This document shows positions 1-64,000 of a stretch of DNA of 64,000 bases, in pieces. The notes beneath the pieces are model-generated. The model had not been told where the DNA came from. It saw nothing but the letters and a program-made list of their open reading frames with translations, and searched no databases. This stretch comes from Epithemia pelagica (taxonomy: Eukaryota; Protista; Bacillariophyta). The stretch covers positions 3,286,001 through 3,350,000 of the forward strand of contig OX337237.1 in assembly GCA_946965045.2 (NCBI GenBank). Direction: 5' to 3'. A program made the translations under genes and the position numbers. Within the stretch, counting starts at the first letter, position 1; every line of letters begins with the position of its first letter.

Positions 1-179
1 AAAACCAAGTACACCATCATCTTGGCTCGAAATACTCCTCGTGTCTCCTTTTGGCCAATGTAGTCAGATTTCTCCTGCTGCCCCAGGTCAATGTTGCTGC
101 CGTCATTGTTGGTGTTGTGGTCATCTTCTTGGCTAAAGTCGTCGGACACCGACACATTATCACTGTCGTCCTGATCCAT
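1..179 (-). CDS. 5' end (first exon, partial) of a tandem paralogue of the receptor-type cyclase-PDE gene; continues off the left edge
   Basis: 1-~620 is a near copy of 6686-~7290. The minus frame from ATG 179 reads MDQDDSDNVSVSDDFSQEDDH...IGQKETRGVFRAKMMVYLV, matching MNQDDSDNLSVVSDDFSQ...IGDKETRGVFRAKMMVYLV at 6861. Confidence 0.8.
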   Translation of the reverse strand, partial: MDQDDSDNVSVSDDFSQEDDHNTNNDGSNIDLGQQEKSDYIGQKETRGVFRAKMMVYLV

Positions 180-3048
180 TTTGGAAGCTCCAACACGGCC
201 TGTTTTCCTCACAAACTGTACTTGTTGAGAAGGGGGCAAACCGGAAAATGAGAGCTTGTGGGTGGTGGTGTTTGTTGCGTTGACGTTAGAGTTTCTTGGG
301 GACGGGGGAGGAATCAAACTTGAAACTACGAATAGCCATCTGGGTCCATGGAAGTTCTTAGTTCTCACTGGACATGTTATGGGCGAAGAAGGATATCTGA
401 TACTATAGCTTCAACAAGTATAATGAAATAATGGTGTACAAAGATTTAAATTGTGAGAATTGAGCATGTTACTAGAGTATAAAGGCCCAAGAAGATTGAG
501 TCGGTGGGAGTGCTAGAGGCTAGAGGGTAGAGGAGCTAGGGAGAAATAAGGACAATAAATTAATTATAATAATACTCGTAGGGCCCGTGTATTACAATCT
601 ATAGTGAATATGACTGTGGTTTACTTACTTGATACTCGCATACATCAGGGATACCCATTATTTCTTGTCGATAGGTGACATTTTTACTGTAAGGTTGATA
701 AATTCTGAAATTAATGTACAAAAGTCCATATTGCCCTTCTGGTACGACATTGGTTTTCTGTTCGTTTATTATAGCCTAGTTCAATGTCTACAGTTGTCCA
801 CTCATGAAGAGTACAGTCAGTTCTTGATGAGATAATCTAATGGGCATTGAGCAAAGGTGCGGCTTTTTTCGTGTTTTTGGCAAAATGCGAACTCCCCAAC
901 AGGGTATTCGCAACAAACGGCAGAAGACCGCCGAAAGACGACATCCAATGATACTCGGATATGGCATGGTATTAGGCCCTACTAATATCATGATTCGCCA
1001 CGACCCTTGATATCGTCTTAAGATGTCTTCTTATATTCTAAAGCTCCGTATCACGAATGACACGCGTCAACTGGATTGACGCCATCAGTCGGTGACGAAT
1101 GACGGGAAACAAAAATCTTCTTTTGCCTCTTGTTTCGTCGAACGGAAATGGCGACAAACGCGACACAATGGCATAAAAATTGATCTAAGAAATAAAAACA
1201 ATCATCCATTGATGATCGTGCATGATTGTAGTAATAGGTAGCCAAGAAGAATGAATATGATAGCTGTGGCGGGACCTTTCTCCGACGCAGGCTGTTCGTG
1301 CTGCACGGCAATATGCAGCTGTAACTACAGGAAGTAATGAAGGCCCACCGGAGGAACACCCTGATACTTTGGAGCCTTTACTCACTGAAAATAGAAGGAT
1401 CTTCTCTCTGGAGGACTAACGATACATCAGTCGGAAAGACTACATGTGTCGGGACACGCACAGTCTTACGGATTTTATACCCAGAAAAGGAGCCGAAATG
1501 GAGCTTCCATCCATTAGGAGAGCAGTTATGCTTATGCTCTACCAACACCAACAGACATACGAGACCATTATTCATTAGCTACATGCATGAAGTTAGTCAA
1601 TACACAATAGGAGTACGGTAGTTCTTTCATTCCATGTTATGTTTTCTATGGACCTGACCGGAACAAAATGTTCTCACTGGTTGGCGGCGTCACGTCAGGC
1701 GTATTGCCCGTGACGTGACGTTTGACGCTGTAGCTTCGGTAGCATCGCGACAAACCGTATGTACGTTTTCCGTGAAATGTCTCTCCGTCGGCCAATTTTC
1801 CCCGATTCATAATTTTTCCAGTCAAAATACACAAAAAATTCATCTACCGTTACCATGGGTCTAATGGCATAGCTCATCGTATGCACTCGACGTAGATGTA
1901 GACGCAGGAGGCCACACTAGTAGGACAGGTAGTACCTGCCACTTTGGGTTTCTCGTTAAGTCGTATGATCTAGTCTTCGTCCTCACTCCATTTTTGTCTG
2001 CTTGTGCTAGTTATAATGCCAAAGAGCTCTTCTTTTTATACTTCATAGTGTACAGTGATTCTTTGGTTTTTTCTTCTTTCCTACGAGTAGGATGTACTCT
2101 CAAAAGGTGCCTTCCCATCTTACTCCTAGATCGATGGTTTGATCTCCAGAATGATCATAGCTTTTACCATGTGGAAGAAAAATCTGAGAAGATAGGCTGA
2201 AGCAGATCAAAGCAATTGATACTACTCCTAGGAGTACATAGTAGGAGTAACTAGACTAGGTGGCGTTAGCATGCACATTCGCGAGGCAGACGGCTTCTTG
2301 CGCATGCATGCCGAGCAACTGCGCGACTGAATCAACAGACACGTTCACAGAACACATGCAAAAACTGAGGAAACAGGAACGAGATCGATGGGCAAAACAG
2401 AGAAACAAGAACATATCCTATATTCAAGAAGCTTCACTACTACATATGTTCTCTCTAGAGATGGCGATACTAGAGTCGAAGGACAAGAAGGTTCGACACA
2501 AAAGAGGATAGGCGAAGGGCGAGCAGTCGCCACGGTTTCCACCAGCGATTCGACAAGTCCGTGAGGAGGGCAGAGCCAAATGTTGCTTACTCCACACACA
2601 AATCCCACACATGCTCGTCACATTCGCATCACCTAACTCGAGCGATTCACACACTTGTGGAACGAGCCGGTCTGTCGTTTCTAAGGAGCAGTACATCTGT
2701 CTGGGATTGACCCTTTTGGTAATGGTGCCGATCTTTACACTCATCAGTGTTTCTATTTAAAAAGCTCTCAAAGCTGATGGATTATTTCTTCACGTGTCTC
2801 GATTTATCGTACTAGCTCCCCTCAGAAATTGGATTCAAGTGCCAGACCATTGGTCGATGCGTTACTTGTCAAACTGTGGCCTTTGCTGTGCCATAGAAAT
2901 TCTACTATATGTTCAAAGGAAAAAATATGCAAGAATTTATTCGACTTACGACTGTTCTAGAGCCATGCTTGAGAACTACAGAATCACTTTCGATGACTGT
3001 TGCGCTGTTGCGCAATATGTGACCACTCAGGAGTCTGTTCCCCTGTTC

Positions 3049-6000
3049 TCATAATTCCCTTGGTTTCACAACTGGTGCTTGCTCAGGAGATTGCTCAGGA
3101 GATTGCTCAGGAGCTTGTTCTGGAGACTTCTCCGGTGCTTGCTCTTTTAATACAGGAAGCATCTTCGACGGTACAATGCCCTGGTCCCGGAAATTCTGAA
3201 GCATTTCGGCAACAAGTTCTTGCCCCTTTAGTTCCCACTCCTTGCGATTCTGTACGGCATACTGCAAATACTCGTCTGATGACACACCAAAGACACCACA
3301 ATCTTTCAACTTCTTCGCCAAAGGAATGATGTAGAAATCGAAAAAGCCCTTTTCGCCTTCGTACCAAAAATCTGATGGGTTCTTTTCAGCCCGGCCTTGC
3401 AAGTAAGCCACATAAAGTTCCTTGAACAGGCGTTGGTTCCATTTTCGGTAGATGTGCCAATGCTGCATAGTGTGTGCAACATCCGAAGCCTGAATTAAAT
3501 GCTCCATGACAATAGTGGCTTTGCGATTCACATCATCCTCCGATGAATCTGACACCTCGTCAGAAAAGGCCTTGTTCCACCGGCCTTTACGAAGAGCAGC
3601 GAGATCCTTGTCCATAATGTCTGTCGCAAGTACAATGTTCACAACAAGCTGCCTGAAGCGCGTGAATTCGGAAGTCGTAGCATAGATGGTACGGCGAAGG
3701 TCACCGTACGCGTCATCCATAAGAAGATCCCATGCCAAATCCACAGAGTTCTGTTCCGCAATGGATTTGTTTCGATATACCGCAGCCAAAGTAGTTTGTT
3801 CCTTGATTAGTTGTGAATTCGGGACGCCTGGGTGGTCAGCGTCGTGAATGAGGGCCGACAGCGCAACTGCAAACTGAGTCATTGGATCGGAAGTAATCCC
3901 GTAAGTGTGATCATGGAGGGCTTCTTCCGTGTCTTTGGGCGCGGACGTGAGATCAGGAGCCACGATTCGCGACAGAAGCTTCATTACTGACATTGTAACG
4001 TGCGACGCATGCTCAAAGTTATGGAACGGGTTGTCTCGGTACATAGACGCGAGAGTCTGGACATAGTCTTTGAGTTGTCCCAAGACATCTTCACTGAGAT
4101 GAACCGACGACGGGTCAATCCTCTGTGCATTTGCTTCGTATTTCGGAAGACGTACAATCTCTTGGACTTCGCTCAACACATAACGGTTGGACCTGTACTT
4201 CTCCTCTATCTTTTTCATTTCACCAATATCATCAGGATCCGTCCGACGAGACTCCCTGCGTGCAACAATCTGAGTTAGTAGCTTGGACAAAATATCGCAA
4301 TTCCAGGCGACAAGTCGATTGTACTTGTCGGCAGAAGGGACAGCAGGCGCTGCGTTCAAAGCTTGTACTGCGGATGCCTCCTTGTGCTCGCTTTCATTTT
4401 CCATCTCTTCAGTGCTACCAGAACCAGTTGATGCTACCGCTTCTCCTGTGGCGTCCAACCAGTACGTCTGAAGCTCACCCTTTCCCTTAGCAACTACCGT
4501 CTCCCTTCGAGTGCGCAACCACTGCGACTTGCCAGCAGCAGCGAGCAAATCGGCAGTTTCTTGGGAAACGTGGATCTTGTTTGGCTGCCCTGTACTCTCC
4601 ATACGTGCGGTAGTGTTGACAGTGTCACCAAACAATTGGAATCGAGCACGCTCACCACGCAACACACCAGCTGTGACAGGACCAGAATGAAGACCAATCC
4701 TTACGCCGAGCTTTCTCAGGGAAAAGTTGTGAAAGGCAAACATGTTAACGACATATGTATATTCAAGGGAGGAACAGTATCCGGTGGACTTACCTCTTCC
4801 GTGTCGGGACCTAGCTCCACCACCATTGCCTTCATTGTGGCAGTAAATTGAACAAGACAGTCTCGAGCAAAGCGAGCCATTACGATCGCGTGATCCTTGC
4901 GAGGCTCTGGTAAGCCCGCAACTGCTACGTAGCAATCACCAACTGTCTCGACTTTGAAAACACGACGACGACCAGCAATTTCATCAAAGACGTGGTAAAT
5001 GGTTTCGAGAAGCTGGAAGACTTGAGTCGGTTCACGGGTCGAACTCCACGCAGTGAAACCGACGATATCAGCAAAAATAATGGTTGCTTCCGGGAAGAGG
5101 TCAGCAATCGGTTTCGATCTCTTGATCCCTGCTCTCGCGTCCTCATCTTCTTCATTAGCGTCTTTACCCTTAAGGAAATTTTGGAGCTGGTCTTTCGTCC
5201 GGTTTCCCCGCGTGGTTAGTTGCTTGTTCGCTTCTCGATTCACCTCTTCATCCACATCCTTCATGATTCGATCTTGCACGTTCTTCGGAAACAGTGAAGA
5301 CACAATCGCCTGGGTCTTGCGAGCTGCCCGAATGATCATCCACTGGCGCCTCTGAACGGCCCAGTCGTAAACAAGGAAAACAAATGTCGTAAAAACGAAG
5401 ATCGTTGCAACAACAATTGCATAGATGATGGGATCTCTCGATTCATAATCGTTTTCCAAGTCCCCGGTGGGATAAATATCAAGCACATAGTTACAGCTTG
5501 AATATGGCTGGCCACGCTCAGTATTGCTTCCATGTTCAGTAATATTGCTGGAGAGAACCTTGTCGTCGAAATCCGTGTCGTGCAAATCCCCCTCACCCTT
5601 CAGGTGGACATGAGGGCCCTGTACCAAGTATGTGAGTACACTGCCACAGGAATCAGATAATACAACTTCGATGTCACCGGCTCCTTCTGGAAGGACATCT
5701 TGAAAGAATACATCCCATTCAATGTCCAAGTAATGGAAGCCGACAACTTCACCTTGATCATCGGATTCACGGAAGATTGGATCCAGAAGAAAGCTGCGAG
5801 GATTTCCCGCAGAATGACTGGTTAGCTTTCGTTCCTGATGTGCGTGATCCTTTGTCTCGTACTCGAGTTCCGAGGGCTCCGGGAAGTACTGCATGATCGG
5901 AAGAGAATAAATCTTGGAGATATAACTGAAACGCTTCTTGACTACGTCTGTTGCAAGGCCGAAAAAGGTCCCGTCCGAAAGAAGGTCTGTATTGACCACT

Positions 6001-6861
6001 GAAGCATCAATCGGGGCGGGTCCTGTTTGCCTGTAAATTAAAGATTGAATCAGAAAGGGCAAGTTCACAGAAAAGAGGACAAACAAAAGTTCATACATCG
6101 GTATATCGTACCATAGAGCAGCAATGTAGTCGTCAAGCATAGAAGTAGGTTCACTCATCTCATCTGACATTTCGGAGATGTCGTGAATAAAGTGGGGGAC
6201 CGGGCCAGGGTTTGTATCCTTATGCCCGTTCAAGGCCAGACCTTCTTGGATCCACGAAGAATGGTTTTGAGCGTAGGCCTCCCAATCCTTTTGCCGGTCC
6301 TTGAGGAAAAGGGGAACGAACATGATCAAATCGACTTCAGACATTACCCGCGCTTTCTTGGATCGAAGTTCAAAATCATGCGTCGTCACAAAAGGCCAGT
6401 CACTACCTCTTTCATTGGCATAGGAAGTGGCACTCATACTCAAACTTTGTGCGACATCAAATTTGAGCATCAAATCTGCCTTTGCAGCCCGCAGAATCTC
6501 GCCAGCATGTGTTTTAAACTTCAAACAAAAGAAATAAGAAAAGGAATCACCGTCAGTCTCTGATATGATTGAAAAAGACGACAAATCAATAACGACAAGC
6601 ACCTACATCGTTCTCAAAGTCATCGGTCTCCTGGTCGGATACAAACAGAAACGTGAGAGTACTCGCAGCGGCACACGAGATAATCAAAACCAAGTACACC
6701 ATCATCTTGGCTCGAAAGACTCCTCGTGTCTCCTTATCCCCAATGTACTCAGATTTCTTCTGCCCCAAGTCCATGTTGTCGTCTTGATTGACGCTGTGCT
6801 CATCTTCTTGGCTAAAGTCGTCGGACACCACCGACAAATTATCGCTGTCGTCCTGATTCAT
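3049..6861 (-). CDS. Membrane receptor-type class III nucleotidyl cyclase fused to a C-terminal HD-type cyclic nucleotide phosphodiesterase; exons 6861-6607, 6518-6112, 6030-4794, 4710-3049 (upstream in-frame ATG at 7044 possible)
   Basis: Two TM helices flank an extracellular region. Cyclase motifs: FADIVGF, VFKVETVGDCYVAVAG, IGLHSGPVTAGV, RFQLFGDTVNTTARMES. PDE motifs: PFHNFEHASH, LIHDADHPG, VLATD, QASD. GT-AG introns 6519-6606, 6031-6111 and 4711-4793 restore the frame. Confidence 0.9.
3078..3145 (-). repeat. 12-bp coding tandem repeat (EQSP/EQAP x ~5-6) at the cyclase-PDE C-terminus
   Basis: ttgctcaggaga repeated; translation EQAPEKSPEQAPEQSPEQSPEQAP. Confidence 0.8.
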
Positions 6862-9131
6862 TATGGAAACTCCAACACGGCCTGTTTTCCTCACAAACTG
6901 TACTTGTTGAGACGGGGGAAACCGGAAAATGAGAGCAATCTCCGACTTGTGGTGTTTGTTGCGTTGACGTTGGAGTTTCTTGGGGACGGGGGAGGAATCA
7001 AACTTGAAACTACGAATAGCCCTCTCGAAGCCATCTGGGTCCATGATAGTTCTTAGTTCTCACTGGACATGTTATGGGCGAAGAAGGATATCTGATACTG
7101 TAGCTTCAACAATGGTGTACAAAGATTTCAATGGTGAGAATTGAGCATGATACTAGAGTATAAAGGCCCAAGAAGATTGAGTCGGCGGGAGTGCTGGAGG
7201 GGCTAGGGAGAACTAAGGAAAATAAATTACTCCTATAATAATAGGGCGCATGTATTACAATCAATAGTCAATAGTGAATATGACTGTGGCTTAATTGGTG
7301 AAAGCTATCTCGTCATTTCTTCTAGAAGTTAGCCTTCAGAAATGCACGAATCAGGCTAGCTGCCCTTCCTATCTTTGTTATGGCATGTTTGTCTTCCGTG
7401 GATAAGACGTGTTATTCGCTAGTCTTGAGGGTTTTGTTTAAAAGGCTTGAGTATATTGGACGACGTCTTCCAAATAATCATGCTCCAGCAACAACCATGA
7501 AGAATGAACAAACTGTCCAGGCCAAATATGCTTGGGATGCATCGCACACATCATCCTTATTTGGAATTTGGACATAACAAACTTCTATCCGTAAAATATG
7601 GGAACGTCGATCGCCAGATAGAAAGAGAGATAAAAGAGATATCAGAAAAAAAAGAAAGGCGGGTTAGACTAGGTCCAACCAATAAGTTTAATTGGTGGAT
7701 CTGTGGATTTTGCAGCCAATAGTTCGATTATTCTTGGTAGGGAAGTAAAACTTCAAGTTGCTCTGGGGACCGTACAGTATCGGTCGCGCATAACCATTTT
7801 CCGACCCTCATCTACTGTAAGTTTCTCAGACACAGACAGACGTTTTCGAAGGAACTCTTAACAATGGATCGCTAACCCCAACCAACATCATGATCAGGCT
7901 TCAGGCCACGCCAGATCTTGTATATTGTATCTAGTATCTTGTATCTTATACTCGTAGCTGTGAGCTGTGAGTGGATTCTATTCCTTATTTTCCTGTCCCA
8001 ACCAAGTTTCAATAGCGTCGATGTCGATCCATTTCGGGATTCGGAATGCGGAGACGATGACGACCTTCCGGGACGTAAATGAATCTATATGGGGGTGAGG
8101 TACCTCGTAGTACTTCACTCCCCCACTACAATCTGCCGCCCCCAGATATAGGTTGATCAGTGTGATAAGGATACTGAGCGCCAATGACATCAACTACTTC
8201 TTCGGAATAACTACCTAGAATGGGCAACTCTTCAAGTTTCCTGTTTTATGGTCTGTGGTATTGATTTTTGATTGCGTTCGCAAATTGGAGGTTGCCATCT
8301 TTTCCCTCAGAAGATCTCTCGTCCATTTTGTGACGGTGGATGAGATTCTACTAGCTAGAGGAGGAATCCACCACCCAACTCAAAGATTCCATCCTGGGGT
8401 CTCATCCAGCACCATCGTCAACATTGGTAACGTCCACACCGCCATTTCCTAGACACTCTAGAAACCGTCCGTTCGTCCTTCGCAGATACCCAAGAAAATC
8501 TCTTGCAAGCACAGTGCAAACGCAACAGGAACACCATCCAAAGATTTGTGATTTGGTAGTACCCAACGAGTCACGATTACCAAAAAAAGCTTAGGATCCG
8601 ACACTTGGTATCCACAATGCTCGGGCTCACCATTATTATCATCATCACCACCCCACTCCATGACCCCACACGTCTGCACCTGTACAAAGGACGTGGCAAG
8701 ACCCGAGAGAGACTCGTCAAGATGACACAGAGGACGACGTTTCCAGGATTCCTGCAATGTCCAATCACTGACTGTTGATCGTCTCCTGTCTCCTGTATAG
8801 TAGAGGTTGGGAGTCTCCCCAAAACATACATTTACAGCTTCGGAGTACTCCTACGGCTAACCTTTAGGGTAGAGAGTAAGTAGAGGAAGAAGAGGAGGTA
8901 ACTCTGCTAAAGCGACCCACGCGCGAAACAGACTTTATGCGCCGAGCCAACGGCCATCAACTGTTGCGCGACTGGTACACAACCACAAGCAACGAACCGA
9001 CAAGAAAGAAAAAGGAACAAGAGCCGATGATCCAGAAGCTTTACAACTACTCCTACATTTGTTCCACAGACAGCTAGCTAGGAGTACACAAGAGACGAAG
9101 GGGAGAGAGAGAAGCTTTGACACATACGAGG

Positions 9132-10388
9132 ATGGGCGAACAGTCGTCGTCGTCGTGGTCTCCACTAGCGATTCCACAAGATCATGAGGAGAACAATGAC
9201 AACACCAATGTTCATTCCACAAAGCATACTGTTTCGGCTGAAGACCATGCCAAAACTCGAGCGATTCACACTCTTTTGGAACAAGCGGGCCTCTTGTTTC
9301 TCGTACAATCTCCTCGTCGTTCACGCCATGACGCCTGTCCGCGATCCACCCTTTTGGTTGTGCTGGCGATTTGTACACTCAGTGCTCCTTTGCTGATTGC
9401 CCTCAAAGTCGATGGATTCTTTCCGCACGTGTCGTGGCTCGTCACATGGACACCCTTGTGGATACTAAGTCTTGTTTACGTCTGGTCCAACTGGGGCGAT
9501 GATTGTTTCAATCTCTGTTGCGCAATGACAAGTCTAGCAATTCAAGTGTTGTTGGTTTTGAAATTAGATGCACAATGGTTGCCAAGGAATGGCCTCACAT
9601 GGTGGCACTTCTTTGCTCCACTGCTGTTGGTCGATGGCCTCGTACTTGTCACACGATGGCCCTTTCAGTCGGATCCAATAGTCACTGCCACTGACGTAGA
9701 ACATGCCCTCGGTGAACCAATCGTTGGTTCCTCCTCCTCTGGGACATTTGAACCGTCCATGATGATGGTGAACAAACCATTAAGTTATGTCAAACTGATC
9801 GATCCGGAGCTTGCTTCGAGTCTCCGACGGTACTGGACCCTGTATAGTTTGGTAAGGTTTGGTCGCATCGTGTTTGTCGGCATGGTTGTGGGTCGATTGG
9901 AGAATGTCGTTTCCTGTCCTTGGTCGATGGTGTTTGCACCAGTTTGGATCATGTTGACTTTTTGGTGTGGATCGACCGCAGTGGGATGGATTGCAGTCTA
10001 TCACCAATGTCGTCTGGAACAAAAACAACCACAAACGCAATCCTCAAGTCCGGATGATTCTACTACAACTACTACCACCAGTGTTCCCTTTACGACAATG
10101 GAAGAAGCGCCGCAGTCCAAGACGCATAAGGACTACAACGAATGGTATTATTGGATCCAAGTTTTCTTGACGTGTCATGCCCTGTTACAAGGTGTCGTCA
10201 TTTGGACGGCTGTCGGGTTGGTCCTGAAACTGCAAGGCAGAACCGTGTCGGCCCTGTTGATTGTGACACCCAGTGTTCTCCTCTTGTTGTTTGTTGTTGT
10301 GAGTTTGGGCTGGTTCGTCCTATTCGACAGACACGAGCAAACACAAGAACAGGGGCGTTTTGAGTCACAACAAGGGGCCAAGCAGTAA
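9132..10388 (+). CDS. TMEM185 / Fragile-X-F-like multi-pass membrane protein
   Basis: Single ORF (ATG 9132) with repeated family-like helices: LIALKVDG..SWLVTWTPLW, LVLKLD..WWHFFAPL, VGRLE..WSMVFAPVW, LVLKLQG..ALLIVTP. Confidence 0.7.
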   Translation: MGEQSSSSWSPLAIPQDHEENNDNTNVHSTKHTVSAEDHAKTRAIHTLLEQAGLLFLVQSPRRSRHDACPRSTLLVVLAICTLSAPLLIALKVDGFFPHVSWLVTWTPLWILSLVYVWSNWGDDCFNLCCAMTSLAIQVLLVLKLDAQWLPRNGLTWWHFFAPLLLVDGLVLVTRWPFQSDPIVTATDVEHALGEPIVGSSSSGTFEPSMMMVNKPLSYVKLIDPELASSLRRYWTLYSLVRFGRIVFVGMVVGRLENVVSCPWSMVFAPVWIMLTFWCGSTAVGWIAVYHQCRLEQKQPQTQSSSPDDSTTTTTTSVPFTTMEEAPQSKTHKDYNEWYYWIQVFLTCHALLQGVVIWTAVGLVLKLQGRTVSALLIVTPSVLLLLFVVVSLGWFVLFDRHEQTQEQGRFESQQGAKQ

Positions 10389-10993
10389 CAACAACATGTC
10401 GAAACAGAAGCACGACAAGGATCTCCTCCTCCTCCTTCTCAAGGATTTCTTGCGGAGGGAGAGCAGACCAATATATTTCCCGACTGATTATTACGACACC
10501 TTGAAAGAACCGGGAGAGTTGTTCGCATTCGGTTCCTGTTTATAGGCATTACATCTTCTGTCTCGATGTTGTGGTCGATCTTGAGTCGCAGTGGTTTGCA
10601 TGAGCAGACGTCTCCTTTTTTGGGAGACTGCTTGTTTCGAATCGGGGAAGGACGCCAAGCATCAGTCACAACAGAAGGATGAGAAACAGAAGAGTTGCAA
10701 TATGAGTAAGGAAAGAAGCAAAGCGAGCGCACGTCTCGTCGTTTCACATGGAAAGACCGGTCACAAGGTCTCTATTTGTGGTCGTTCACAAAAGGCTTCT
10801 GGTTGCCCAAACTCTATGGCCCAGCCAGCCAATTGACTAGGTAGTTAAGGCTAATACGTGGACATGCATACACCGCTATTCTAGAACCTTTATGTTACAG
10901 TTTCATTTTGGAAAGAACAGAACAATGCTCGATATTACACAGCAAGCATCAATCACATGTTGTCATATGAGAATTTGGCAGCAACAAGACAGC

Positions 10994-12404
10994 TTACCAC
11001 ATTTTCTTCATTTGCCACATGCCTTCTTTCGATTGTTTTTGTTTGTAGTGCATGTTTGGCTTGGAATTGCTACTCGAAGTTCTCTTCTTTTTGTTTTTCA
11101 TGGGCCCTTTGTAAACTTTGGGTCGCGATCCGCTCCACGATATTTCTTTTTTGCCCATTTGCTGAGGTACACTTTGGTACTTCCATGCGTCAAAGTATTT
11201 TTTTGAAGAGGGTTGGGCATAGCCTGCCCCACTGCCCTTATAGGAGGGTGAAGATTTCGGCATTCTTGTTGGCTTTGATGTAGGTTTGTTGGTTGGTTTA
11301 GGAGTTGGCTTGTTGGTTGGCTTTGGCGTAGGTTTGTTGGTTGGTTTAGGAGTTGGCTTGTTGGTTGGTTTCGAAGTTGGTTTGTTGGTTGGTTTAGGAG
11401 TTGGCTTGTTGGTTGGTTTCGAAGTTGGTTTGGGTGTGGGACGGGAGGTCGGCTTGGGTGTGGGGCGTTTTGTTGTTTGCATGGGATGCAAAGAAGGCAA
11501 ATTGGAAGGATTCGATGAGGGAGGATCTGAGGGGATCGTGGAGGGTGTTTCTGAAGGCGCCTCGCTTGGTGTTTCTGAGGGACTCCCGGACAGCGAGATG
11601 GATGGCTCATCAGTTGGCAGTGTCGAGGGTTCGTTTGAAGGAGACACACTCGGTGTGAAGGAGGGACTTGCAGAAGGCGCTTCGGACGGAGACACGGATG
11701 GTTCGTGTGATGGGACTGTGGAAGGCGTACTGGACGGAGTTACACTCGGTTTATCTGAAGGCGCAATGCTCGGATTGTTCGAAGGAGCCGGAGCAGCTGT
11801 GCAGATTGATGTTGATGGATCTTGTGTGCTGGTCTGTGAAGTTTGAAAATGTGAGATGATTCAAACATTTCACAATCTGGGACGGTGCGTGTTTGCTTAC
11901 CCCGACAAGACCCAAAAATGCCAACGTTTCTGACCCCACGGATGTCAATGCTGGGAATTCAGTACATTCGTTGTTCAAAGTGAATGAGCTCACTCGCCTA
12001 ATGGCTTGCCCTGCGGCGCTGCTACCCTCAACAAAAGTCTGAATAAGTCGTGGCACCATTGTTGGGTCAGTAATGCCGCCACTCACAATGGATGCGTAAT
12101 TGAAGCTATCTCCGTCGTTCAACCCGTCCTGTCGGAACAGTGATATTGATACCGTAGTTTGATCTAACTCCAACAATGTGACGTTCACAAGTCCAACAAC
12201 AACAGGATCAGCTCCTTCCAGTTGGAAGGCGCAGGATATATCGGTGGTAGCTGGTGCCGCCTCTGGACAAGTCGAGGTCAGATCGACTGTAAATGTCCAT
12301 TGGACTGGTGCACAGGCACAAACATCAACACCAACTTGCGCGAACGACGGTGCAAGGAGGAGCAAGTGAAGAAGGACCCGAATCACGTATGATGTACTGG
12401 ACAT
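10994..12404 (-). CDS. Secreted protein: signal peptide, Cys-containing (VCACAP..FTVDLTSTCP) domain, Pro/Ser/Thr repeat stalk and Lys-rich basic tail; exons 12404-11901, 11828-10994
   Basis: Hydrophobic N-terminus (LLHLLLLAPSFA). A GTAAGC donor at 11900 and a CAG acceptor at 11829 join the 217-aa ORF in frame to the PS/PTNK-repeat ORF. Confidence 0.75.
11270..11460 (-). repeat. 24-bp coding tandem repeat encoding PTNKPT(P/S)K units
   Basis: gttggtttaggagttggcttgttg-type units repeated about 7 times. Confidence 0.85.
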
Positions 12405-13343
12405 GGTGTTGTTGGACTGGCTTGTGGATAAGATGAATGAGACAAGTCAGACTTGTTTTGCTTGTTGACAATGGGGGAATTCTCGAGGTCACGATATGTG
12501 TGACATGTGACAGCAACGGGTTTTTTTCTTTTTGTATTGCAGTCACACGATACGAAGAGAGGGCCGGCGTGTGGTGCGGTCATGCGTCTGATTTTAATTA
12601 GCGCGCGTGCCGATGCGAATATTTGCTTCCGAATGGACAAACCGCCGCATTCCTTGTGACTGCTTCCATGGATAGAGTACCTATTGCTAGCTACCCGCTG
12701 CACAACCAATGCAGTAGGAGTAGGGACTACTCCTAGTAGCAACTCGAGTCAGGGTTCCTCTGTTGTTTCAGCATGCAACGACAAATGGGAATTTAGAAGT
12801 ACTAGTTTTTAAGTACCTAGTTACCATAGGTTACGCTGTTACTGCAAGTAAAATATTTGGCTAGACGCGTTTCGTGTAACCGGAACTTTCCCCGTCGTTG
12901 TGAATCGAAGCTGGGTGTACCCGAAAGTATTCCCATAGCCGAATGTGAAACTTGGTGGTTCCAGTGGAAGTGAAAACCATGAAGTTTCGGGTTCGTGACC
13001 AACGTAGATACCAATAGGGGGTGGCATGGCTCGGTTGTCATTGACAAAGTTGAAAGGCTCTTTTGTTCGACCTGGAGGTTTGAAATCATTGGTCGCGAAA
13101 TTGGAAAAAGGTATACTATCCTCATTGTGGATTTTTTTGCCATTATTGCGCGTGGCGGGTATGGTCTTGGTCTCCTATGCCCATGTTCTTTTGGTCCTTG
13201 TTCCGGACATAGTTGTGGCCCAATCATGAAAGTCTTGGATGCAAATTGTGGTCCAAAAATATTCGCTGTTTTGGAGCAAAACGTAGCAAGCAAGAATCAT
13301 ATTTTGTGAAACACATGATGTGTGGCAATAACAACAAGACAGC

Positions 13344-13910
13344 TCACCACAGTTTCTTCATTTGCCTCACACTTTCTTTCGAGGTTTTTGGTTTGTAATG
13401 CATCTTTCGCTTGGTATCTGTACTCGGGGATCTCTTCTTGCTCTTCATTGGCCGGTGGTGAACCTTGGATCGCGATCCTTTGGAGGATTTCTCCTTTTTG
13501 CCCATTTGCTGAGGTACAGTTTGGGACGAAGACGATTGAACATAGTCTCCCCCAGACACATCGTATGGTGTGCTTTCCGGCATTCTTGTTGGCTTTGTCG
13601 TAGGGTTGTTGGAAGGCGTATTCGACGGAGCTACGCTCGGTGTGTGTGAGGGTACTACGCTCGGAGTGTCAGAAGGAGTCGAGGATCGCGGAGTACTACT
13701 AGGAGCAGCTGCACAAATAGATGTTGATGGATCTTCTAAACTCGTCTGTTGGGTATAGAGAAGAGAAGTTGAAAATTCGTGAGATGATTCGGAATCTATC
13801 AAGCTAACAGGGATGCTATGTCGTTCCTTACCCCAACAATGCCAAACAAAGAAACCGGGTTTGAGGACTCGGATGTTGCTGCTGGGAAATCAGCACAGGC
13901 ATTCTCCGGC
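13344..13910 (-). pseudogene. 5'-truncated tandem duplicate of the secreted Pro/Thr-repeat gene
   Basis: Retains the end of exon 1 (ENACADFPAATSESSNPVSLFGIVG|gtaagg vs NECTEFPALTSVGSETLAFLGLVG|gtaagc), DPSTSICAAAP, and the basic tail QMGKK...QMKKLW. The upstream frame is closed by TAA and no signal peptide is visible. Confidence 0.6.
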
Positions 13911-16041
13911 TCACGCTCATGAACTCTCGTCTCTCGTCGTAGACACTCATAGGAGTATTATGTTCTATCGTAACTCGTAACGCCTTATTATTATTTCGAA
14001 AAGTCATTTGGGGGTCTTTGGGGGATACTACGAGATAGTTGGAAACTACTCCTACACACCCATCATCCCTCTTGTTGTTGTTCTTGTTGGAGCATACATC
14101 ATGTCTTGAGCACTCAACGCAGAAAGAAACACACACACATCATGCCCATCACTCGGGGGACCACTCTCTTTCTCTCTCAGGTTTCAGCAGTATACAATCT
14201 GCAAGAAGATGATGGACTTGCAACGGTCCGTGTGCTTCCTTCCTTCGCATTTTGTTACCAAGAGAACCGATGCAACTCGGTCCAAGAACAAGTTTGTCGA
14301 GTTTGGTGCCATCCGAGACAAGAGAGAGAGAGAGAAAGAAAGTAGACAGGTCTGTCACGAGCAAGGGAGATGCTTCTGAGAAACCACACATTGGAAAACT
14401 CCACAAGCCAGAGTCAGTCATGTCCATGGTCGGATTCGGCTCGTCCTCTCGAACCATTTTGGATTCCCACCACACACACACACACACAACTACAGATTGG
14501 GAGACTGTCGGCTACTACCTAGAGTATGTGGTCTCTGCGTGTTCGTCTTGTTGTTCTTGTGGTTGCTGTGCTACCAGAGGTGTCCTTTCTCGGGTGGTAT
14601 ACTACTAGGTCGAAGAATCTTGCTGCACGGGGGTAGTAGGTGGAACCCCTACTCGTGGCTGCTTCTTGTTGCGGTTCCTCTCTCCCTCTCTCTTGGTGGT
14701 GTTTGGGGAGTCGTAGTAGTCTCGTCGGTGGTCCACCGAGCATGTCCTTCTTCTTCTTGTTGTTTGTGTAGGGTGGGTTTGCCGGAGTCGGTCGGTCCGT
14801 AGTCTGTCGTTCCAACCAGTAAGACCTACATACATACACACATATATATATACACCGGGGTGGGACCCAAACCGACGACTCTACCCAAACCAGGGTGACA
14901 CATGACTACCAACAGGCCGGGACGGACCCGAAAAACCAAACACCAACCACAAGAACAGGACCTGCCAGGAGATTGCCGACATTGCCGCAGCCATGACAAG
15001 TGACTCGTGTATCCGTCGACCCACCACAGTTTGATCCATAGAATCCTTGTTGTTGTGTGGCATGGAGTATGGTTTGCTCGGAGGTGCGTCGATCCAGTGC
15101 TAGAGAGACCTGTACTCGCTAGCTCACTAGCTAGAGAAGAGCTACTAGAGGATGTAGCCTCTCGCTCTCGAATGCTGAGTCGCATACGCGGTCGTGTTGA
15201 TGTCGCGCATAAATATGATGATTATGAAGGAAAGAGTACGCCTATACAGAAAAGAGTATGGCGGGATGGTCGTGTGAACTGGACGGGAAGATCTCGGAGA
15301 GGGTCTGACCGCCAACCAATGTCCCCGTGGGAAAGCTATGCTCCCACGGTAGGAGTAACCACCAAATGGGAATCTATGATTCTTAGGATCTAGAGGTCCA
15401 GTCATGGAGGAACGGACCCGACAAGGAACGAATCAATATGGTAGATCCTCTTGAAAAGAAAAAGCTCTAGAAGAATAACACTTCTCATAATATATCATCC
15501 GAACCACTTTGCAAAAGCAACTTTTGTTCGTGTCCAACTTGCTACCGAGGACGGATCAACTCGGTAGACTACCTAGCGAGCCATTGCCTAGCAAGCATAC
15601 TTTTGCATCTGTACCTCTCGCTCCCCGGAAAAACCACACCTCTAAAAAGGACGAATAAGAATCCTAGAGGATTTTGTGTCGAACACAAGACACACGAGGC
15701 TTGTCGTTGTTGTTGTTCTTGTCGTTGTTGTTGTTCTTGTCGTTGTGGTCATTGTTGTCGTCGTTGTTGTTGTCATTGTCCTTGTCGTTGTGGCGTTGAA
15801 AAGTGAAGTGGAGAACATCAGTTTCACCACAGACACCTCCAGGGTTTGGTTGTTTGTTTGGCAGGGCTTGTGGGCGGGTCGTTGTGTGTGTTTGGTCGTC
15901 GCATTCTCGGCCGAGCTGCAAAAAAGAAAAAAAGAGAGAGAGAGAGTAAAAGAGAGAGAGAGACGATTGACGAGCACGTTGGATTGGATTGTAAAAGGGC
16001 GGTGGTTGGAGTTCCAGTGAGGCAACAACAACAACAACAAC

Positions 16042-16442
16042 ATGACAACATCCCTCGCAGCAACCACCACAACCACAGCCACAGAACCAGTGGAGGATTC
16101 CAGCAGCTCTCGTACTGGTACCGAGCCGCAGCCACACAACAATACGGAGAACCATCCTGCCAGCTCCAACAAGGACCAGAGAAGGATGGAACCATTACCA
16201 CCACCACAAGACAAGGAATCTGCAACCACCACCAACATAAACAACACTGTCGAGGAGGGTGGTGTGGTGAATTCGCTCGCGGACAAAAACCACAACCACA
16301 ACATGGACTCCATCAGGAACCACCAAATAACAAAGAATGTCATGATTCCACCACCAGAAGAACCACTACAACAACGACAATCACAAGAGGAGGAGGAGGA
16401 CCATTCCACCACCCACAAGGCGAACCACAATCAAACTACTAC

Positions 16443-16485
<43 letters not shown>

Positions 16486-19400
16486 AACAACAACAACAAC
16501 AACAACAAGACACTACTACAAGACGAGAATGGCACTGACACTGCCCAACAACACCAACAGCAGGACAGTTCTGCCGCAACGGCATCCTCATCACCATCAC
16601 CACAATTGACGTTGCCTTCTCCTCCGCCTTCTGGCACCACCAACGTGACGACACGAAACGACCCGAATGGCTCATTCAGTACCATCACCCGTGGCGAACC
16701 AACAAACGACGTTCGACCACAACCACAAAAAGCGACCGACATAGCCACAGCCACCAGAGTCTCGGCCAGTTTACCAGCGGAGGACAACGACCAAGAACAA
16801 CAACAACAACAACAAGGGGAAACCACAAACCCTGGTACGGAAAAAGACGTGGAGGAACTAACCCACCAAGAACCAGGTGCTCCTGCTGCTGTGTCTGGGC
16901 AAGAAGAAGAAGAAGAGGAACAAGAAAAGACTCGGTCCATCCAACCATCACCAGTCCCACGGGTCTGGATTCGGTCGTGGTCCCATGATCACAACAACAG
17001 CAAAAAACTACCCAACACGACGGTTGGCAGCAGTCAAACAAGTCGAATGGAGGAGGACGACCCACCATTGCTGCCATCCGCCGTGCCGTCACGAAAATCC
17101 ATGACGAGTCTTGCTCCTCCAAACAGTAGCAACATGCGAGGAATGCTGACCATATTATGTCGTTCCACTCGATTGTATTGGTGTTGGCACCAACAAGCAT
17201 CCAAGGAGGACAACAACAACAATGCATGGACACCCCGTCTCATGTGGCAGTAAGTGACAAACCTATTGTTGTTCTTGTTGTTTCTACACGAAACTAGGTG
17301 GAATGTAATAGGGGGGCCATACTCTCTTGTGTTGTGGGCGTCAAAGTGGTGGAACAAGACTCGTTGTGTTTCACACACTCACAAATTTCGTGCGGTCCCT
17401 TCTCACACACTTTCTGTGTTGTGTTGTGTCTCATGCCAGAACGCAGCTGATTGAATGGAATGCTCCACACAATGCCAATCCAGCCACACACTGGCAAGAT
17501 TATGTTCCCACTCGTCTCGCGCACGAATGGATGCGGCAAAACCAATCGGGTGGTGGTGTTCCACCAAGCGACGACGACGAAAATGGGATCCCTCCTGCTG
17601 CCAGGAATTCTGCTGCTACGGATGCTGCTGCTTGTGGTGGTTTCTTGATACCAGTGTACCTGATTCGGTCCCGTGCTTCCGACGACGACCAACCACGTTC
17701 TCTCTTTCCCAAGAACTATTATCAAACCTTGGATATTTCCTCCCTGTGGTGTCCTCCAGAGTCGGATGCGACGACGACCAACAGCAACAACAACAACAAC
17801 AACACTTCCACGCATCGTACTCGATCCCTGGTGCAGGGGCAACGACGGGCCAAGAAACAGCGGCAAAATCAACGACGCTTTGAAACCAACCAAGAACGAC
17901 TCTCGCCCTGGCAAGCCCTTTGGTCCATGTTGCAACATGCCTCGATGGCGTTTCGGGTTGAGGAATTGGAGTCCGACTCGTTTTATCATGAAAACAGACA
18001 AGAACCAGTGGACAACACTGCTGACGACAGTGACGACGATGACGACGACGAGGAGCGATTGCGTGAGGCATCTCTGCGGCGCATGACACGAACCGCCGAC
18101 CAGTGTGCCTTGGTGTACAGTGCCTGGCATCATCATGTTCCATTCGCCCATGACAAGAAACGACCTACCACTAATACTAGCCGAACGGCACTCTTGGTGG
18201 TGGATTGTGGTGCCTGGATGAAATGGACTGCCACCAATGAATGGGGTCACATTTTGACGGATGGATACACGACGGGCTTTTGGTTGCAATGTCGGCGCGT
18301 CCTCGAATGGGCCCGTCGGGATCAGCATCATGAGGATGATGGGAATGACGACAGGCAAGATTCTCCGTGGTTTGAATGGGTCCAGCGTCGCTTGGCGGAA
18401 TGTCACTCGTGGAACCAACCCTTGTTCTTTATGGAGGAAGAAGAAGAAACGGAGAATGAACCGGATGATGCCGAGCGTCTTGTACAACAACAACGACAAC
18501 AAGCCATTGTTTACAACAATTTGCTCTGCAGCATTGTCCGCAACATGGCCTTGAAATTGTCCTGGCAGATTATCAATCCATGGATGCAACGTGTTCGAGC
18601 CGAAGCACAACAACGACGACGCCAACAACAACAATCCGAGCCACAAGAATCATCGGAGAGGGACTCCGATGCCATGGAGGTCGATGACGACGATAAGGAG
18701 AACCGAAGTACCAGTCGGAGTAGTCAACCGCCCGAACCCGTATCAGTGAACAAGGAAGATGAGAAGGATGAAAATTCGATTGCCTTTCACGTGGTCTTGA
18801 CGGGTGGAGATGTGGACTTTATCTCCCAATTGTTACAACCCGACTTTTCTTCCATTTTGAAACCGCACGAACCACATGCCAGCCTCATGAAACAAGTCAC
18901 GGTCTCGTGCATGGATTCACAGCATGCGCCAGCCGCCAACCAAACGACAAAGAAGCGACGATCGGCCGATTATGCCTTGCTCCATGCCGGCCTGGCCCAT
19001 TGGATCCATCACCGACAAGTACAGCACGACCAAGAACAAGAGGAACTACGAAAGGCAAAGACCCGAACGGCTGCGGACCGTTTCCAGTCGTTACAGTCCG
19101 AATTGTTGGGGATGCGTATACTCGTGGCACCAGCTTCTCAGAGTGAAACACAGGAACCATCACCACGAGATAAAGATTGTCGGTGGGGCACCATTTGGCA
19201 TATCCAACAGCCGCCATTACAATTGGACGACGAAGAGTGGACGATTCCGACGTCGCAACTGGATCAATGGCGCGCCTTGATTAAATGGGATACGACTGGT
19301 GATGTGACGGGTCTCGTGTTTTCGCAGGTCGTACAAGCTTTGTTAGACTATTCCCAACGTGGTGACGTCCACTGGGATGCCATTCGGGCGCAGTGGCATT

Positions 19401-21358
19401 TGGAGAGAGCCAATGATGAAAATGACAATGGCAGCAACAACAGCAATGGGTCCTCACAATTGGGAGAGCCTCCGGAGATTGCCGCGCGGAAAAATGCCAC
19501 TCTGGATGTCGTGGAGAAAATGTCCGAGTTTTTGTCTCTCTTCCCAGCACCCGATCTGGCACACCTTGAGGATAGTGAGGAAGAAGATGACCTCGACGTC
19601 TCAAACAGCGCCAACCAAACCAACAAGACGAACGAACAACAACAACAACGGATGGATCTGTTCATGGATAGCGATGACGAAGACGACGAAGACTACACCC
19701 CTTTTCGTACGAAACAAAAGGGCAAGAACCGCAGAGGCAACAACGAGAACCAAAACTCCACCATGGACCAGGACAATCTCGTCGATAGCGATGAGGATGA
19801 GACAGGGCACGAAACCCGCAAAAGAAACCGTACAAATGATGGTGCTGGAGTTTCGGATAAATCCATGGATCCATCGACTAGAACTGCGAGACCAAGATCA
19901 CCGATTCCAAGAACTGTCCCGCAACAGCCGAAGAAAACCAGCAGTCATACACAAAATCAATCACATCCCGCCCCAGCTGCAGCAGAGACAACACAGGGGG
20001 AAGCAATCACCAATGATTCCGAGACACAACCATCAATATCCCAGCAGAATCGAGACCGTGTCACTCATGATGCAATAAGGAGCGACGAAGATGCACCAGA
20101 CTACCTTACGCAACCCGAAGAAACTCAGGAATCTCCTACAGCAGAATCGCCGCCGGAAAGGTCCAATCCTCCGAGCACAATCACTGTCCCCAGGATTCCG
20201 CCCTCCGATAAGCAAGCTCAATCGAACCAAGAACGGCGCAATTCTGGACAAGCCAGCAATGGCCACGGGGACAATACCAAAACGGGCAAAAAGCGTGGTC
20301 GTCCTCCCAAAACCGATCAGGCCAAGTCAAATCCTCCGAGTAACATCGGTGTCCCAAAGGTTCCGCCCTCCGATAAGGAAGCTCCATCAAACCAAGAACG
20401 GCGAAACTCTGGAAAAGGGAACAATGGCCAAGACGACATCACCAAAACGGGCAAGAAGCGTGGTCGTCCTCCCAAAACGGATCAGGTCAAGAAAAATGAT
20501 AAGAAACTAAAGGTGACTAACGAAACAGGAAACACAACATCTCCGGGGAAAACGAGTGGAAAGTCCCCACACGCACATATTGAACAAACGAAAGGACGTG
20601 ACAGGGCGGGAGATGGTAAAAGCAGCAAGAACCAAGCAAAAGATTCTTCTTCGCGCCAATCGTCAAGGGAAGGTCCAACACAGAAGAAGACAAACACTAT
20701 CGATTCTGGAAAGAGTGCCTCACTTAACAAGAAGACCAACAAGCCGACAAAGATATCAGTTCCGGCTGTTCGTCCTTCTGATTCGTCACCCCAAGAGAAC
20801 GCTGTGGAACCACAAAAGAGAAAACCAGCAACCAAGGAAAATATAGCATTGAACGAGAAAAAGAAACAGAAAACAAGCGACAGCAAAAATGCAAGCCCAA
20901 AGGTCGCCAAACCTTCCAAAGCAGCAAAGAAACCGGCAAAGACTACAACGGCTTCGAAAGTGTCGTCCAAGAAAGCAGCTGCTGAGAGCAATGACGGAGA
21001 CGACAGTGGGAAGAAGACCACGCCCAAGAAACAGAAGCAAAAAAAGATGCAAAAGACGAGCACAACATCGCCCAATGTTGCATCACCGAGACACAATGCT
21101 GCAAAAGCGACGACCGAGACGTTGAGTGAAGACGAAATCAAAAAGAATCCGCATGGGTACAAGAATCGTCGAGTGGCAAAGTACTTTGATGGAGAGTTGT
21201 ATTTTGGAACCATCACGGAATATGACCCTGAGGAAAAGTGGTGGTTTGTGATCTATGACGACGGCGACAAGGCAGACTATGAGCTGGACGAGATTGCCCA
21301 CATTCTTCGACTCTATCGGACCAATGCGTCCAAGGACATTCCAAGCAACGACGAATAG
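16042..21358 (+). CDS. Large low-complexity protein with a degenerate type III pantothenate kinase (CoaX)-like region, two AT-hooks and a C-terminal Tudor-like domain; exons 16042-17249, 17440-21358
   Basis: Intron 17250-17439 (GTAAGT...CAG) joins the 403-aa and 1343-aa ORFs in frame. Motifs: LLVVDCG, VVLTGGD, LLHAGL, KKRGRPPK x2, and RRVAKYFDGELYFGTITEYD..WWFVIYDDGDKADY. Confidence 0.7.
16443..16508 (+). repeat. (AAC)n microsatellite encoding poly-Asn
   Basis: About 21 consecutive Asn codons, one of them AAT. Confidence 0.9.
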
Positions 21359-22311
21359 CAACCGGTTCCAGACCATTATGACTTTTCTCTCAGGTCCGCC
21401 AGGATGCACTCAAGCAAACATCAGTATGGTGGTTAAGATTCAGCATGTATAATAAGAAGGACTTATTGTTTTACTGATGAGTCGTTCGTACGGCAGAAGA
21501 TAGAGGATTGCAGTGACTGCTGTGCATGGATAGGAACACGCACATAGGTGGGTTTGTTGTTACTACATCTGTGATTTTTCTAGAGTAGGAGTTAATCTAG
21601 ACTACCCAGCGTGCTAAGGGATGGATGGGAAGAGGTGCGGAGTCTGTCAGCCAGTACGGGGTGTATGGCGGGGGAACATAAGGTGGCAAAAAGGCGTGGG
21701 TTCGATGTTGTCTCCGTTGTTGGGACTGGGCTTCATGAGAAGGGCTTGTTTTGTGGGGATGCACAAAAATCTGAGTGAATGAAACTGAGCGGGTGCGCGC
21801 GGGGAAAAGTCCCCCGGACTCGCAGAAGATAGGGACTTGTATTCGGGACCCATCTATTCCCACAAGCTCCTTTAGGTAGAGGAGTATCGTAGAATATGTG
21901 GGTTATCTTCTAAGCACAGAGCGGAAAGTTGGAAGTTGTGGTGTCTATTTGAGTGAATACGTGATTGTAATGATCGCCGTTCGTCTGCTCAGATCTAAGC
22001 ATTTATTGAACACTTTGATTCTAGCAACGGCAGTAGCTGTCATCATCCTTTTGACGGGATGCCTGGACGTGACGAAGGCAGTTCCCTTCGACCGAACTGC
22101 CACAACAGCAGCTTTGTCTGGACGGGCACGGGTGGGTTCAAGCTCAGCGCGGACGTGACAGAGACCTTGGTTTGTCTAATCCAAGTCAACATGTACAGTT
22201 TATACAACCATTCAAAACCCAACATGTTGTCTACTTTAAACATTGCCGGAATGGCATATAGAAATCACAAAAAGATATCGTCAAGCAAAGAGCAAAAACC
22301 GCGTGTGGTTC

Positions 22312-25219
22312 TCACTCTTCGTCCTTGAGACCCGACCCCATGGACATTTGGGCCGGAATGGTCCGTTGCGTCATGCGCAATTCCTTATCGTCCTCTGCCT
22401 CATTGTCATTGTAGGAATCCTGGACCGCAAAGGGACTGGCCGGCCGCGGTACTTGATCTTCGGGACCAATCGTGGCCAACAAGACGGGCAACAAAATGAG
22501 GCCATGTCCAATGCCCAAGGTGACCAATCCGACAAAGGCAATAAAAATGGTAAAGAAAATGGTACTCGTCGAAAAGGCCAGTGGCAAGGTTCCCAAAAAG
22601 GTGGAAATGCCGGCCACCAAAATGGAGGACCCCATGGTTTCCAACATGGCAATGGTCTTTTCGCGACGATTGCCGGGACATTCATAGTACCGCAACAAGA
22701 CGTGCATGATAAAGTCCACCAACAACCCAATCGCCAACACGACGGTAATGTAGGCCACGGCATTGACATGGACTCCAGCCCATTGCATGACACCCAACAA
22801 GTCGACATACAAGACGGAAATGAGCGGCAAGACAAAGAGGGCGGCAGTCCAATGGGGAACAAACACAAAGGCAATGCCCGTCACGGCCACGACACCCATG
22901 ATTGTGGTAAAAATGAGTTCTTCCTTGGTCCGGGAAAAGAATTCCCAAGTATTGTAATTTTGGTCATAATTGAAAAAGGCCCAGTCGCTCAACCCCCGGT
23001 TAATGGGTTGCCGAGCGGTAATGTCACGTTGTTCGCCCAAGGTATCCATTTGTTCCCGAACGTTCTCTTCATCGACATTGTCAATATGCAATTGGACACG
23101 CGAAGCGGTAATGTTCCCTGCTTCATTGCGGACAATGTCGGCCCCGTACAAATCAAACGTGACGGGATCAGACAAGAACAGGTCGACTTGTTCGTTAAAG
23201 GTCAAGTCCGTCACATTGTCGGCATTGTCTTGGAGAAACTGATTGAAATCGCGGAGCCAAAAGAATTCCGGTTGTTCTTCAACGGCATCCATGGCCACCA
23301 AATCATTGACATAATCTTCCATTTGAGCTTGAATGTCGGCATTGGATTGATCGACAAAGCGAAAGTAGACAAAGGGATTGATACCGTTGCGTGTGGTGTA
23401 ATCGTCCGTGGCATGGAAAAAGTCGGTCACATAGGAATCGTCGGGCATGACTTCGGTAAATTCAAATTCTTGCGTCAACTTGGAAGCACTAATGGCACAC
23501 AAGACGGCCAAGGCAATAAAGGCAATCACAACCGCAATCCGTACGGCGGGTTGCAACAAGAATTCGGCATACCGAACCATAAAGGCATCAAAGGTACTGC
23601 CGGAAGGCGTCTGTGCCGGCGTGTCTTGTGCATTGGTGTCGTTGGACGCTGGCTCTTCTTCATCGTCGTCGTCGTTACTTTCTTTGTCGGCCACGGTACA
23701 GCAGATGCAACAATCGCGTTTGCGATGTTGAATGCGGCGTTCGTCCAGGACAATCCAGGCAATGAAAAAGGTGAGTTGATAGAGATAAATCAAGAGAACC
23801 GAGGGAAAGGCATAGAGGCAGAGCCAATAGACGGCGGGAATACTGGACAAGCAGCCCAATCCAAAGGTCAGCGACGAGGTAATGGACGTGAGGGTAATGG
23901 AAATGCCCACTTCGTGAATGGTTTCTCCAATGCGATGTTCGGTTTGGGTATTGGGATTGGTCCGGGAGTAGGCTCCATAAATGATAAAGGCATCGTCCAA
24001 GCCAATGCCAAAAATGACAAAGGGCAAGAGTTGGGTCATGGAAGTAAAGGGTGTGCCAATGGTAAACAACAAGCCAAAGCCCGACAAGAGACTGAGCAAG
24101 ACGGCCACGACCGCTCCAAACCCCAACAAGGATCGCGATTGGATGGGGTCACGTTTGAAAAAGACAATGGCCGTAAAGACAGACATGATGAGAAAGACAA
24201 TGGGAATCAAGGGAATGTCTTCGAGAATGGTGCGTTCAAATCTGCATAAAACGGTACGCAAGCAAACAAGTGGTTAGCACAGTGTCGGTAGGTACAAAGA
24301 TCTAGATCCATGTCGTCGTTGTTGTCGAGAGGATACGTAAGGAGCCCGCTGCCGTGACTTCCAATTGGAGGGGCCGATTGGGATTGCCATTCCATTCGTC
24401 GCGCAAATCCAACAGGACATCCAAGGCATCGTCTTCCCAGGATTCGGCCGCCTCGGTATCGGGCAATCGAATGCGGACCGTGTAGCCTTGACAATTGGTC
24501 AATTGGTCGGTATTGGGATTGCGTTGCGGATTGCCAAAGACGGCATTTTGGCTCACCTTGGTGCCATCGGGAAAGGTGCGTTCCGACAAGGCGGCAATGG
24601 CTTCCTCGTCTGACGAAATTTCCGTCTCGTACAAGGTGGAATCCAACTTCCAAAATTGCACAATGCCATCCACTTCACACGTGGGTTGATTCGTTTCCGC
24701 ATCGATGTAGGTACTGTCGGCACAAACCGTCTCGTAATTGGGAATCTCCAAGACGGTATCGAATGCTTCAAAGACTTGAGTGACCTCGTCTTGTCCCAAG
24801 ACGTTGTCACCATCGGCATGAAAAAACAAAATGAGGTCGAGGGTATCGGGTGGAAAATTGGAAGCCTCATCAATCCAATCGCTGTGTTGAATGGGCAAGG
24901 AATTGGACGGTGTCCACAACTTGTCTTCATCGACATCGATGGTAAAATTGGTAAACAAACCCAACACGAGCAAGAGAAGCGAGACTGTAGTAACAATCGA
25001 CAATGTTCGTTTGGGATTGTAGGCCACTAGTTGCGTCACGTGATGCAACACGTGGAGAATGGGAGTATGAATGGAATTCACCAGTCGAGACCAACTGGCA
25101 GAAAAGCCAATGGCAGACGTGTCGTTGCTGCCGCTCTCGTGACTGTCCTTGGTCATGCTTTCGCCGCTGTTGCCGCCTGGGTGGCTACTGCTGCTCGTCT
25201 TGCGTTCCTCCTCCTCCAT
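22312..25219 (-). CDS. Patched/NPC1-like RND-family sterol-sensing-domain membrane protein; two exons (ATG 25219-~24337; ~24241-22312)
   Basis: SSD motif LLPFVIFGIGLDDAFII, second repeat IGLLVDFIMH, and GHGLILLPVLL; N-terminal TM plus luminal loop. The exact splice junction is unresolved (see findings). Confidence 0.85.
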
Positions 25220-26413
25220 CACTGTGTCATTACAGATAGAGGGAAACAAACAACAACAACAAAATGGCTGGTCAGAATCCACACAAGAGGAACCAACGAC
25301 CGACATACCCCGAAACCGGCAACAGGTTCGTACCGTCAATGACACCTCCAAAACGGCCGAACATGGCCCATTTGCTGGAGTGGGATACTTTCAGGATTTG
25401 ATTGTAGCATCCCAAGCTCGATCCGCAATCATTAGTCGAGGTCGTAGTTCTTCGGCCTTATTGGATGAAATGATTGAATACGGCCGTCGTACCGAAGCAT
25501 GGGAACAAGGACACAAACGATTGCCCGATCCGATTATCCGATGCAGTATTGGAAGGAGAATTCCCGAAATACAGCGACGAGAAAAACAAAAAAGATCATC
25601 CGCAAAATTTTAGTATGGCCATTCATTATTCTTGCCAGTATTGTGGTGTTTGTTGTGGGCAAGAAACAACAACTCAATTGAGACCTTGTTTCGCCGTGAC
25701 TTTGGACCAACTGCTCCGGTAGTTACGGAGACCGGTAGTGGCGGAGAAGGACCAAGAAGATCTTCACCGCTTAGCTGGGAATGCCGAGATTCGTAGTGTG
25801 TGTTTGGCATTGCATCGAGGCTTTTACCCACAAGGGACCTGGGATACGACGGATAGCGATACTCTGTCCCCAATGACCCCTCGTTCCGAAGGGGACGCTG
25901 GGCACCGACCAATAATCAAATCGCCTCGATGCACAAACGACTCCTTATGGATGATTCCAACATGTGAACCATCAAAGTAATGAGAAGAGAAACGAGACGC
26001 GCTGTTACTCGACGGAGGAGATGACTAGGAGTAAACATTTTCTTCTTCCTCCAAAGGAGGACTGTCGTCGTTGTTGTTATTGGTTGGTTCTTCCATTCTA
26101 TCAAAAGTGGCTCTTTGATGTTTCTTTTCGCGAGGAATTGCTTGTAGGAAATATGAGAGGAGAGTGGACAAACGAAAGCGCTCTCTATATTATCTCTCTT
26201 TGGAATCTAGATGATTGGGCTCTGTTGTTCTCTCAATCGTACTGTTGATTGTCGCTCTCTCTCGCACTTTTGGAATGCCTTGGAGTGTTCCCTGACTGCC
26301 CTTGGAGTGTTCCTGTTGGATCCAGGGGCGTGGATGATCCATGATAACGATCCATGTCTCGGTTGTGCGTAAGACATGGTCACAATTTAATTGTGTCGGC
26401 AATCGGCAAGATC

Positions 26414-29400
26414 GAGAGGAGTGAAACGAGGGACTTTCATGAGAGACGTTCGGAGAAACTTTCAAAAAATAGACTGACATTCGGACAGACCATCCAGTGA
26501 CCGTCCATGTCTCCATTACTGACTTTTCTTAAATAAAATGACCCTAGTTGTCTTGTCAGTGCCACTTCAACTACATTCCCCAGTTTAACCCTATCCCTAA
26601 AAACGAAAGTTTCCCCGAATGTCTCTCATTTCGCTCTGAAGCCTTGAAAAAGTGAAATGAAAGACTTTCGGATAGCTTTTTGAGAGACGTTCGGAGTTTT
26701 AGGATAGCTTTTTGAGAGACGTTCAGGAAAACTTTTGATCAATGTACACTACTATACTAATGAACCCAACCAGCAACGAATTGTGGGCACAATACTAATG
26801 ACTCCCTACTCGTATACGTAAATGTAGAGATTATTAACATTTTAGTCTTGGTTTCTCATCTAATTGAATCTATTCATTGCTAAGTATATAACATTGGAAT
26901 ACGACTATTTAGCATTTCTTATTCTGTCCATGCTTTTTGCCATGATTGCAGCTAAATTGTCGCTAATCATTAGCGATCATCCTAGCAGACCGCATCTCCT
27001 TGCTTAGTTTCCATGCATGACATTGTCATAATTTCCGTTTACTTGGAAAGCGAGTCGAAGACTATAATCTTATTATTTTCTTTAACACATTCAGTTTTTA
27101 GTATCCACCGCTAATTCTGATATATCTGGTTGAAACTTGGGGCACAGTGAGGAGGAGGGATAACCGTGAGTTGGTACGGTGGTAGTGCTAAGGTCTAAGG
27201 GAGAAATATCTATCTATTGTAGATTCTAGCCTTGGAATGAGTGGTTTGTGCCCCTTGGAGTGTTGAATCGGTACACTGTTGCACTACGTCCAGCTGCCCT
27301 TAGGCGGTGACGCGACATAAGTAGAAATTCTTTTCTTCACACTACCTACGGTGACGAGCTACCTTGTCAGATACAATTATATCTTAGTTAGCTGGTCCTT
27401 TGTTTGTGGGTCAGGCGGTTCGCGCTAAGTCCTGATATCGCCACCTGATTGGTAAGGGAGGGGGATAACCACAACTCTGGACGAGAGGAGAATTTTCCAC
27501 TATTATTTAACTTTTATTTGAGCTCACCCAAAATACATACACAAACAAAATTTTAAATAATGACATCGAAACAAGGAGCAATGGAGCAAAATGATGAGAC
27601 TCAACAAAATATCAGTTCTTTCAACAATGGCCCAGATACTAACAACAATAGCCCGAATACAACGACAAACAGCAAACAGGATAACACAACAAAAACCATA
27701 CGGGTCGAAAATACGACCAATTACCCAAACAATAACTCTCGAGATTCCTTATACCAACAAATAGGCTCGATGCTACAGAAATTCAGTGAGACAGAAGGAT
27801 TGCCTATCTCCCTACCATCTAAGGATTTACTACATTCTATTATCTCTACCAATACCATGCTTGAAATGGAACATAGTCTTCAGAAGCATTCTCGTTTGGT
27901 ACAGAAATTTAGTACTATCATGCCGCACACAACGACTACATGCCCCGGACAACATCCCAGCACTCACCCAATCACATTGCCTTCCACTCCCAGAGAAAAA
28001 CCAACCACGTACCCTATCACAATGCCTTCAGTTACAAGAGAAATCCCAACCACAGACCCAATCACGTTGCCAGTAGACCACAAGGAACTAGATGATTCAG
28101 ACATGACAGAACCACAACAAATTCAACAAGATCCTTCCCACCAAATCCATTTGTCTCCCATCCAACCAGACATTGTTACCAATTCTCTTGCTTCTGACGT
28201 CCATGATCATCTTACATGGCCAAACAATGACATTGAATTTGACGTAAACAGAATTGATCTTCCAGACAATCAGCGACCAAGTTTTGGATATGCATTCTTT
28301 CACTTACACACAAAGAAAAAGTCACCAGCTGCTAGTGTCAAAACATATTACTGCCTCGGTGTGTATACGTGTCCTGATAAATCTTGTCATTTTACACAAA
28401 GACCAACCAAACCCAAAAATATGACTAGAGGTGGACAACCTCCTCTTCCAAAATACCGATGTCCAATCCATCCATCTCATACTTTGAAATGGATTCCCTG
28501 CAGAGGAGGTGAAAGTGCTAACAGTGCCACGCGCAAGTACATGAAAGATTCACCGTGTGTTCTAATTTCCACAAGCATTCAAGGTGATTCCACTATTTCA
28601 TTTTAACACTTTGGACAACATCATCATCCACGACCACCCAAATTACAACCCTCTATACAAGCTCTTTCAATGCTCTCAGATATTGTGAAAAAAATCCGCA
28701 TGCTGGTCCCCAACAGCTGCGTCTTGGGGATGAAACAAGAGAACCTGTAGACAACTTAGATGAATCATTTGCCAATAAACAACGACTAAAGTATCACAGG
28801 AACAAGATTTTAGCTCAAACACGGAAACCTCATGGAATACATGGAAGTATTGGTGCTCTTCTGCAAATGTCCAGAGATCTTGAAAAACTAAACCCACCTG
28901 TCACTTCTTTTCTTACTAAGGTAGAGCTGGTGAAACACGATGAGGCTATAATAACATTGCAGACTGACTATATGAGAGAGGTATTAAGAGAAGCATCTTG
29001 TGGACTACAGACCGACACTGTTGAGGGTGTTGTACATGATCCCGAGTACAATGGTTCCATAGATATTCACATTACTTCGAGCTTTGATTTTATCCTAGAA
29101 CGTTGGGTACCAGTTCTTATTTCATTCATATTCGGCCGTACCAAAAAACACTATGCATTGCACTGGAAAAGCTTGTTTGAAAGTTACGGTGAGGAAACAA
29201 ATAGCAGCTGGGACAGCTTTTCTGCAGCGTTTCCTGGAGTCACAATAGATTGGTCTGATGCTCTTCGATTCTCGTTTCAGGAAGTCTTACTGGAACACGC
29301 AACAAAGACTTTAAAGCACCCAAATGTTGAAAAAGATGACCTATATTCCTATTTAAGAAGCTGCAATGTTCATTTCCAGAGATCAGTAATGCGAATTGAA

Positions 29401-31444
29401 AGGAATGGTGCTGTTGTACCACCAGCAATGACATCACGCTTTAAGGGAATTGTTGACATGATGACGTCTCAGACCACCACCTTCCATGAATTTTCTCGTG
29501 CTTGTAGAGAAATGGCGTCTGAATTTCCAAAGGTGTCCCCATGGTTACAATGGTATTTGCACCCAGAACGAGCATCTGGATTCTTCCCTGCCTGTCAAAA
29601 ATTCACCAAAGAAGAGAAATCAAGATTCTCGAGGCTTTCTACCTCGACAAATGCACAGGAAAATGTCGGAAAACAGTTTCAATACTTGTTCATGAACAAA
29701 AACAGAAAGATGGGTGTCAATGAGTCCATTCTTGCAGCGTTCAAGTTTGTCAACAGATTCAAACTTGATCGAAGACTTACAGCCAGAGGTATGAGTACAG
29801 CGTATGCTCAATACCCACGGTTGGCTACTCCAAGGAAAAAAAGACACGTCAAGAATGATGGTCGAGCACCAGATACTAACAAAAGTCTGAGGATAGAAAA
29901 AAAACAAAAGAAGCTTGATTTACAGAACATCCCAGATGAATTTGTTCCATCAGATGAACAAGAGAGCAGAGACAAGAATGAGAAAACAAGTGTGCCACAA
30001 ACCAAAGAAGATAGCGACAACAACCAGAAACCAAATCCAGCCAGTACTCCTCCAGAAAACCGCATTGAACAGAGCAATTATCAAGACACTCTCAGTGTGA
30101 ATGATATGATTTACCATAGTCGGGTCGGTATTGATGTTGTCAAAGACTTGAGAGTCGAATCACACAGGTCAAGGATTGTCGAAGTGAGAGCACTTCCTGA
30201 TGACTCCTTTGATGACGACGACGATGTCATCATTGTGGAGACAGTTCTTGGCTGTCTTGGTCTACAAAGTGATGCAGTTGTATCCAAAAAACCAAACTCC
30301 AGAGGAAAGGCAATAAAATACTTTACTTTAATTCCGGGAGTAGACGAGACTCCTATTAGTCAGACTTCGTTGTTCAGAGCTGCTGCACATGCAGCAGAAG
30401 AGATGGAACAGGAAGCATCGAGATTCAGTTTAAATGGTTGATACTGATGAATCAGCAATTTAATGGGAAAAGCTATTGGAAATGGATAATGTGGTGAGAT
30501 ACCAGCACACGACAAACACAACGAGCATGTCAAAGTCGTTGAGGCAACTGTCCCAAGAAATATCAGGAAGAAAAGAAAAGAAAAATACTGACAAGAAACA
30601 AAGTAACTCAGAACAAATGACTATTTCTCACTGGAGAAGTAATCAACCAAAGAGTGCATCAAAACAACGAATCCCAAAAGGGTTCTCCCTTCGACAAAAG
30701 GTACCATCACGTGGCAGACGAGCAAAATGTGCAGGCTGCGACAAATTGATTGCTTACGTAGATTGTTGCATCAGGCACAGGTACAGGAAAGTAGAACAAT
30801 TTGAATATGATGATGTTAAAAATTACCATTGTCGAGCAAAGTGCTTGGTGAAGATGAAGCCCGAACATCTTGTCATGTTTGTGGACAAGAAATGGATTGA
30901 GCCAGATGTTGTTCGCGTTGTGAAAGAAATTCAACATTTGTGCAAGAAAGTTTAGGAAGGAAAAATCAATTGTGTGTGCAGCAGTAACTAGTTATATGAA
31001 TTTTCTATAGTACCAATCATTTCTATGTGATGTTTATCAAATAAGTTTTGAATTATGAAAAATAGGAACACTCAAAGTCAGATGCGCAGTGCTGGGACAT
31101 AAGATTGGTAAACCAGAGTTCCCCACTCTACATCCGCAAGCAATGTGCATATGTCTTTAGGATAAATTGTTTGGAATCGTCATTGTGATAAAAACTGGGG
31201 CTCGTCTAGATTGACAAAGCGTGGTGAAGGTGCTCGTATGCCTAGCTGGGGTAGAGTTTTAGGACTTTCCTTGGCGCTCTAAATGGACCAGAAGAGGGGC
31301 TATACGTCTGTCCATTGCTGGTATCCGGCCCTATTATAGTAATGTAAAAACAATGCCCAAAGAAAATTCTCGTAGCGTAAAAAAACTATTTATCCGAAAG
31401 TCCTTCTGAATGTCCCTCTAAAAGTCCCTCATTTCACTATTCCC
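26414..31444 (+). mobile_element. Mutator-like (MULE) DNA transposon, 5031 bp, decayed autonomous element
   Basis: 9-bp TSD GGCAAGATC at 26405-26413 and 31445-31453. Imperfect ~55-bp TIRs (GAGAGGAGTGAAACGAGGGACTTTC.. vs revcomp GGGAATAGTGAAATGAGGGACTTTT..). Internal DDE transposase. Confidence 0.88.
27560..30955 (+). pseudogene. MULE transposase pseudogene: GCM-like Zn domain, DDE core, and C-terminal PARP-like Zn finger; interrupted by TAA 28604, a -1 frameshift at A7 28688-28694, a +1 frameshift near 30437 and TAA 30461
   Basis: YYCLGVYTCP..RP..CPIHP..LKWIPCRG..F*HFGQHHHPRP (GCM-like). Core motifs LQTD, TIDWS, CNVHF and TNAQE (D, D, CxxH, E). C-terminal KCAGCDKLI..YHCRAKC. Confidence 0.8.
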
Positions 31445-33569
31445 GGCAAGATCAATCCACACGGTTCCCGACGCGACGTCGTCGATCCTATCACAGACTA
31501 TGGGATAAAAGGTAGTACTGTAGACTGAAAATGTAGCGGTCGCTCTTAGATCGCCCGCATCCAGACCCTTCGTCAGTAGGACTGGCGTGCTGCTTCCGTG
31601 TTCCCGACGCTTCGATTCGCGAGAAGAGAATAAGACGGTCGGATTTTCCAGTAATAGGTAGGTAGACTACCATATAATGTCATTGGTACAGATCGTTTGG
31701 TGTGGTTGAGGCACTCCAAGGATCATGTCCAAGATGACAACAAGAGGAATGCATGGGAAGGTGTCGGAACCATCGTGAAGGATCGTTCTCTACTAGAACG
31801 CCCTTTAAGTGCAGTCATGGTATATACTGTGGGCAAGTTGGTTCCCTCTGTCTGCTACGGGAGAGAGAAGCCGTCCAGTTGTCGCCAAATCGAGTTCCCA
31901 CCGCACGTCTGTGCGATCTAGACGAGAATGAGTACCGTTGAATGTTGGTTGGTTGACGTTTCGTACTATCCAGATTGCGTGTTTCGTGGGTGAAAAAAGG
32001 CAGGGCGGTTGGCAGTTCCTTTTTCTCGACAGGACAGTGTGACACTCTGGAGAGTGTGACTGTTTCCTAGGGTGATATTTTGGGGAACGTCCCTGAGGGT
32101 CTACGACAATTTGCTTAGTCCATGTCGCTGTCTTTATTCTTTACAAACCATGACTTTACCTCAAGTGTCACTGTTCGAGAGTTGTCTCAATCATAGAGAT
32201 TCGAGAATTGTCCCAAAATTTCAACGAGGCAAACCAAAGCATCTACGGAGTAGCATGAATCAAATTGGACACTATCGTACGTTGCTAGAGCAGTTATAGG
32301 TTCTTACCGCATGACATGTGGATGGTTCTTATTCATTCGAATACACCATTATTAGAATACAAAATAGTGCGAGAAATAAGATCTTTGTGATCGTGACCGG
32401 CAATAGACGGAAGTCAACTTTGGTATGGAAGTCAGATGGGAGACAAGCTGGGAGTCTACTAGGCCGGAATGCTGTTAGCTTCCACGACACAAGACAAACA
32501 GATGACGATGAATAGGATAACAACAATAACATTCGTAGAATCATAATTTTTGGGGAAGGCCAGTCCAGAAATGATCTTAGATGATTCGAAGTGAAAGAGA
32601 TTGCTCAAGACAACAATCGCTCTCTATCGAAGTGTGTTGTGTGTCTCTCTATGGAATGCCTTGGAGTGTTCCCACTCGATCCTGGACTTTCCCCATCACC
32701 ACACAAACAACAACAGAATCTCTCGATGTTGCTACAACCTTCCTAGTTCGCCCGAGTCGTTATTTTCTCTCGTCTTTGTGCGTCACCTTTGCCATTCTAC
32801 AAAAGTATATGAGCAAAAGGAGGCAATCCAAGCCCATGCCAACCAAGGAGGTTGCCGGAACCGTCGTGAAGGATCATTGCTCTCTCTCTCTCTTGTTTCT
32901 TCTGGTTGCTCCATTGGCCAAGTACATGTACTTTCTCTGCCTGATTTGTCGAGAGTCGTGCCGGATGGTACGATGATACACTGCGACCAACTAGGTATAC
33001 TAGCAACAAGGAATGGCCCAACTCTCTTTCATGGTCATGCAACGAATCAGACTTGCAAAGCTGGCTCAAAAGGACCAAGCGACTGGAGGCATGCGCCGAC
33101 GGCCATGAGGGTCGACACGGGATCTGGCACTCTTCTTGTTGTTGTTGTTGTTGTTGAAGAAGAAGAAGAAGAAGACTCATGGTCCATGCCACAACATGGG
33201 ACCTGAAGCAATCGATGACGACAAGTCCGAGCGGACAATGTGGCACATGGATACGAATGCTCTTGTTCCGTACCGAATTCTGCATCCGAACGGATCGAAT
33301 GACGCGCATGGTCAAGGAGGTACTTTCCTTATCCATTGTTCATGAAAGTCCATCACCAAAGACGATTTCTACTCCACGGCTTGCGTAGTATGCAGCTTTC
33401 ATGATGAACACACAACAAGCTTCAAAGAGAGAAGGTAGTCCTTGTGTTCTCGCGCAACAAGAGGTTTCAGTCCACTTGTGCGTGTTTGTCAGTCGTTTCC
33501 GACTCGCGCGTCGCTTTCCATTCACGCTTGTTTTAGAAATGTGGCCTCTCGAATCGGGTTCCTTCGTTC

Positions 33570-34370
33570 CGTTGGCATCATTTTCACGGACCACAAACAC
33601 TCGCACGTATGGCATTTCGAATCGTCGCAAGGCGCCAATCTTGACGGTTTCATGGAATCATTGTGGGTCTCCCCAGACCCCACCACGCTCGCACGACGGC
33701 TCTTTCTATAGTTTCGGCAAAGAACCAATCAGTTGTACTTCAATCATGCCTTTTTCGTAGTCCCTCCATGCGTTCCAATTCCTCGAGTCTCATCATCATT
33801 CTTGAGAGTTTGGCATCCTGTCCCCCGACCACACACAACCCTCGTAGGTTGGGTCTTTTTATTGTCGACCAGGCGACACTCTTCACAGGTTAGAAGAATC
33901 CTATTGGTGGGCCTCTCCTGGCGACGCACAAGGCTCGCACGTGAAGTCTTTTTAGTACCGGCACGGCGGCATGCTTCACACGGTCTTGTGAATCATTGTG
34001 GGTCTCCCCAGACGACACCACGCTCGCACTTCGGGTCTTTTTATGGTCGGCAAGGCGACAATCCTGTGTGTCTACTGCAATCATGGCTTTGTTCCCTCCA
34101 TGGTTGGCAATTCGAGAGTTTCATTTTGGAGTTTGGCAGCATGTCCCCTGGTCCCGCTTGCACGTGTCGGACCTTTTTGGTGTGGTATTGGACGTTGGGT
34201 TATTTAGTGTCGACAAGGCGACAATCTTCACGGTTTTATAGAATTTGGTGGGTCTCCCCCGACGACTAAACGCTCACGCACGTTGGGTCTTTGTCGTGTC
34301 GGCTAAGCAACAATCGTTACGGTTTCGAGAATCATGGTTCCTTTGGGCATTTGGTGTGTTCCTGCCCGCG
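33570..34370. repeat. Degenerate ~85-bp tandem repeat with higher-order (~250-335 bp) structure
   Basis: Recurring GAATCATTGTGGGTCTCCCC(A/C)GAC..CACGCTCGCAC..GTCTTTTT..GTCGGCAAGGCGACAATC at ~33656, 33896, 33990 and 34241, with partial units at ~33585, 33812 and 34136. Confidence 0.7.
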
Positions 34371-35555
34371 ACGACATGCCTGGCAGTTCTGTCTTGCATC
34401 AACATTACGTGTGAGGCAAGAGGGGGATGCGCATGGTGTGGTGCGAAAGACAGGGGGAAAAGGCCCATTTGAGCAGTTTGCCCAATCAGGAGAAGCAACA
34501 ATCGAGCTGAATAATGGATCCTGGAAGCCGACAAGATTCGAAAACAAGAAAAGAGAGTCTTTAAAACGCTGCAACTACCGAGGTAGATGCCATTGCGTGG
34601 AGCAAGGGTCCGTTCGGACGTTTTTTTTTTGGTACATCGCGGAATTGACAGTCGGTTGTGGAGGTCATCATGATGTGGCAGGAAGAGGCTCAGACGGCTC
34701 GCCGTGTCGCGTATGCCGTTCTTTTAATCTTGATTACCTTAAGTAAAAGTGGGGACACTTATTGGATGGGCAATGGTGGGAGGATTGTTGGACCGGCTTG
34801 CGAAATCGAGCGAGGCGAGACTCTCGAGGAACGTAGAGGTGCAAAGTCGCTCATCATCTCTCGGTCTCTCATGGCGAACATGATCGGGGTCGTCCCCTTG
34901 CTTGTCTACTACTGGAGGTAGCTCTAGTAGAATAGAGCCAGGTAGAGAGTGTCGTCCATCCACATAAACCATGGGACGACCAACTCATGCGTTGCAACCC
35001 AAAACACGTGCGATGGATCGGAAACACTCTTGTTGTTGCTTGTGTCCTGTGAGTCACTTGGACGAACTTTAAAGAGTGCAGAAAAGCGAACAGGAGAAGC
35101 AGTTGCAGTCTGGCTGGTGCTCATCTCTTTCCTCTCTCTTTAAGTATCGATATGGCGATCAATGGGTGAAACTGAGGAAGGAGTGGTGGTGGACTTGGCA
35201 GTCCTTTCATTGAGGAGCAATCTCTCGTCCCCTTGTGTTGCATCCCACACCTTGTGTCTGCCCATGGCTCTTTGCTCTACCTACTAGATGAAATGAGTTC
35301 TTGGTTGGATATATTCATACCATCCATTTCAGTGACAGCAACCGTTGGCGTTGTGGGTAGGTCAGATTCTATTCTGAGATGTAGTAGAGTGAGTGTATGG
35401 TTGATGTAATAGCATCTATTCTCGTGTTTTCCCGTGGTTTTGTGGTAACTTTGGCATGTTGCTAGCGAACAGCGATTTGGAGTGCAGCCATGGATAGATT
35501 CTCAAGTGTCAAATGTGTGATTGCACACACACACACACTGCAGCGCCAACTACAA

Positions 35556-38500
35556 CTAATAGTTGTCCAATCCTCGTGGTCGCAAATGAATGACACGGCG
35601 TGGTTCCGGAAAGGGTGTCTTGGTGAACATGTTTCGAGCCTCGCTGTGACTCACGTCCCGATTCGTCGATTCTCCTCCTCCCACTTCGGCCGTGGCCAGC
35701 ATGAGGTCTGCCGAACGAAAGTCGTCCATGGAATAATCCATTTCATGCAAATGGGTGCCTCCTTCGCCGCCAGTAGCAGCACCGGTCGTGGGTCTCTTGA
35801 TGCTAGTACTGGCAAAGGCAAAGGAATCTCGGACCTTGGCACCCACACGACGAATAAAGGTTTTGCGCATGGAAAGAGACGGAGTAAACTTGTGCAACAA
35901 GGCTACCAAAAACACTTTGCTCTGCAATACCATCAAGGGCACTTCCAATCCATGGAGGGGAAGGAATCCATGACTGTATATAGAGAGAGAACGTGGGTAG
36001 GGTGAGTGGAGGACCTGCTCTCTCATTGCACAACAAGTGGGGTCATTTGAGGGCACTTACAGTTCGACACAGGGATATCGCCGTCCCAAGAGTTCGGGCT
36101 TTTTCCCCACGGCACCACGGATATCAAACTTGAGTTCTGTGGCTTGACAAAAGAAAATATTGGTCCCCTTGGGAATTTGAACCCCTTCGACCACCATTTC
36201 CACCGTTTCCGTCGTTTTCTTCATACCACCCAAATTGGCGGGACACAATCGAATGGCTTCGTAGAGGAGGGCGTCAAGGTATTTCATGCGACTCAAGGCG
36301 GCCGGGGTATAGAGCGGACTCGTGCCTCCCACACCACCACCAAACTCGTGTTGCAAGTCATCCAATTCTTGTTGGACCAACAGACAGGCCTCACGGTCGG
36401 TACTGAGTAGACTCAATGCCATGGCCGTATAGGCATTGCCAGCATCCATCATCATCCAAATCAAGAGTGACAATTCCATGGCCACGACTTGGGAAATCCC
36501 ATTGCCGGCCAAATCGTGTTGCCGCATAATGCGTTCCAACAAAGGAATGACTCGTTGGGTTTGTCGGCGCTGGTCAAACTGGTCTGTTCCAGCAGTGGTA
36601 GCATTGGGAGGAGAGGGAGTTGCGGCGGTTGTGGCTGCCGTGATTTTGTTGGTCATTGTAGCTGTCGCTGTCCCCTCCATGGTGGTATTGGCACGAGCTC
36701 GGGTCACCGGTTCGGATGCCACAGTCTGAGCACCATCCGCTCCATTGACCTCATAGTCTGGTACTGCTGGTAGTTGTTGGTTCTTGTTTTGTTGTAGCAT
36801 ATATTTCGCCGACGAGACGGGAGACAAGGATTGTGGATCAAAGTCTTGTGCTGGCGTCGGTTGGTTCGGTGACGACACGTGAGGATTCCGAACAGCATTG
36901 TTTGACGCTTGTTGCTGCTGCTTGTTGTTGTTGTCCTTTTGTTGTGGATAGGCCGAAACGGATTGTTCCATTTCTTCCAACATTTGAACGGTACTGGTGG
37001 TACTTAACATATCAAAATCCGGTGATTCGGCATTGTATTGCCACGAATCTTGCGAGGATTGCGGATGGAGTTGTTGTAGTGTCTGCTGTGGTTGCTGTGT
37101 ATGACTGGTCACACTACTGGTGGTACTACGAGCCGATGCTCCCTGTTCCAAGAGTGACATCGTCGTTCGTGTCACAGGCTGCGGAGCGGAGGCAATCGAT
37201 AACATGTCTTGAACATCGGAGAGTTGCCGTTGTCGTTCCTCATCGTCCTTTCCCGTGTTGGTTGACTCTGCTCCTTTACCACTTGTGTCTCCGTTGGCTT
37301 TCTCTTCTTCCTCCTCCTCCTCGTCGCTACTCGTGCTTTTGCTCCATACCGGATACTGCATGGGAACGGGTGGAGGATGCGGTGGTTCCAAGCGGCGCAG
37401 AGACGTGGCCAAGGGTGGTGTCGGAGTCGTTCGTCGGACACCTTCCGTCCGATTGGACGGTGACATCAAGGAGGAGGGGGAACACGAAGACAGTGCATCT
37501 GCCGCCTGCGACAAAATGGAGGGTCGTGTCGCCGAGTTGGGTGGCGATCCAATGCCGACTGCAGGGCTACGTCCCAAGGACTGTGGAGATTGCTCTATAT
37601 CAGTACTGTTGTTGTTGCTGCTGCTGTGATTCTTTGGAGTTGGTGACGCTGTTGGGTCTTCTTGATGATAGGGGGCCATTTCCTTTTCCACTTGTGCCAT
37701 TTTCTTGCGAACCACAGTTCTCCATCCCACGGCACGGGCCGTTTCGGCCAGGGCTGGTTCATCTTTTTCTCCTGTGTGTGAGGCAGCGGGAGCACGTGAG
37801 GCGGTCAAGGACGATCGTGGTTCCGTCACTTGACAAGACGAAACTACCATGTCCAATTCTTGGAGAGCGGCAGCTCGAGACGCGGTTCGTGGTGAGATAT
37901 GTCCATTGGTGCCATTGCCTTGCTTGCCAATGTCAATCTCCTCCTCATCATCATCATCTTCTTCTTCAGGATAATAATCTTCATCTTCACTGGAATAATT
38001 CACATGCGGCGCCGACTGGGATCGTTGTCGATTCAAGTGCTGGGGTTTCTGCTTGATGGAAGAAGCAAATTGGGGTTGAATATGGGCATCGCCCCAAATG
38101 CCTTCGGTTTGTCGCAATCGATTGGCATGCATGGCCCAAATGGGAATGGGTTGCGTCGTGACATCGTGTTGGACATGTCCTTCCAAATGTCGAATGGTGG
38201 GATCCAGCGTGGCCAAATGGGCCACGTGTCGTTGCAAAATGGCTTCCAAATGCATGCGGGCATTCAAGGCTCGACCATACTCATTCAACATCCAAATGTA
38301 CATCCATTCTGGTCCAAACGTGGTTTTGATGACATCAATGCCATTTTTCATGCGTTCCATCCACAACAACATTAGATCGCGATCGACGGGCATTTCGCCC
38401 TTTTGACGACGACGACGACGGGGTGGTTTGGTCATGGTCTTGTTTGGTGGAGTTTGTTTCGTTGGGGTGCCATTGGTCGTTGTTGTCAGGGCTTGTTCAA

Positions 38501-40406
38501 CGGCTTCGTCCGGTTTCAAAGTGGTTTTGGATTTTCTCGGACGGGTCCCCAATTCTTCATCGTCCTCTTCTTCTTGTTGTTTGGTTTCTTCCCCCTTGGA
38601 TGTTTGTGCTTGCTCTTGTTGTGCTTGCTCCTGTGTTTGTTGTTGTTCTTGTTTGCGTTGTGCCGCCACGGGATCTTGCAAGTGGGGCGGCAACCATTGA
38701 TTGAAATTGAGAATGGGTCCATCCATGAGATCCAGTGTGTAGGATCGCAAGGCAATCCATTTGAGCTTGTACATGGTATTTGGATGTGGTGGTACTGGGA
38801 GTGCCGGTTGAGAGTTGTTGGCGTGAACGGGTGACGACGACGACGAAGAAACTTGGTTCGAATTGTTGTTCTTGTCGTTGTGCAACAAGGGATCTGCGGT
38901 ATCGGCACTCCACGAGGGATGGACCGTGGAGGAGGCATCCGGATTGGTCGGAGAAGACGTTGTTGTGGTGGCATAGTACGGGGGCAAGGTTTGGGGTGTC
39001 ACGGCGGATCCCAACGAAGGAGCATGGCTCGTAAGAGTTTGTGCCGTCGGACGAGAACGACGGCTCTCCTGTCGTTCCAATCCATCAAGAGAAAAGCGAT
39101 CCCACTGTTCATCGCTCGTCTGTGGATCATCGTCCATAAAATCGTCGTCGTCATCGTCCGACACTCCCGAGGCGGAGGCCCGTCGTCGTCGTCGAGTTTG
39201 TCGTCGTTCTTGTTGTTCGGGGTTGGAATGGCGTCGCGAGTGTTGGCGTCGTCGTCGACGACGTCGTCGGAGTGGTGACGGCGTGTCGTTCTTGTTCTTG
39301 TGGTTCTTCTTGTTGTTTTGAGTCGCTGTCGTGGTTGCCGCTTTTTGAAAGACGCCTTGGGTGAGTTCGTGCAAACACTTTTCGGCCATGGCGGCAAAGG
39401 ATTTGGCATACAATTGGACCAAGAGGGGATAGGCAATATTGTTGCTGTGGCTGTGATGGTTGTTACTCGAACTACTGCCCAAACATCGACCGAGTAAGCG
39501 AGTCAAGTCGCGCGTTTCGTCACTCGACAGAAACGCAAAACAGGATTGACCCAGCAAGGTGCGTGGGGGTGTCCACGGCCAGGATTCTTCCAAGGGTTGA
39601 CTGGACAGCAAGTGATGGGCATGACGCGTCCCTTGGACCACGACGCGCCATTGACCCCAGACAAACGAGGCAAAACAGGTTCCGAGGGGTCGATTCCACA
39701 ATGACGAAGCCGCCAGCCACTGAATTTCTTTTTGCGTCGGATCAAAGCGTTGGGCCATTTCCCCACCCAAATCTTGAAACAAGCGGGTATGACCATAGAC
39801 GGGCAAGGCGCCATGGCCCGTCAAGGCCCGCGGGGGACCCGGCAATTGACTTATCGTCAAGTCGCGCTTCGGCCAGGAAAACAATTGACGCAACCACAAG
39901 CCGCAAAAATACAAAATGGCAATGGCCACCAAGGCAATGCAACAAAAGACCTGCAATGCGTCGAGAGAAACGCGGTTGGTTGCAAGTTGCAAGAGAGAAA
40001 GCGAGATGGAGAGAGAGTTGTTTCGTGAGAGAGGAGAGGTTGGTTGGAAGAAGAGGGAAAGACAGAGAGAGAGAGAGAGAGAGAGAGCAAAAGAGAGAGA
40101 GAGAGAGAGAGAGACAGAGAGCAAGAGACCCGAACGAGAGATTGTCGAAAAGGACAAACGAGCAAGTAAGCAAGCAAGCAAACAAACAAACAATGCACAA
40201 CAAGAGACAGCAAAAAAAAAAACAACCCACGTGAGCAAAGGAACGGAACTTGTGGTGTGCAGTCGTCCTTGTCTCCACCGGATGGGTTCCAACCAGCACC
40301 ACGTACCATGATGCTGTGGATGACAATGACTTGGACCGAGATTCCTCTTTTTTGAAATGCCAGGTACGTTTGCTTGTGGGCGTTTGCCAGTCCCCAAACA
40401 ATCACC
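35556..40406 (-). CDS. Cytochrome P450-fold protein with very large disordered insertions and no recognisable heme-binding Cys motif; exons include ~40406-40307, 39950-36061, 35973-35556 (5' end uncertain)
   Basis: N-terminal TM anchor (VFCCIALVAIAILYF), LPGPP hinge, LPVYGHT, MKYLDALLYEAIRL (ExxR) and GVQIPKGT. Intron 35974-36060 (GTAAGT..CAG) is in phase. Confidence 0.75.
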
Positions 40407-40433
40407 GCTGTCAACCAACAACCAAGGAGAACG

Positions 40434-40760
40434 AGTGCTTCTCAACTGGAAACTGTTCGAGCCATATATAACTGTAACTCTACTACACAGTCGTCGTCGT
40501 AGTCGAGAGCATTCACAGAACAAGGAGACCCAAAGTGTCAAAGCAATGATATGATATATGATGAGAGAGAATGATGAAGGATGATGACGAGGAACGAGAG
40601 TGCTTCTCAACAGGATACTGTGCGAGCCAGGCTACTCTCCTACACACTCGTCGTCGTCTTTGTCGAAGGCCAGGGCATTCACAGAATAGAAGGGGAACCA
40701 AAAAGTGTCCAAGCAATGATTTAGGATAGGATAGGATAGGATGAGAATGATGATGATGAT
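40434..40760. repeat. ~165-bp tandem duplication (two diverged copies)
   Basis: GAGTGCTTCTCAAC..ACTCT.CTACACA.TCGTCGTCGT..GCATTCACAGAA..AAAGTGTC.AAGCAATGAT at ~40434 and ~40598. Confidence 0.75.
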
Positions 40761-41349
40761 GTGTTGCTTGTTCTGTGCTCCTTCCCGTTTTTGATTTGGG
40801 TTTCAAGTTTGGGAATGCCTGTGCCACAATGTCCCTTTCTCTTTTTTTGTAGACGAGGAGAGAGTGTGGCGGCTGGCGGCTTGCGCCAAATAAAAAAAGA
40901 GCGAGTGGCGAGCGTACCACACCCCCTACCAACAACTTGGGTTTGAAGTACAACGGAGCAGTCTTTGTGGTAGAGTCATAAGTGCGTAGCACAGAAACTA
41001 GTCGTGCGCGGTAACCCCCATTCTTTCACCCCCACTCGAGATGCCCCCAAACTACGTGCGGTGCAGTCGCATTTCGTTCCATCCATGCGACCATATGAGA
41101 GGAGGAGGAGCACCAGCCGCCGTGGTCCGTTGTCGTGATCGCCTGTCACAAAGAACAAAAGAAGAAGCAGAGGAGAGCAGAGACTTTAATGACACACTCT
41201 CTACTAGAGCGAATCACACAATCGTTCTCGCTCTCTGTCCCAAATCTCTCGGGTGTGGTCGGAGGAATCTCTGGGTGAGAGAGAAACCACAGCAGCCGCG
41301 GAGCAAAGGCCGAGAACAAGAGTCGTTATTGTCCTGGCTGTTTCTTGAT

Positions 41350-41725
41350 TTGCTTGTTTGTTTGTTTGTTTGTTTGTTTGTTTGGTTTGGTTGGCGAGTC
41401 CTACATCCAGGACCCGAAACACGAGTCGTCGACGTGCACACCACGGAGAACCATCTTGGAGGAGGAGTGGTTGCGCGTGCACGTACCGAGAGTACGGGCT
41501 GGAGTGGTTTGGTTTGGTTTGGTTTGGTTTGGTTTGGTTTGGTTTGGTTTGGTTTGGTAGAATGAAAACCAGGAGTGCCAGTTGCGTACCTCCGTATCAC
41601 CACGACGACGGCTCCGCCACAAGAACAATCGCCACCAAACATACCGAGAGTACGGATCCCCAGTTCCATCCACTCCACTCCATTCCAATTCTTGGATTCG
41701 AACAAACCAACCAACCAACCAACCA
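41350..41725. repeat. Microsatellite cluster: (TTTG)n, (GGTTT)n and (CAAC)n
   Basis: Runs visible at ~41355-41385, ~41505-41558 and ~41701-41726. Confidence 0.9.
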
Positions 41726-42294
41726 ACAGGCATTTGCTTCAACCTCACACACCACAACCAACCGTTTGGGAACGGGGAAACAAGCACAACAACAATGAGG
41801 CAACTCGAGACGAGTGGTGGTGGGTGTTTACAACGTCGACACTGTCAGTATGGTACCGCGTCGGTCCAGACACGGATGGGGGATTATTGGGTGGCTCGTC
41901 TTCGTGCGGCCGTCCTGCAAGAGAAGGGAACGCTTCGTCGTGTCCCGGCAATCAAAGACGCATGGAGGAAGGCAGAACGACAGGCATTTATCTGTGAAGG
42001 CAGACAGCACGCACATGGATCCATGTTGTATGACGACTCTCGGACCGAATGGCGGCAAGCATATGGCATGCTGTATCCAACATATAGAGAGACAATTGGT
42101 TCTGCGGTACAAACTCGCATGGTGGTGCCGCATGTTTGGGTGTGTCATGTTGTGTGGTGAAGGTCACAACCACAACCGCCCAACGACTGTCTGGATGATG
42201 TGGACCAATCCTCCGGCGGAGGACCTTGTGTGTGTGGTGGTGCCGACCAAACACAAGTGACAACCATATACCCAATACAATGGATGATTCCTAC

Positions 42295-43215
42295 TACGAA
42301 AACAGGAAACGGTCGGGTGTTTGGTGTTGTTGTTGTTGTCCATGGTTCGACATGGGCCCCCGAAGTACAATCCATGGACTAGTACCGATACCTGCCGAGG
42401 AACACACAGAACTTGTGTGTGTGTGTGCGTGTTGTGGTTTGCTCTTGTTGTGGACGTGCTGTGACAATGATGACACGGCACGGCCGCAAGGACAAAGCGG
42501 CAAACTCGGTCGCCGGAACCTGCTCCGGCACGTTTGGGAGTGCGAGGAACCAGGAACTTGAGTGTGTGTGTGTGTGTGTGTGTTGTGTTTTGCTGGTGGA
42601 CCTGTGTTGATGATGATGATAATGAAATGGCGCGGCACCAAACAAGAAAACAAAGCTGGCCATCGAAAGAGTCGGTCCGAACCTATGGTACGTTTGGGTA
42701 TGTGGTGTGTGTGAGCCACAGCGAACCATGTTGTGTGGTACACGGTGGACCTGCCGCACGAAATTGATGACTGGGTGCTGTGTGGAACACTCCACTGGTG
42801 GTTGGTGGACTGGTGTGGTGACCGTCGTGCTGAAAAGAACGATGGAGATGCATGGAATCTGTCCAAAAAAAAGTGGCAGCAAAACCATGTGCTACTAGCA
42901 CGAGGAAAACAGGAAACGGTCGGGTGTTTGGTGTTGTTTCGAGATAGGCCTACCGACATGGAGAGGAACACAGAACACTTGTGTGTGTATGTATGCGCTT
43001 GGGTTGAGAACGATGCTGCGTGGTACACGATGGGCGTACCACAAGAAACAACGACTGCGTGTGGACCAGGACCTTGTGTGGTGGCGGTGGAGGACTGGTT
43101 GCTCTCGTGCTGGAAGGACGAATGGTGGATGTGGGATGGAATCCTCCTTCCAAACGAAAGTGACAATCAAACCATTTGCTATTATGACTACTCCGAACAC
43201 AGGAAACGGTCTGGT
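42295..43215. repeat. Dispersed ~600-bp-period duplication with (GT)n tracts
   Basis: AAAACAGGAAACGGTCGGGTGTTTGGTGTTGT at ~42299 and ~42907 (partial copy at ~43198); GAGGAAC..AGAAC(A)CTTGTGTGTGT at ~42397, ~42544 and ~42962. Confidence 0.65.
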
Positions 43216-44303
43216 GCTAGGTGGTGCCCAAGTTTGTTGTTGTTTGGATTGACTCCAAGTCGACTACCTACCTACCTGCCTGCCTGCCTCCACCACAGGA
43301 AAGCGAAATACTCCTCATTGTGTTTTGCTTGCTTGTGCACCTGGAGGAAACGCGCCAATAGCAGGGACCATCCAAAGTCGGACGGACTGAAAAAGAAAGG
43401 TACGGTGAAGCGGTGCTCTTTCTAGGTAGTCCATGCTTCCAGGGTGACATAATAGTAGGCCTACAGAATTTTTTTCGCGAAACGAATTGAGGCGGCCGGC
43501 GGCCGGACCAAGTGAGTAAACCATGATCAAACAACAAACACAGGACAAATTGCTCGTCTGTTCGATGTAGAGAGATAGGTGGCACGATCACCTCCTGCTT
43601 TCCCCTTCCGATTTCTTGATGGCTTCCCGAACAACGTCAATGATAATATTATTATTATGATTCGTTTCTCCGAACCAAGCTAGTCTAGCTAGTAGAGTAC
43701 TACTCCTAGCAATATGGGGGCTATCCGGGTGGATTTTTTTGAACGCCGATGTCTCTAGGTTCATCGTTCACTTCGCGTTCATACTCTCCGACAACACGAC
43801 AACCTACAACCTTGTCTATCTTCTGTGATGACTCACCCGATTTAAAATGAGCCAATGTTCTTTGCTAGAAGCTCAATGAGGACAGAGAATGATAGTTCAC
43901 ACTTTGGCTTTCCGTGCGACTCACTATTCACTTGATCCCAGATCCCAGTATGATGTTGTATAGATGGTTTCAAAGTGTCCTTGAAGAACAGCGACTGGAC
44001 GTATGCAATAGACAGCGTGTATGGAGTGTTCTCGGTTGATCATTGATGGACAATTCCCAAGGAAGGGAATGGTGGTTGGTGGTTGGTGGTTGGTGGTTGG
44101 TGGTTGGTGGTCCTCTGGCAACTGCGAGAAATGAAGAGCTCATAGAGGGCCCCTCTGAGTCCTGCGAACTGCGACCAGTAGAAGTTGGTAGGATTAGGAT
44201 TCTGCGAAGGTTCACGGTATCATACGCCCGACGCCCTACACAGAAAGGTACACTCTACAAGATATGCTATTCCTATGGATAATGGATATGGAATATGAAT
44301 CTG

Positions 44304-44386
44304 TCGCATAGACTATCGACTACCCTACCTCTGAGATCTGAACTTCGCATAGACTATGGACTACCCTACCTCTGAGATCTGAACTC
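44304..44386. repeat. 41-bp tandem duplication
   Basis: TCGCATAGACTAT(C/G)GACTACCCTACCTCTGAGATCTGAACT x2. Confidence 0.85.
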
Positions 44387-44614
44387 CTCCTAGGAGTACA
44401 AATCTCACAAATCCCCCATGTTGCCGCAGGTTCGTGTGACCCGAGCTCTCTGAGATCATCGGTTATCGGTGCTATTGAAATCTAAAATAATGCCTTGACT
44501 CTACCTTTACAAAACTCGATCTCCAATCTCCAATCTCCGATTCTCCATGGTCAACATTCCACCAACCATGTCTGTCGCCATTGTTTCTCATCGTGTACAG
44601 TGGATATCACAAGA

Positions 44615-46196
44615 TCAGGAGAAACTAGTAGATGGTCCAATAACATCCTCCTCTTCAAATTCCACCAGCGAAAACTCGAGGGACGCATCATCTTCATCAT
44701 CATCACCATCCCTATGTTGTCCGTTCATATAGGCTTGATGATCATGATAATGAGTCCGCCTGGAGCAATCTGATGAGGTGCCACGTTGTCCCGACCCAGG
44801 AGTTCCGTTGTCGCGGTTGACCACGGCATCGACCGACAAGGCGAACAAGGCCTCTCCTGCACAGCGATTACTTTCTGTGAGATCATCGAAAGAGACAGAG
44901 GACGTTTGGTGCCCTACGCCAGAAGAGGAGGATGGTACTATGGGAGATGGTGGTTGCTCGTTCTTCCGACTCACGGTTCCGTCTCGATGTCTTCGTCGTG
45001 ACGTCTGCTGCGGCGGTTCCTGCCATTGAAGCCGATCCTGCCCCCAGCCGGTCTCCATAGGATCCCGCTGGTGACGCATTCCTTCCGCCTCGTATCTTGG
45101 GAACGAAGAAGTCGTATAGTACGACGTGATCCTGTTGGAGTCGTATGCAGGAGTCCGTGGTTTCATCCTTTTAGAATTATCTTGTTTCAAGGAATCTTCA
45201 CGAAGTGACTGCTGTTCTGCTTTCCATGTTGGGGTGCCAGCTCCACTACGAGTGCCGGTTGAAAAGTCGTGATGCTGGTAGTCCTCCCTGGGGAAGTGCG
45301 CTACATTTCCGTTGTTCGTTGTTCGTGCCACGGGACAATAAGACTGCGATGATGGTTCTGGCTGTGTTTCAATTCGTTGCCTGTTGCAGTCCTCGTCAAC
45401 ATGATGACTTCTTACAGCTTCAGGATTCTGACCGGGTTCATAAGTACTCAGATCTTGATCGTCGGCAAGTCGTCTTTTGTGCCGCATTGCCTGGTTGATG
45501 AGGACCAAGACAAAGAAGAGAACATGAACAAGAAACAAGATGCAAGAAGGAAAACGTCAATATTGAAGAAGTAGAAGCGCATAAACATTGGACGCAGATG
45601 GACGGGTTATCTGTACGAACCTGAGACACTTTCACCCGGGCTTTTCGATCACATAGTTCGACAAGTCGGAGTTCGGTGCAATTGTAACTACTGGTATCTT
45701 CTTTCATGAATCGACCACCACGTTGTTTTACAGAATTCACAATGAAGGTCGTGATGGCTACTTTCTCTTTGTTGCTTGTCGCCTTTTGGTAAGCAGGCAG
45801 ATACTCGGTAATGAGTAACGCGAGACGACGATTCCCCTCATGTAAGTACGCTCCCTTGCCTCGTCCAGCAAACACGTCCACCGGACTGAGCATGTCGTAA
45901 AGGCTTGACATTTTTCTGTTTTGTCGAGGAGGTTGTGGGTTGTGTTGAAAAGAAGAGCCAATGCTGCTTGGTGTCCTTACCACACAGTTCGACTCTTCGG
46001 TGGGCGACTGGAAATGCTGCAGCTGGCGTTGGAACTCACTCCTATCAGCATGCGGCCGTAAGCTCCTTCTTCTGATGCTTCTTTGCGGAGCATCAACAAC
46101 GCTCTCATCATTGTTTGAACGCCCTCTCTTCTTGGAACGCTGATGCCATGGGTGAGAATTTTCTTCCATGGTGGTGTTCTGTACTCGTTGTTTCAA
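44615..46196 (-). CDS. DUF6824-type (diatom-expanded, putative regulatory) protein; exons 46196-45621, 45490-44615
   Basis: DVFAGRGKGAYLHEGNRRL..YQKAT..K..I..IVNSVKQRGGRFMKE..ARVKVSQ|AMRH; intron 45491-45620 is GT-AG and in frame. Confidence 0.8.
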
Positions 46197-46957
46197 AATG
46201 ATTTTTGTTTGGTGGACGTTGGACGTAATAAAGCGAACACCACGTAGGGAAAATGGGAAAAGAACACATCTGGACTGTTCCTAATCAATACTCAATACTG
46301 TTCCTTTCTTCCTGCCGAATCACCATTTTTCGAGAATATTCCACGTTTTCATGTGTCACCAAGACAAAAGGATGATGAATAAAATGATTATCGTCGATCG
46401 TCTATCGTCTCTCTCTTTTATGTTTAACTGTTTTACTTCCGGGTAATGAGCTCCCATATCAGAAGGTTTATTGTAATGTACCATTTGAGTCCTTATTGCA
46501 TCTGTTTTCTGTACAACCCTGCACTGCCAGTTGCCAGCAGCAGTATGTCCGATTTCTGAGCTCAATTGAGTGAATAACAGCTAAACACTGCTTGTTAGTT
46601 GTTAGGTGCACGATTGCGTCGTGTGTCCTGCTGTCAGATTCCACATCCGCCTTGGTATTTCTTTCCCTAGGAAATCTAGAAAGCATCTACGATTTGTGTA
46701 ATTTTGTGCGGCCACGAGTTCAGCACGATCGACAGGACCATAACTCATTGTCACAACAGGATGCTGATGATCGTTTGGTGATGCCATAAACTCACACAAA
46801 ATCTCGTTGCGCACAAATGGAGTCGAAACCGCAGCGATTCAAAGGCCAAACGTTAGAGTAAACTTGAAAAAGAAAGACAGTGGATAAACCTAAAGCATCG
46901 TGCCATGGAATCTGTGAGAAGGCAGGAAAGCAGAACAACTGCCCTTGTATAAACACT

Positions 46958-49092
46958 ATGATGGAGCCTTCACGAGGAGGAGACAGGGGTGATCCATCCA
47001 ATCAAGAGGCGCAGGGCTGGTGCTTATATCGAGACTATGCTAAAGCGCCAGCTCCATCGAGCTCAGTCAACCGTCCAAGGTCTCGTGGTGGAGTAAGCAC
47101 GCACTTCCCTGCCGTGTTACATGCTATGTTAACGCTCGCTCAAGTGGACGGATACAGCGATATTTGCTCCTGGATTGAGCCTCATGGCCGAGCATTTGCG
47201 GTGCACGATCGAGATCGATTTGTCAGAGAAGTCTTGCCAAGGTACTTCCGGCAAACTCATTATGCAAGCTTTCAACGACAATTGAATCTTTATGGTTTTC
47301 AAAGATTCAGCATTGTTGGTAACTTGGACACTGCCTTCGGTAGTGAGATGCCTTCCAAACAGAGTGACGATAAAATAAATGAAGGCCCCGCTCCTGTTGC
47401 AGCGCTGTCCTCCTCTTTTGGTTCCAACAAGAGCACTGTGGTCGCAGGACCTCCTCCACCAGTGTATTACCATGCCATGTTTTTACGCACTCGACCCGAC
47501 TTGTGTTCAGATATCCAACGATCAACGGAGCGAGAACTTCGAATCAAGAAACGAACCCACATTGTGGCGACCCCCGACCCCAACTTCTCCTTGTTTGAAG
47601 ATTTGCCGGCTATTTCCGATTGTGATGTTGAAATGGCACGCAAGCGGGTGTCTTCTTTTGCCCCAACGGTCCCACCGAGTGCATCATCTGATGCCACCAC
47701 TGCAGGACAAGGACCGATAACTTCGACCGGCAATACTGCACACCTACCCGAAGATCCGTCCGATAATGCTTCCTTCGACAGCTTCAATGCTGGTATGCCA
47801 ACAGAGTTGTCTTCGAGGAAGCGAAAGTATCAAGAGAAATCAAAAATGGAGGACCAGAGTGCACCTTTTCTTTCTCATTTGTCAAAACCGCCTGCTACTG
47901 CAGCCACCATGTTCCCTGAGCAGCGATCCATCATGACCTCATCTGCGACCAGCTTCCCTTTCTCCGAAAAAGCTTCCTCTCTGGATGACTTGTCGTGGCT
48001 GGAACCTCGACCAATCGCTCCCTCTCTCTTTCCTTTACCTGCTGGCAGAGCCTTCAGTGCAGCTGCTGCTCCAGTTCAAGGTCCAAGAGCAGGCGGACAA
48101 CAACAACCATTTCTTTCCTCTATTACAAACACACATAGAGCAAGAGACTCTCACACGAATACACCTGGGGATTACTCGTTTCCATCACAGATGAATCTTC
48201 CACAAAGCACCGCGACTCAACACGAACCAGTCTCCTTGGATGAGCTCTTGTCTGTATTGCCTGCCGCGACGAATCGAACAAGAACACCAATGCCCAGCGA
48301 GACCTCCAGTGTACATGCACAATACGAGGCCGAAAGGCAAGCTTTTCCAGGACACACGAATAGTTCGTGGGAACGAGGAGGCTTCCCCGTTGCCAATCGT
48401 GACACTTTGTATGGGGCCGCTGCCGCGGCAGCATCGTCTCAACGCGCCCAAACAAGGGTAAGTCTGCTCTTCTCTCTCTGTTTGCACCTTTCTGCGCTAG
48501 ATTTTCACTCATGCATTTTTCATTGCAGGACACGAGCACTGCGGGGAACCCCAGTTTCTACAACCCTCTAGATGCGCAGCATCGCCTAAACCCTTTGACT
48601 CTCCAACAAGCTTCCAGCTTTTCGTTTCCGGGTAGCCAAACGACCGAAACGCGACTGACGGCTAATCCGGCCCTACCACCTACGCGCCGTCAAGAAGTCT
48701 CTCCGAGACTATTGCCCTATGGTCTTGGAAATATGCCGTTGTCACCACAATTGCCCCCGGTACCACCGCCCTCGGATGCCGCATTCTACTCTTCGACATG
48801 GAATACATCTCCAAGGGAGGGATCGTACCCAGCGTCTCAAAATCCAAGCGATATGATGAGCGAGCAAAAGGTCAGCACAGCAGGACCATCGCTTGATATG
48901 TTATCGCTCCATGCACATCCGGAACAACAATTACATCATGCACTTTCTGGGCCACAACAGTCCAGTCGGATTATGAGCGATCATACAGGACGGGTTGGAA
49001 TGGCAGGTACTACAGAAAAGCCATCTCCTCAAAACGAAAAGAAGAGGAGGCCAAGGGCGATTGTGAGAAGACCGACTTCTAGTCCGGCTTGA
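46958..49092 (+). CDS. Heat shock factor (HSF-type DNA-binding domain) protein 1; exons 46958-48457, 48529-49092
   Basis: THFPAVLHAML..ICSW..HGRAFAVHDRDRFVREVLPRYFRQTHYASFQRQLNLYGF..YYHAMFLR; intron GTAAGT..CAG. Confidence 0.9.
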
Positions 49093-49822
49093 CGAATCTG
49101 TTGCACGAAACGACCGGGTAACACTGGGCTCAAGACCATGGCATTCCACTCATTCTTGACATTTTTTCAACACGACCACCATTTTTTGTTCACACCTTCA
49201 TTTTCTCCATCACCAACCACTCGCTTTTGTACAAGAAACGCAGTCTATACTACGAATACATGCATTTTTGCTATGCTACGAATACAAGCATCCATGGTAG
49301 CTTTCGAGAGCGAGGACGATGGGCAGTTTTTCATTTGTTGCTGCCTCATCTATTTTTAGTGAGTACGTGCTGCTAAAAAGCATTCATTGTAAAACACTTG
49401 GTTTAGGATTTTTAGTAGTATCCCAAAGAGACCATGCCGTCAAGGGAGGGTCTAATCGAGAAAAAGATGTGGAGCTTCAATGTGCGTTGGTTTCATGATG
49501 TAAAACAAACAGAGGGAAAGACGATCCGAATCTGGGAGTGGTAGGAAATATGGATAATGCCTAATTCGGTGATCTTGGTAGTTGGTAAGTAGGATCGTGT
49601 CTTCGGGTAGTCCTCGTTCGTGACGAGGGCTTGCGGACAGTATTCGTGTCCTCTGGATAATCTGTATCAACAACAATATCCTCGAAAGGTTAGACTCGAA
49701 CATGGACTCGTTTACAGGGCCATAATATGGTTCGAATGGCTGTATCTCCGTCTTGGTGATTGCGAGAAACTTGGAGAGAACAAAGGCCGCAGGGTCTTGT
49801 CTAGTTCTTCAATGTACATACC

Positions 49823-51670
49823 TTAGCATGTTGGCGAAGATGGCAAATCTTTGAACGAAGAGAACTGTAATGCATTCTGTTGACGTTCATCGCTTTGGCT
49901 GGCTTGCATTGAAAAGTTGGGAGAGCTTTCATTCATCAATGTCATGAGGTTTCGAGACGCTTGATAGAAAGCTAGGGGATCGTTGGGTCGGGTAGTCGGA
50001 GCAGTCATGAAAGGATTGAGTCCCGAGGCCTGGGTCTGGAAACACGATCCAAGAGCGATTCGTAAGCATTCTCGCCATGTCGCAGGGAGTCGCCCTGAGT
50101 CGCACGTTGATTTGGTCTTGATTCTTACCTGCATGCGCGCACGCGCAGGAGAAACACCCGAGGGAGTGATTGGACGGAAATCCGAAGATTGCGCGCTGGG
50201 CCGAACAGGAGGAAGAGCATGGGATTGTTCCAAGGCTTGAAGGATCGATGTCGATGAGGGGAAACGACCCGAATCAAGTTAGGATTGCATGCCGATAGTC
50301 TCACCTGTATTTGGTGGATCGTTTGGGCGAGTATTGGGTTCCGTCATTCTGTCGTGATGAGAAGAAATGCCAGGAGATGGTCGGCTTGAAAAGACGGAAC
50401 GATCTCCTCCTTGTGAGATGAAGGCATCTGGGAAGGCTGCCTCAGGGAAGTGTTTGGATGATTCACGAAGCGAGGTATGAAGTGGGAGGAGTCCGGGTGC
50501 TATAGGACGAGGCTCCATCCAGGAGGGATCGAGCATAGCATCTTCTTGCTCTTCTTTTCCCTTTTTCTTCGATAATGGTTCTGTTCCAGAGGCCATGAAG
50601 GTACCATCGGTCAATGCCATACTTGCGAACCTGTTTTCTCCTCCTCGATGGAAATCAAGCAACCCTTCTTCGCTCTTTGCCTTCATTCGAGCAAGTGTTC
50701 TAGCGGTTTCGGCCGGAGCGGGAGCGGGAGGTGTTTCCATTTTTGCTGGCGCAGAACCAGTGCGCCTTTTCTCCTTCCAAATGGCCGACTCTAACTCACC
50801 GCTGACACCATGCGTGCTTGACCAGTAAAGGTTTTCTTCATCACGCCTTGGCATGCCTCGGAAAGGACTTTTTAAGCCACCAAGTTCTTCCGGAACATCA
50901 ACCGAAAACTTTCTCTTGCGCTCACGCGTTGTATCAAATTCGGTAGCAAGGTCTTGGCGGTACATTGAAGGAGTCGAATGAAAGGGAAGTGGCTCTGTCC
51001 ACAATGGGTCATCGTTGGGGTAACCTTTCTTGATACCACGGTTTGCTGAGTCATCTTCTTCATCGTTGGACGAGCCTTTGCTGCTGCCAGGTGGTGTTTC
51101 CATTTTCGCGGGGGCAGAGACTCTTCTTTGAGGAATCGTCACACCACTTGCTTGTTTGAGGTCTTCAGGTCTTGATTCAGGCATGGGTTTGAATTTCCTA
51201 AAGTCAGGGTCGGGGTTTGACGCAACTTTGGCTCGTCTGCGATCTCGAATTTCTTTTTCGGTGGCTCGTTGTATAGCTCGGCATAAGTCTTGGCGTGTTC
51301 GTAAGAACATGGCGTGGTAATATGCACCTGGACTGTTGTTCGGATTCTGTAGGGATGCACGATCAAAACCGTAGAGGTTCAATTGTCTCTGAAAGCTTGC
51401 GAAATGTGTTTGCCGGAAATAAAGAGGCAAGACTTCCCTTACAAATCGTTCTCGGTCATGAACAGAGAAGGCTCTCCCATGAGATTCCCACGAACATACG
51501 TTGCTGTAGCCATCCACCTCTGCCTTGGTCAGCATTGCATGCAATAAAACAGGAAAATGTGTGGTGATTCCTCCTCTATACTTTGGTTCGTCTGCATCAG
51601 GCGGTGCCGGTGTATCGGCATGATCCAAGAAAGAGGGCGAACGACTCTCATCGCCCTCAATCTTCTTCAT
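49823..51670 (-). CDS. HSF-type transcription factor 2; exons 51670-50305, 50235-49823
   Basis: THFPVLLHAML..VCSWESHGRAFSVHDRERFVREVLPLYFRQTHFASFQRQLNLYGF..YYHAMFLR; intron 50236-50304 is in phase. Confidence 0.9.
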
Positions 51671-53730
51671 CGTGATAGTTGCTTTTCAGAAGCTTGTTCT
51701 TTTGAATATAAGAGTTTGCAAAACATTTGCGAAAGGCACTTTGGGAGTAATCGGAGACTTTTCTCAAGTCCCAAGCACCGTCTAACACTCGGGACAGGAA
51801 TCCGCAAATTACGGTAGTGGATTATGTCTGATACTACCCAGCGTCATTCCACGACTCTTTGCCTCGTTCGGTCGTGTGTCATGAGAGAAAGATCAGTTTA
51901 TCTGGAGGAAAAGAAAGTGCCAAACACACACAGGCCACGCCAACGGCCAGTTTGGACAAATTAATAAGGTATCAACTTTTGAGAGCGAATCTAGGAAGAC
52001 GACACTATTCCGGGGGTCTTTTTATTACAACCTTCTACCGCGAGAAGGATCCCTCTACATCGAAAACAGGCTGCATGATGTTTGATGTCTGAGGAACCAT
52101 CAGTTACAAAGTATTCTGTATTTTTCCACTATAGCCCTGACAAAGTTCGCATACACGAAATACAACCAGCTCATCTCATCACACCGATGCAATCCGTCGA
52201 TGTGGATGGGGTCGCAGAACACAGAATGTTTATGTTGTGTGGTCGGTGGTCGGTGGTCTGTTCCCTTGTCTGTCAGTGTCAGGTGTCAGGGCTGCAAGCT
52301 GTAACGCTGGATTTGACGGGATGACAGAATGATCTATTTTTAATTTTCTGACGGAATCTTTACTGGCTTTTTAGCGCTAGTGCCTGCGAACTACTCCTAG
52401 CTAGACGATATTCATGCGGTGAGGCAATTCATATTTGCCTGGACATGGGACAAAAGATTGTTTAAGGTACTCCTACGATCAATCCCTTTTGTCTTCTGCA
52501 ATGAAATAATAAGCTACCCTAGCTCCACTTACCTGAGTATTCTAGGAGTAGGAGCAATGGACATGGTACTCGTATCATCGTCATTCGGTTTTGGTCAGAT
52601 GTCACATTAGTAAATTGACCAAGAATCGCTGATGACCATTTTTTTGTTGGGAGTGAAATGTGACTGGTGACTGAGAAACAAAAGAAATAAACATAGTGTC
52701 ATTGGTCATAGTGTTGCTTAACTCATAATAGAAAGGCATCCCAATTCCCAATCCCAGACATCCCAGATCCCAGCCGACTCTGCTTAAAGCTTAATTTTTA
52801 AGGGACCCAATAAATAATCAGGTCCACAACCAAGGTACCTTGGACGCAATCAACAACCATAAAGAGAGATGATATAAAAGTTAGGAGTAATCGTTTTAGG
52901 TGTACTTGGCTTCTCTACTCTCTCCGTCGTACAGAGCTACCTGTAAGACACCATAATGAACATTCAACTAAAGTCTGAACAAAATGAAACTACATTCTTT
53001 TTATGATCCTATAAAACTTTCAAGGAAAGCGGAATCTCAATCATGCGACAGGGTATCTCTAGACAAGTCTCACTCCCAAAGATTGAGTCAAGAGCTTTTC
53101 ATTTGCTTTCAAATTTTTGTCTTCTTTCAGTTTCCTGAAAATTATAGTTGTTCGTAGATGACACTAAGCTTCATCAAGGACAGATAGTTAGCTACCTTAG
53201 CTCCCCTGTTCCGTCGAAACACAGCTTGAGCATTGAGCAGTATTATAAACACACACGGGACTCGAACAAATTCTCGAAATGAACGCTCCGTCAAGAAGAA
53301 GTATAAAAAATAATAATGTCTTTCTCACACCAAACACTAGACACTAACCGTTTTCCACAGATTTCTCGTGTCTGCGCTGTGATTTTTTTCTGCATGTTTT
53401 TGTGCTTTACACTTTACACCCATACGACGTCGATCAGTTCCTAGCACGAACAAGTGAAGTAATTTTATGTGTTAACTGAATTGACTTTGACTGCTTTCGC
53501 CAGGGAGTGGGCTTTTCTTTGTCTTGTGTCTTGTGTCTTGGCCGTCTTCTTAAATGTGATGGTTAATGGTTAGTATATTACTATTTCGTGTGGGACATTT
53601 TGGACAATAGATCGATGATAGACGACGACCGAACTCTGTCGTCCCCCACGGGAGCGACCCTAAGGCGATCTATGAGCTCTTGTGTAGACCACCGGGTTCG
53701 AGTCCCCACCGTGCCTTGTTGGGTTGGGAG

Positions 53731-54835
53731 CAGGGTATTGAAGGCATACCGGTTGACTTTTGACTTCATGACATTAAGTCATAACTTTTGACTTTTTTTA
53801 CAAAATCAAGTCAAAGTCACGTCCCTTTGGTACGACTTTTCTGAACGAATTCAAATCAACCTATATTTTGTACGATTTTTTCTCTGAAGTCAAAGTCAAA
53901 TCCAAGTCACTCTATCTAGGAACGAACTTTTTTCATACCAAAATCATTGACTTTTGGGGGGTTTTCTCGCTCAAAATCAAATCCAAAGTCACGACATTTT
54001 TTGAATGACTTATTATCCAAAGTCAAGTCACCGTGCCTCATTTACTGACTTCTTTACAGAGAAGTCAAGTCACGGGCGTCTTTCCCCACTGACTTAAAGT
54101 CAGTCCACGCAATATCAGTACTAACTTTCCCTATACTGCTGGTGAGATAATGACTTGGTTCAAGCTAGGTCGAAACTTGGAGAAACATGGTGTGATGGGA
54201 TATGGGATATGGGATAGTGAGATGTGTGATGGTCGATGGTCGATGGTCGATGCTGGAGAAGGTCAATGAAACTTGTAGTGTATGAATAGAAGAGAGATGG
54301 GAGATGAGAGAGTGAGTTGAGGGTTGAGGTTTGAGGTGCATGACGGTGATACTGCCAACTTCTGCGGTATGTATCATGTATCATGTAGACAAAGTCATGA
54401 CTTAAGTCATACAAAAAGTCTGACTTTTGGCTTGACTTAAGTCAAACGAAGGTAGAAAAAGTCAGGAGAAAAGTTAAGTCATGGGGGTATCTTGACTTTG
54501 CATCGTGGACGAAGTCAAGTCAATAAGGTGCTTGACTTGACTTTTGTTGAATAGTCAAGTCATGAGATGAGAATGTATGACTAAGTCAGATGAAGTTAAG
54601 TCATGAGTGGGGCGCGCGTGACAAGAAAAGTCAAAGTTAAGTCGTTGTGAAATTATCAATGGCTTAAAGTCAGAAGTGAAGTTGGGGTAATGATTTGTAT
54701 GATTATTAGTTAGACATTGAAATCAAGGGTACTGTTATGATGACTTTGGAATGGAAGTTAAGTTCGTATGAAAAAAAATCTGACTTTAAGTTAGAAGTCA
54801 AAGTCACAACTGGATTTCATAACTTCAATACCCTG
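53731..54835. mobile_element. Non-autonomous hAT-like DNA transposon (1105 bp)
   Basis: Perfect 13-bp TIR CAGGGTATTGAAG / CTTCAATACCCTG. 8-bp TSD GTTGGGAG at 53723-53730 and 54836-54843. Dense subterminal AAGTCA/TGACTT repeats; no transposase ORF. Confidence 0.93.
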
Positions 54836-55350
54836 GTTGGGAGTTGGGAGGGCCATTTCCAGGGCCCGGAAAAACGGTCATCTGTGTGTGGCCCTCGTCA
54901 CCGGAGGGCTGCTCCCCCGCGTCGAAATGGCGCCAGGGCAGTCGGTCGACCTTACCCACTCTGACGGGAGGGCGCGGCAGCTGAAATAGATTGGATCCTT
55001 TTTGTTTAGAGCGAGAATAAGAAGAACTACCTCAGTGTTGACCTCGATTTGACATGCCCTCTCTTGCTGGGGATCATCCATGTCCAACTTTCCTGTTTCT
55101 TTTCTAAAAAAATGAAATAAAAGGTTATCTTCTAGGTTTAACTCGTACGCTTCAAGTAGCACAAGTAACCTAAAAAGTCGACGAAATGGCGCCGAGTAAG
55201 TTCCTACGTTTTGAATAGTTCGTTCCCGTGACGGGAACGAGTATGTGGTTCTTCCATAAGTCAACGTTGCGATCCCGCCAATGGAATGGCTGTTGAGTGC
55301 GTTCGATCAATCGGAAATCTTTCTCTCATAATTGCAACGGTTGTTCAGTT

Positions 55351-57982
55351 TCAGTTTTTGGGGAACCAAACAAGATACTTGATATCCTGTAGTTGACTTG
55401 GATCGTATATAGATGAGAAAGGCTCTACCTCAAACTGGTTTGAGATCACTCGAAACTGGGAAGACCCAAAAACTGGGAAGCGCAAAGACAAGAACACCTG
55501 GTGTTGCTCGAGTTGGGGAACTGGAGAAAGCATGGCTTTGCTCGACCGCTGAACTTGATCCGCAACCATTTGCATCCGTGAAATATCCTCTTCAGTGGCA
55601 CAAAAATCTTGCAATGGCTTGTCAATGATATCGGCGTCCTTGATTCCCCACATGTTTTCCAATATGGGATGGACATGAATGACCATAAAAGGAGATTTCG
55701 AAAGAGTTATCACAATGGGCCTCTCTGTACCCCCAAGTCCCTGTTTTTGTTGCACTGGTGGATCCGGTGATCTTCTTGGAAAAGGAAATTGTAAGTTCAA
55801 TTCCTGTTCAGGAGTCAACTTCATTCCCGTAGCTGATCCTTGATGTTTGGTCTCCTCTTTACCTTCATCGTAAAGATCGGACTTGAATGGAGTAGGACCA
55901 GCACCGTCGTGCCCCCAGTTATCAAACACTGTTGCCCCTGCGAATTTGGCATGACAAGAACGAAGCAATTCATGGTAAATGAGTTCTTGCCCTGTATTCA
56001 CATTGATCCTCTCAGCTTGTGCAATCACTTACCTTCTCTTCTTTGAATACTAGGGCTTGCAGTCAGTTTCTGTTGCTCTGGAATGTGGATGTGTCCACGG
56101 GTTTCATTGGGAGCCGTATTAAAATAAGATGGAAACGTTTCATTCACCGGAATCTCCTGTCGCGAAGAAAAGGACGGCAACGAAGGCGAAAATGTGCTAA
56201 CACTACGAGAACCTGGCCCCGCAGCGACTTGTCCTCTCAAAACAGAAGGAAATTCTTGTTGTTGTGAGAATAGCGACTCCAAAAGGGAGGCTTCTGGTTG
56301 CTGATCCTGTGAATATACTTGATGGTGGGAACGTTTCCGGCCTGACAATGCCGTCAAGTCTTGGTCTTGGTAGGGGGGTGCTTGTGTGAACGTTCCATGC
56401 AATGTGGACTCTGCGTTTGCTACTTCGGAGGGTTGCTACGAAAGAAGACGATCCAATCAAGAGCATGAGATATGAACATGACAAAAGTACATTGATGGTG
56501 ACGTTTGCTTACCAGTCTGCCTCCCGTAAGACCACGGTTGTGGAGCCCAAAACTCAAGTTGTCGTGTCCGTGCATACTGCTAGGACTTGAACTCATTTGC
56601 CCTCTCTGGAGTGGGGAAAACGAAGTGTGATAAGCTTGATTCTGAACAGATGGGACTGACTGCCATGGAGTTGGTGGCTGCTGCTGTTGTTGCGGTTGCG
56701 GTTGATAAATGTGGCGCACAGAGGGCATGCCGAACTGGGACGAATCACTTGTGTAACTTGATTGATGTGCCCAATCACCACCTCTTTGCGGATGAGAGAG
56801 AGCTGCTCGGGATGCTGTAACATCATGATTGCTGTACGGTCCAGTGGCAGTGAATAATGATTCTGAGGGTGCAATGGGACGAGGCTCCATATTGTCCCAC
56901 CATGATAGATCGGCCCCACGCTGTTCGGATCTCGAGAGCAATTCGGTTCCAGTTTCATGTCTATCGCGACTCAAAGGTAGCTGCTGTTGAGGTCGCTGAG
57001 GTGCGACTGATACGGGTGGTAAGGTTGAAATGGGCAACGGCGCATAGATATCTTCGGTCGGTTGTGTCGGTTCGGGGGGCTTGGTCTGTTTGCTCGTGCG
57101 CAATCTTCTACGGGGACGAATCCATGGACGGGGACGACGAGGCGGCTGGTGAGCTGACGCTTGCTTCTGCTGTTCTTCACCTGAAGGTGCGAGTCCCTCC
57201 GACGTATCCCCCGAGTTCTCTGACTGCAATGCAGTCCTAGCCCGGGTCATGAGGTCTTGAGTTTCGCCTGGTGCGAATGCCGAAGGAAAAAATTGCTGAG
57301 ACTTGACCAACTTGCGTGCGATTTCCACATGTTCTTCTGCCGAACGTGGAAGCTCAGGGTACTGGGAGAAGTCTGGATCGGGCAAGGTAAGAACTCGACC
57401 TCGTTTCTTTTCCCGAATTTCCTTCTCGGTGGCTCGTTGAATATCGAGACAAAGATCGTGACGTGTCCGCAAAAACATGGGGTGATAATAGACAGCCGCA
57501 ACGGCAGAGGCACCCACTGCCGATCGACTGGCGTCGCCTGATGATGTTGGATCCTTGTCGACACTTGATCTCCGGATGCTACTGCTGCTCAGTCGTTGAA
57601 AGCCGTAGAGATTCAGCTGTCGTTGAAAACTTGCAAAGTGAGACTGCCGAAAGAACCTTGGTAACACTTTCTTGACAAATTTTTCTCGACTGTGTACGGC
57701 AAATGCGCGGCCATGGGGTTCCCAGGAGCAAATAGAATCATATTCATCGACTTCTGCAAGGGTTAACATGGCATGAAGAACCTCGGGAAAATGAGTGCTA
57801 ATGCCTCCTCGATATTTTGGCTGTGATGAATCTGATGCCGGAGCAGGTGCATTCGAATAATCTCGATAGGACACCAATGCCAACGCTTCTTCGTCATCGG
57901 CCGGAACTTTTTGTTTTGAGGTCTCTGACATGCCGAACTTTAACGAAAGGACGCTTTCTGGAAATGGAGTTGGGTAAGGCAT
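55351..57982 (-). CDS. HSF-type transcription factor 3 with a predicted C-terminal PAS-like domain; exons 57982(or 57931)-56513, 56435-56033, 55937-55351
   Basis: HSF DBD THFPEVLHAML..FRQSHFASFQRQLNLYGF..YYHPMFLR. Introns 56436-56512 and 55938-56032 both have GTAAG donors and phase-compatible AG acceptors. The last exon contains RPIVITLSKSPFMVIHVHPILENMWGIKDADIIDKPL. Confidence 0.78.
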
Positions 57983-58724
57983 TTAGTTTTCATTAATCCG
58001 TCAACTGTTGCAAAGACGTGAGCCATCAAAATATGGGACAATCGTTGCTTTTTATGCATTTCGTTTCAGAAGGTCGGAGTTGTGGTGCCGTCCTCTGTTT
58101 TTTATTGTATGTGTGAAGGAGTCGACATCGCCCACATTTTCTACTTGCAACTGTGCATTTTTTCGTACATTACCATTGCACTTTGGGCATACTACAGCAG
58201 TCTTTTTGATCAATTATTGAAGACCATTTTCCATCCCCACATTCTTTGTTAGGAAGTAGTGGGCAATTGCTGATGGCTAACCCCCAAAGTCTTTCAGTGG
58301 CCCCAACCATTTCGAACTTTCGGACGAATGCCTTCTCACTCGTGATGGGCATTGGCGATGAAAACCGTTGGGTCAGATCGTGCCTGGTTCATCGTCATTT
58401 AGAATCAATCGCCCTATGCCCAAAAGACCGTCTCGACTACTCTATCACTATCAAATCAACTACTCCATCTTTTCTGTATCAAATTGGATAAACAGCAAAG
58501 AGTGTGGAGGCTAGTTTAGGTTTTTCTATCCAAAGATTTTGGAGTGTTCTACCTTTATCACTCGTCGTCCTACCCTTCCCCACTCACTGAGCACTCACTG
58601 AGGAGTAAGTCACTCCCCACACTCCCACTACCTAAGCCCCAAAAATTACTGTACTTCGATTTTTTATTCTACTCGTAGTGTTGTGTAGGAGTTCCCATTG
58701 TGTTGGTGCTTGCTGCTGTGTTCT

Positions 58725-58954
58725 CAGGGTGACCGTTTAGACAGTCTAAAATATTTCGGGTCTAGAATAAATCTAAAAGTACTTTTAGACTGTATAAAAT
58801 GTCTAAAACAGGGTCTAAAATCTCTCCGTGGTTTTGTAAGGGTTAAGGTTAAGAGTCTAAAAATTTTATTTTAGACTCGACCTCTGTCTAAAATAATTAT
58901 ACCCTTTTAGACCGGGTCTAAAAGTGGGGGTATAATTAGACTCCGGTCACCCTG
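58725..58954. mobile_element. 230-bp MITE with CAGGG termini
   Basis: 11-bp TIR CAGGGTGACCG / CGGTCACCCTG. Flanking direct repeat GTGTTCT at 58718-58724 and 58955-58961. Internal GTCTAAAA/TTTTAGAC repeats. Confidence 0.85.
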
Positions 58955-59508
58955 GTGTTCTGTGTTATGTGTTGTCTTGTGTCGCTCGTGGTCGGGTCGC
59001 GAGAGGAGTGGGAGATGGAAGATATAAGTATTCTGTCACACTATTTATGCAACAAGCACGCCTCGGAGTTTGATTGGCATCCAATAATTGTGAGACAAAT
59101 GATACTTAGCACCAATCACGACTCACGACTCGTGTCGATATCAGACCAACTGAAGAATATGCCGAACTTTTTATGCCTCTACCGTCTTCTAAGGACTACA
59201 ATGCATGGAATCCTGTCCAGCAATCGTCCCCCCCCCCCCTATGGCATCATAGCTGACAGTCCTCACATATTGTTTTGTTTGAACCCGAGAGAGCTTCGCA
59301 GTTTGCCTCAACGAGGTTCCCTATCTCCAGGATGTGATCTCTTGAGACAAATCTAACGCCACGAGCAAGAGCTAACCAAAACTATCAAGTCTAGTCTAAA
59401 AGTTGATGGTGGCGCGACTGTCCTTCTCGTACCCGTCGTCCTCTCTGTGGCAGGGTGACGGCAACTGCCCTTGTCGTACCGATTGTCGTCTCTCAACCTT
59501 CCATGCCA

Positions 59509-62500
59509 TCAAGTCGAGTCTTGCTGTGATTTCTCCGAATGTTTGTCGTCTTGTGTGATCTTTTCAGTAGCAGTAGCACCATCTCGGCCTAGAGAGGATA
59601 ACGAGGCAGTAGACGAAAACGTCTTTTTCAAGAGAGGAAAGTTGGTGACGGCTGCCTTACTACTTGAAAAGAGATTGGAGACAAAGTTGCTTTTCCGCAT
59701 CAAAGATACGTGATGACGAGCCGCTGCTAGTTGTTGTGCCCTGGCGTTTCGACGATCGAGCTCCTCTTGTTGATCGATTGATATACTCGATGCCTGGTAC
59801 AGTCGTTCCGTCGCACCTTGCCAGGTCAAGGCCTGGTGATGAATCGGCGATAAGGGTTCAGGGTCGTGTTCCAAGGCATAGACAAGTTGCTGCACACATT
59901 CTTGCGATGTTTCGTACGTCAGACAATTGGGAAATTGGAAAAAGAATTCATTCGAGGCTACAAATTCAAACACCAACCGTTGACGAAAAGGGCACTGAGT
60001 GTTTTGAAATGGACATCTTCCATCATTCGAGAACGAACTAGATACGTACCATGTTTCGGCAAAATCACAAATTTACCCATGGCCAAGGCTTCGGCCGAGG
60101 TAGTGCACAGAACTTCCGTGGTGGACATGTTTAGAAAGATTTGCGGCTGGTTTCGGGTACCACGTAGCTCGGCATGATCCTTGACACCCAGGAAACGTGC
60201 CGGAATCGCATGCTTCCTCCATTTGAACCGTGATCGAGCTGGCAAGAATTGAAAGGGCGCAGCCGCCGCCGCGGCCGCTGCTGCAGCAGCCTTGCGGGGA
60301 GACAGCGAATTGCTCAACAAGCCAGACGTAGGGGACTGGGGCCGACTCGAAGGTGGCGAAGCCGCAGAGGCAATCTTCCTGGTAGCCGTCTCGTCAGTGT
60401 CGAGTTCTTCATCTTGCACTGGTTTACCATCATCCTTGTTTTGAGCACGTTGTCGATTGTGATTTCCAAACCATCCACCAAAGAGGCCTCCGCCCCAACA
60501 TCCACCACCACCACTACCAGATCGTCCTTGTGAATCGTCCATGTTTCCCGGTTCGCCTTGAGCCTGTTGTTGACTTGGTGACAAGGGTGCTTGTACTTGT
60601 TGTGATTGTTTCTCGTCCGATTGACAGCAAAAGACGGATTCCATCAACTGCATGGAGGCTTCGGCTGTTACCACACCAGACTGGACCACTTGTTCCGTCA
60701 AATCTCCCAGGACATCGACGGGTGGTTGTGGCAGGAGCGGTGATGAGGCATCCTGACTTGGACTTACGGCACGAGTTCCCTCCTCAGTGTCCGAACCCAC
60801 ATCGGAGGGAGTAGTATCTGATGCCAAAGAGGATTTTGCTGTGGAAGCTCCTCCATCTTCTGGTTGCTGTTGCTGCTGAACCACTTGTTGTCGAATCGAT
60901 TCAGTGGTTTGTAGCACTTCTGCTGCAGCGGCATCGTTCTTTTCGGTGCTGCTGGCACTGCTGTTGCTCCGGGCAAGCCTTGTAGCTTTGTTGGACAAGG
61001 ACGATGATGATCCTTGTTGGGGTCCTCCTCGTCGTCCCCAAAAGGCCAATTGAATGGCTTGCATATCGTTGCCATTGCCATAAATATCCATGGGAAAGTA
61101 GGCCCCCGTCAAAGCCTTGTATTGTTCTTGAATTTGCAAGACCTTGTCAAATCCCTTGGCCCAAATGACCTTGCCAATAAAGTAGACTTGCGCAGAAGTA
61201 GTAGTGTCCGTCTCATCCTTGAGGGGTATGGTACCTTCTCCGGACATGTCTTGGTTGTCTTGTGGACTGTCCTCCGTTTCTGGCTCCACCACTGGTTCTA
61301 AAAATTCGTTTCGAACACCATGAACATTGCAGGTCAACTCGACAAAGGGAGGGCTCTCTTCCGTGGTAGTAGTAGGAATAGTAGTTGGTTTGGTGGGTTC
61401 GACCACAGGGGTGTCCTGTTGGATCGATTCGTGCCCTTTGGGTTCCGCTGATGGATCCCCACCCGTACTGCCCGTACTATTATTATTAGTATTGTTGTTG
61501 TTGCCGTTCGGAGGATGGGCGACGAGACTGGGCAGGGTGGAGGAGAGTTTAATGACGACATGACAATAACTCTTGAGGGTCAAGGCGGAGAGGGCATTCA
61601 AGGCCTTGGCCGTGACAAAGGCACCTCCGTATTGACTGAGGTAGGCGGCATAATTGGTGTGTAAAATGCCCACGACGTGACGAAAATAGAAGGCCCAGCC
61701 CCACAGGCGGCGTTCCTCCACAGTAGTGGCTTGTTCTTGCGTCGTAGTAGTATCATTCGTAGTCGAGACTGGTGCGTCCTGTGGCTCCTCTTTTTCTTCT
61801 TCTTTAGTTGGTTGTTCCTTGGCCACATCCCCAGCCGCACCGGCATCACCAATAGTACTAATAGTATTAGCAGTAGTATTCGGAATATTATCCTGTGGAT
61901 GATCGAGGGGTCGAAACCAATTCAAATGTTCGGGTTCTTCCAAAATGGCCACATCGGCTCGGTGGGGTGGAATGAGGGTCAAAATGTCTAAAATGTCTTG
62001 TTTGGGAAAAATGGATCCAAAGCCGGCATTGTACGTGGCCTTCCAAAAGGCAATTTCCAATCGGGCCACATGGTCCTCTGTGTAGATAGTAGAGATACGT
62101 AAGATGGTGGGGAGCGAGGTTAAACACAAAAACACAATAGAGATACAGAGGGAAAGCACAACAACAAAATGTGAGACCAGGCACACGCCGAGAAGAACCA
62201 CAGATTGCAGAGACAAGGAATCCTTGTGTAGAACGACAAGATGTCGTGTCCCTACAAACACAGGACACGCAAGTCATGGATCACAAGCGGTTCCAGATGT
62301 TGTTTTTGTTGTGCCAGGGTGACACTTGGTACACGTACCGGAACATTGACACTGCGTGCGACAATAGGATCGAATCCAGGCTTCTTGATCGGCGGGTTGG
62401 TCAAAGACGTGTTGTCGACCGTACAATTGGAGTCGTTGATCGTCCTGGGTCAACCAGGGTAGTAACAAGGTGACGCGGTGATACGACGGTTTGTTGGCGT

Positions 62501-62819
62501 TGTGGTTATCATTGTCACAACCAATGGGTGTCTGACAGAGGGCCAAGGCGCGCAAGAGTGGATTAATGGCCGTGCCCGTCCGCCAGGGCAAGGCGGCTGT
62601 GGGAACAATCCAAATATCGCGAGGACGACTCGACAAATCCGAGTTCCAAGTCGTTGTGGACGGTCGTAATGGCGGTGAGGAAAAAGATGAGGGAGTGGTG
62701 GTGGTGGTAGCAGCCGCCGCTGGTTCGTCCTCGTTCTTGTTGTGGTTGCACGGTTCTTCTTGGTTGTCGCGACGGTCCTGGTCCGTGTCCATTGTTGTGT
62801 CACTTGGTTCCTCTCGCAC
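59509..62819 (-). CDS. DGD1: Digalactosyldiacylglycerol synthase (GT4 family); exons 62819-62339, 62077-60050, 59957-59509
   Basis: TAALPWRTGTAINPLLRA, VAILEEPEHLNW, VVGILHTNY, TCNVHGVR, YFIGKVIWAKGF, EVLCTTSAEALAMGKFV..H|ASNEFF.QFPNC; both introns are GTACGT..AG and in phase. Confidence 0.9.
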
Positions 62820-63475
62820 GCCAATCCTCCTTCACCCACTCAAGACGACGAAATGGGATTGTGTTGAGATTCCTTGCTTGATTCTCTAGCTACCTCTAGG
62901 ATTCGTCTTGAACACAGCGTTGTTGTCTTGTTGTTGTTGTGTTGTGGTGGTGGTGGTTGCATTCGACCGTTGGGCTGCGAGGCGCGCGCGTTACGAGCAA
63001 CTTTTTGGGCGACCTATACGCGACCCCGTCTCAGAACAGTCGCGCGGCGGGGTCCCAAATCACAAATCACGGACACCATGGCGTGCCGTTTGGACTTGGA
63101 CATTGTGGAATGGAAGGGACCCGAGACGAACCAATGAGACTCTAAAATAGTCGTAGTGTGACACTGCGTACGACTACAACCATGGGCACGGACGACGAAC
63201 AAGGTCTCCCACCATTGGAATGACACCTACGAACGAGGACCACAAAAGACAAAAGAATGGCGTCTGTTGTAGGAATTGCTCTTGTTGTTGCTGCTGGAAA
63301 AGAGATGTGTGTAATTTCTGGAGTCGGTTGAGAACGATCCGTGCGGTAGACCAGTACCAAGGTGTGTGTTTGTTGGTCAGTGGCAGTGATTGGACCATAC
63401 GACGACGACGACGACACGTGTCGAATGCCCATTGGCAACCTACTCGTATGTAGTCGACGAAGGAACCATTTGTCT

Positions 63476-63790
63476 CTACCTAGGTAGGTACACACGAGCG
63501 ATGTAGGAGACCAGCATCCTCTCCACCACCCACGAAATGAGAGAACGACGACAAGAACCAGGGTCATTCTTCACTTGGTCGGTCGGTGGGAGCATGGAAT
63601 CTGTTTGGGCAGTTGCCAAAGCAGCGCTCTCGCCACTTTGTCGGTTCTGAACTGTTGTATGTGTTGACGTATTTGGAGGAACGTGTATTCCGGGGATCAT
63701 CTCCTTGGTCGTTTTGCTCTTGGTCGTTGAGAATTCGGAATTCTGCTGGCGAGGTTCATCGTCCTTATTGTATTCTGGTTTCTCGGTGTT
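63476..63790 (-). CDS. Possible 3' exon of a gene entering from the right edge; product unknown
   Basis: Open frame KPEYNKDDEPRQQNSEF..MIPGIHVP..RVYLPR*; no recognisable domain. Confidence 0.25.
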   Translation of the reverse strand, partial: NTEKPEYNKDDEPRQQNSEFSTTKSKTTKEMIPGIHVPPNTSTHTTVQNRQSGESAALATAQTDSMLPPTDQVKNDPGSCRRSLISWVVERMLVSYIARVYLPR

Positions 63791-64000
63791 GTGGCGCGTT
63801 CGATTGCAATGGTCGTATGTGGTGTAATGGCTTACGTGTTGTGTGTTGCGGCACGTCCGTTGCGGGATGGACGGACTCGTGTCCGTGTCGGTGAAGTTGG
63901 GACGGCTGCACCTGCACTACAGAACGTCATCCGGGACTGATGAGGAGATCGATCGAATCGGATCGAATGGGATCGAAGGATATCGAATCCATGCTTGGAT

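Follow-up and report, generated by a model that had tools for sequence, protein, structure and literature searches.

The segment from nt 26414 to nt 31444 of the analysed 64-kb window (positions are those of the whole window throughout) very probably represents a defective copy, with an internal deletion, of a MuDRF-type Mutator (MULE) DNA transposon residing in a eukaryotic, apparently diatom, genome. The transposon copy is 5,031 bp in length, carries imperfect terminal inverted repeats and is flanked by the 9-bp target-site duplication GGCAAGATC. MuDRF is a branch of MuDR that produces a 9-bp duplication and unites a GCM domain and a DDE transposase in a single protein (Cantu et al. 2011, PLoS One 6:e24230, PMC3164196). 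The features recognised are listed below.

26405–26413, plus strand: target-site duplication, left copy, same letters as nt 31445–31453
26414–26463, plus strand: left terminal inverted repeat, beginning GAGAGGAGTGAAA... / GAGAGGAGTGAAACGAGGGACTTT... (inverted-repeat detection and end alignment)
26431–26725, plus strand: subterminal repeats, motif [AG]GAC[TG]TTC, candidate transposase binding sites (motif count)
27560–28606, plus strand: ORF1, 348 aa, Thr/Pro-rich N-terminal region and most of the GCM-type domain, up to a premature TAA (translation)
28196–28690, plus strand: predicted GCM-type zinc DNA-binding domain, split by the TAA (alignments, 1ODH match, fold); predicted zinc ligand codons C 28352, C 28370, C 28385, C 28460, H 28469, C 28499, H 28619 and H 28625
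28604–28606, plus strand: premature stop TAA, where the intact relative L002 reads CGT (Arg)
28686–28692, plus strand: frameshift, A-run of 7 instead of 8 in an intact relative, a 1-bp loss (comparison with relatives)
28693–29934, plus strand: DDE core of Mutator/IS256 type, D 29014, D 29248, C 29362 and H 29371 (CxxH), E 29659 (alignment, model)
29935–30431, plus strand: low-complexity linker, extending to the deletion joint (tblastn with P0188 and P0002)
30431–30432, plus strand: deletion joint, about 954 bp (318 codons) lost and frame altered (blastn against L001 and L002)
30434–30955, plus strand: C-terminal remainder, carrying a weakly PARP-like CxxC...H-x4-C finger, C 30728, C 30737, H 30827, C 30842 (alignment)
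31391–31444, minus strand: right terminal inverted repeat, ending at nt 31444, reverse complement GGGAATAGTGAAA... / GGGAATAGTGAAATGAGGGACTTT... (inverted-repeat detection and end alignment)
31445–31453, plus strand: target-site duplication, right copy, same letters as nt 26405–26413

The two copies of the duplication in the window still match perfectly, with a 1-nt ambiguity of the border because a C stands before both of them. The terminal repeats are short and only partly matched, with identity at 20 of the 24 terminal bases of the tips. Contigs carrying other copies from the same organism diverge from the window at nt 26412/26414 and nt 31442/31444, and two related copies, L001 and L002, have the window's termini next to different 9-bp duplications (CATCACGAA and GATCCACGA, respectively); in L002, the inverted repeats extend over about 50 bp and are accompanied by matching subterminal repeats. 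Six of the seven matches to the motif [AG]GAC[TG]TTC in the window fall inside the element, five of these six within nt 26431–26725. Terminal inverted repeats with a duplication of 8–11 bp, a trait of Mutator/MULE elements, are thus present here. A preliminary description of this DNA had already placed the element between terminal inverted repeats and a 9-bp duplication, and this is confirmed by the repeats, the duplicated pair, the contig break points and the ends of L001 and L002.

Frame-1 translation of nt 27560–30955 yields YYCLGVYTCPDKSCHF..RP..YRCPIHPSHTLKWIPCRGG..PCVL..ISF, a stop and HFGQHHHPRP, reproducing the string previously read through the TAA at nt 28604. (The sequence handled as P0036 is the ORF1 product counted from Met8.) Stop read-through alone does not restore nt 27560–30955 as one ORF, because the frameshift at nt 28686–28692 and the deletion of about 954 bp at nt 30431/30432 occur besides the stop. 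The material lost at the deletion joint corresponds to the USP-like module of the intact relatives, and contigs from the same organism hold 953 additional letters at this point. Zero-difference contigs from two sequencing runs cover nt 27832–28648, including the TAA, and zero-difference contigs bridge the deletion joint, with the qualification that those backing stop and deletion possibly derive from the sample that was also used for the assembly. For the A7/A8 frameshift, a homopolymer error in the assembly is conceivable. The window copy, which combines a stop with the loss of 1 bp and the deletion of about 954 bp, is dead and has no role except marking an insertion.

Alignment with 13 intact relatives showed that the two pieces of the N-terminal domain flank the stop and that all the near-invariant columns (6 Cys, 2 Gly, 2 His and 2 Pro) are kept in the window. 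When PDB was searched with profiles of the domain, mouse GCM1 (1ODH) ranked first, its E-value improving from 3.3e-4 via 2.3e-4 to 1e-15 with each enlargement of the alignment, the final profile comprising 94 sequences. A chance resemblance can be dismissed at this last value. The core zinc site, C54, C104, H143 and H145 in the numbering of P0006:85-255 (window codons 28352, 28499, 28619 and 28625), is invariant in the 94 sequences; its counterparts in the 1ODH alignment are the Cys of CLGV, the Cys of IPC and the HDH motif. In GCM, the two core cysteines are separated by a zinc-ribbon insert that contributes four more ligands (Babu et al. 2006); in our family, C60 and C65 are invariant and C91 nearly invariant, followed by the His of CPxH. 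By alignment, these putative insert ligands correspond to VVC, DC and CPNC of 1ODH, and the last one would be His instead of Cys.

The Pfam GCM model (PF03615) was matched by 31 of the 94 family members at E<=0.01, two of which exceeded its cut-off of 25 (P0094, 28.4 bits; P0115, 25.3 bits). Of the Pfam checks suggested in the preliminary description, the one for GCM thus holds for these relatives and fails for the window pieces; neither these pieces nor their own subfamily, including the intact P0188, matched GCM or MULE in Pfam scans, and among 18 relatives scanned the sole match to either model was a sub-threshold one to GCM for P0026. As there is no direct Pfam match, the assignment of the window to GCM and MULE is based on intermediate-sequence profiles and the predicted structures of relatives. 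With the window piece as a lone query, PDB returned only antibody light chains aligned on 'YYCLG.Y.C', discarded as spurious, and a word-based homologue search with the GCM region of P0006 gave no match beyond the query.

The fold was tested on the relative P0006:85-255 and not on the broken product of the window. The AlphaFold model (pLDDT 89.8) had 1odh_A as the sole Foldseek match at E<=0.001 (7.4e-6, TM 0.51/0.55) and was superimposed by VIA-align on 1ODH with Z 11.1 and rmsd 3.2 A over 128 residues, in line with the structure-prediction check proposed for a GCM/WRKY fold. Together with the 1ODH profile match and the Pfam GCM matches, this backs the GCM-type domain claimed at the outset.

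Compared with animal GCM (mouse GCM1, PDB 1ODH; PF03615), the domain aligns over its whole length, including the zinc-ribbon insert as well as the C..C..HxH site of the core, and shares the motifs CLGVxxC, RP, CPx[CH], IPC.G and GxHxHP.P. Animal GCM is a stand-alone regulator, whereas the domain described here sits within a transposase, has about 20–23% identity to GCM1 and contains an additional loop, following IPC.GG, in which a Cys is conserved; at its second zinc site, animal GCM shows C-x2-C in place of the C-x2-H found here.

Downstream of the GCM-type domain, alignment of the core region showed D184, C222, H225 and E321 to be invariant and D106 nearly invariant. In the predicted model (pLDDT 80), the conserved D, D, CxxH and E fall on the expected secondary-structure elements: the first D lies on strand 1 and the second behind strand 4, the CxxH follows strand 5, and the E occupies the helix that comes after an insertion domain; the conserved D, D and E are probably catalytic. 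The nearest models in the ESM Atlas belong to MULE, SWIM, FLYWCH and Transposase_mut clusters (TM 0.50–0.64), and the best PDB match by Foldseek was the ISCth4 transposase of the IS256 family (E ~1e-4, probability 1.0). These neighbours back the earlier placement of the GCM domain upstream of a MULE DDE core. By features, the nearest Atlas cluster is an unnamed one of Basidiomycota (score 0.96), which hints indirectly at kinship with the Repbase MuDRF consensus elements. Classical MULE/IS256 transposases (PF10551, PF00872; ISCth4 6XGX, 6XG8) likewise have a DDE core of RNase H fold into which an all-helical domain is inserted, CxxH after strand 5, a TNxxE motif, terminal inverted repeats and a 9-bp duplication. 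Unlike them, the element described here has a sequence too divergent for the Pfam models, lacks a SWIM finger and bears short inverted repeats, and its DNA-binding domain is of GCM type and not WRKY, FLYWCH or FAR1.

Other readings of the two domains were weighed against this evidence. The N-terminal domain might be a generic WRKY/FLYWCH-type finger as found in many MULE transposases, with a superficial GCM-like motif, and the missing Pfam GCM match of the window pieces would suit such a finger, as would the rank of WRKY domains as next-best matches, both in the 94-sequence profile search (7d11, E=0.04) and by structure (Z 5–7 over 60–78 residues). We consider this very unlikely, since the E-value of GCM1 is 13 orders of magnitude better than that of WRKY, the structural alignment with GCM1 extends over 128 residues and includes the insert between the core cysteines as against 74 residues for WRKY (Z at most 7.1), and none of the 94 family members matched the WRKY or FLYWCH Pfam models, against the 31 matching GCM. 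The evidence supports a domain that is specifically of GCM type, beyond mere WRKY likeness. Even less credible is a DDE core from another cut-and-paste superfamily (hAT, P, Transib/RAG-like or unnamed) having only the RNase H fold in common with MULE. Neither the window ORF nor the 18 relatives scanned matched Pfam MULE (PF10551) or Transposase_mut (PF00872), as such an origin would predict, and Hermes, P element and Transib do appear among the Foldseek matches, but at E >=0.05 and probability <=0.41, far from the values of ISCth4. The named Atlas neighbours, being all MULE, SWIM or Transposase_mut clusters, the 9-bp duplication, which suits Mutator, and the PSI-BLAST link of MuDRF to MuDR (Cantu et al. 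2011, PMC3164196) speak against it as well.

It could also be argued that the gene at this locus still functions, as an autonomous transposase or as a GCM-type transcription factor that has been domesticated, its stop and frameshift being assembly errors or being bypassed via read-through or an intron. The position of the frameshift in an A7 homopolymer, a typical site of long-read errors, would fit, and so would the 55 synonymous versus 48 non-synonymous codon differences from L002 in the DDE part, from which it follows that much of this divergence arose under selection. Nevertheless, the TAA and the deletion joint are spanned by zero-difference contigs of separate runs, the deletion takes 318 codons and changes the frame, and the repeats and the duplication are retained as in an ordinary insertion. 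Moreover, no sequencing run containing the locus is recorded as RNA. An intron skipping the TAA was ruled out, as the sole GT..AG pair would also delete the conserved GxHxHP and with it the HxH. A functional gene is therefore highly improbable, and a defective MuDRF-type copy is by far the preferred explanation.

As regards the intact copies that were to be sought, a related intact gene of 1,395 aa is present elsewhere, at L002. The intact relatives encode a single long transposase of 1,190–1,400 aa with, in order, the GCM domain, the DDE core, the USP-like module and a C-terminal zinc finger. GCM and DDE lie in a single protein in P0188, P0018, P0019 and P0021-24, and in the same order, broken, in the window. 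Searching with the GCM-domain profile retrieved 416 cluster representatives at 50% identity; the proteins retrieved with this profile alone have the same DDE core downstream, and among the matches listed all 150 of 150 look like transposases of the GCM and DDE family. One relative is labelled Attheya, which points to a diatom host.

Every long relative has both the USP-like module and the C-terminal finger. The former is a candidate USP-like domain, as suggested by a consensus resembling the Cys-box and His-box and by language-model neighbours with PF00443; a PDB profile search with the module gave no significant match (USP12, E=8.7). The C-terminal finger has the pattern C-x2-C-x29-H-x4-C, to be compared with C-x2-C-x28-30-H-x2-C of the PARP type (PF00645). 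PARP1 fingers were its top, weak, PDB matches (E=0.03–0.3), and Pfam zf-PARP matched the relatives under its cut-off (E=0.011–0.18).

In the mechanism we propose, the GCM-type two-zinc domain presumably recognises the terminal and subterminal repeats, while the IS256/MULE-type RNase-H-fold DDE core would excise the element and insert it with a 9-bp staggered cut. The window copy would have been inserted by this transposase route, leaving the duplication that is still perfect, and would later have acquired the stop within the GCM domain, the 1-bp loss and the deletion of about 954 bp removing the USP-like module. Being unable to make transposase, it could probably move only with enzyme provided in trans by an intact copy.

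It had been suggested that the family might be undescribed. This is contradicted by MuDRF, in which the same combination of features, GCM followed by DDE in one protein and a 9-bp duplication, was reported by Cantu et al. (2011) for Repbase MuDRF-1_PSt and others, here compared by published description. The DDE transposase of MuDRF is distantly related to MuDR, and its reported hosts are Basidiomycota and Naegleria gruberi (Cantu et al. 2011, PMC3164196), not stramenopiles; moreover, that paper describes GCM and DDE only, whereas the long relatives found here add the USP-like module and the C-terminal finger. The published diatom MULEs are of SWIM type (Dupeyron et al. 2019, group 37 'MULE-Diatoms'; bioRxiv 2023.01.02.522487). 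They share with our element the Mutator superfamily and, if the genome is that of a diatom, the host group, and the MULE disrupting UMPS in Phaeodactylum (bioRxiv 2023.01.02.522487) also shares the 9-bp duplication. They differ in having MULE and SWIM domains detectable by Pfam, one of them with a separate UBR-type E3 ligase gene, and GCM is not mentioned in either report. No MuDRF-type element from diatoms was reported in the literature searched, within which the host group alone appears to be new.

These data extend the host range of MuDRF, the GCM-type Mutator elements, to a diatom-like genome and indicate that the family is large. The zinc-ribbon insert of GCM was proposed to have arisen in animals (Babu et al. 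2006). A broader reading, which taken as a whole we hold only tentatively and at somewhat less than even confidence, is that Mutator transposons with a GCM domain constitute an old and large lineage of wide distribution (stramenopiles, fungi and Heterolobosea), that the zinc-ribbon insert was born in transposons, that the animal GCM transcription factors came from a domesticated MuDRF-type transposase and that the diatom clade, distinguished by the C-x2-H ligand together with the USP-like and finger modules, is an undescribed subfamily. Our results supply material for the question of the origin of the animal GCM domain, without settling it, and the earlier suggestion that the element is a relic of a transposon origin of GCM is conjectural. 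Pfam is blind to both the GCM and the MULE domain in the subfamily of the window, and under standard annotation these elements would therefore go without a name; the alignments and profiles obtained in this analysis can be used to annotate them.

The element occupies positions 26414–31444 of the window (5,031 bp), limits that follow from its repeated ends and from the direct repeat flanking them, thus bearing out the preliminary description of an element bounded by terminal inverted repeats and a 9-bp target-site duplication.

Start 26414: left terminal inverted repeat, GAGAGGAGTGAAACGAGGGACTTT
End 31444: right terminal inverted repeat, reverse complement GGGAATAGTGAAATGAGGGACTTT
26405–26413 and 31445–31453: 9-bp target-site duplication, direct repeat GGCAAGATC

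Left and right repeats are identical at 20 of the 24 terminal bases. These borders are supported by contigs of other copies, from runs of the same organism, which diverge from the window at 26412/26414 and 31442/31444, as well as by two related copies on public-assembly contigs (L001 and L002), having the same termini as the window element and different 9-bp duplications (CATCACGAA and GATCCACGA, respectively). G+C content is 41–43% across approximately 26–32 kb versus 47–52% in the flanks. The 64-kb window contains seven occurrences of the motif [AG]GAC[TG]TTC, of which six fall within the element and five in its first 310 bp; we infer that the transposase may bind at these repeats. At nt 33340–33354, 1.9 kb past the element, 15 nt match the left-repeat core in reverse complement (TCATGAAAGTCCATC), possibly as a remnant of the end of another copy.

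ORF1 (nt 27560–28606, 348 aa) is closed by a TAA at nt 28604–28606. Frame-1 translation of nt 27560–30955 gives, in the C-terminal part of ORF1, YYCLGVYTCPDKSCHF..RP..YRCPIHPSHTLKWIPCRGG..PCVL..ISF, continued in the same frame beyond the stop by HFGQHHHPRPP, and so reproduces the peptide string that had been read as a GCM domain. No Pfam family matched either window piece of the domain, and a PDB search with a single window piece retrieved antibody matches alone, which are spurious. Relatives were found, with the domain intact in many of them; in an alignment of 13, the window pieces flank the stop and keep all the near-invariant columns. When profiles were compared with the PDB, the mouse GCM1 DNA-binding domain (1ODH) was the top match with 6 rows (E = 3.3e-4) and with 15 rows (E = 2.3e-4). 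With 94 rows, obtained by an exhaustive search with the profile in which 416 representatives reached E ≤ 0.001, 1ODH was again at the top (E = 1e-15, 61 bits, chain residues 33–172), and the runner-up was a WRKY domain (E = 0.04). Of the 94 domains, scanned singly, 31 matched PF03615, the Pfam GCM family (E ≤ 0.01), and no other DNA-binding family. The PF03615 gathering score (25 bits) was reached by two relatives, P0094 (28.4 bits) and P0115 (25.3 bits), while the window's own subfamily, including its intact member P0188, stays below it.

A merely WRKY-like domain was considered as an alternative and rejected. The alignment with 1ODH spans not only the WRKY-like core site (CLGV Cys, IPC Cys and HxH) but also the insert between the core cysteines, which Babu et al. 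(2006) describe as a GCM-specific zinc ribbon; in the present GCM-type domain the insert has the pattern C-x4-C ... C-x2-H, His replacing the last Cys. The AlphaFold model of the domain from a relative (P0006:85-255) is confident (pLDDT 89.8, pTM 0.82), and its sole PDB match at E ≤ 0.001 by Foldseek was 1odh_A (E = 7.4e-6, TM 0.51/0.55). By VIA-align, the same model gave Z 11.1 with 1odh_A (rmsd 3.2 Å, 128 residues), versus Z 4.7–7.1 over 60–78 residues with WRKY domains and approximately 3.9 with NAC domains. Since profile, PF03615 matches, fold and the alignment to 1ODH, insert included, all point in the same direction, the N-terminal domain is assigned to the GCM type, beyond a mere WRKY likeness, the link to the window copy being made via intermediate sequences and the relative's model, and the GCM reading is confirmed on these grounds.

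Thr/Pro-rich repeats, approximately 25 aa long (..PREKPTT.PIT.P..), precede the GCM domain in the window (nt 27930–28090) and in L002 (nt 3700–3925); the intact P0188 has more copies of them than the window. In P0028 (1,175 aa), the top match of the GCM profile search, the GCM-type domain occurs three times (CLGV motifs starting from residues 385, 592 and 850), and no match to the DDE profile was obtained. This protein could be a derivative with several domains that is not a transposase, comparable to the multi-WRKY Mutyl ORFs (Babu et al. 2006); a chimeric gene model would be another explanation.

Pfam MULE and Transposase_mut matched neither the window ORF at nt 28867–30441 nor any relative scanned. 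In a 15-row alignment of this region, the D of LQ[ST]D[TS]VEG is nearly invariant, and the D of DWS, the C..H of CxVHF and the E of TNAQE[NS] are invariant.

29014 (D), 29248 (D), 29362 (C), 29371 (H) and 29659 (E): window codons of the core residues

The predicted core structure (pLDDT 80) has the first D on strand 1, the second D just past strand 4, the C..H past strand 5 and the E on a helix following an all-helical insertion domain, which in the model is the usual layout of DDE transposases. The nearest ESM Atlas clusters by shape are annotated MULE, SWIM, FLYWCH or Transposase_mut (TM by query 0.50–0.64, 258–313 residues), and language-model neighbours agree with them. The best PDB matches were complexes of the ISCth4 transposase (E 1e-4 to 1.5e-3, probability 1.0), with Hermes, P element and Transib ranking behind (E ≥ 0.05). 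ISCth4 is a member of the IS256 family, the bacterial kin of MULEs. The fold neighbours, the ISCth4 match and the 9-bp duplication therefore place the modelled core in a divergent branch of the Mutator/IS256 superfamily, in agreement with the Mutator DDE core proposed downstream of the GCM domain. Proteins that were retrieved solely through the GCM profile have this DDE core directly downstream of the domain (E-values from a very small database), so the GCM + DDE order is a family feature.

Further downstream, the ORF at nt 30476–30955 encodes a finger C-x2-C-x29-H-x4-C, conserved in 11 sequences; its best PDB matches, PARP1 zinc fingers, are weak (E = 0.03–0.3), and Pfam zf-PARP falls under its cut-off. 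A further module, absent from the window, has the consensus boxes NTCxLDSFL and GxHFTAVxRCPxGWMHYDG, whose sequences recall the Cys box and the His box of USP proteins. PF00443 clusters are among its language-model neighbours, and its profile found no significant match in the PDB. All seven long GCM-profile proteins (P0071, P0078, P0089, P0094, P0130, P0135 and P0145) match the USP-like module and, P0130 excepted, the finger profile (E-values from a tiny database in both cases). Judged from these matches, both modules look family-wide, going beyond the 2011 description of MuDRF (GCM + DDE).

With intact relatives as queries, tblastn aligned to the window in three pieces in different frames. 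The closest intact protein, P0188 (1,395 aa; 90% identity over nt 28687–30432), is encoded in a 7.1-kb full-length element of the same subfamily (L002:1054-8146; public assembly ERZ21939226, ctg1346l) with inverted repeats of about 50 bp, which is likely the autonomous partner of the window copy. Compared with L002, three lesions were observed:

28604–28606: TAA, CGT (Arg) in L002
28686–28692: A7, A8 in L002; frame shifted
30431/30432: 954 nt absent, i.e., 318 codons, the USP-like module; frame shifted again

Contig pieces from same-organism runs, with zero differences, cross the TAA (nt 27832–28648) and the deletion joint (nt 30265–30661), where contigs of related copies have 953 extra letters. 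Because these runs and the assembly possibly share one sample, the contigs establish the sequence as real DNA and do not amount to evidence from independent strains. No zero-difference contig over the A-run was found among them, so that A7 is possibly a homopolymer error; the window copy is dead whether or not A7 is real. Across the DDE part, window and L002 differ by 55 synonymous and 48 non-synonymous codon changes, which argues that much of this divergence accumulated under selection.

L001:5527-10151 is a deletion derivative too, with a defect opposite to that of the window copy: the GCM domain is gone together with the first half of the core, the USP-like module is kept, and the right end is shortened. 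Other contigs join nt 27703 to 30729 and nt 26721 to 31325, and summed contig depth, which is not equivalent to copy number, is 10- to 100-fold higher over the ends (nt 26477–26830 and 31079–31432) than over the middle. This suggests that many short, MITE-like derivatives with the same ends occur in the organism.

The element had been proposed as possibly an undescribed family. Cantu et al. (2011; PMC3164196) described 'MuDRF', a distant MuDR branch of several Basidiomycota and Naegleria gruberi, in which one protein combines GCM ('specific for MuDRF elements') and DDE and the duplication is of 9 bp. This is the architecture of the window's family, whose kind is therefore already known, and the proposal was not upheld; the window copy adds a new, degenerate member to the MuDRF elements. 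No other literature tying GCM to Mutator elements was found in the papers searched. Published diatom MULEs are of the SWIM type, with no mention of GCM. As to the host, a diatom label (Attheya sp.) is attached to one of the relatives. The host group is probably new for MuDRF, though a diatom MuDRF entry may already exist in Repbase. Babu et al. (2006) placed GCM1, a family thought to be animal-only, in a WRKY-GCM1 superfamily, and considered it derived from an insert-containing, MULE-associated relative. More widely, animal GCM factors may descend from such transposases.

Follow-up and report, generated by a model that had tools for sequence, protein, structure and literature searches.

A probable HSF fusion gene ending in a diverged PAS-like domain in a diatom-like genome

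An HSF domain and a PAS domain in one protein have been described in the haptophytes Emiliania huxleyi and Tisochrysis lutea (Thiriet-Rupert et al., 2016; PMC4827209), where the PAS domain was proposed to act as a stimulus sensor or to stabilise the oligomer (PMC4827209). The listed LOV proteins of marine metatranscriptomes include LOV-HSF combinations (PMC13737086). For diatoms, of which an expanded HSF family is typical (PMC4827209), the PAS-bearing factors under discussion are bHLH-PAS (e.g. bHLH1a/RITMO1) and bZIP-PAS proteins (PMC6738920; bioRxiv 10.1101/271445). The locus analysed here lies on the minus strand of a stretch of 64,000 nucleotides (the window, meaning the whole stretch at its full length) from a diatom-like genome. 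The initial annotation had read three ORFs of this locus as parts of an HSF-PAS fusion and had implied that such a fusion was new. The implied newness did not hold, as both HSF with PAS in haptophytes and LOV with HSF had already been reported, and because these combinations are published for haptophytes and metatranscriptomes the advance described below is incremental.

The three minus-strand ORFs (56420..57982, 520 aa, with the HSF domain; 56025..56402, 125 aa; and 55351..56028, 225 aa) most likely make up one gene, to judge from the reading frames and predicted splice sites (Table 1). Intron 1 has the donor GTAAGC at 56512 and the acceptor TAG at 56438-56436, from which exon 2 runs on in frame at 56435. 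The last base of exon 2 is the G at 56033 and the GTAAGT hexamer of intron 2 occupies 56032-56027. It had been stated that the stop of the second ORF lies within this perfect donor; the donor at 56032 is as described but the stop (TGA, 56027-56025) only overlaps the final base of the hexamer, two codons beyond the end of exon 2, so that strictly speaking it is at the donor and not within it. The proposed phase-1 CAG acceptor at 55938, which would close a 95-nt intron and join the 225-aa ORF, could be read directly from the bases: CAG at 55940-55938 is preceded by a pyrimidine-rich tract and the first base of exon 3 is 55937, so that G (56033) plus GG (55937-55936) gives a Gly codon, after which the frame is that of the 225-aa ORF (GCA ACA GTG..., translated ATVFDNW). 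The alternative acceptor mentioned in the same annotation at 55992 is also present (AG, 55993-55992) and also in frame; the resulting intron would be 41 nt, and this site is unlikely to be the true end of intron 2. Omission of exon 2 would break the reading frame. The peptide RPIVITLSKSPFMVIHVHP...KYLVW, quoted earlier for the last exon, was found in the 225-aa ORF, and an in-frame ATG at 55824, ahead of the PAS-like domain, is a potential start for a stand-alone protein of 157 aa. In-frame GT...AG pairs are not rare and are weak evidence when taken alone, so the weight of the case for a fusion comes from comparison with relatives. Exons 1-3 were searched singly; a spliced product of the window HSF gene was found in none of the protein collections (including 1.84 billion representative proteins).

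Table 1. Features of the proposed three-exon minus-strand gene (57982-56513, 56435-56033, 55937-55351; about 819 codons); coordinates are those of the window
Feature	Position	Strand	Description
Exon 1	56513..57982	-	HSF-type N-terminal part; 490 codons from ATG at 57982; phase-0 end
HSF-type winged-helix DNA-binding domain	57434..57790	-	residues 65-183 of exon 1; PF00447
Motif DLSWWDNMEPRPIAP (SW..EPRPIAP)	56867..56911	-	common to 6/6 HSFs of the clade, tailed and tail-less alike
Intron 1 (predicted)	56436..56512	-	77 nt, GTAAGC...TAG, phase 0
Exon 2	56033..56435	-	low-complexity Ser/Pro/Gln-rich linker; phase 0 start, phase 1 end
Intron 2 (predicted)	55938..56032	-	95 nt, GTAAGT...CAG, phase 1
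Exon 3	55351..55937 (stop included)	-	short linker, then PAS-like domain
Diverged PAS-like domain (probable)	55363..55725	-	residues 71-191 of the exon-3 translation; family alignment A2, hhalign

The sole Pfam family found on the three ORFs was HSF_DNA-bind (PF00447), which matched the 520-aa ORF with E = 6e-22 and 78.5 bits (cut-off 22) over profile positions 1-99 of 100; a scan of the genome for HSF domains located this domain at C10:3343434-3343790. Exon 2 was without any Pfam family match. The known targets of HSF domains, which bind as oligomers, are nGAAn-type repeats, and by analogy with what is established for PF00447 the N-terminal winged-helix domain of the window gene would be expected to bind DNA. 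No long heptad repeat was seen by eye in the 77 residues that follow the HSF domain, where an HR-A/B heptad-repeat trimerisation region would be expected.

Relatives with the same architecture were found in three settings. A search of the 60.5-Mb genome to which the window belongs gave one paralogue of the last-exon domain (matched at C6:1400440-1400754 with 44% identity and E = 8.6e-11; C6:1400407-1400781 over the own-genome searches together), and a profile search of the same genome added just one weak match, in a bZIP-PAS gene. At C6 too the domain immediately follows an HSF DNA-binding ORF on its 3' side, and the layout there is HSF ORF, 84-nt phase-0 intron (GTAAGA...CAG), linker exon, phase-1 donor GAAG/GTCAGA, AACAG acceptor 78 nt further on and then the domain, where the putative borders of intron 2 are those of the nearest in-frame donor/acceptor pair. 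In this paralogue the first Met of the exon-3 frame falls within the first strand of the domain. Of its two haplotypes one is 1 nt shorter in the 84-nt intron 1, where 8 SNPs also separate them; the exons differ by 1.8-3.8% with no indels, and frames and splice sites are kept in both. A second assembly (L009/L010), from another species, has an HSF ORF and a 128-nt phase-0 intron followed by a single ORF of 209 aa (P0003), which begins 90 nt after the HSF ORF and unites the linker (DLELSDSHELPPP, as in exon 2 of C6) with the domain, intron 2 being absent. In a third organism, represented by a 4.5-kb JGI contig from a sample series that we take to be a culture transcriptome, one uninterrupted ORF of 596 aa (P0004) combines HSF_DNA-bind (residues 50-145, E = 1.9e-22) with the domain (residues 477-595) and contains the motif SWMEPRPIAP as well. 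HSF and domain were seen directly as one ORF only in P0004, and for the window we infer a single polypeptide from the splice geometry. In all four cases (4/4) the domain either forms the C-terminus of an HSF from this one clade or comes immediately 3' of it. All of these relatives are at the level of paralogues, no orthologue of the window gene having been found among them. As the relatives have HSF and domain either within a single ORF or with a matching exon arrangement, the earlier proposal of one HSF fusion gene was upheld, and the sequence comparisons make it probable that the locus is a single three-exon gene for an HSF factor ending in a diverged PAS-like tail.

A second haplotig (L004) was compared with the window over the same region. 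Exon 1 has 16 SNPs (5 synonymous, 11 not) and exon 2 has 1, with 0 differences in either intron and 0 SNPs over the whole of the 587-nt exon 3; indels are absent from 55351-57982 and number five in the upstream flank. Although the numbers are small, exon 3 is thus the best-kept part between haplotigs, which argues that it is not a decaying remnant.

The nature of the last-exon domain was approached by profile methods, using an alignment of the four family members (A2) in which 16 positions are invariant, including the Cys in DKPLQxFC. The Pfam PAS model did not match the window domain even at E 10 and matched the C6 paralogue with E = 0.0026 (18.2 bits, under the cut-off of 22.6); the gathering score of the Pfam PAS clan was reached by neither of the two. 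In an exhaustive HMMER search of 1.84 billion representative proteins only four clusters carried the domain. Beyond this four-cluster family the only significant matches were bacterial sensor kinases that each contain five or six PAS domains, and these matches fell within the PAS domains (E = 3e-7 to 1e-3). When A2 was aligned by hhalign with 19 PAS domains of these kinases the result was 96.5% (E = 7.9e-10), with reversed and column-shuffled controls at <=0.3% and a confident core of only 58 columns. As the 19 targets had been picked by the family's own profile, the test was repeated with independently chosen domains, namely 12 PAS/LOV domains from the same genome as the window, picked solely by the Pfam PAS model; this gave 90.8% (E = 1.2e-6) over 91 columns, extending into the strands, with controls at <=0.8%. 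Alignment to PAS was weak in the C-terminal half of the domain. Among solved structures the best profile matches of A2 were ARNT2/ARNT PAS-B and hERG PAS (E = 0.02-0.8), and a PDB search with a two-sequence profile gave one chance match, to a ribosomal protein (E = 0.42). A feature search with the ESM protein language model returned PAS clusters for two family members. Word-index protein searches with exon 3 and with the P0004 tail returned only the queries themselves, and the family alignment picked up no relative when metagenome contigs were scanned with it. The initial annotation had noted a resemblance of the last exon to PAS, and this fits well with both hhalign results, their clean controls and the finding that the nearest matches outside the family are PAS. 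We therefore regard it as highly probable, from these profile comparisons, that the last exon encodes a diverged domain of the PAS superfamily.

Structure prediction was less informative. AlphaFold2 models of the domain were of low confidence (pLDDT 46.4 with 2 sequences and 50.3 with 4 sequences); in both of these low-confidence models the order of elements is two strands, four short helices and three strands, which is the PAS order. Foldseek with the four-sequence model gave nothing at E <=0.001, with TM <=0.3 to PAS structures. The weak Foldseek rows repeatedly name ARNT/HIF PAS-B chains, an observation that was not counted as evidence. The initial annotation had asked for a profile or structure prediction of the last exon against PAS: the profile-profile comparison came out in favour, but with a pLDDT of 46-50 and no significant Foldseek match the structural comparison did not. 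The motif GxNCRFLQ, or its core NCRF, is absent from all exon translations, as had been reported, and four true LOV domains of the same genome carry GRNCRFLQG. With the LOV flavin motif missing the tail is neither a LOV domain nor a LOV flavin photoreceptor, in agreement with the earlier view that it is no classic flavin photoreceptor, and a role as a flavin photoreceptor is considered unlikely.

Two rival explanations would deny either the fusion or the PAS nature of the tail. The locus could hold two genes, with the HSF ending at the TGA at 56025 and the last ORF separately transcribed from the ATG at 55824 to give the 157-aa stand-alone PAS-like protein. This would agree with the separate listing of the ORFs by gene callers, with the position of the in-frame ATG ahead of the domain and with the presence in the same genome of small C-terminal PAS ORFs that are unlinked to HSF (e.g. 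L032 2853-3242). Against it P0004 has both domains in one ORF, P0003 unites linker and domain, the C6 paralogue reaches its first exon-3-frame Met already inside the first strand, the domain is confined to positions immediately 3' of HSF genes of one clade (4/4) and the splice sites are phase-compatible at both junctions in both paralogues, and we consider two genes improbable. The other explanation accepts the fusion but sees in the tail either a small alpha/beta domain with no relation to PAS or a remnant in decay, and puts the likeness of its N-terminal 40-60 residues to a PAS cap down to chance or convergence. That the Pfam matches were all under cut-off, that the confident hhalign core against kinase PAS was 58 columns and that the AlphaFold2 models were unfolded (pLDDT 46-50, TM <=0.3 to PAS structures) would all be expected of such a tail. 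However, the two hhalign tests at 96.5% and 90.8% had clean controls and the second covered 91 columns including strands, every significant match outside the family was PAS, and both the length and the predicted order (beta-beta, four helices, three strands) fit PAS; decay in particular sits badly with the 0 haplotype differences in exon 3 and with the 16 family-invariant residues. A tail of some other kind is accordingly given little credence.

A further possibility refines, rather than replaces, the reading as a single HSF gene with a PAS-like tail. As the stop lies two codons past the donor of intron 2, retention of this intron would give a tail-less isoform, and splicing could in this way switch between HSF forms with and without PAS. 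A stop soon after the donor is found in both paralogues (two codons on here, six in C6), and the tail-less relatives next door are separate genes, so that a tail-less form is evidently viable. On the other hand a stop close inside an intron is expected by chance, and P0003, without intron 2, cannot switch in this way. Such a switch is conceivable but rather unlikely.

The tail can also be placed in the history of the HSF family, of which the genome has 70 domain matches. Two HSF genes neighbour the window gene (46880..49092 on the plus strand and 50279..51670 on the minus strand), and no tail domain was found in either at the sensitivity of the own-genome searches. The statement that the two neighbouring paralogues are without the domain was thus confirmed, the own-genome searches matching only the window gene and C6. 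A tree that combined the six HSFs in question with eight outgroup domains (outgroups of about 100 residues each, support moderate) placed the six in one clade (99/99). Within it the HSF genes of the window fell into a group of three (80/90), in which the window gene and the tail-less 46880 neighbour are sisters (91/99). The simplest reading of these sequences is that an ancestral HSF with the tail underwent tandem duplication and that the last exon was lost, or not duplicated, in the two neighbours. A possible third HSF/PAS pair elsewhere in the genome (PAS at C1:4980397, HSF at C1:4985262, 4.6 kb apart) was rejected, because the two, of which the first is a match to the Pfam PAS model, are separated by an opposite-strand ORF of 416 aa and so appear to be distinct genes.

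PAS domains are known to provide surfaces for dimerisation or partner contact and also to act as sensors. In the window gene the N-terminal HSF winged-helix domain would bind DNA, and a long, fast-evolving and low-complexity linker would connect it to the tail. For the tail the likeliest role would be that of a module for protein-protein contact or dimerisation, as in PAS-B of the ARNT type, which may set the oligomeric state of the factor or its choice of partner, possibly on a signal. We hold a contact or dimerisation role, drawn by analogy, as a tentative assignment that falls somewhat short of an even chance; sensing of a ligand or of redox state, which had also been proposed, appears doubtful. 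When the domain was modelled as a homodimer the score was 0.10 (mark 0.32), which was counted neither for nor against binding. It is more speculative again that the PAS-like tail replaces the HSF coiled-coil in oligomerisation and makes DNA binding conditional on a signal (e.g. redox at the Cys of DKPLQxFC) or on pairing with clock-related bHLH-PAS or bZIP-PAS factors. If this were true, part of the expanded diatom HSF family would be tied into PAS-based signalling.

The inputs of the dozens of HSF-type factors of diatoms are almost unknown, and the PAS-tailed clade offers a candidate interaction or sensing domain as a handle on them. The locus also illustrates that ORF-based or prokaryote-style gene calls conceal an HSF-PAS architecture, and it adds a PAS family that is too diverged for present Pfam models.

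Of the known systems the haptophyte HSF-PAS proteins resemble the window gene, as predicted here, in having an HSF DNA-binding domain and PAS in a marine alga, and the same functional hypotheses apply to both. They differ in that their PAS was found by standard domain models, which did not find the window domain, and in that they were described as a haptophyte feature whereas the window genome is diatom-like. As no protein of the haptophyte type was among the HMMER profile matches in the 1.84 billion proteins, a common origin with haptophyte HSF-PAS is not established and the fusions may be independent. LOV-HSF proteins, which come from marine protists, likewise combine a PAS-superfamily domain with an HSF DNA-binding domain, but theirs is a true LOV and the order is written LOV-HSF; the window domain is C-terminal, is without GxNCRFLQ and is also without the NY..DG..FWN-type strands of the LOV domains in its own genome. 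The diatom bZIP-PAS and bHLH-PAS factors and the aureochromes (bZIP-LOV) share with the window gene the plan of a stramenopile factor with a DNA-binding domain and a single PAS-type domain, and the alignment with the bZIP-PAS protein of the same genome (L007, at C8:1412666-1414684) covers the first 38 domain columns (DKPMVMTLATPPYTIVQVNKLWEEMTGY versus ERPIVITLSKSPFMVIHVHPILENMWGI). In those factors the DNA-binding domain is another one, whereas the window gene is an HSF whose PAS is far more diverged and belongs to a family of four clusters in 1.84 billion proteins. ARNT/ARNT2 PAS-B gave the best sequence matches among solved structures, including a ...L.FC...DQ..L stretch, at E values of only 0.02-0.6, and it is a dimerisation and coactivator surface, the role suggested above for the window tail; the ARNT proteins have an unrelated DNA-binding domain and two PAS domains against one in the window gene, and membership of that group is not claimed. 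No paper on a diatom-type HSF with a C-terminal, Pfam-invisible PAS was found in the literature. The joining of HSF to PAS or LOV is already known, and what the window gene would add to it is a diverged C-terminal PAS on a diatom-type HSF.

Three HSF genes of the same clade form a tandem cluster inside the window, all within 11 kb, and a single one of them has kept the PAS-like exon (see table). The window copy of the PAS-like domain shows no differences between haplotypes, whereas 13 bases differ in exon 3 of the paralogue on contig C6 (L002 1379-1845 against its second haplotype, L019); at the protein level, five amino-acid changes affect the final 91 residues of that copy and another three lie upstream of them. 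Constraint seems to differ between the two paralogues. Just downstream of the window gene, 1113 nt (about 53730-54843) are absent from L004, the second haplotig of the locus, representing an insertion/deletion polymorphism.

All six HSFs of the clade share a short conserved motif, D(L/P/M)SW(x0-3)(M/L)EPRPIAP, which may function in docking or activation. It lies within an otherwise fast-evolving linker, far from the HSF DNA-binding domain.

Elsewhere in the genome, the closest look-alike of the HSF tail is the start of the PAS domain in a bZIP-PAS transcription factor (locus L007). A stretch similar to one in the tail, GQPLQDFV, also occurs in the PAS domain of a small ORF in region L032, 4.6 kb from an HSF gene; because a 416-aa opposite-strand ORF separates the two, this is probably another, separate small PAS protein. 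An open frame on contig C10 may encode a multi-PAS sensor protein. True LOV domains with GRNCRFLQG number four in the genome; these are aureochrome-like and consistent with the genome being of stramenopile or diatom origin.

HSF, PAS and LOV features of the window and source genome (G000)
Feature	Position	Strand	Remarks
HSF gene	window 46880-49092	+	PAS-like exon absent
HSF gene	window 50279-51670	-	PAS-like exon absent
HSF gene	window 55351-57982	-	PAS-like exon kept
EPRPIAP motif, window gene	window 56867-56911	-	
EPRPIAP motif, other carriers	ORFs 50279..51670 (-), 46880..48571 (+); L002; L009 (another assembly); P0004 (third organism)		
bZIP-PAS transcription factor	L007 46-2064 = G000:C8:1412666-1414684	+	PAS_9 E 5.4e-9; bZIP_1 weak
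Small ORF ending in PAS domain	L032 2853-3242 = G000:C1:4980352-4980741	+	
Multi-PAS open frame	G000:C10:1504807-1506684	+	1151 aa; at least 5 consecutive PAS matches
LOV domain	G000:C16:1393314-1393616		GRNCRFLQG
LOV domain	G000:C9:2265590-2265904		GRNCRFLQG
LOV domain	G000:C4:3470752-3471039		GRNCRFLQG
LOV domain	G000:C2:4075417-4075677		GRNCRFLQG
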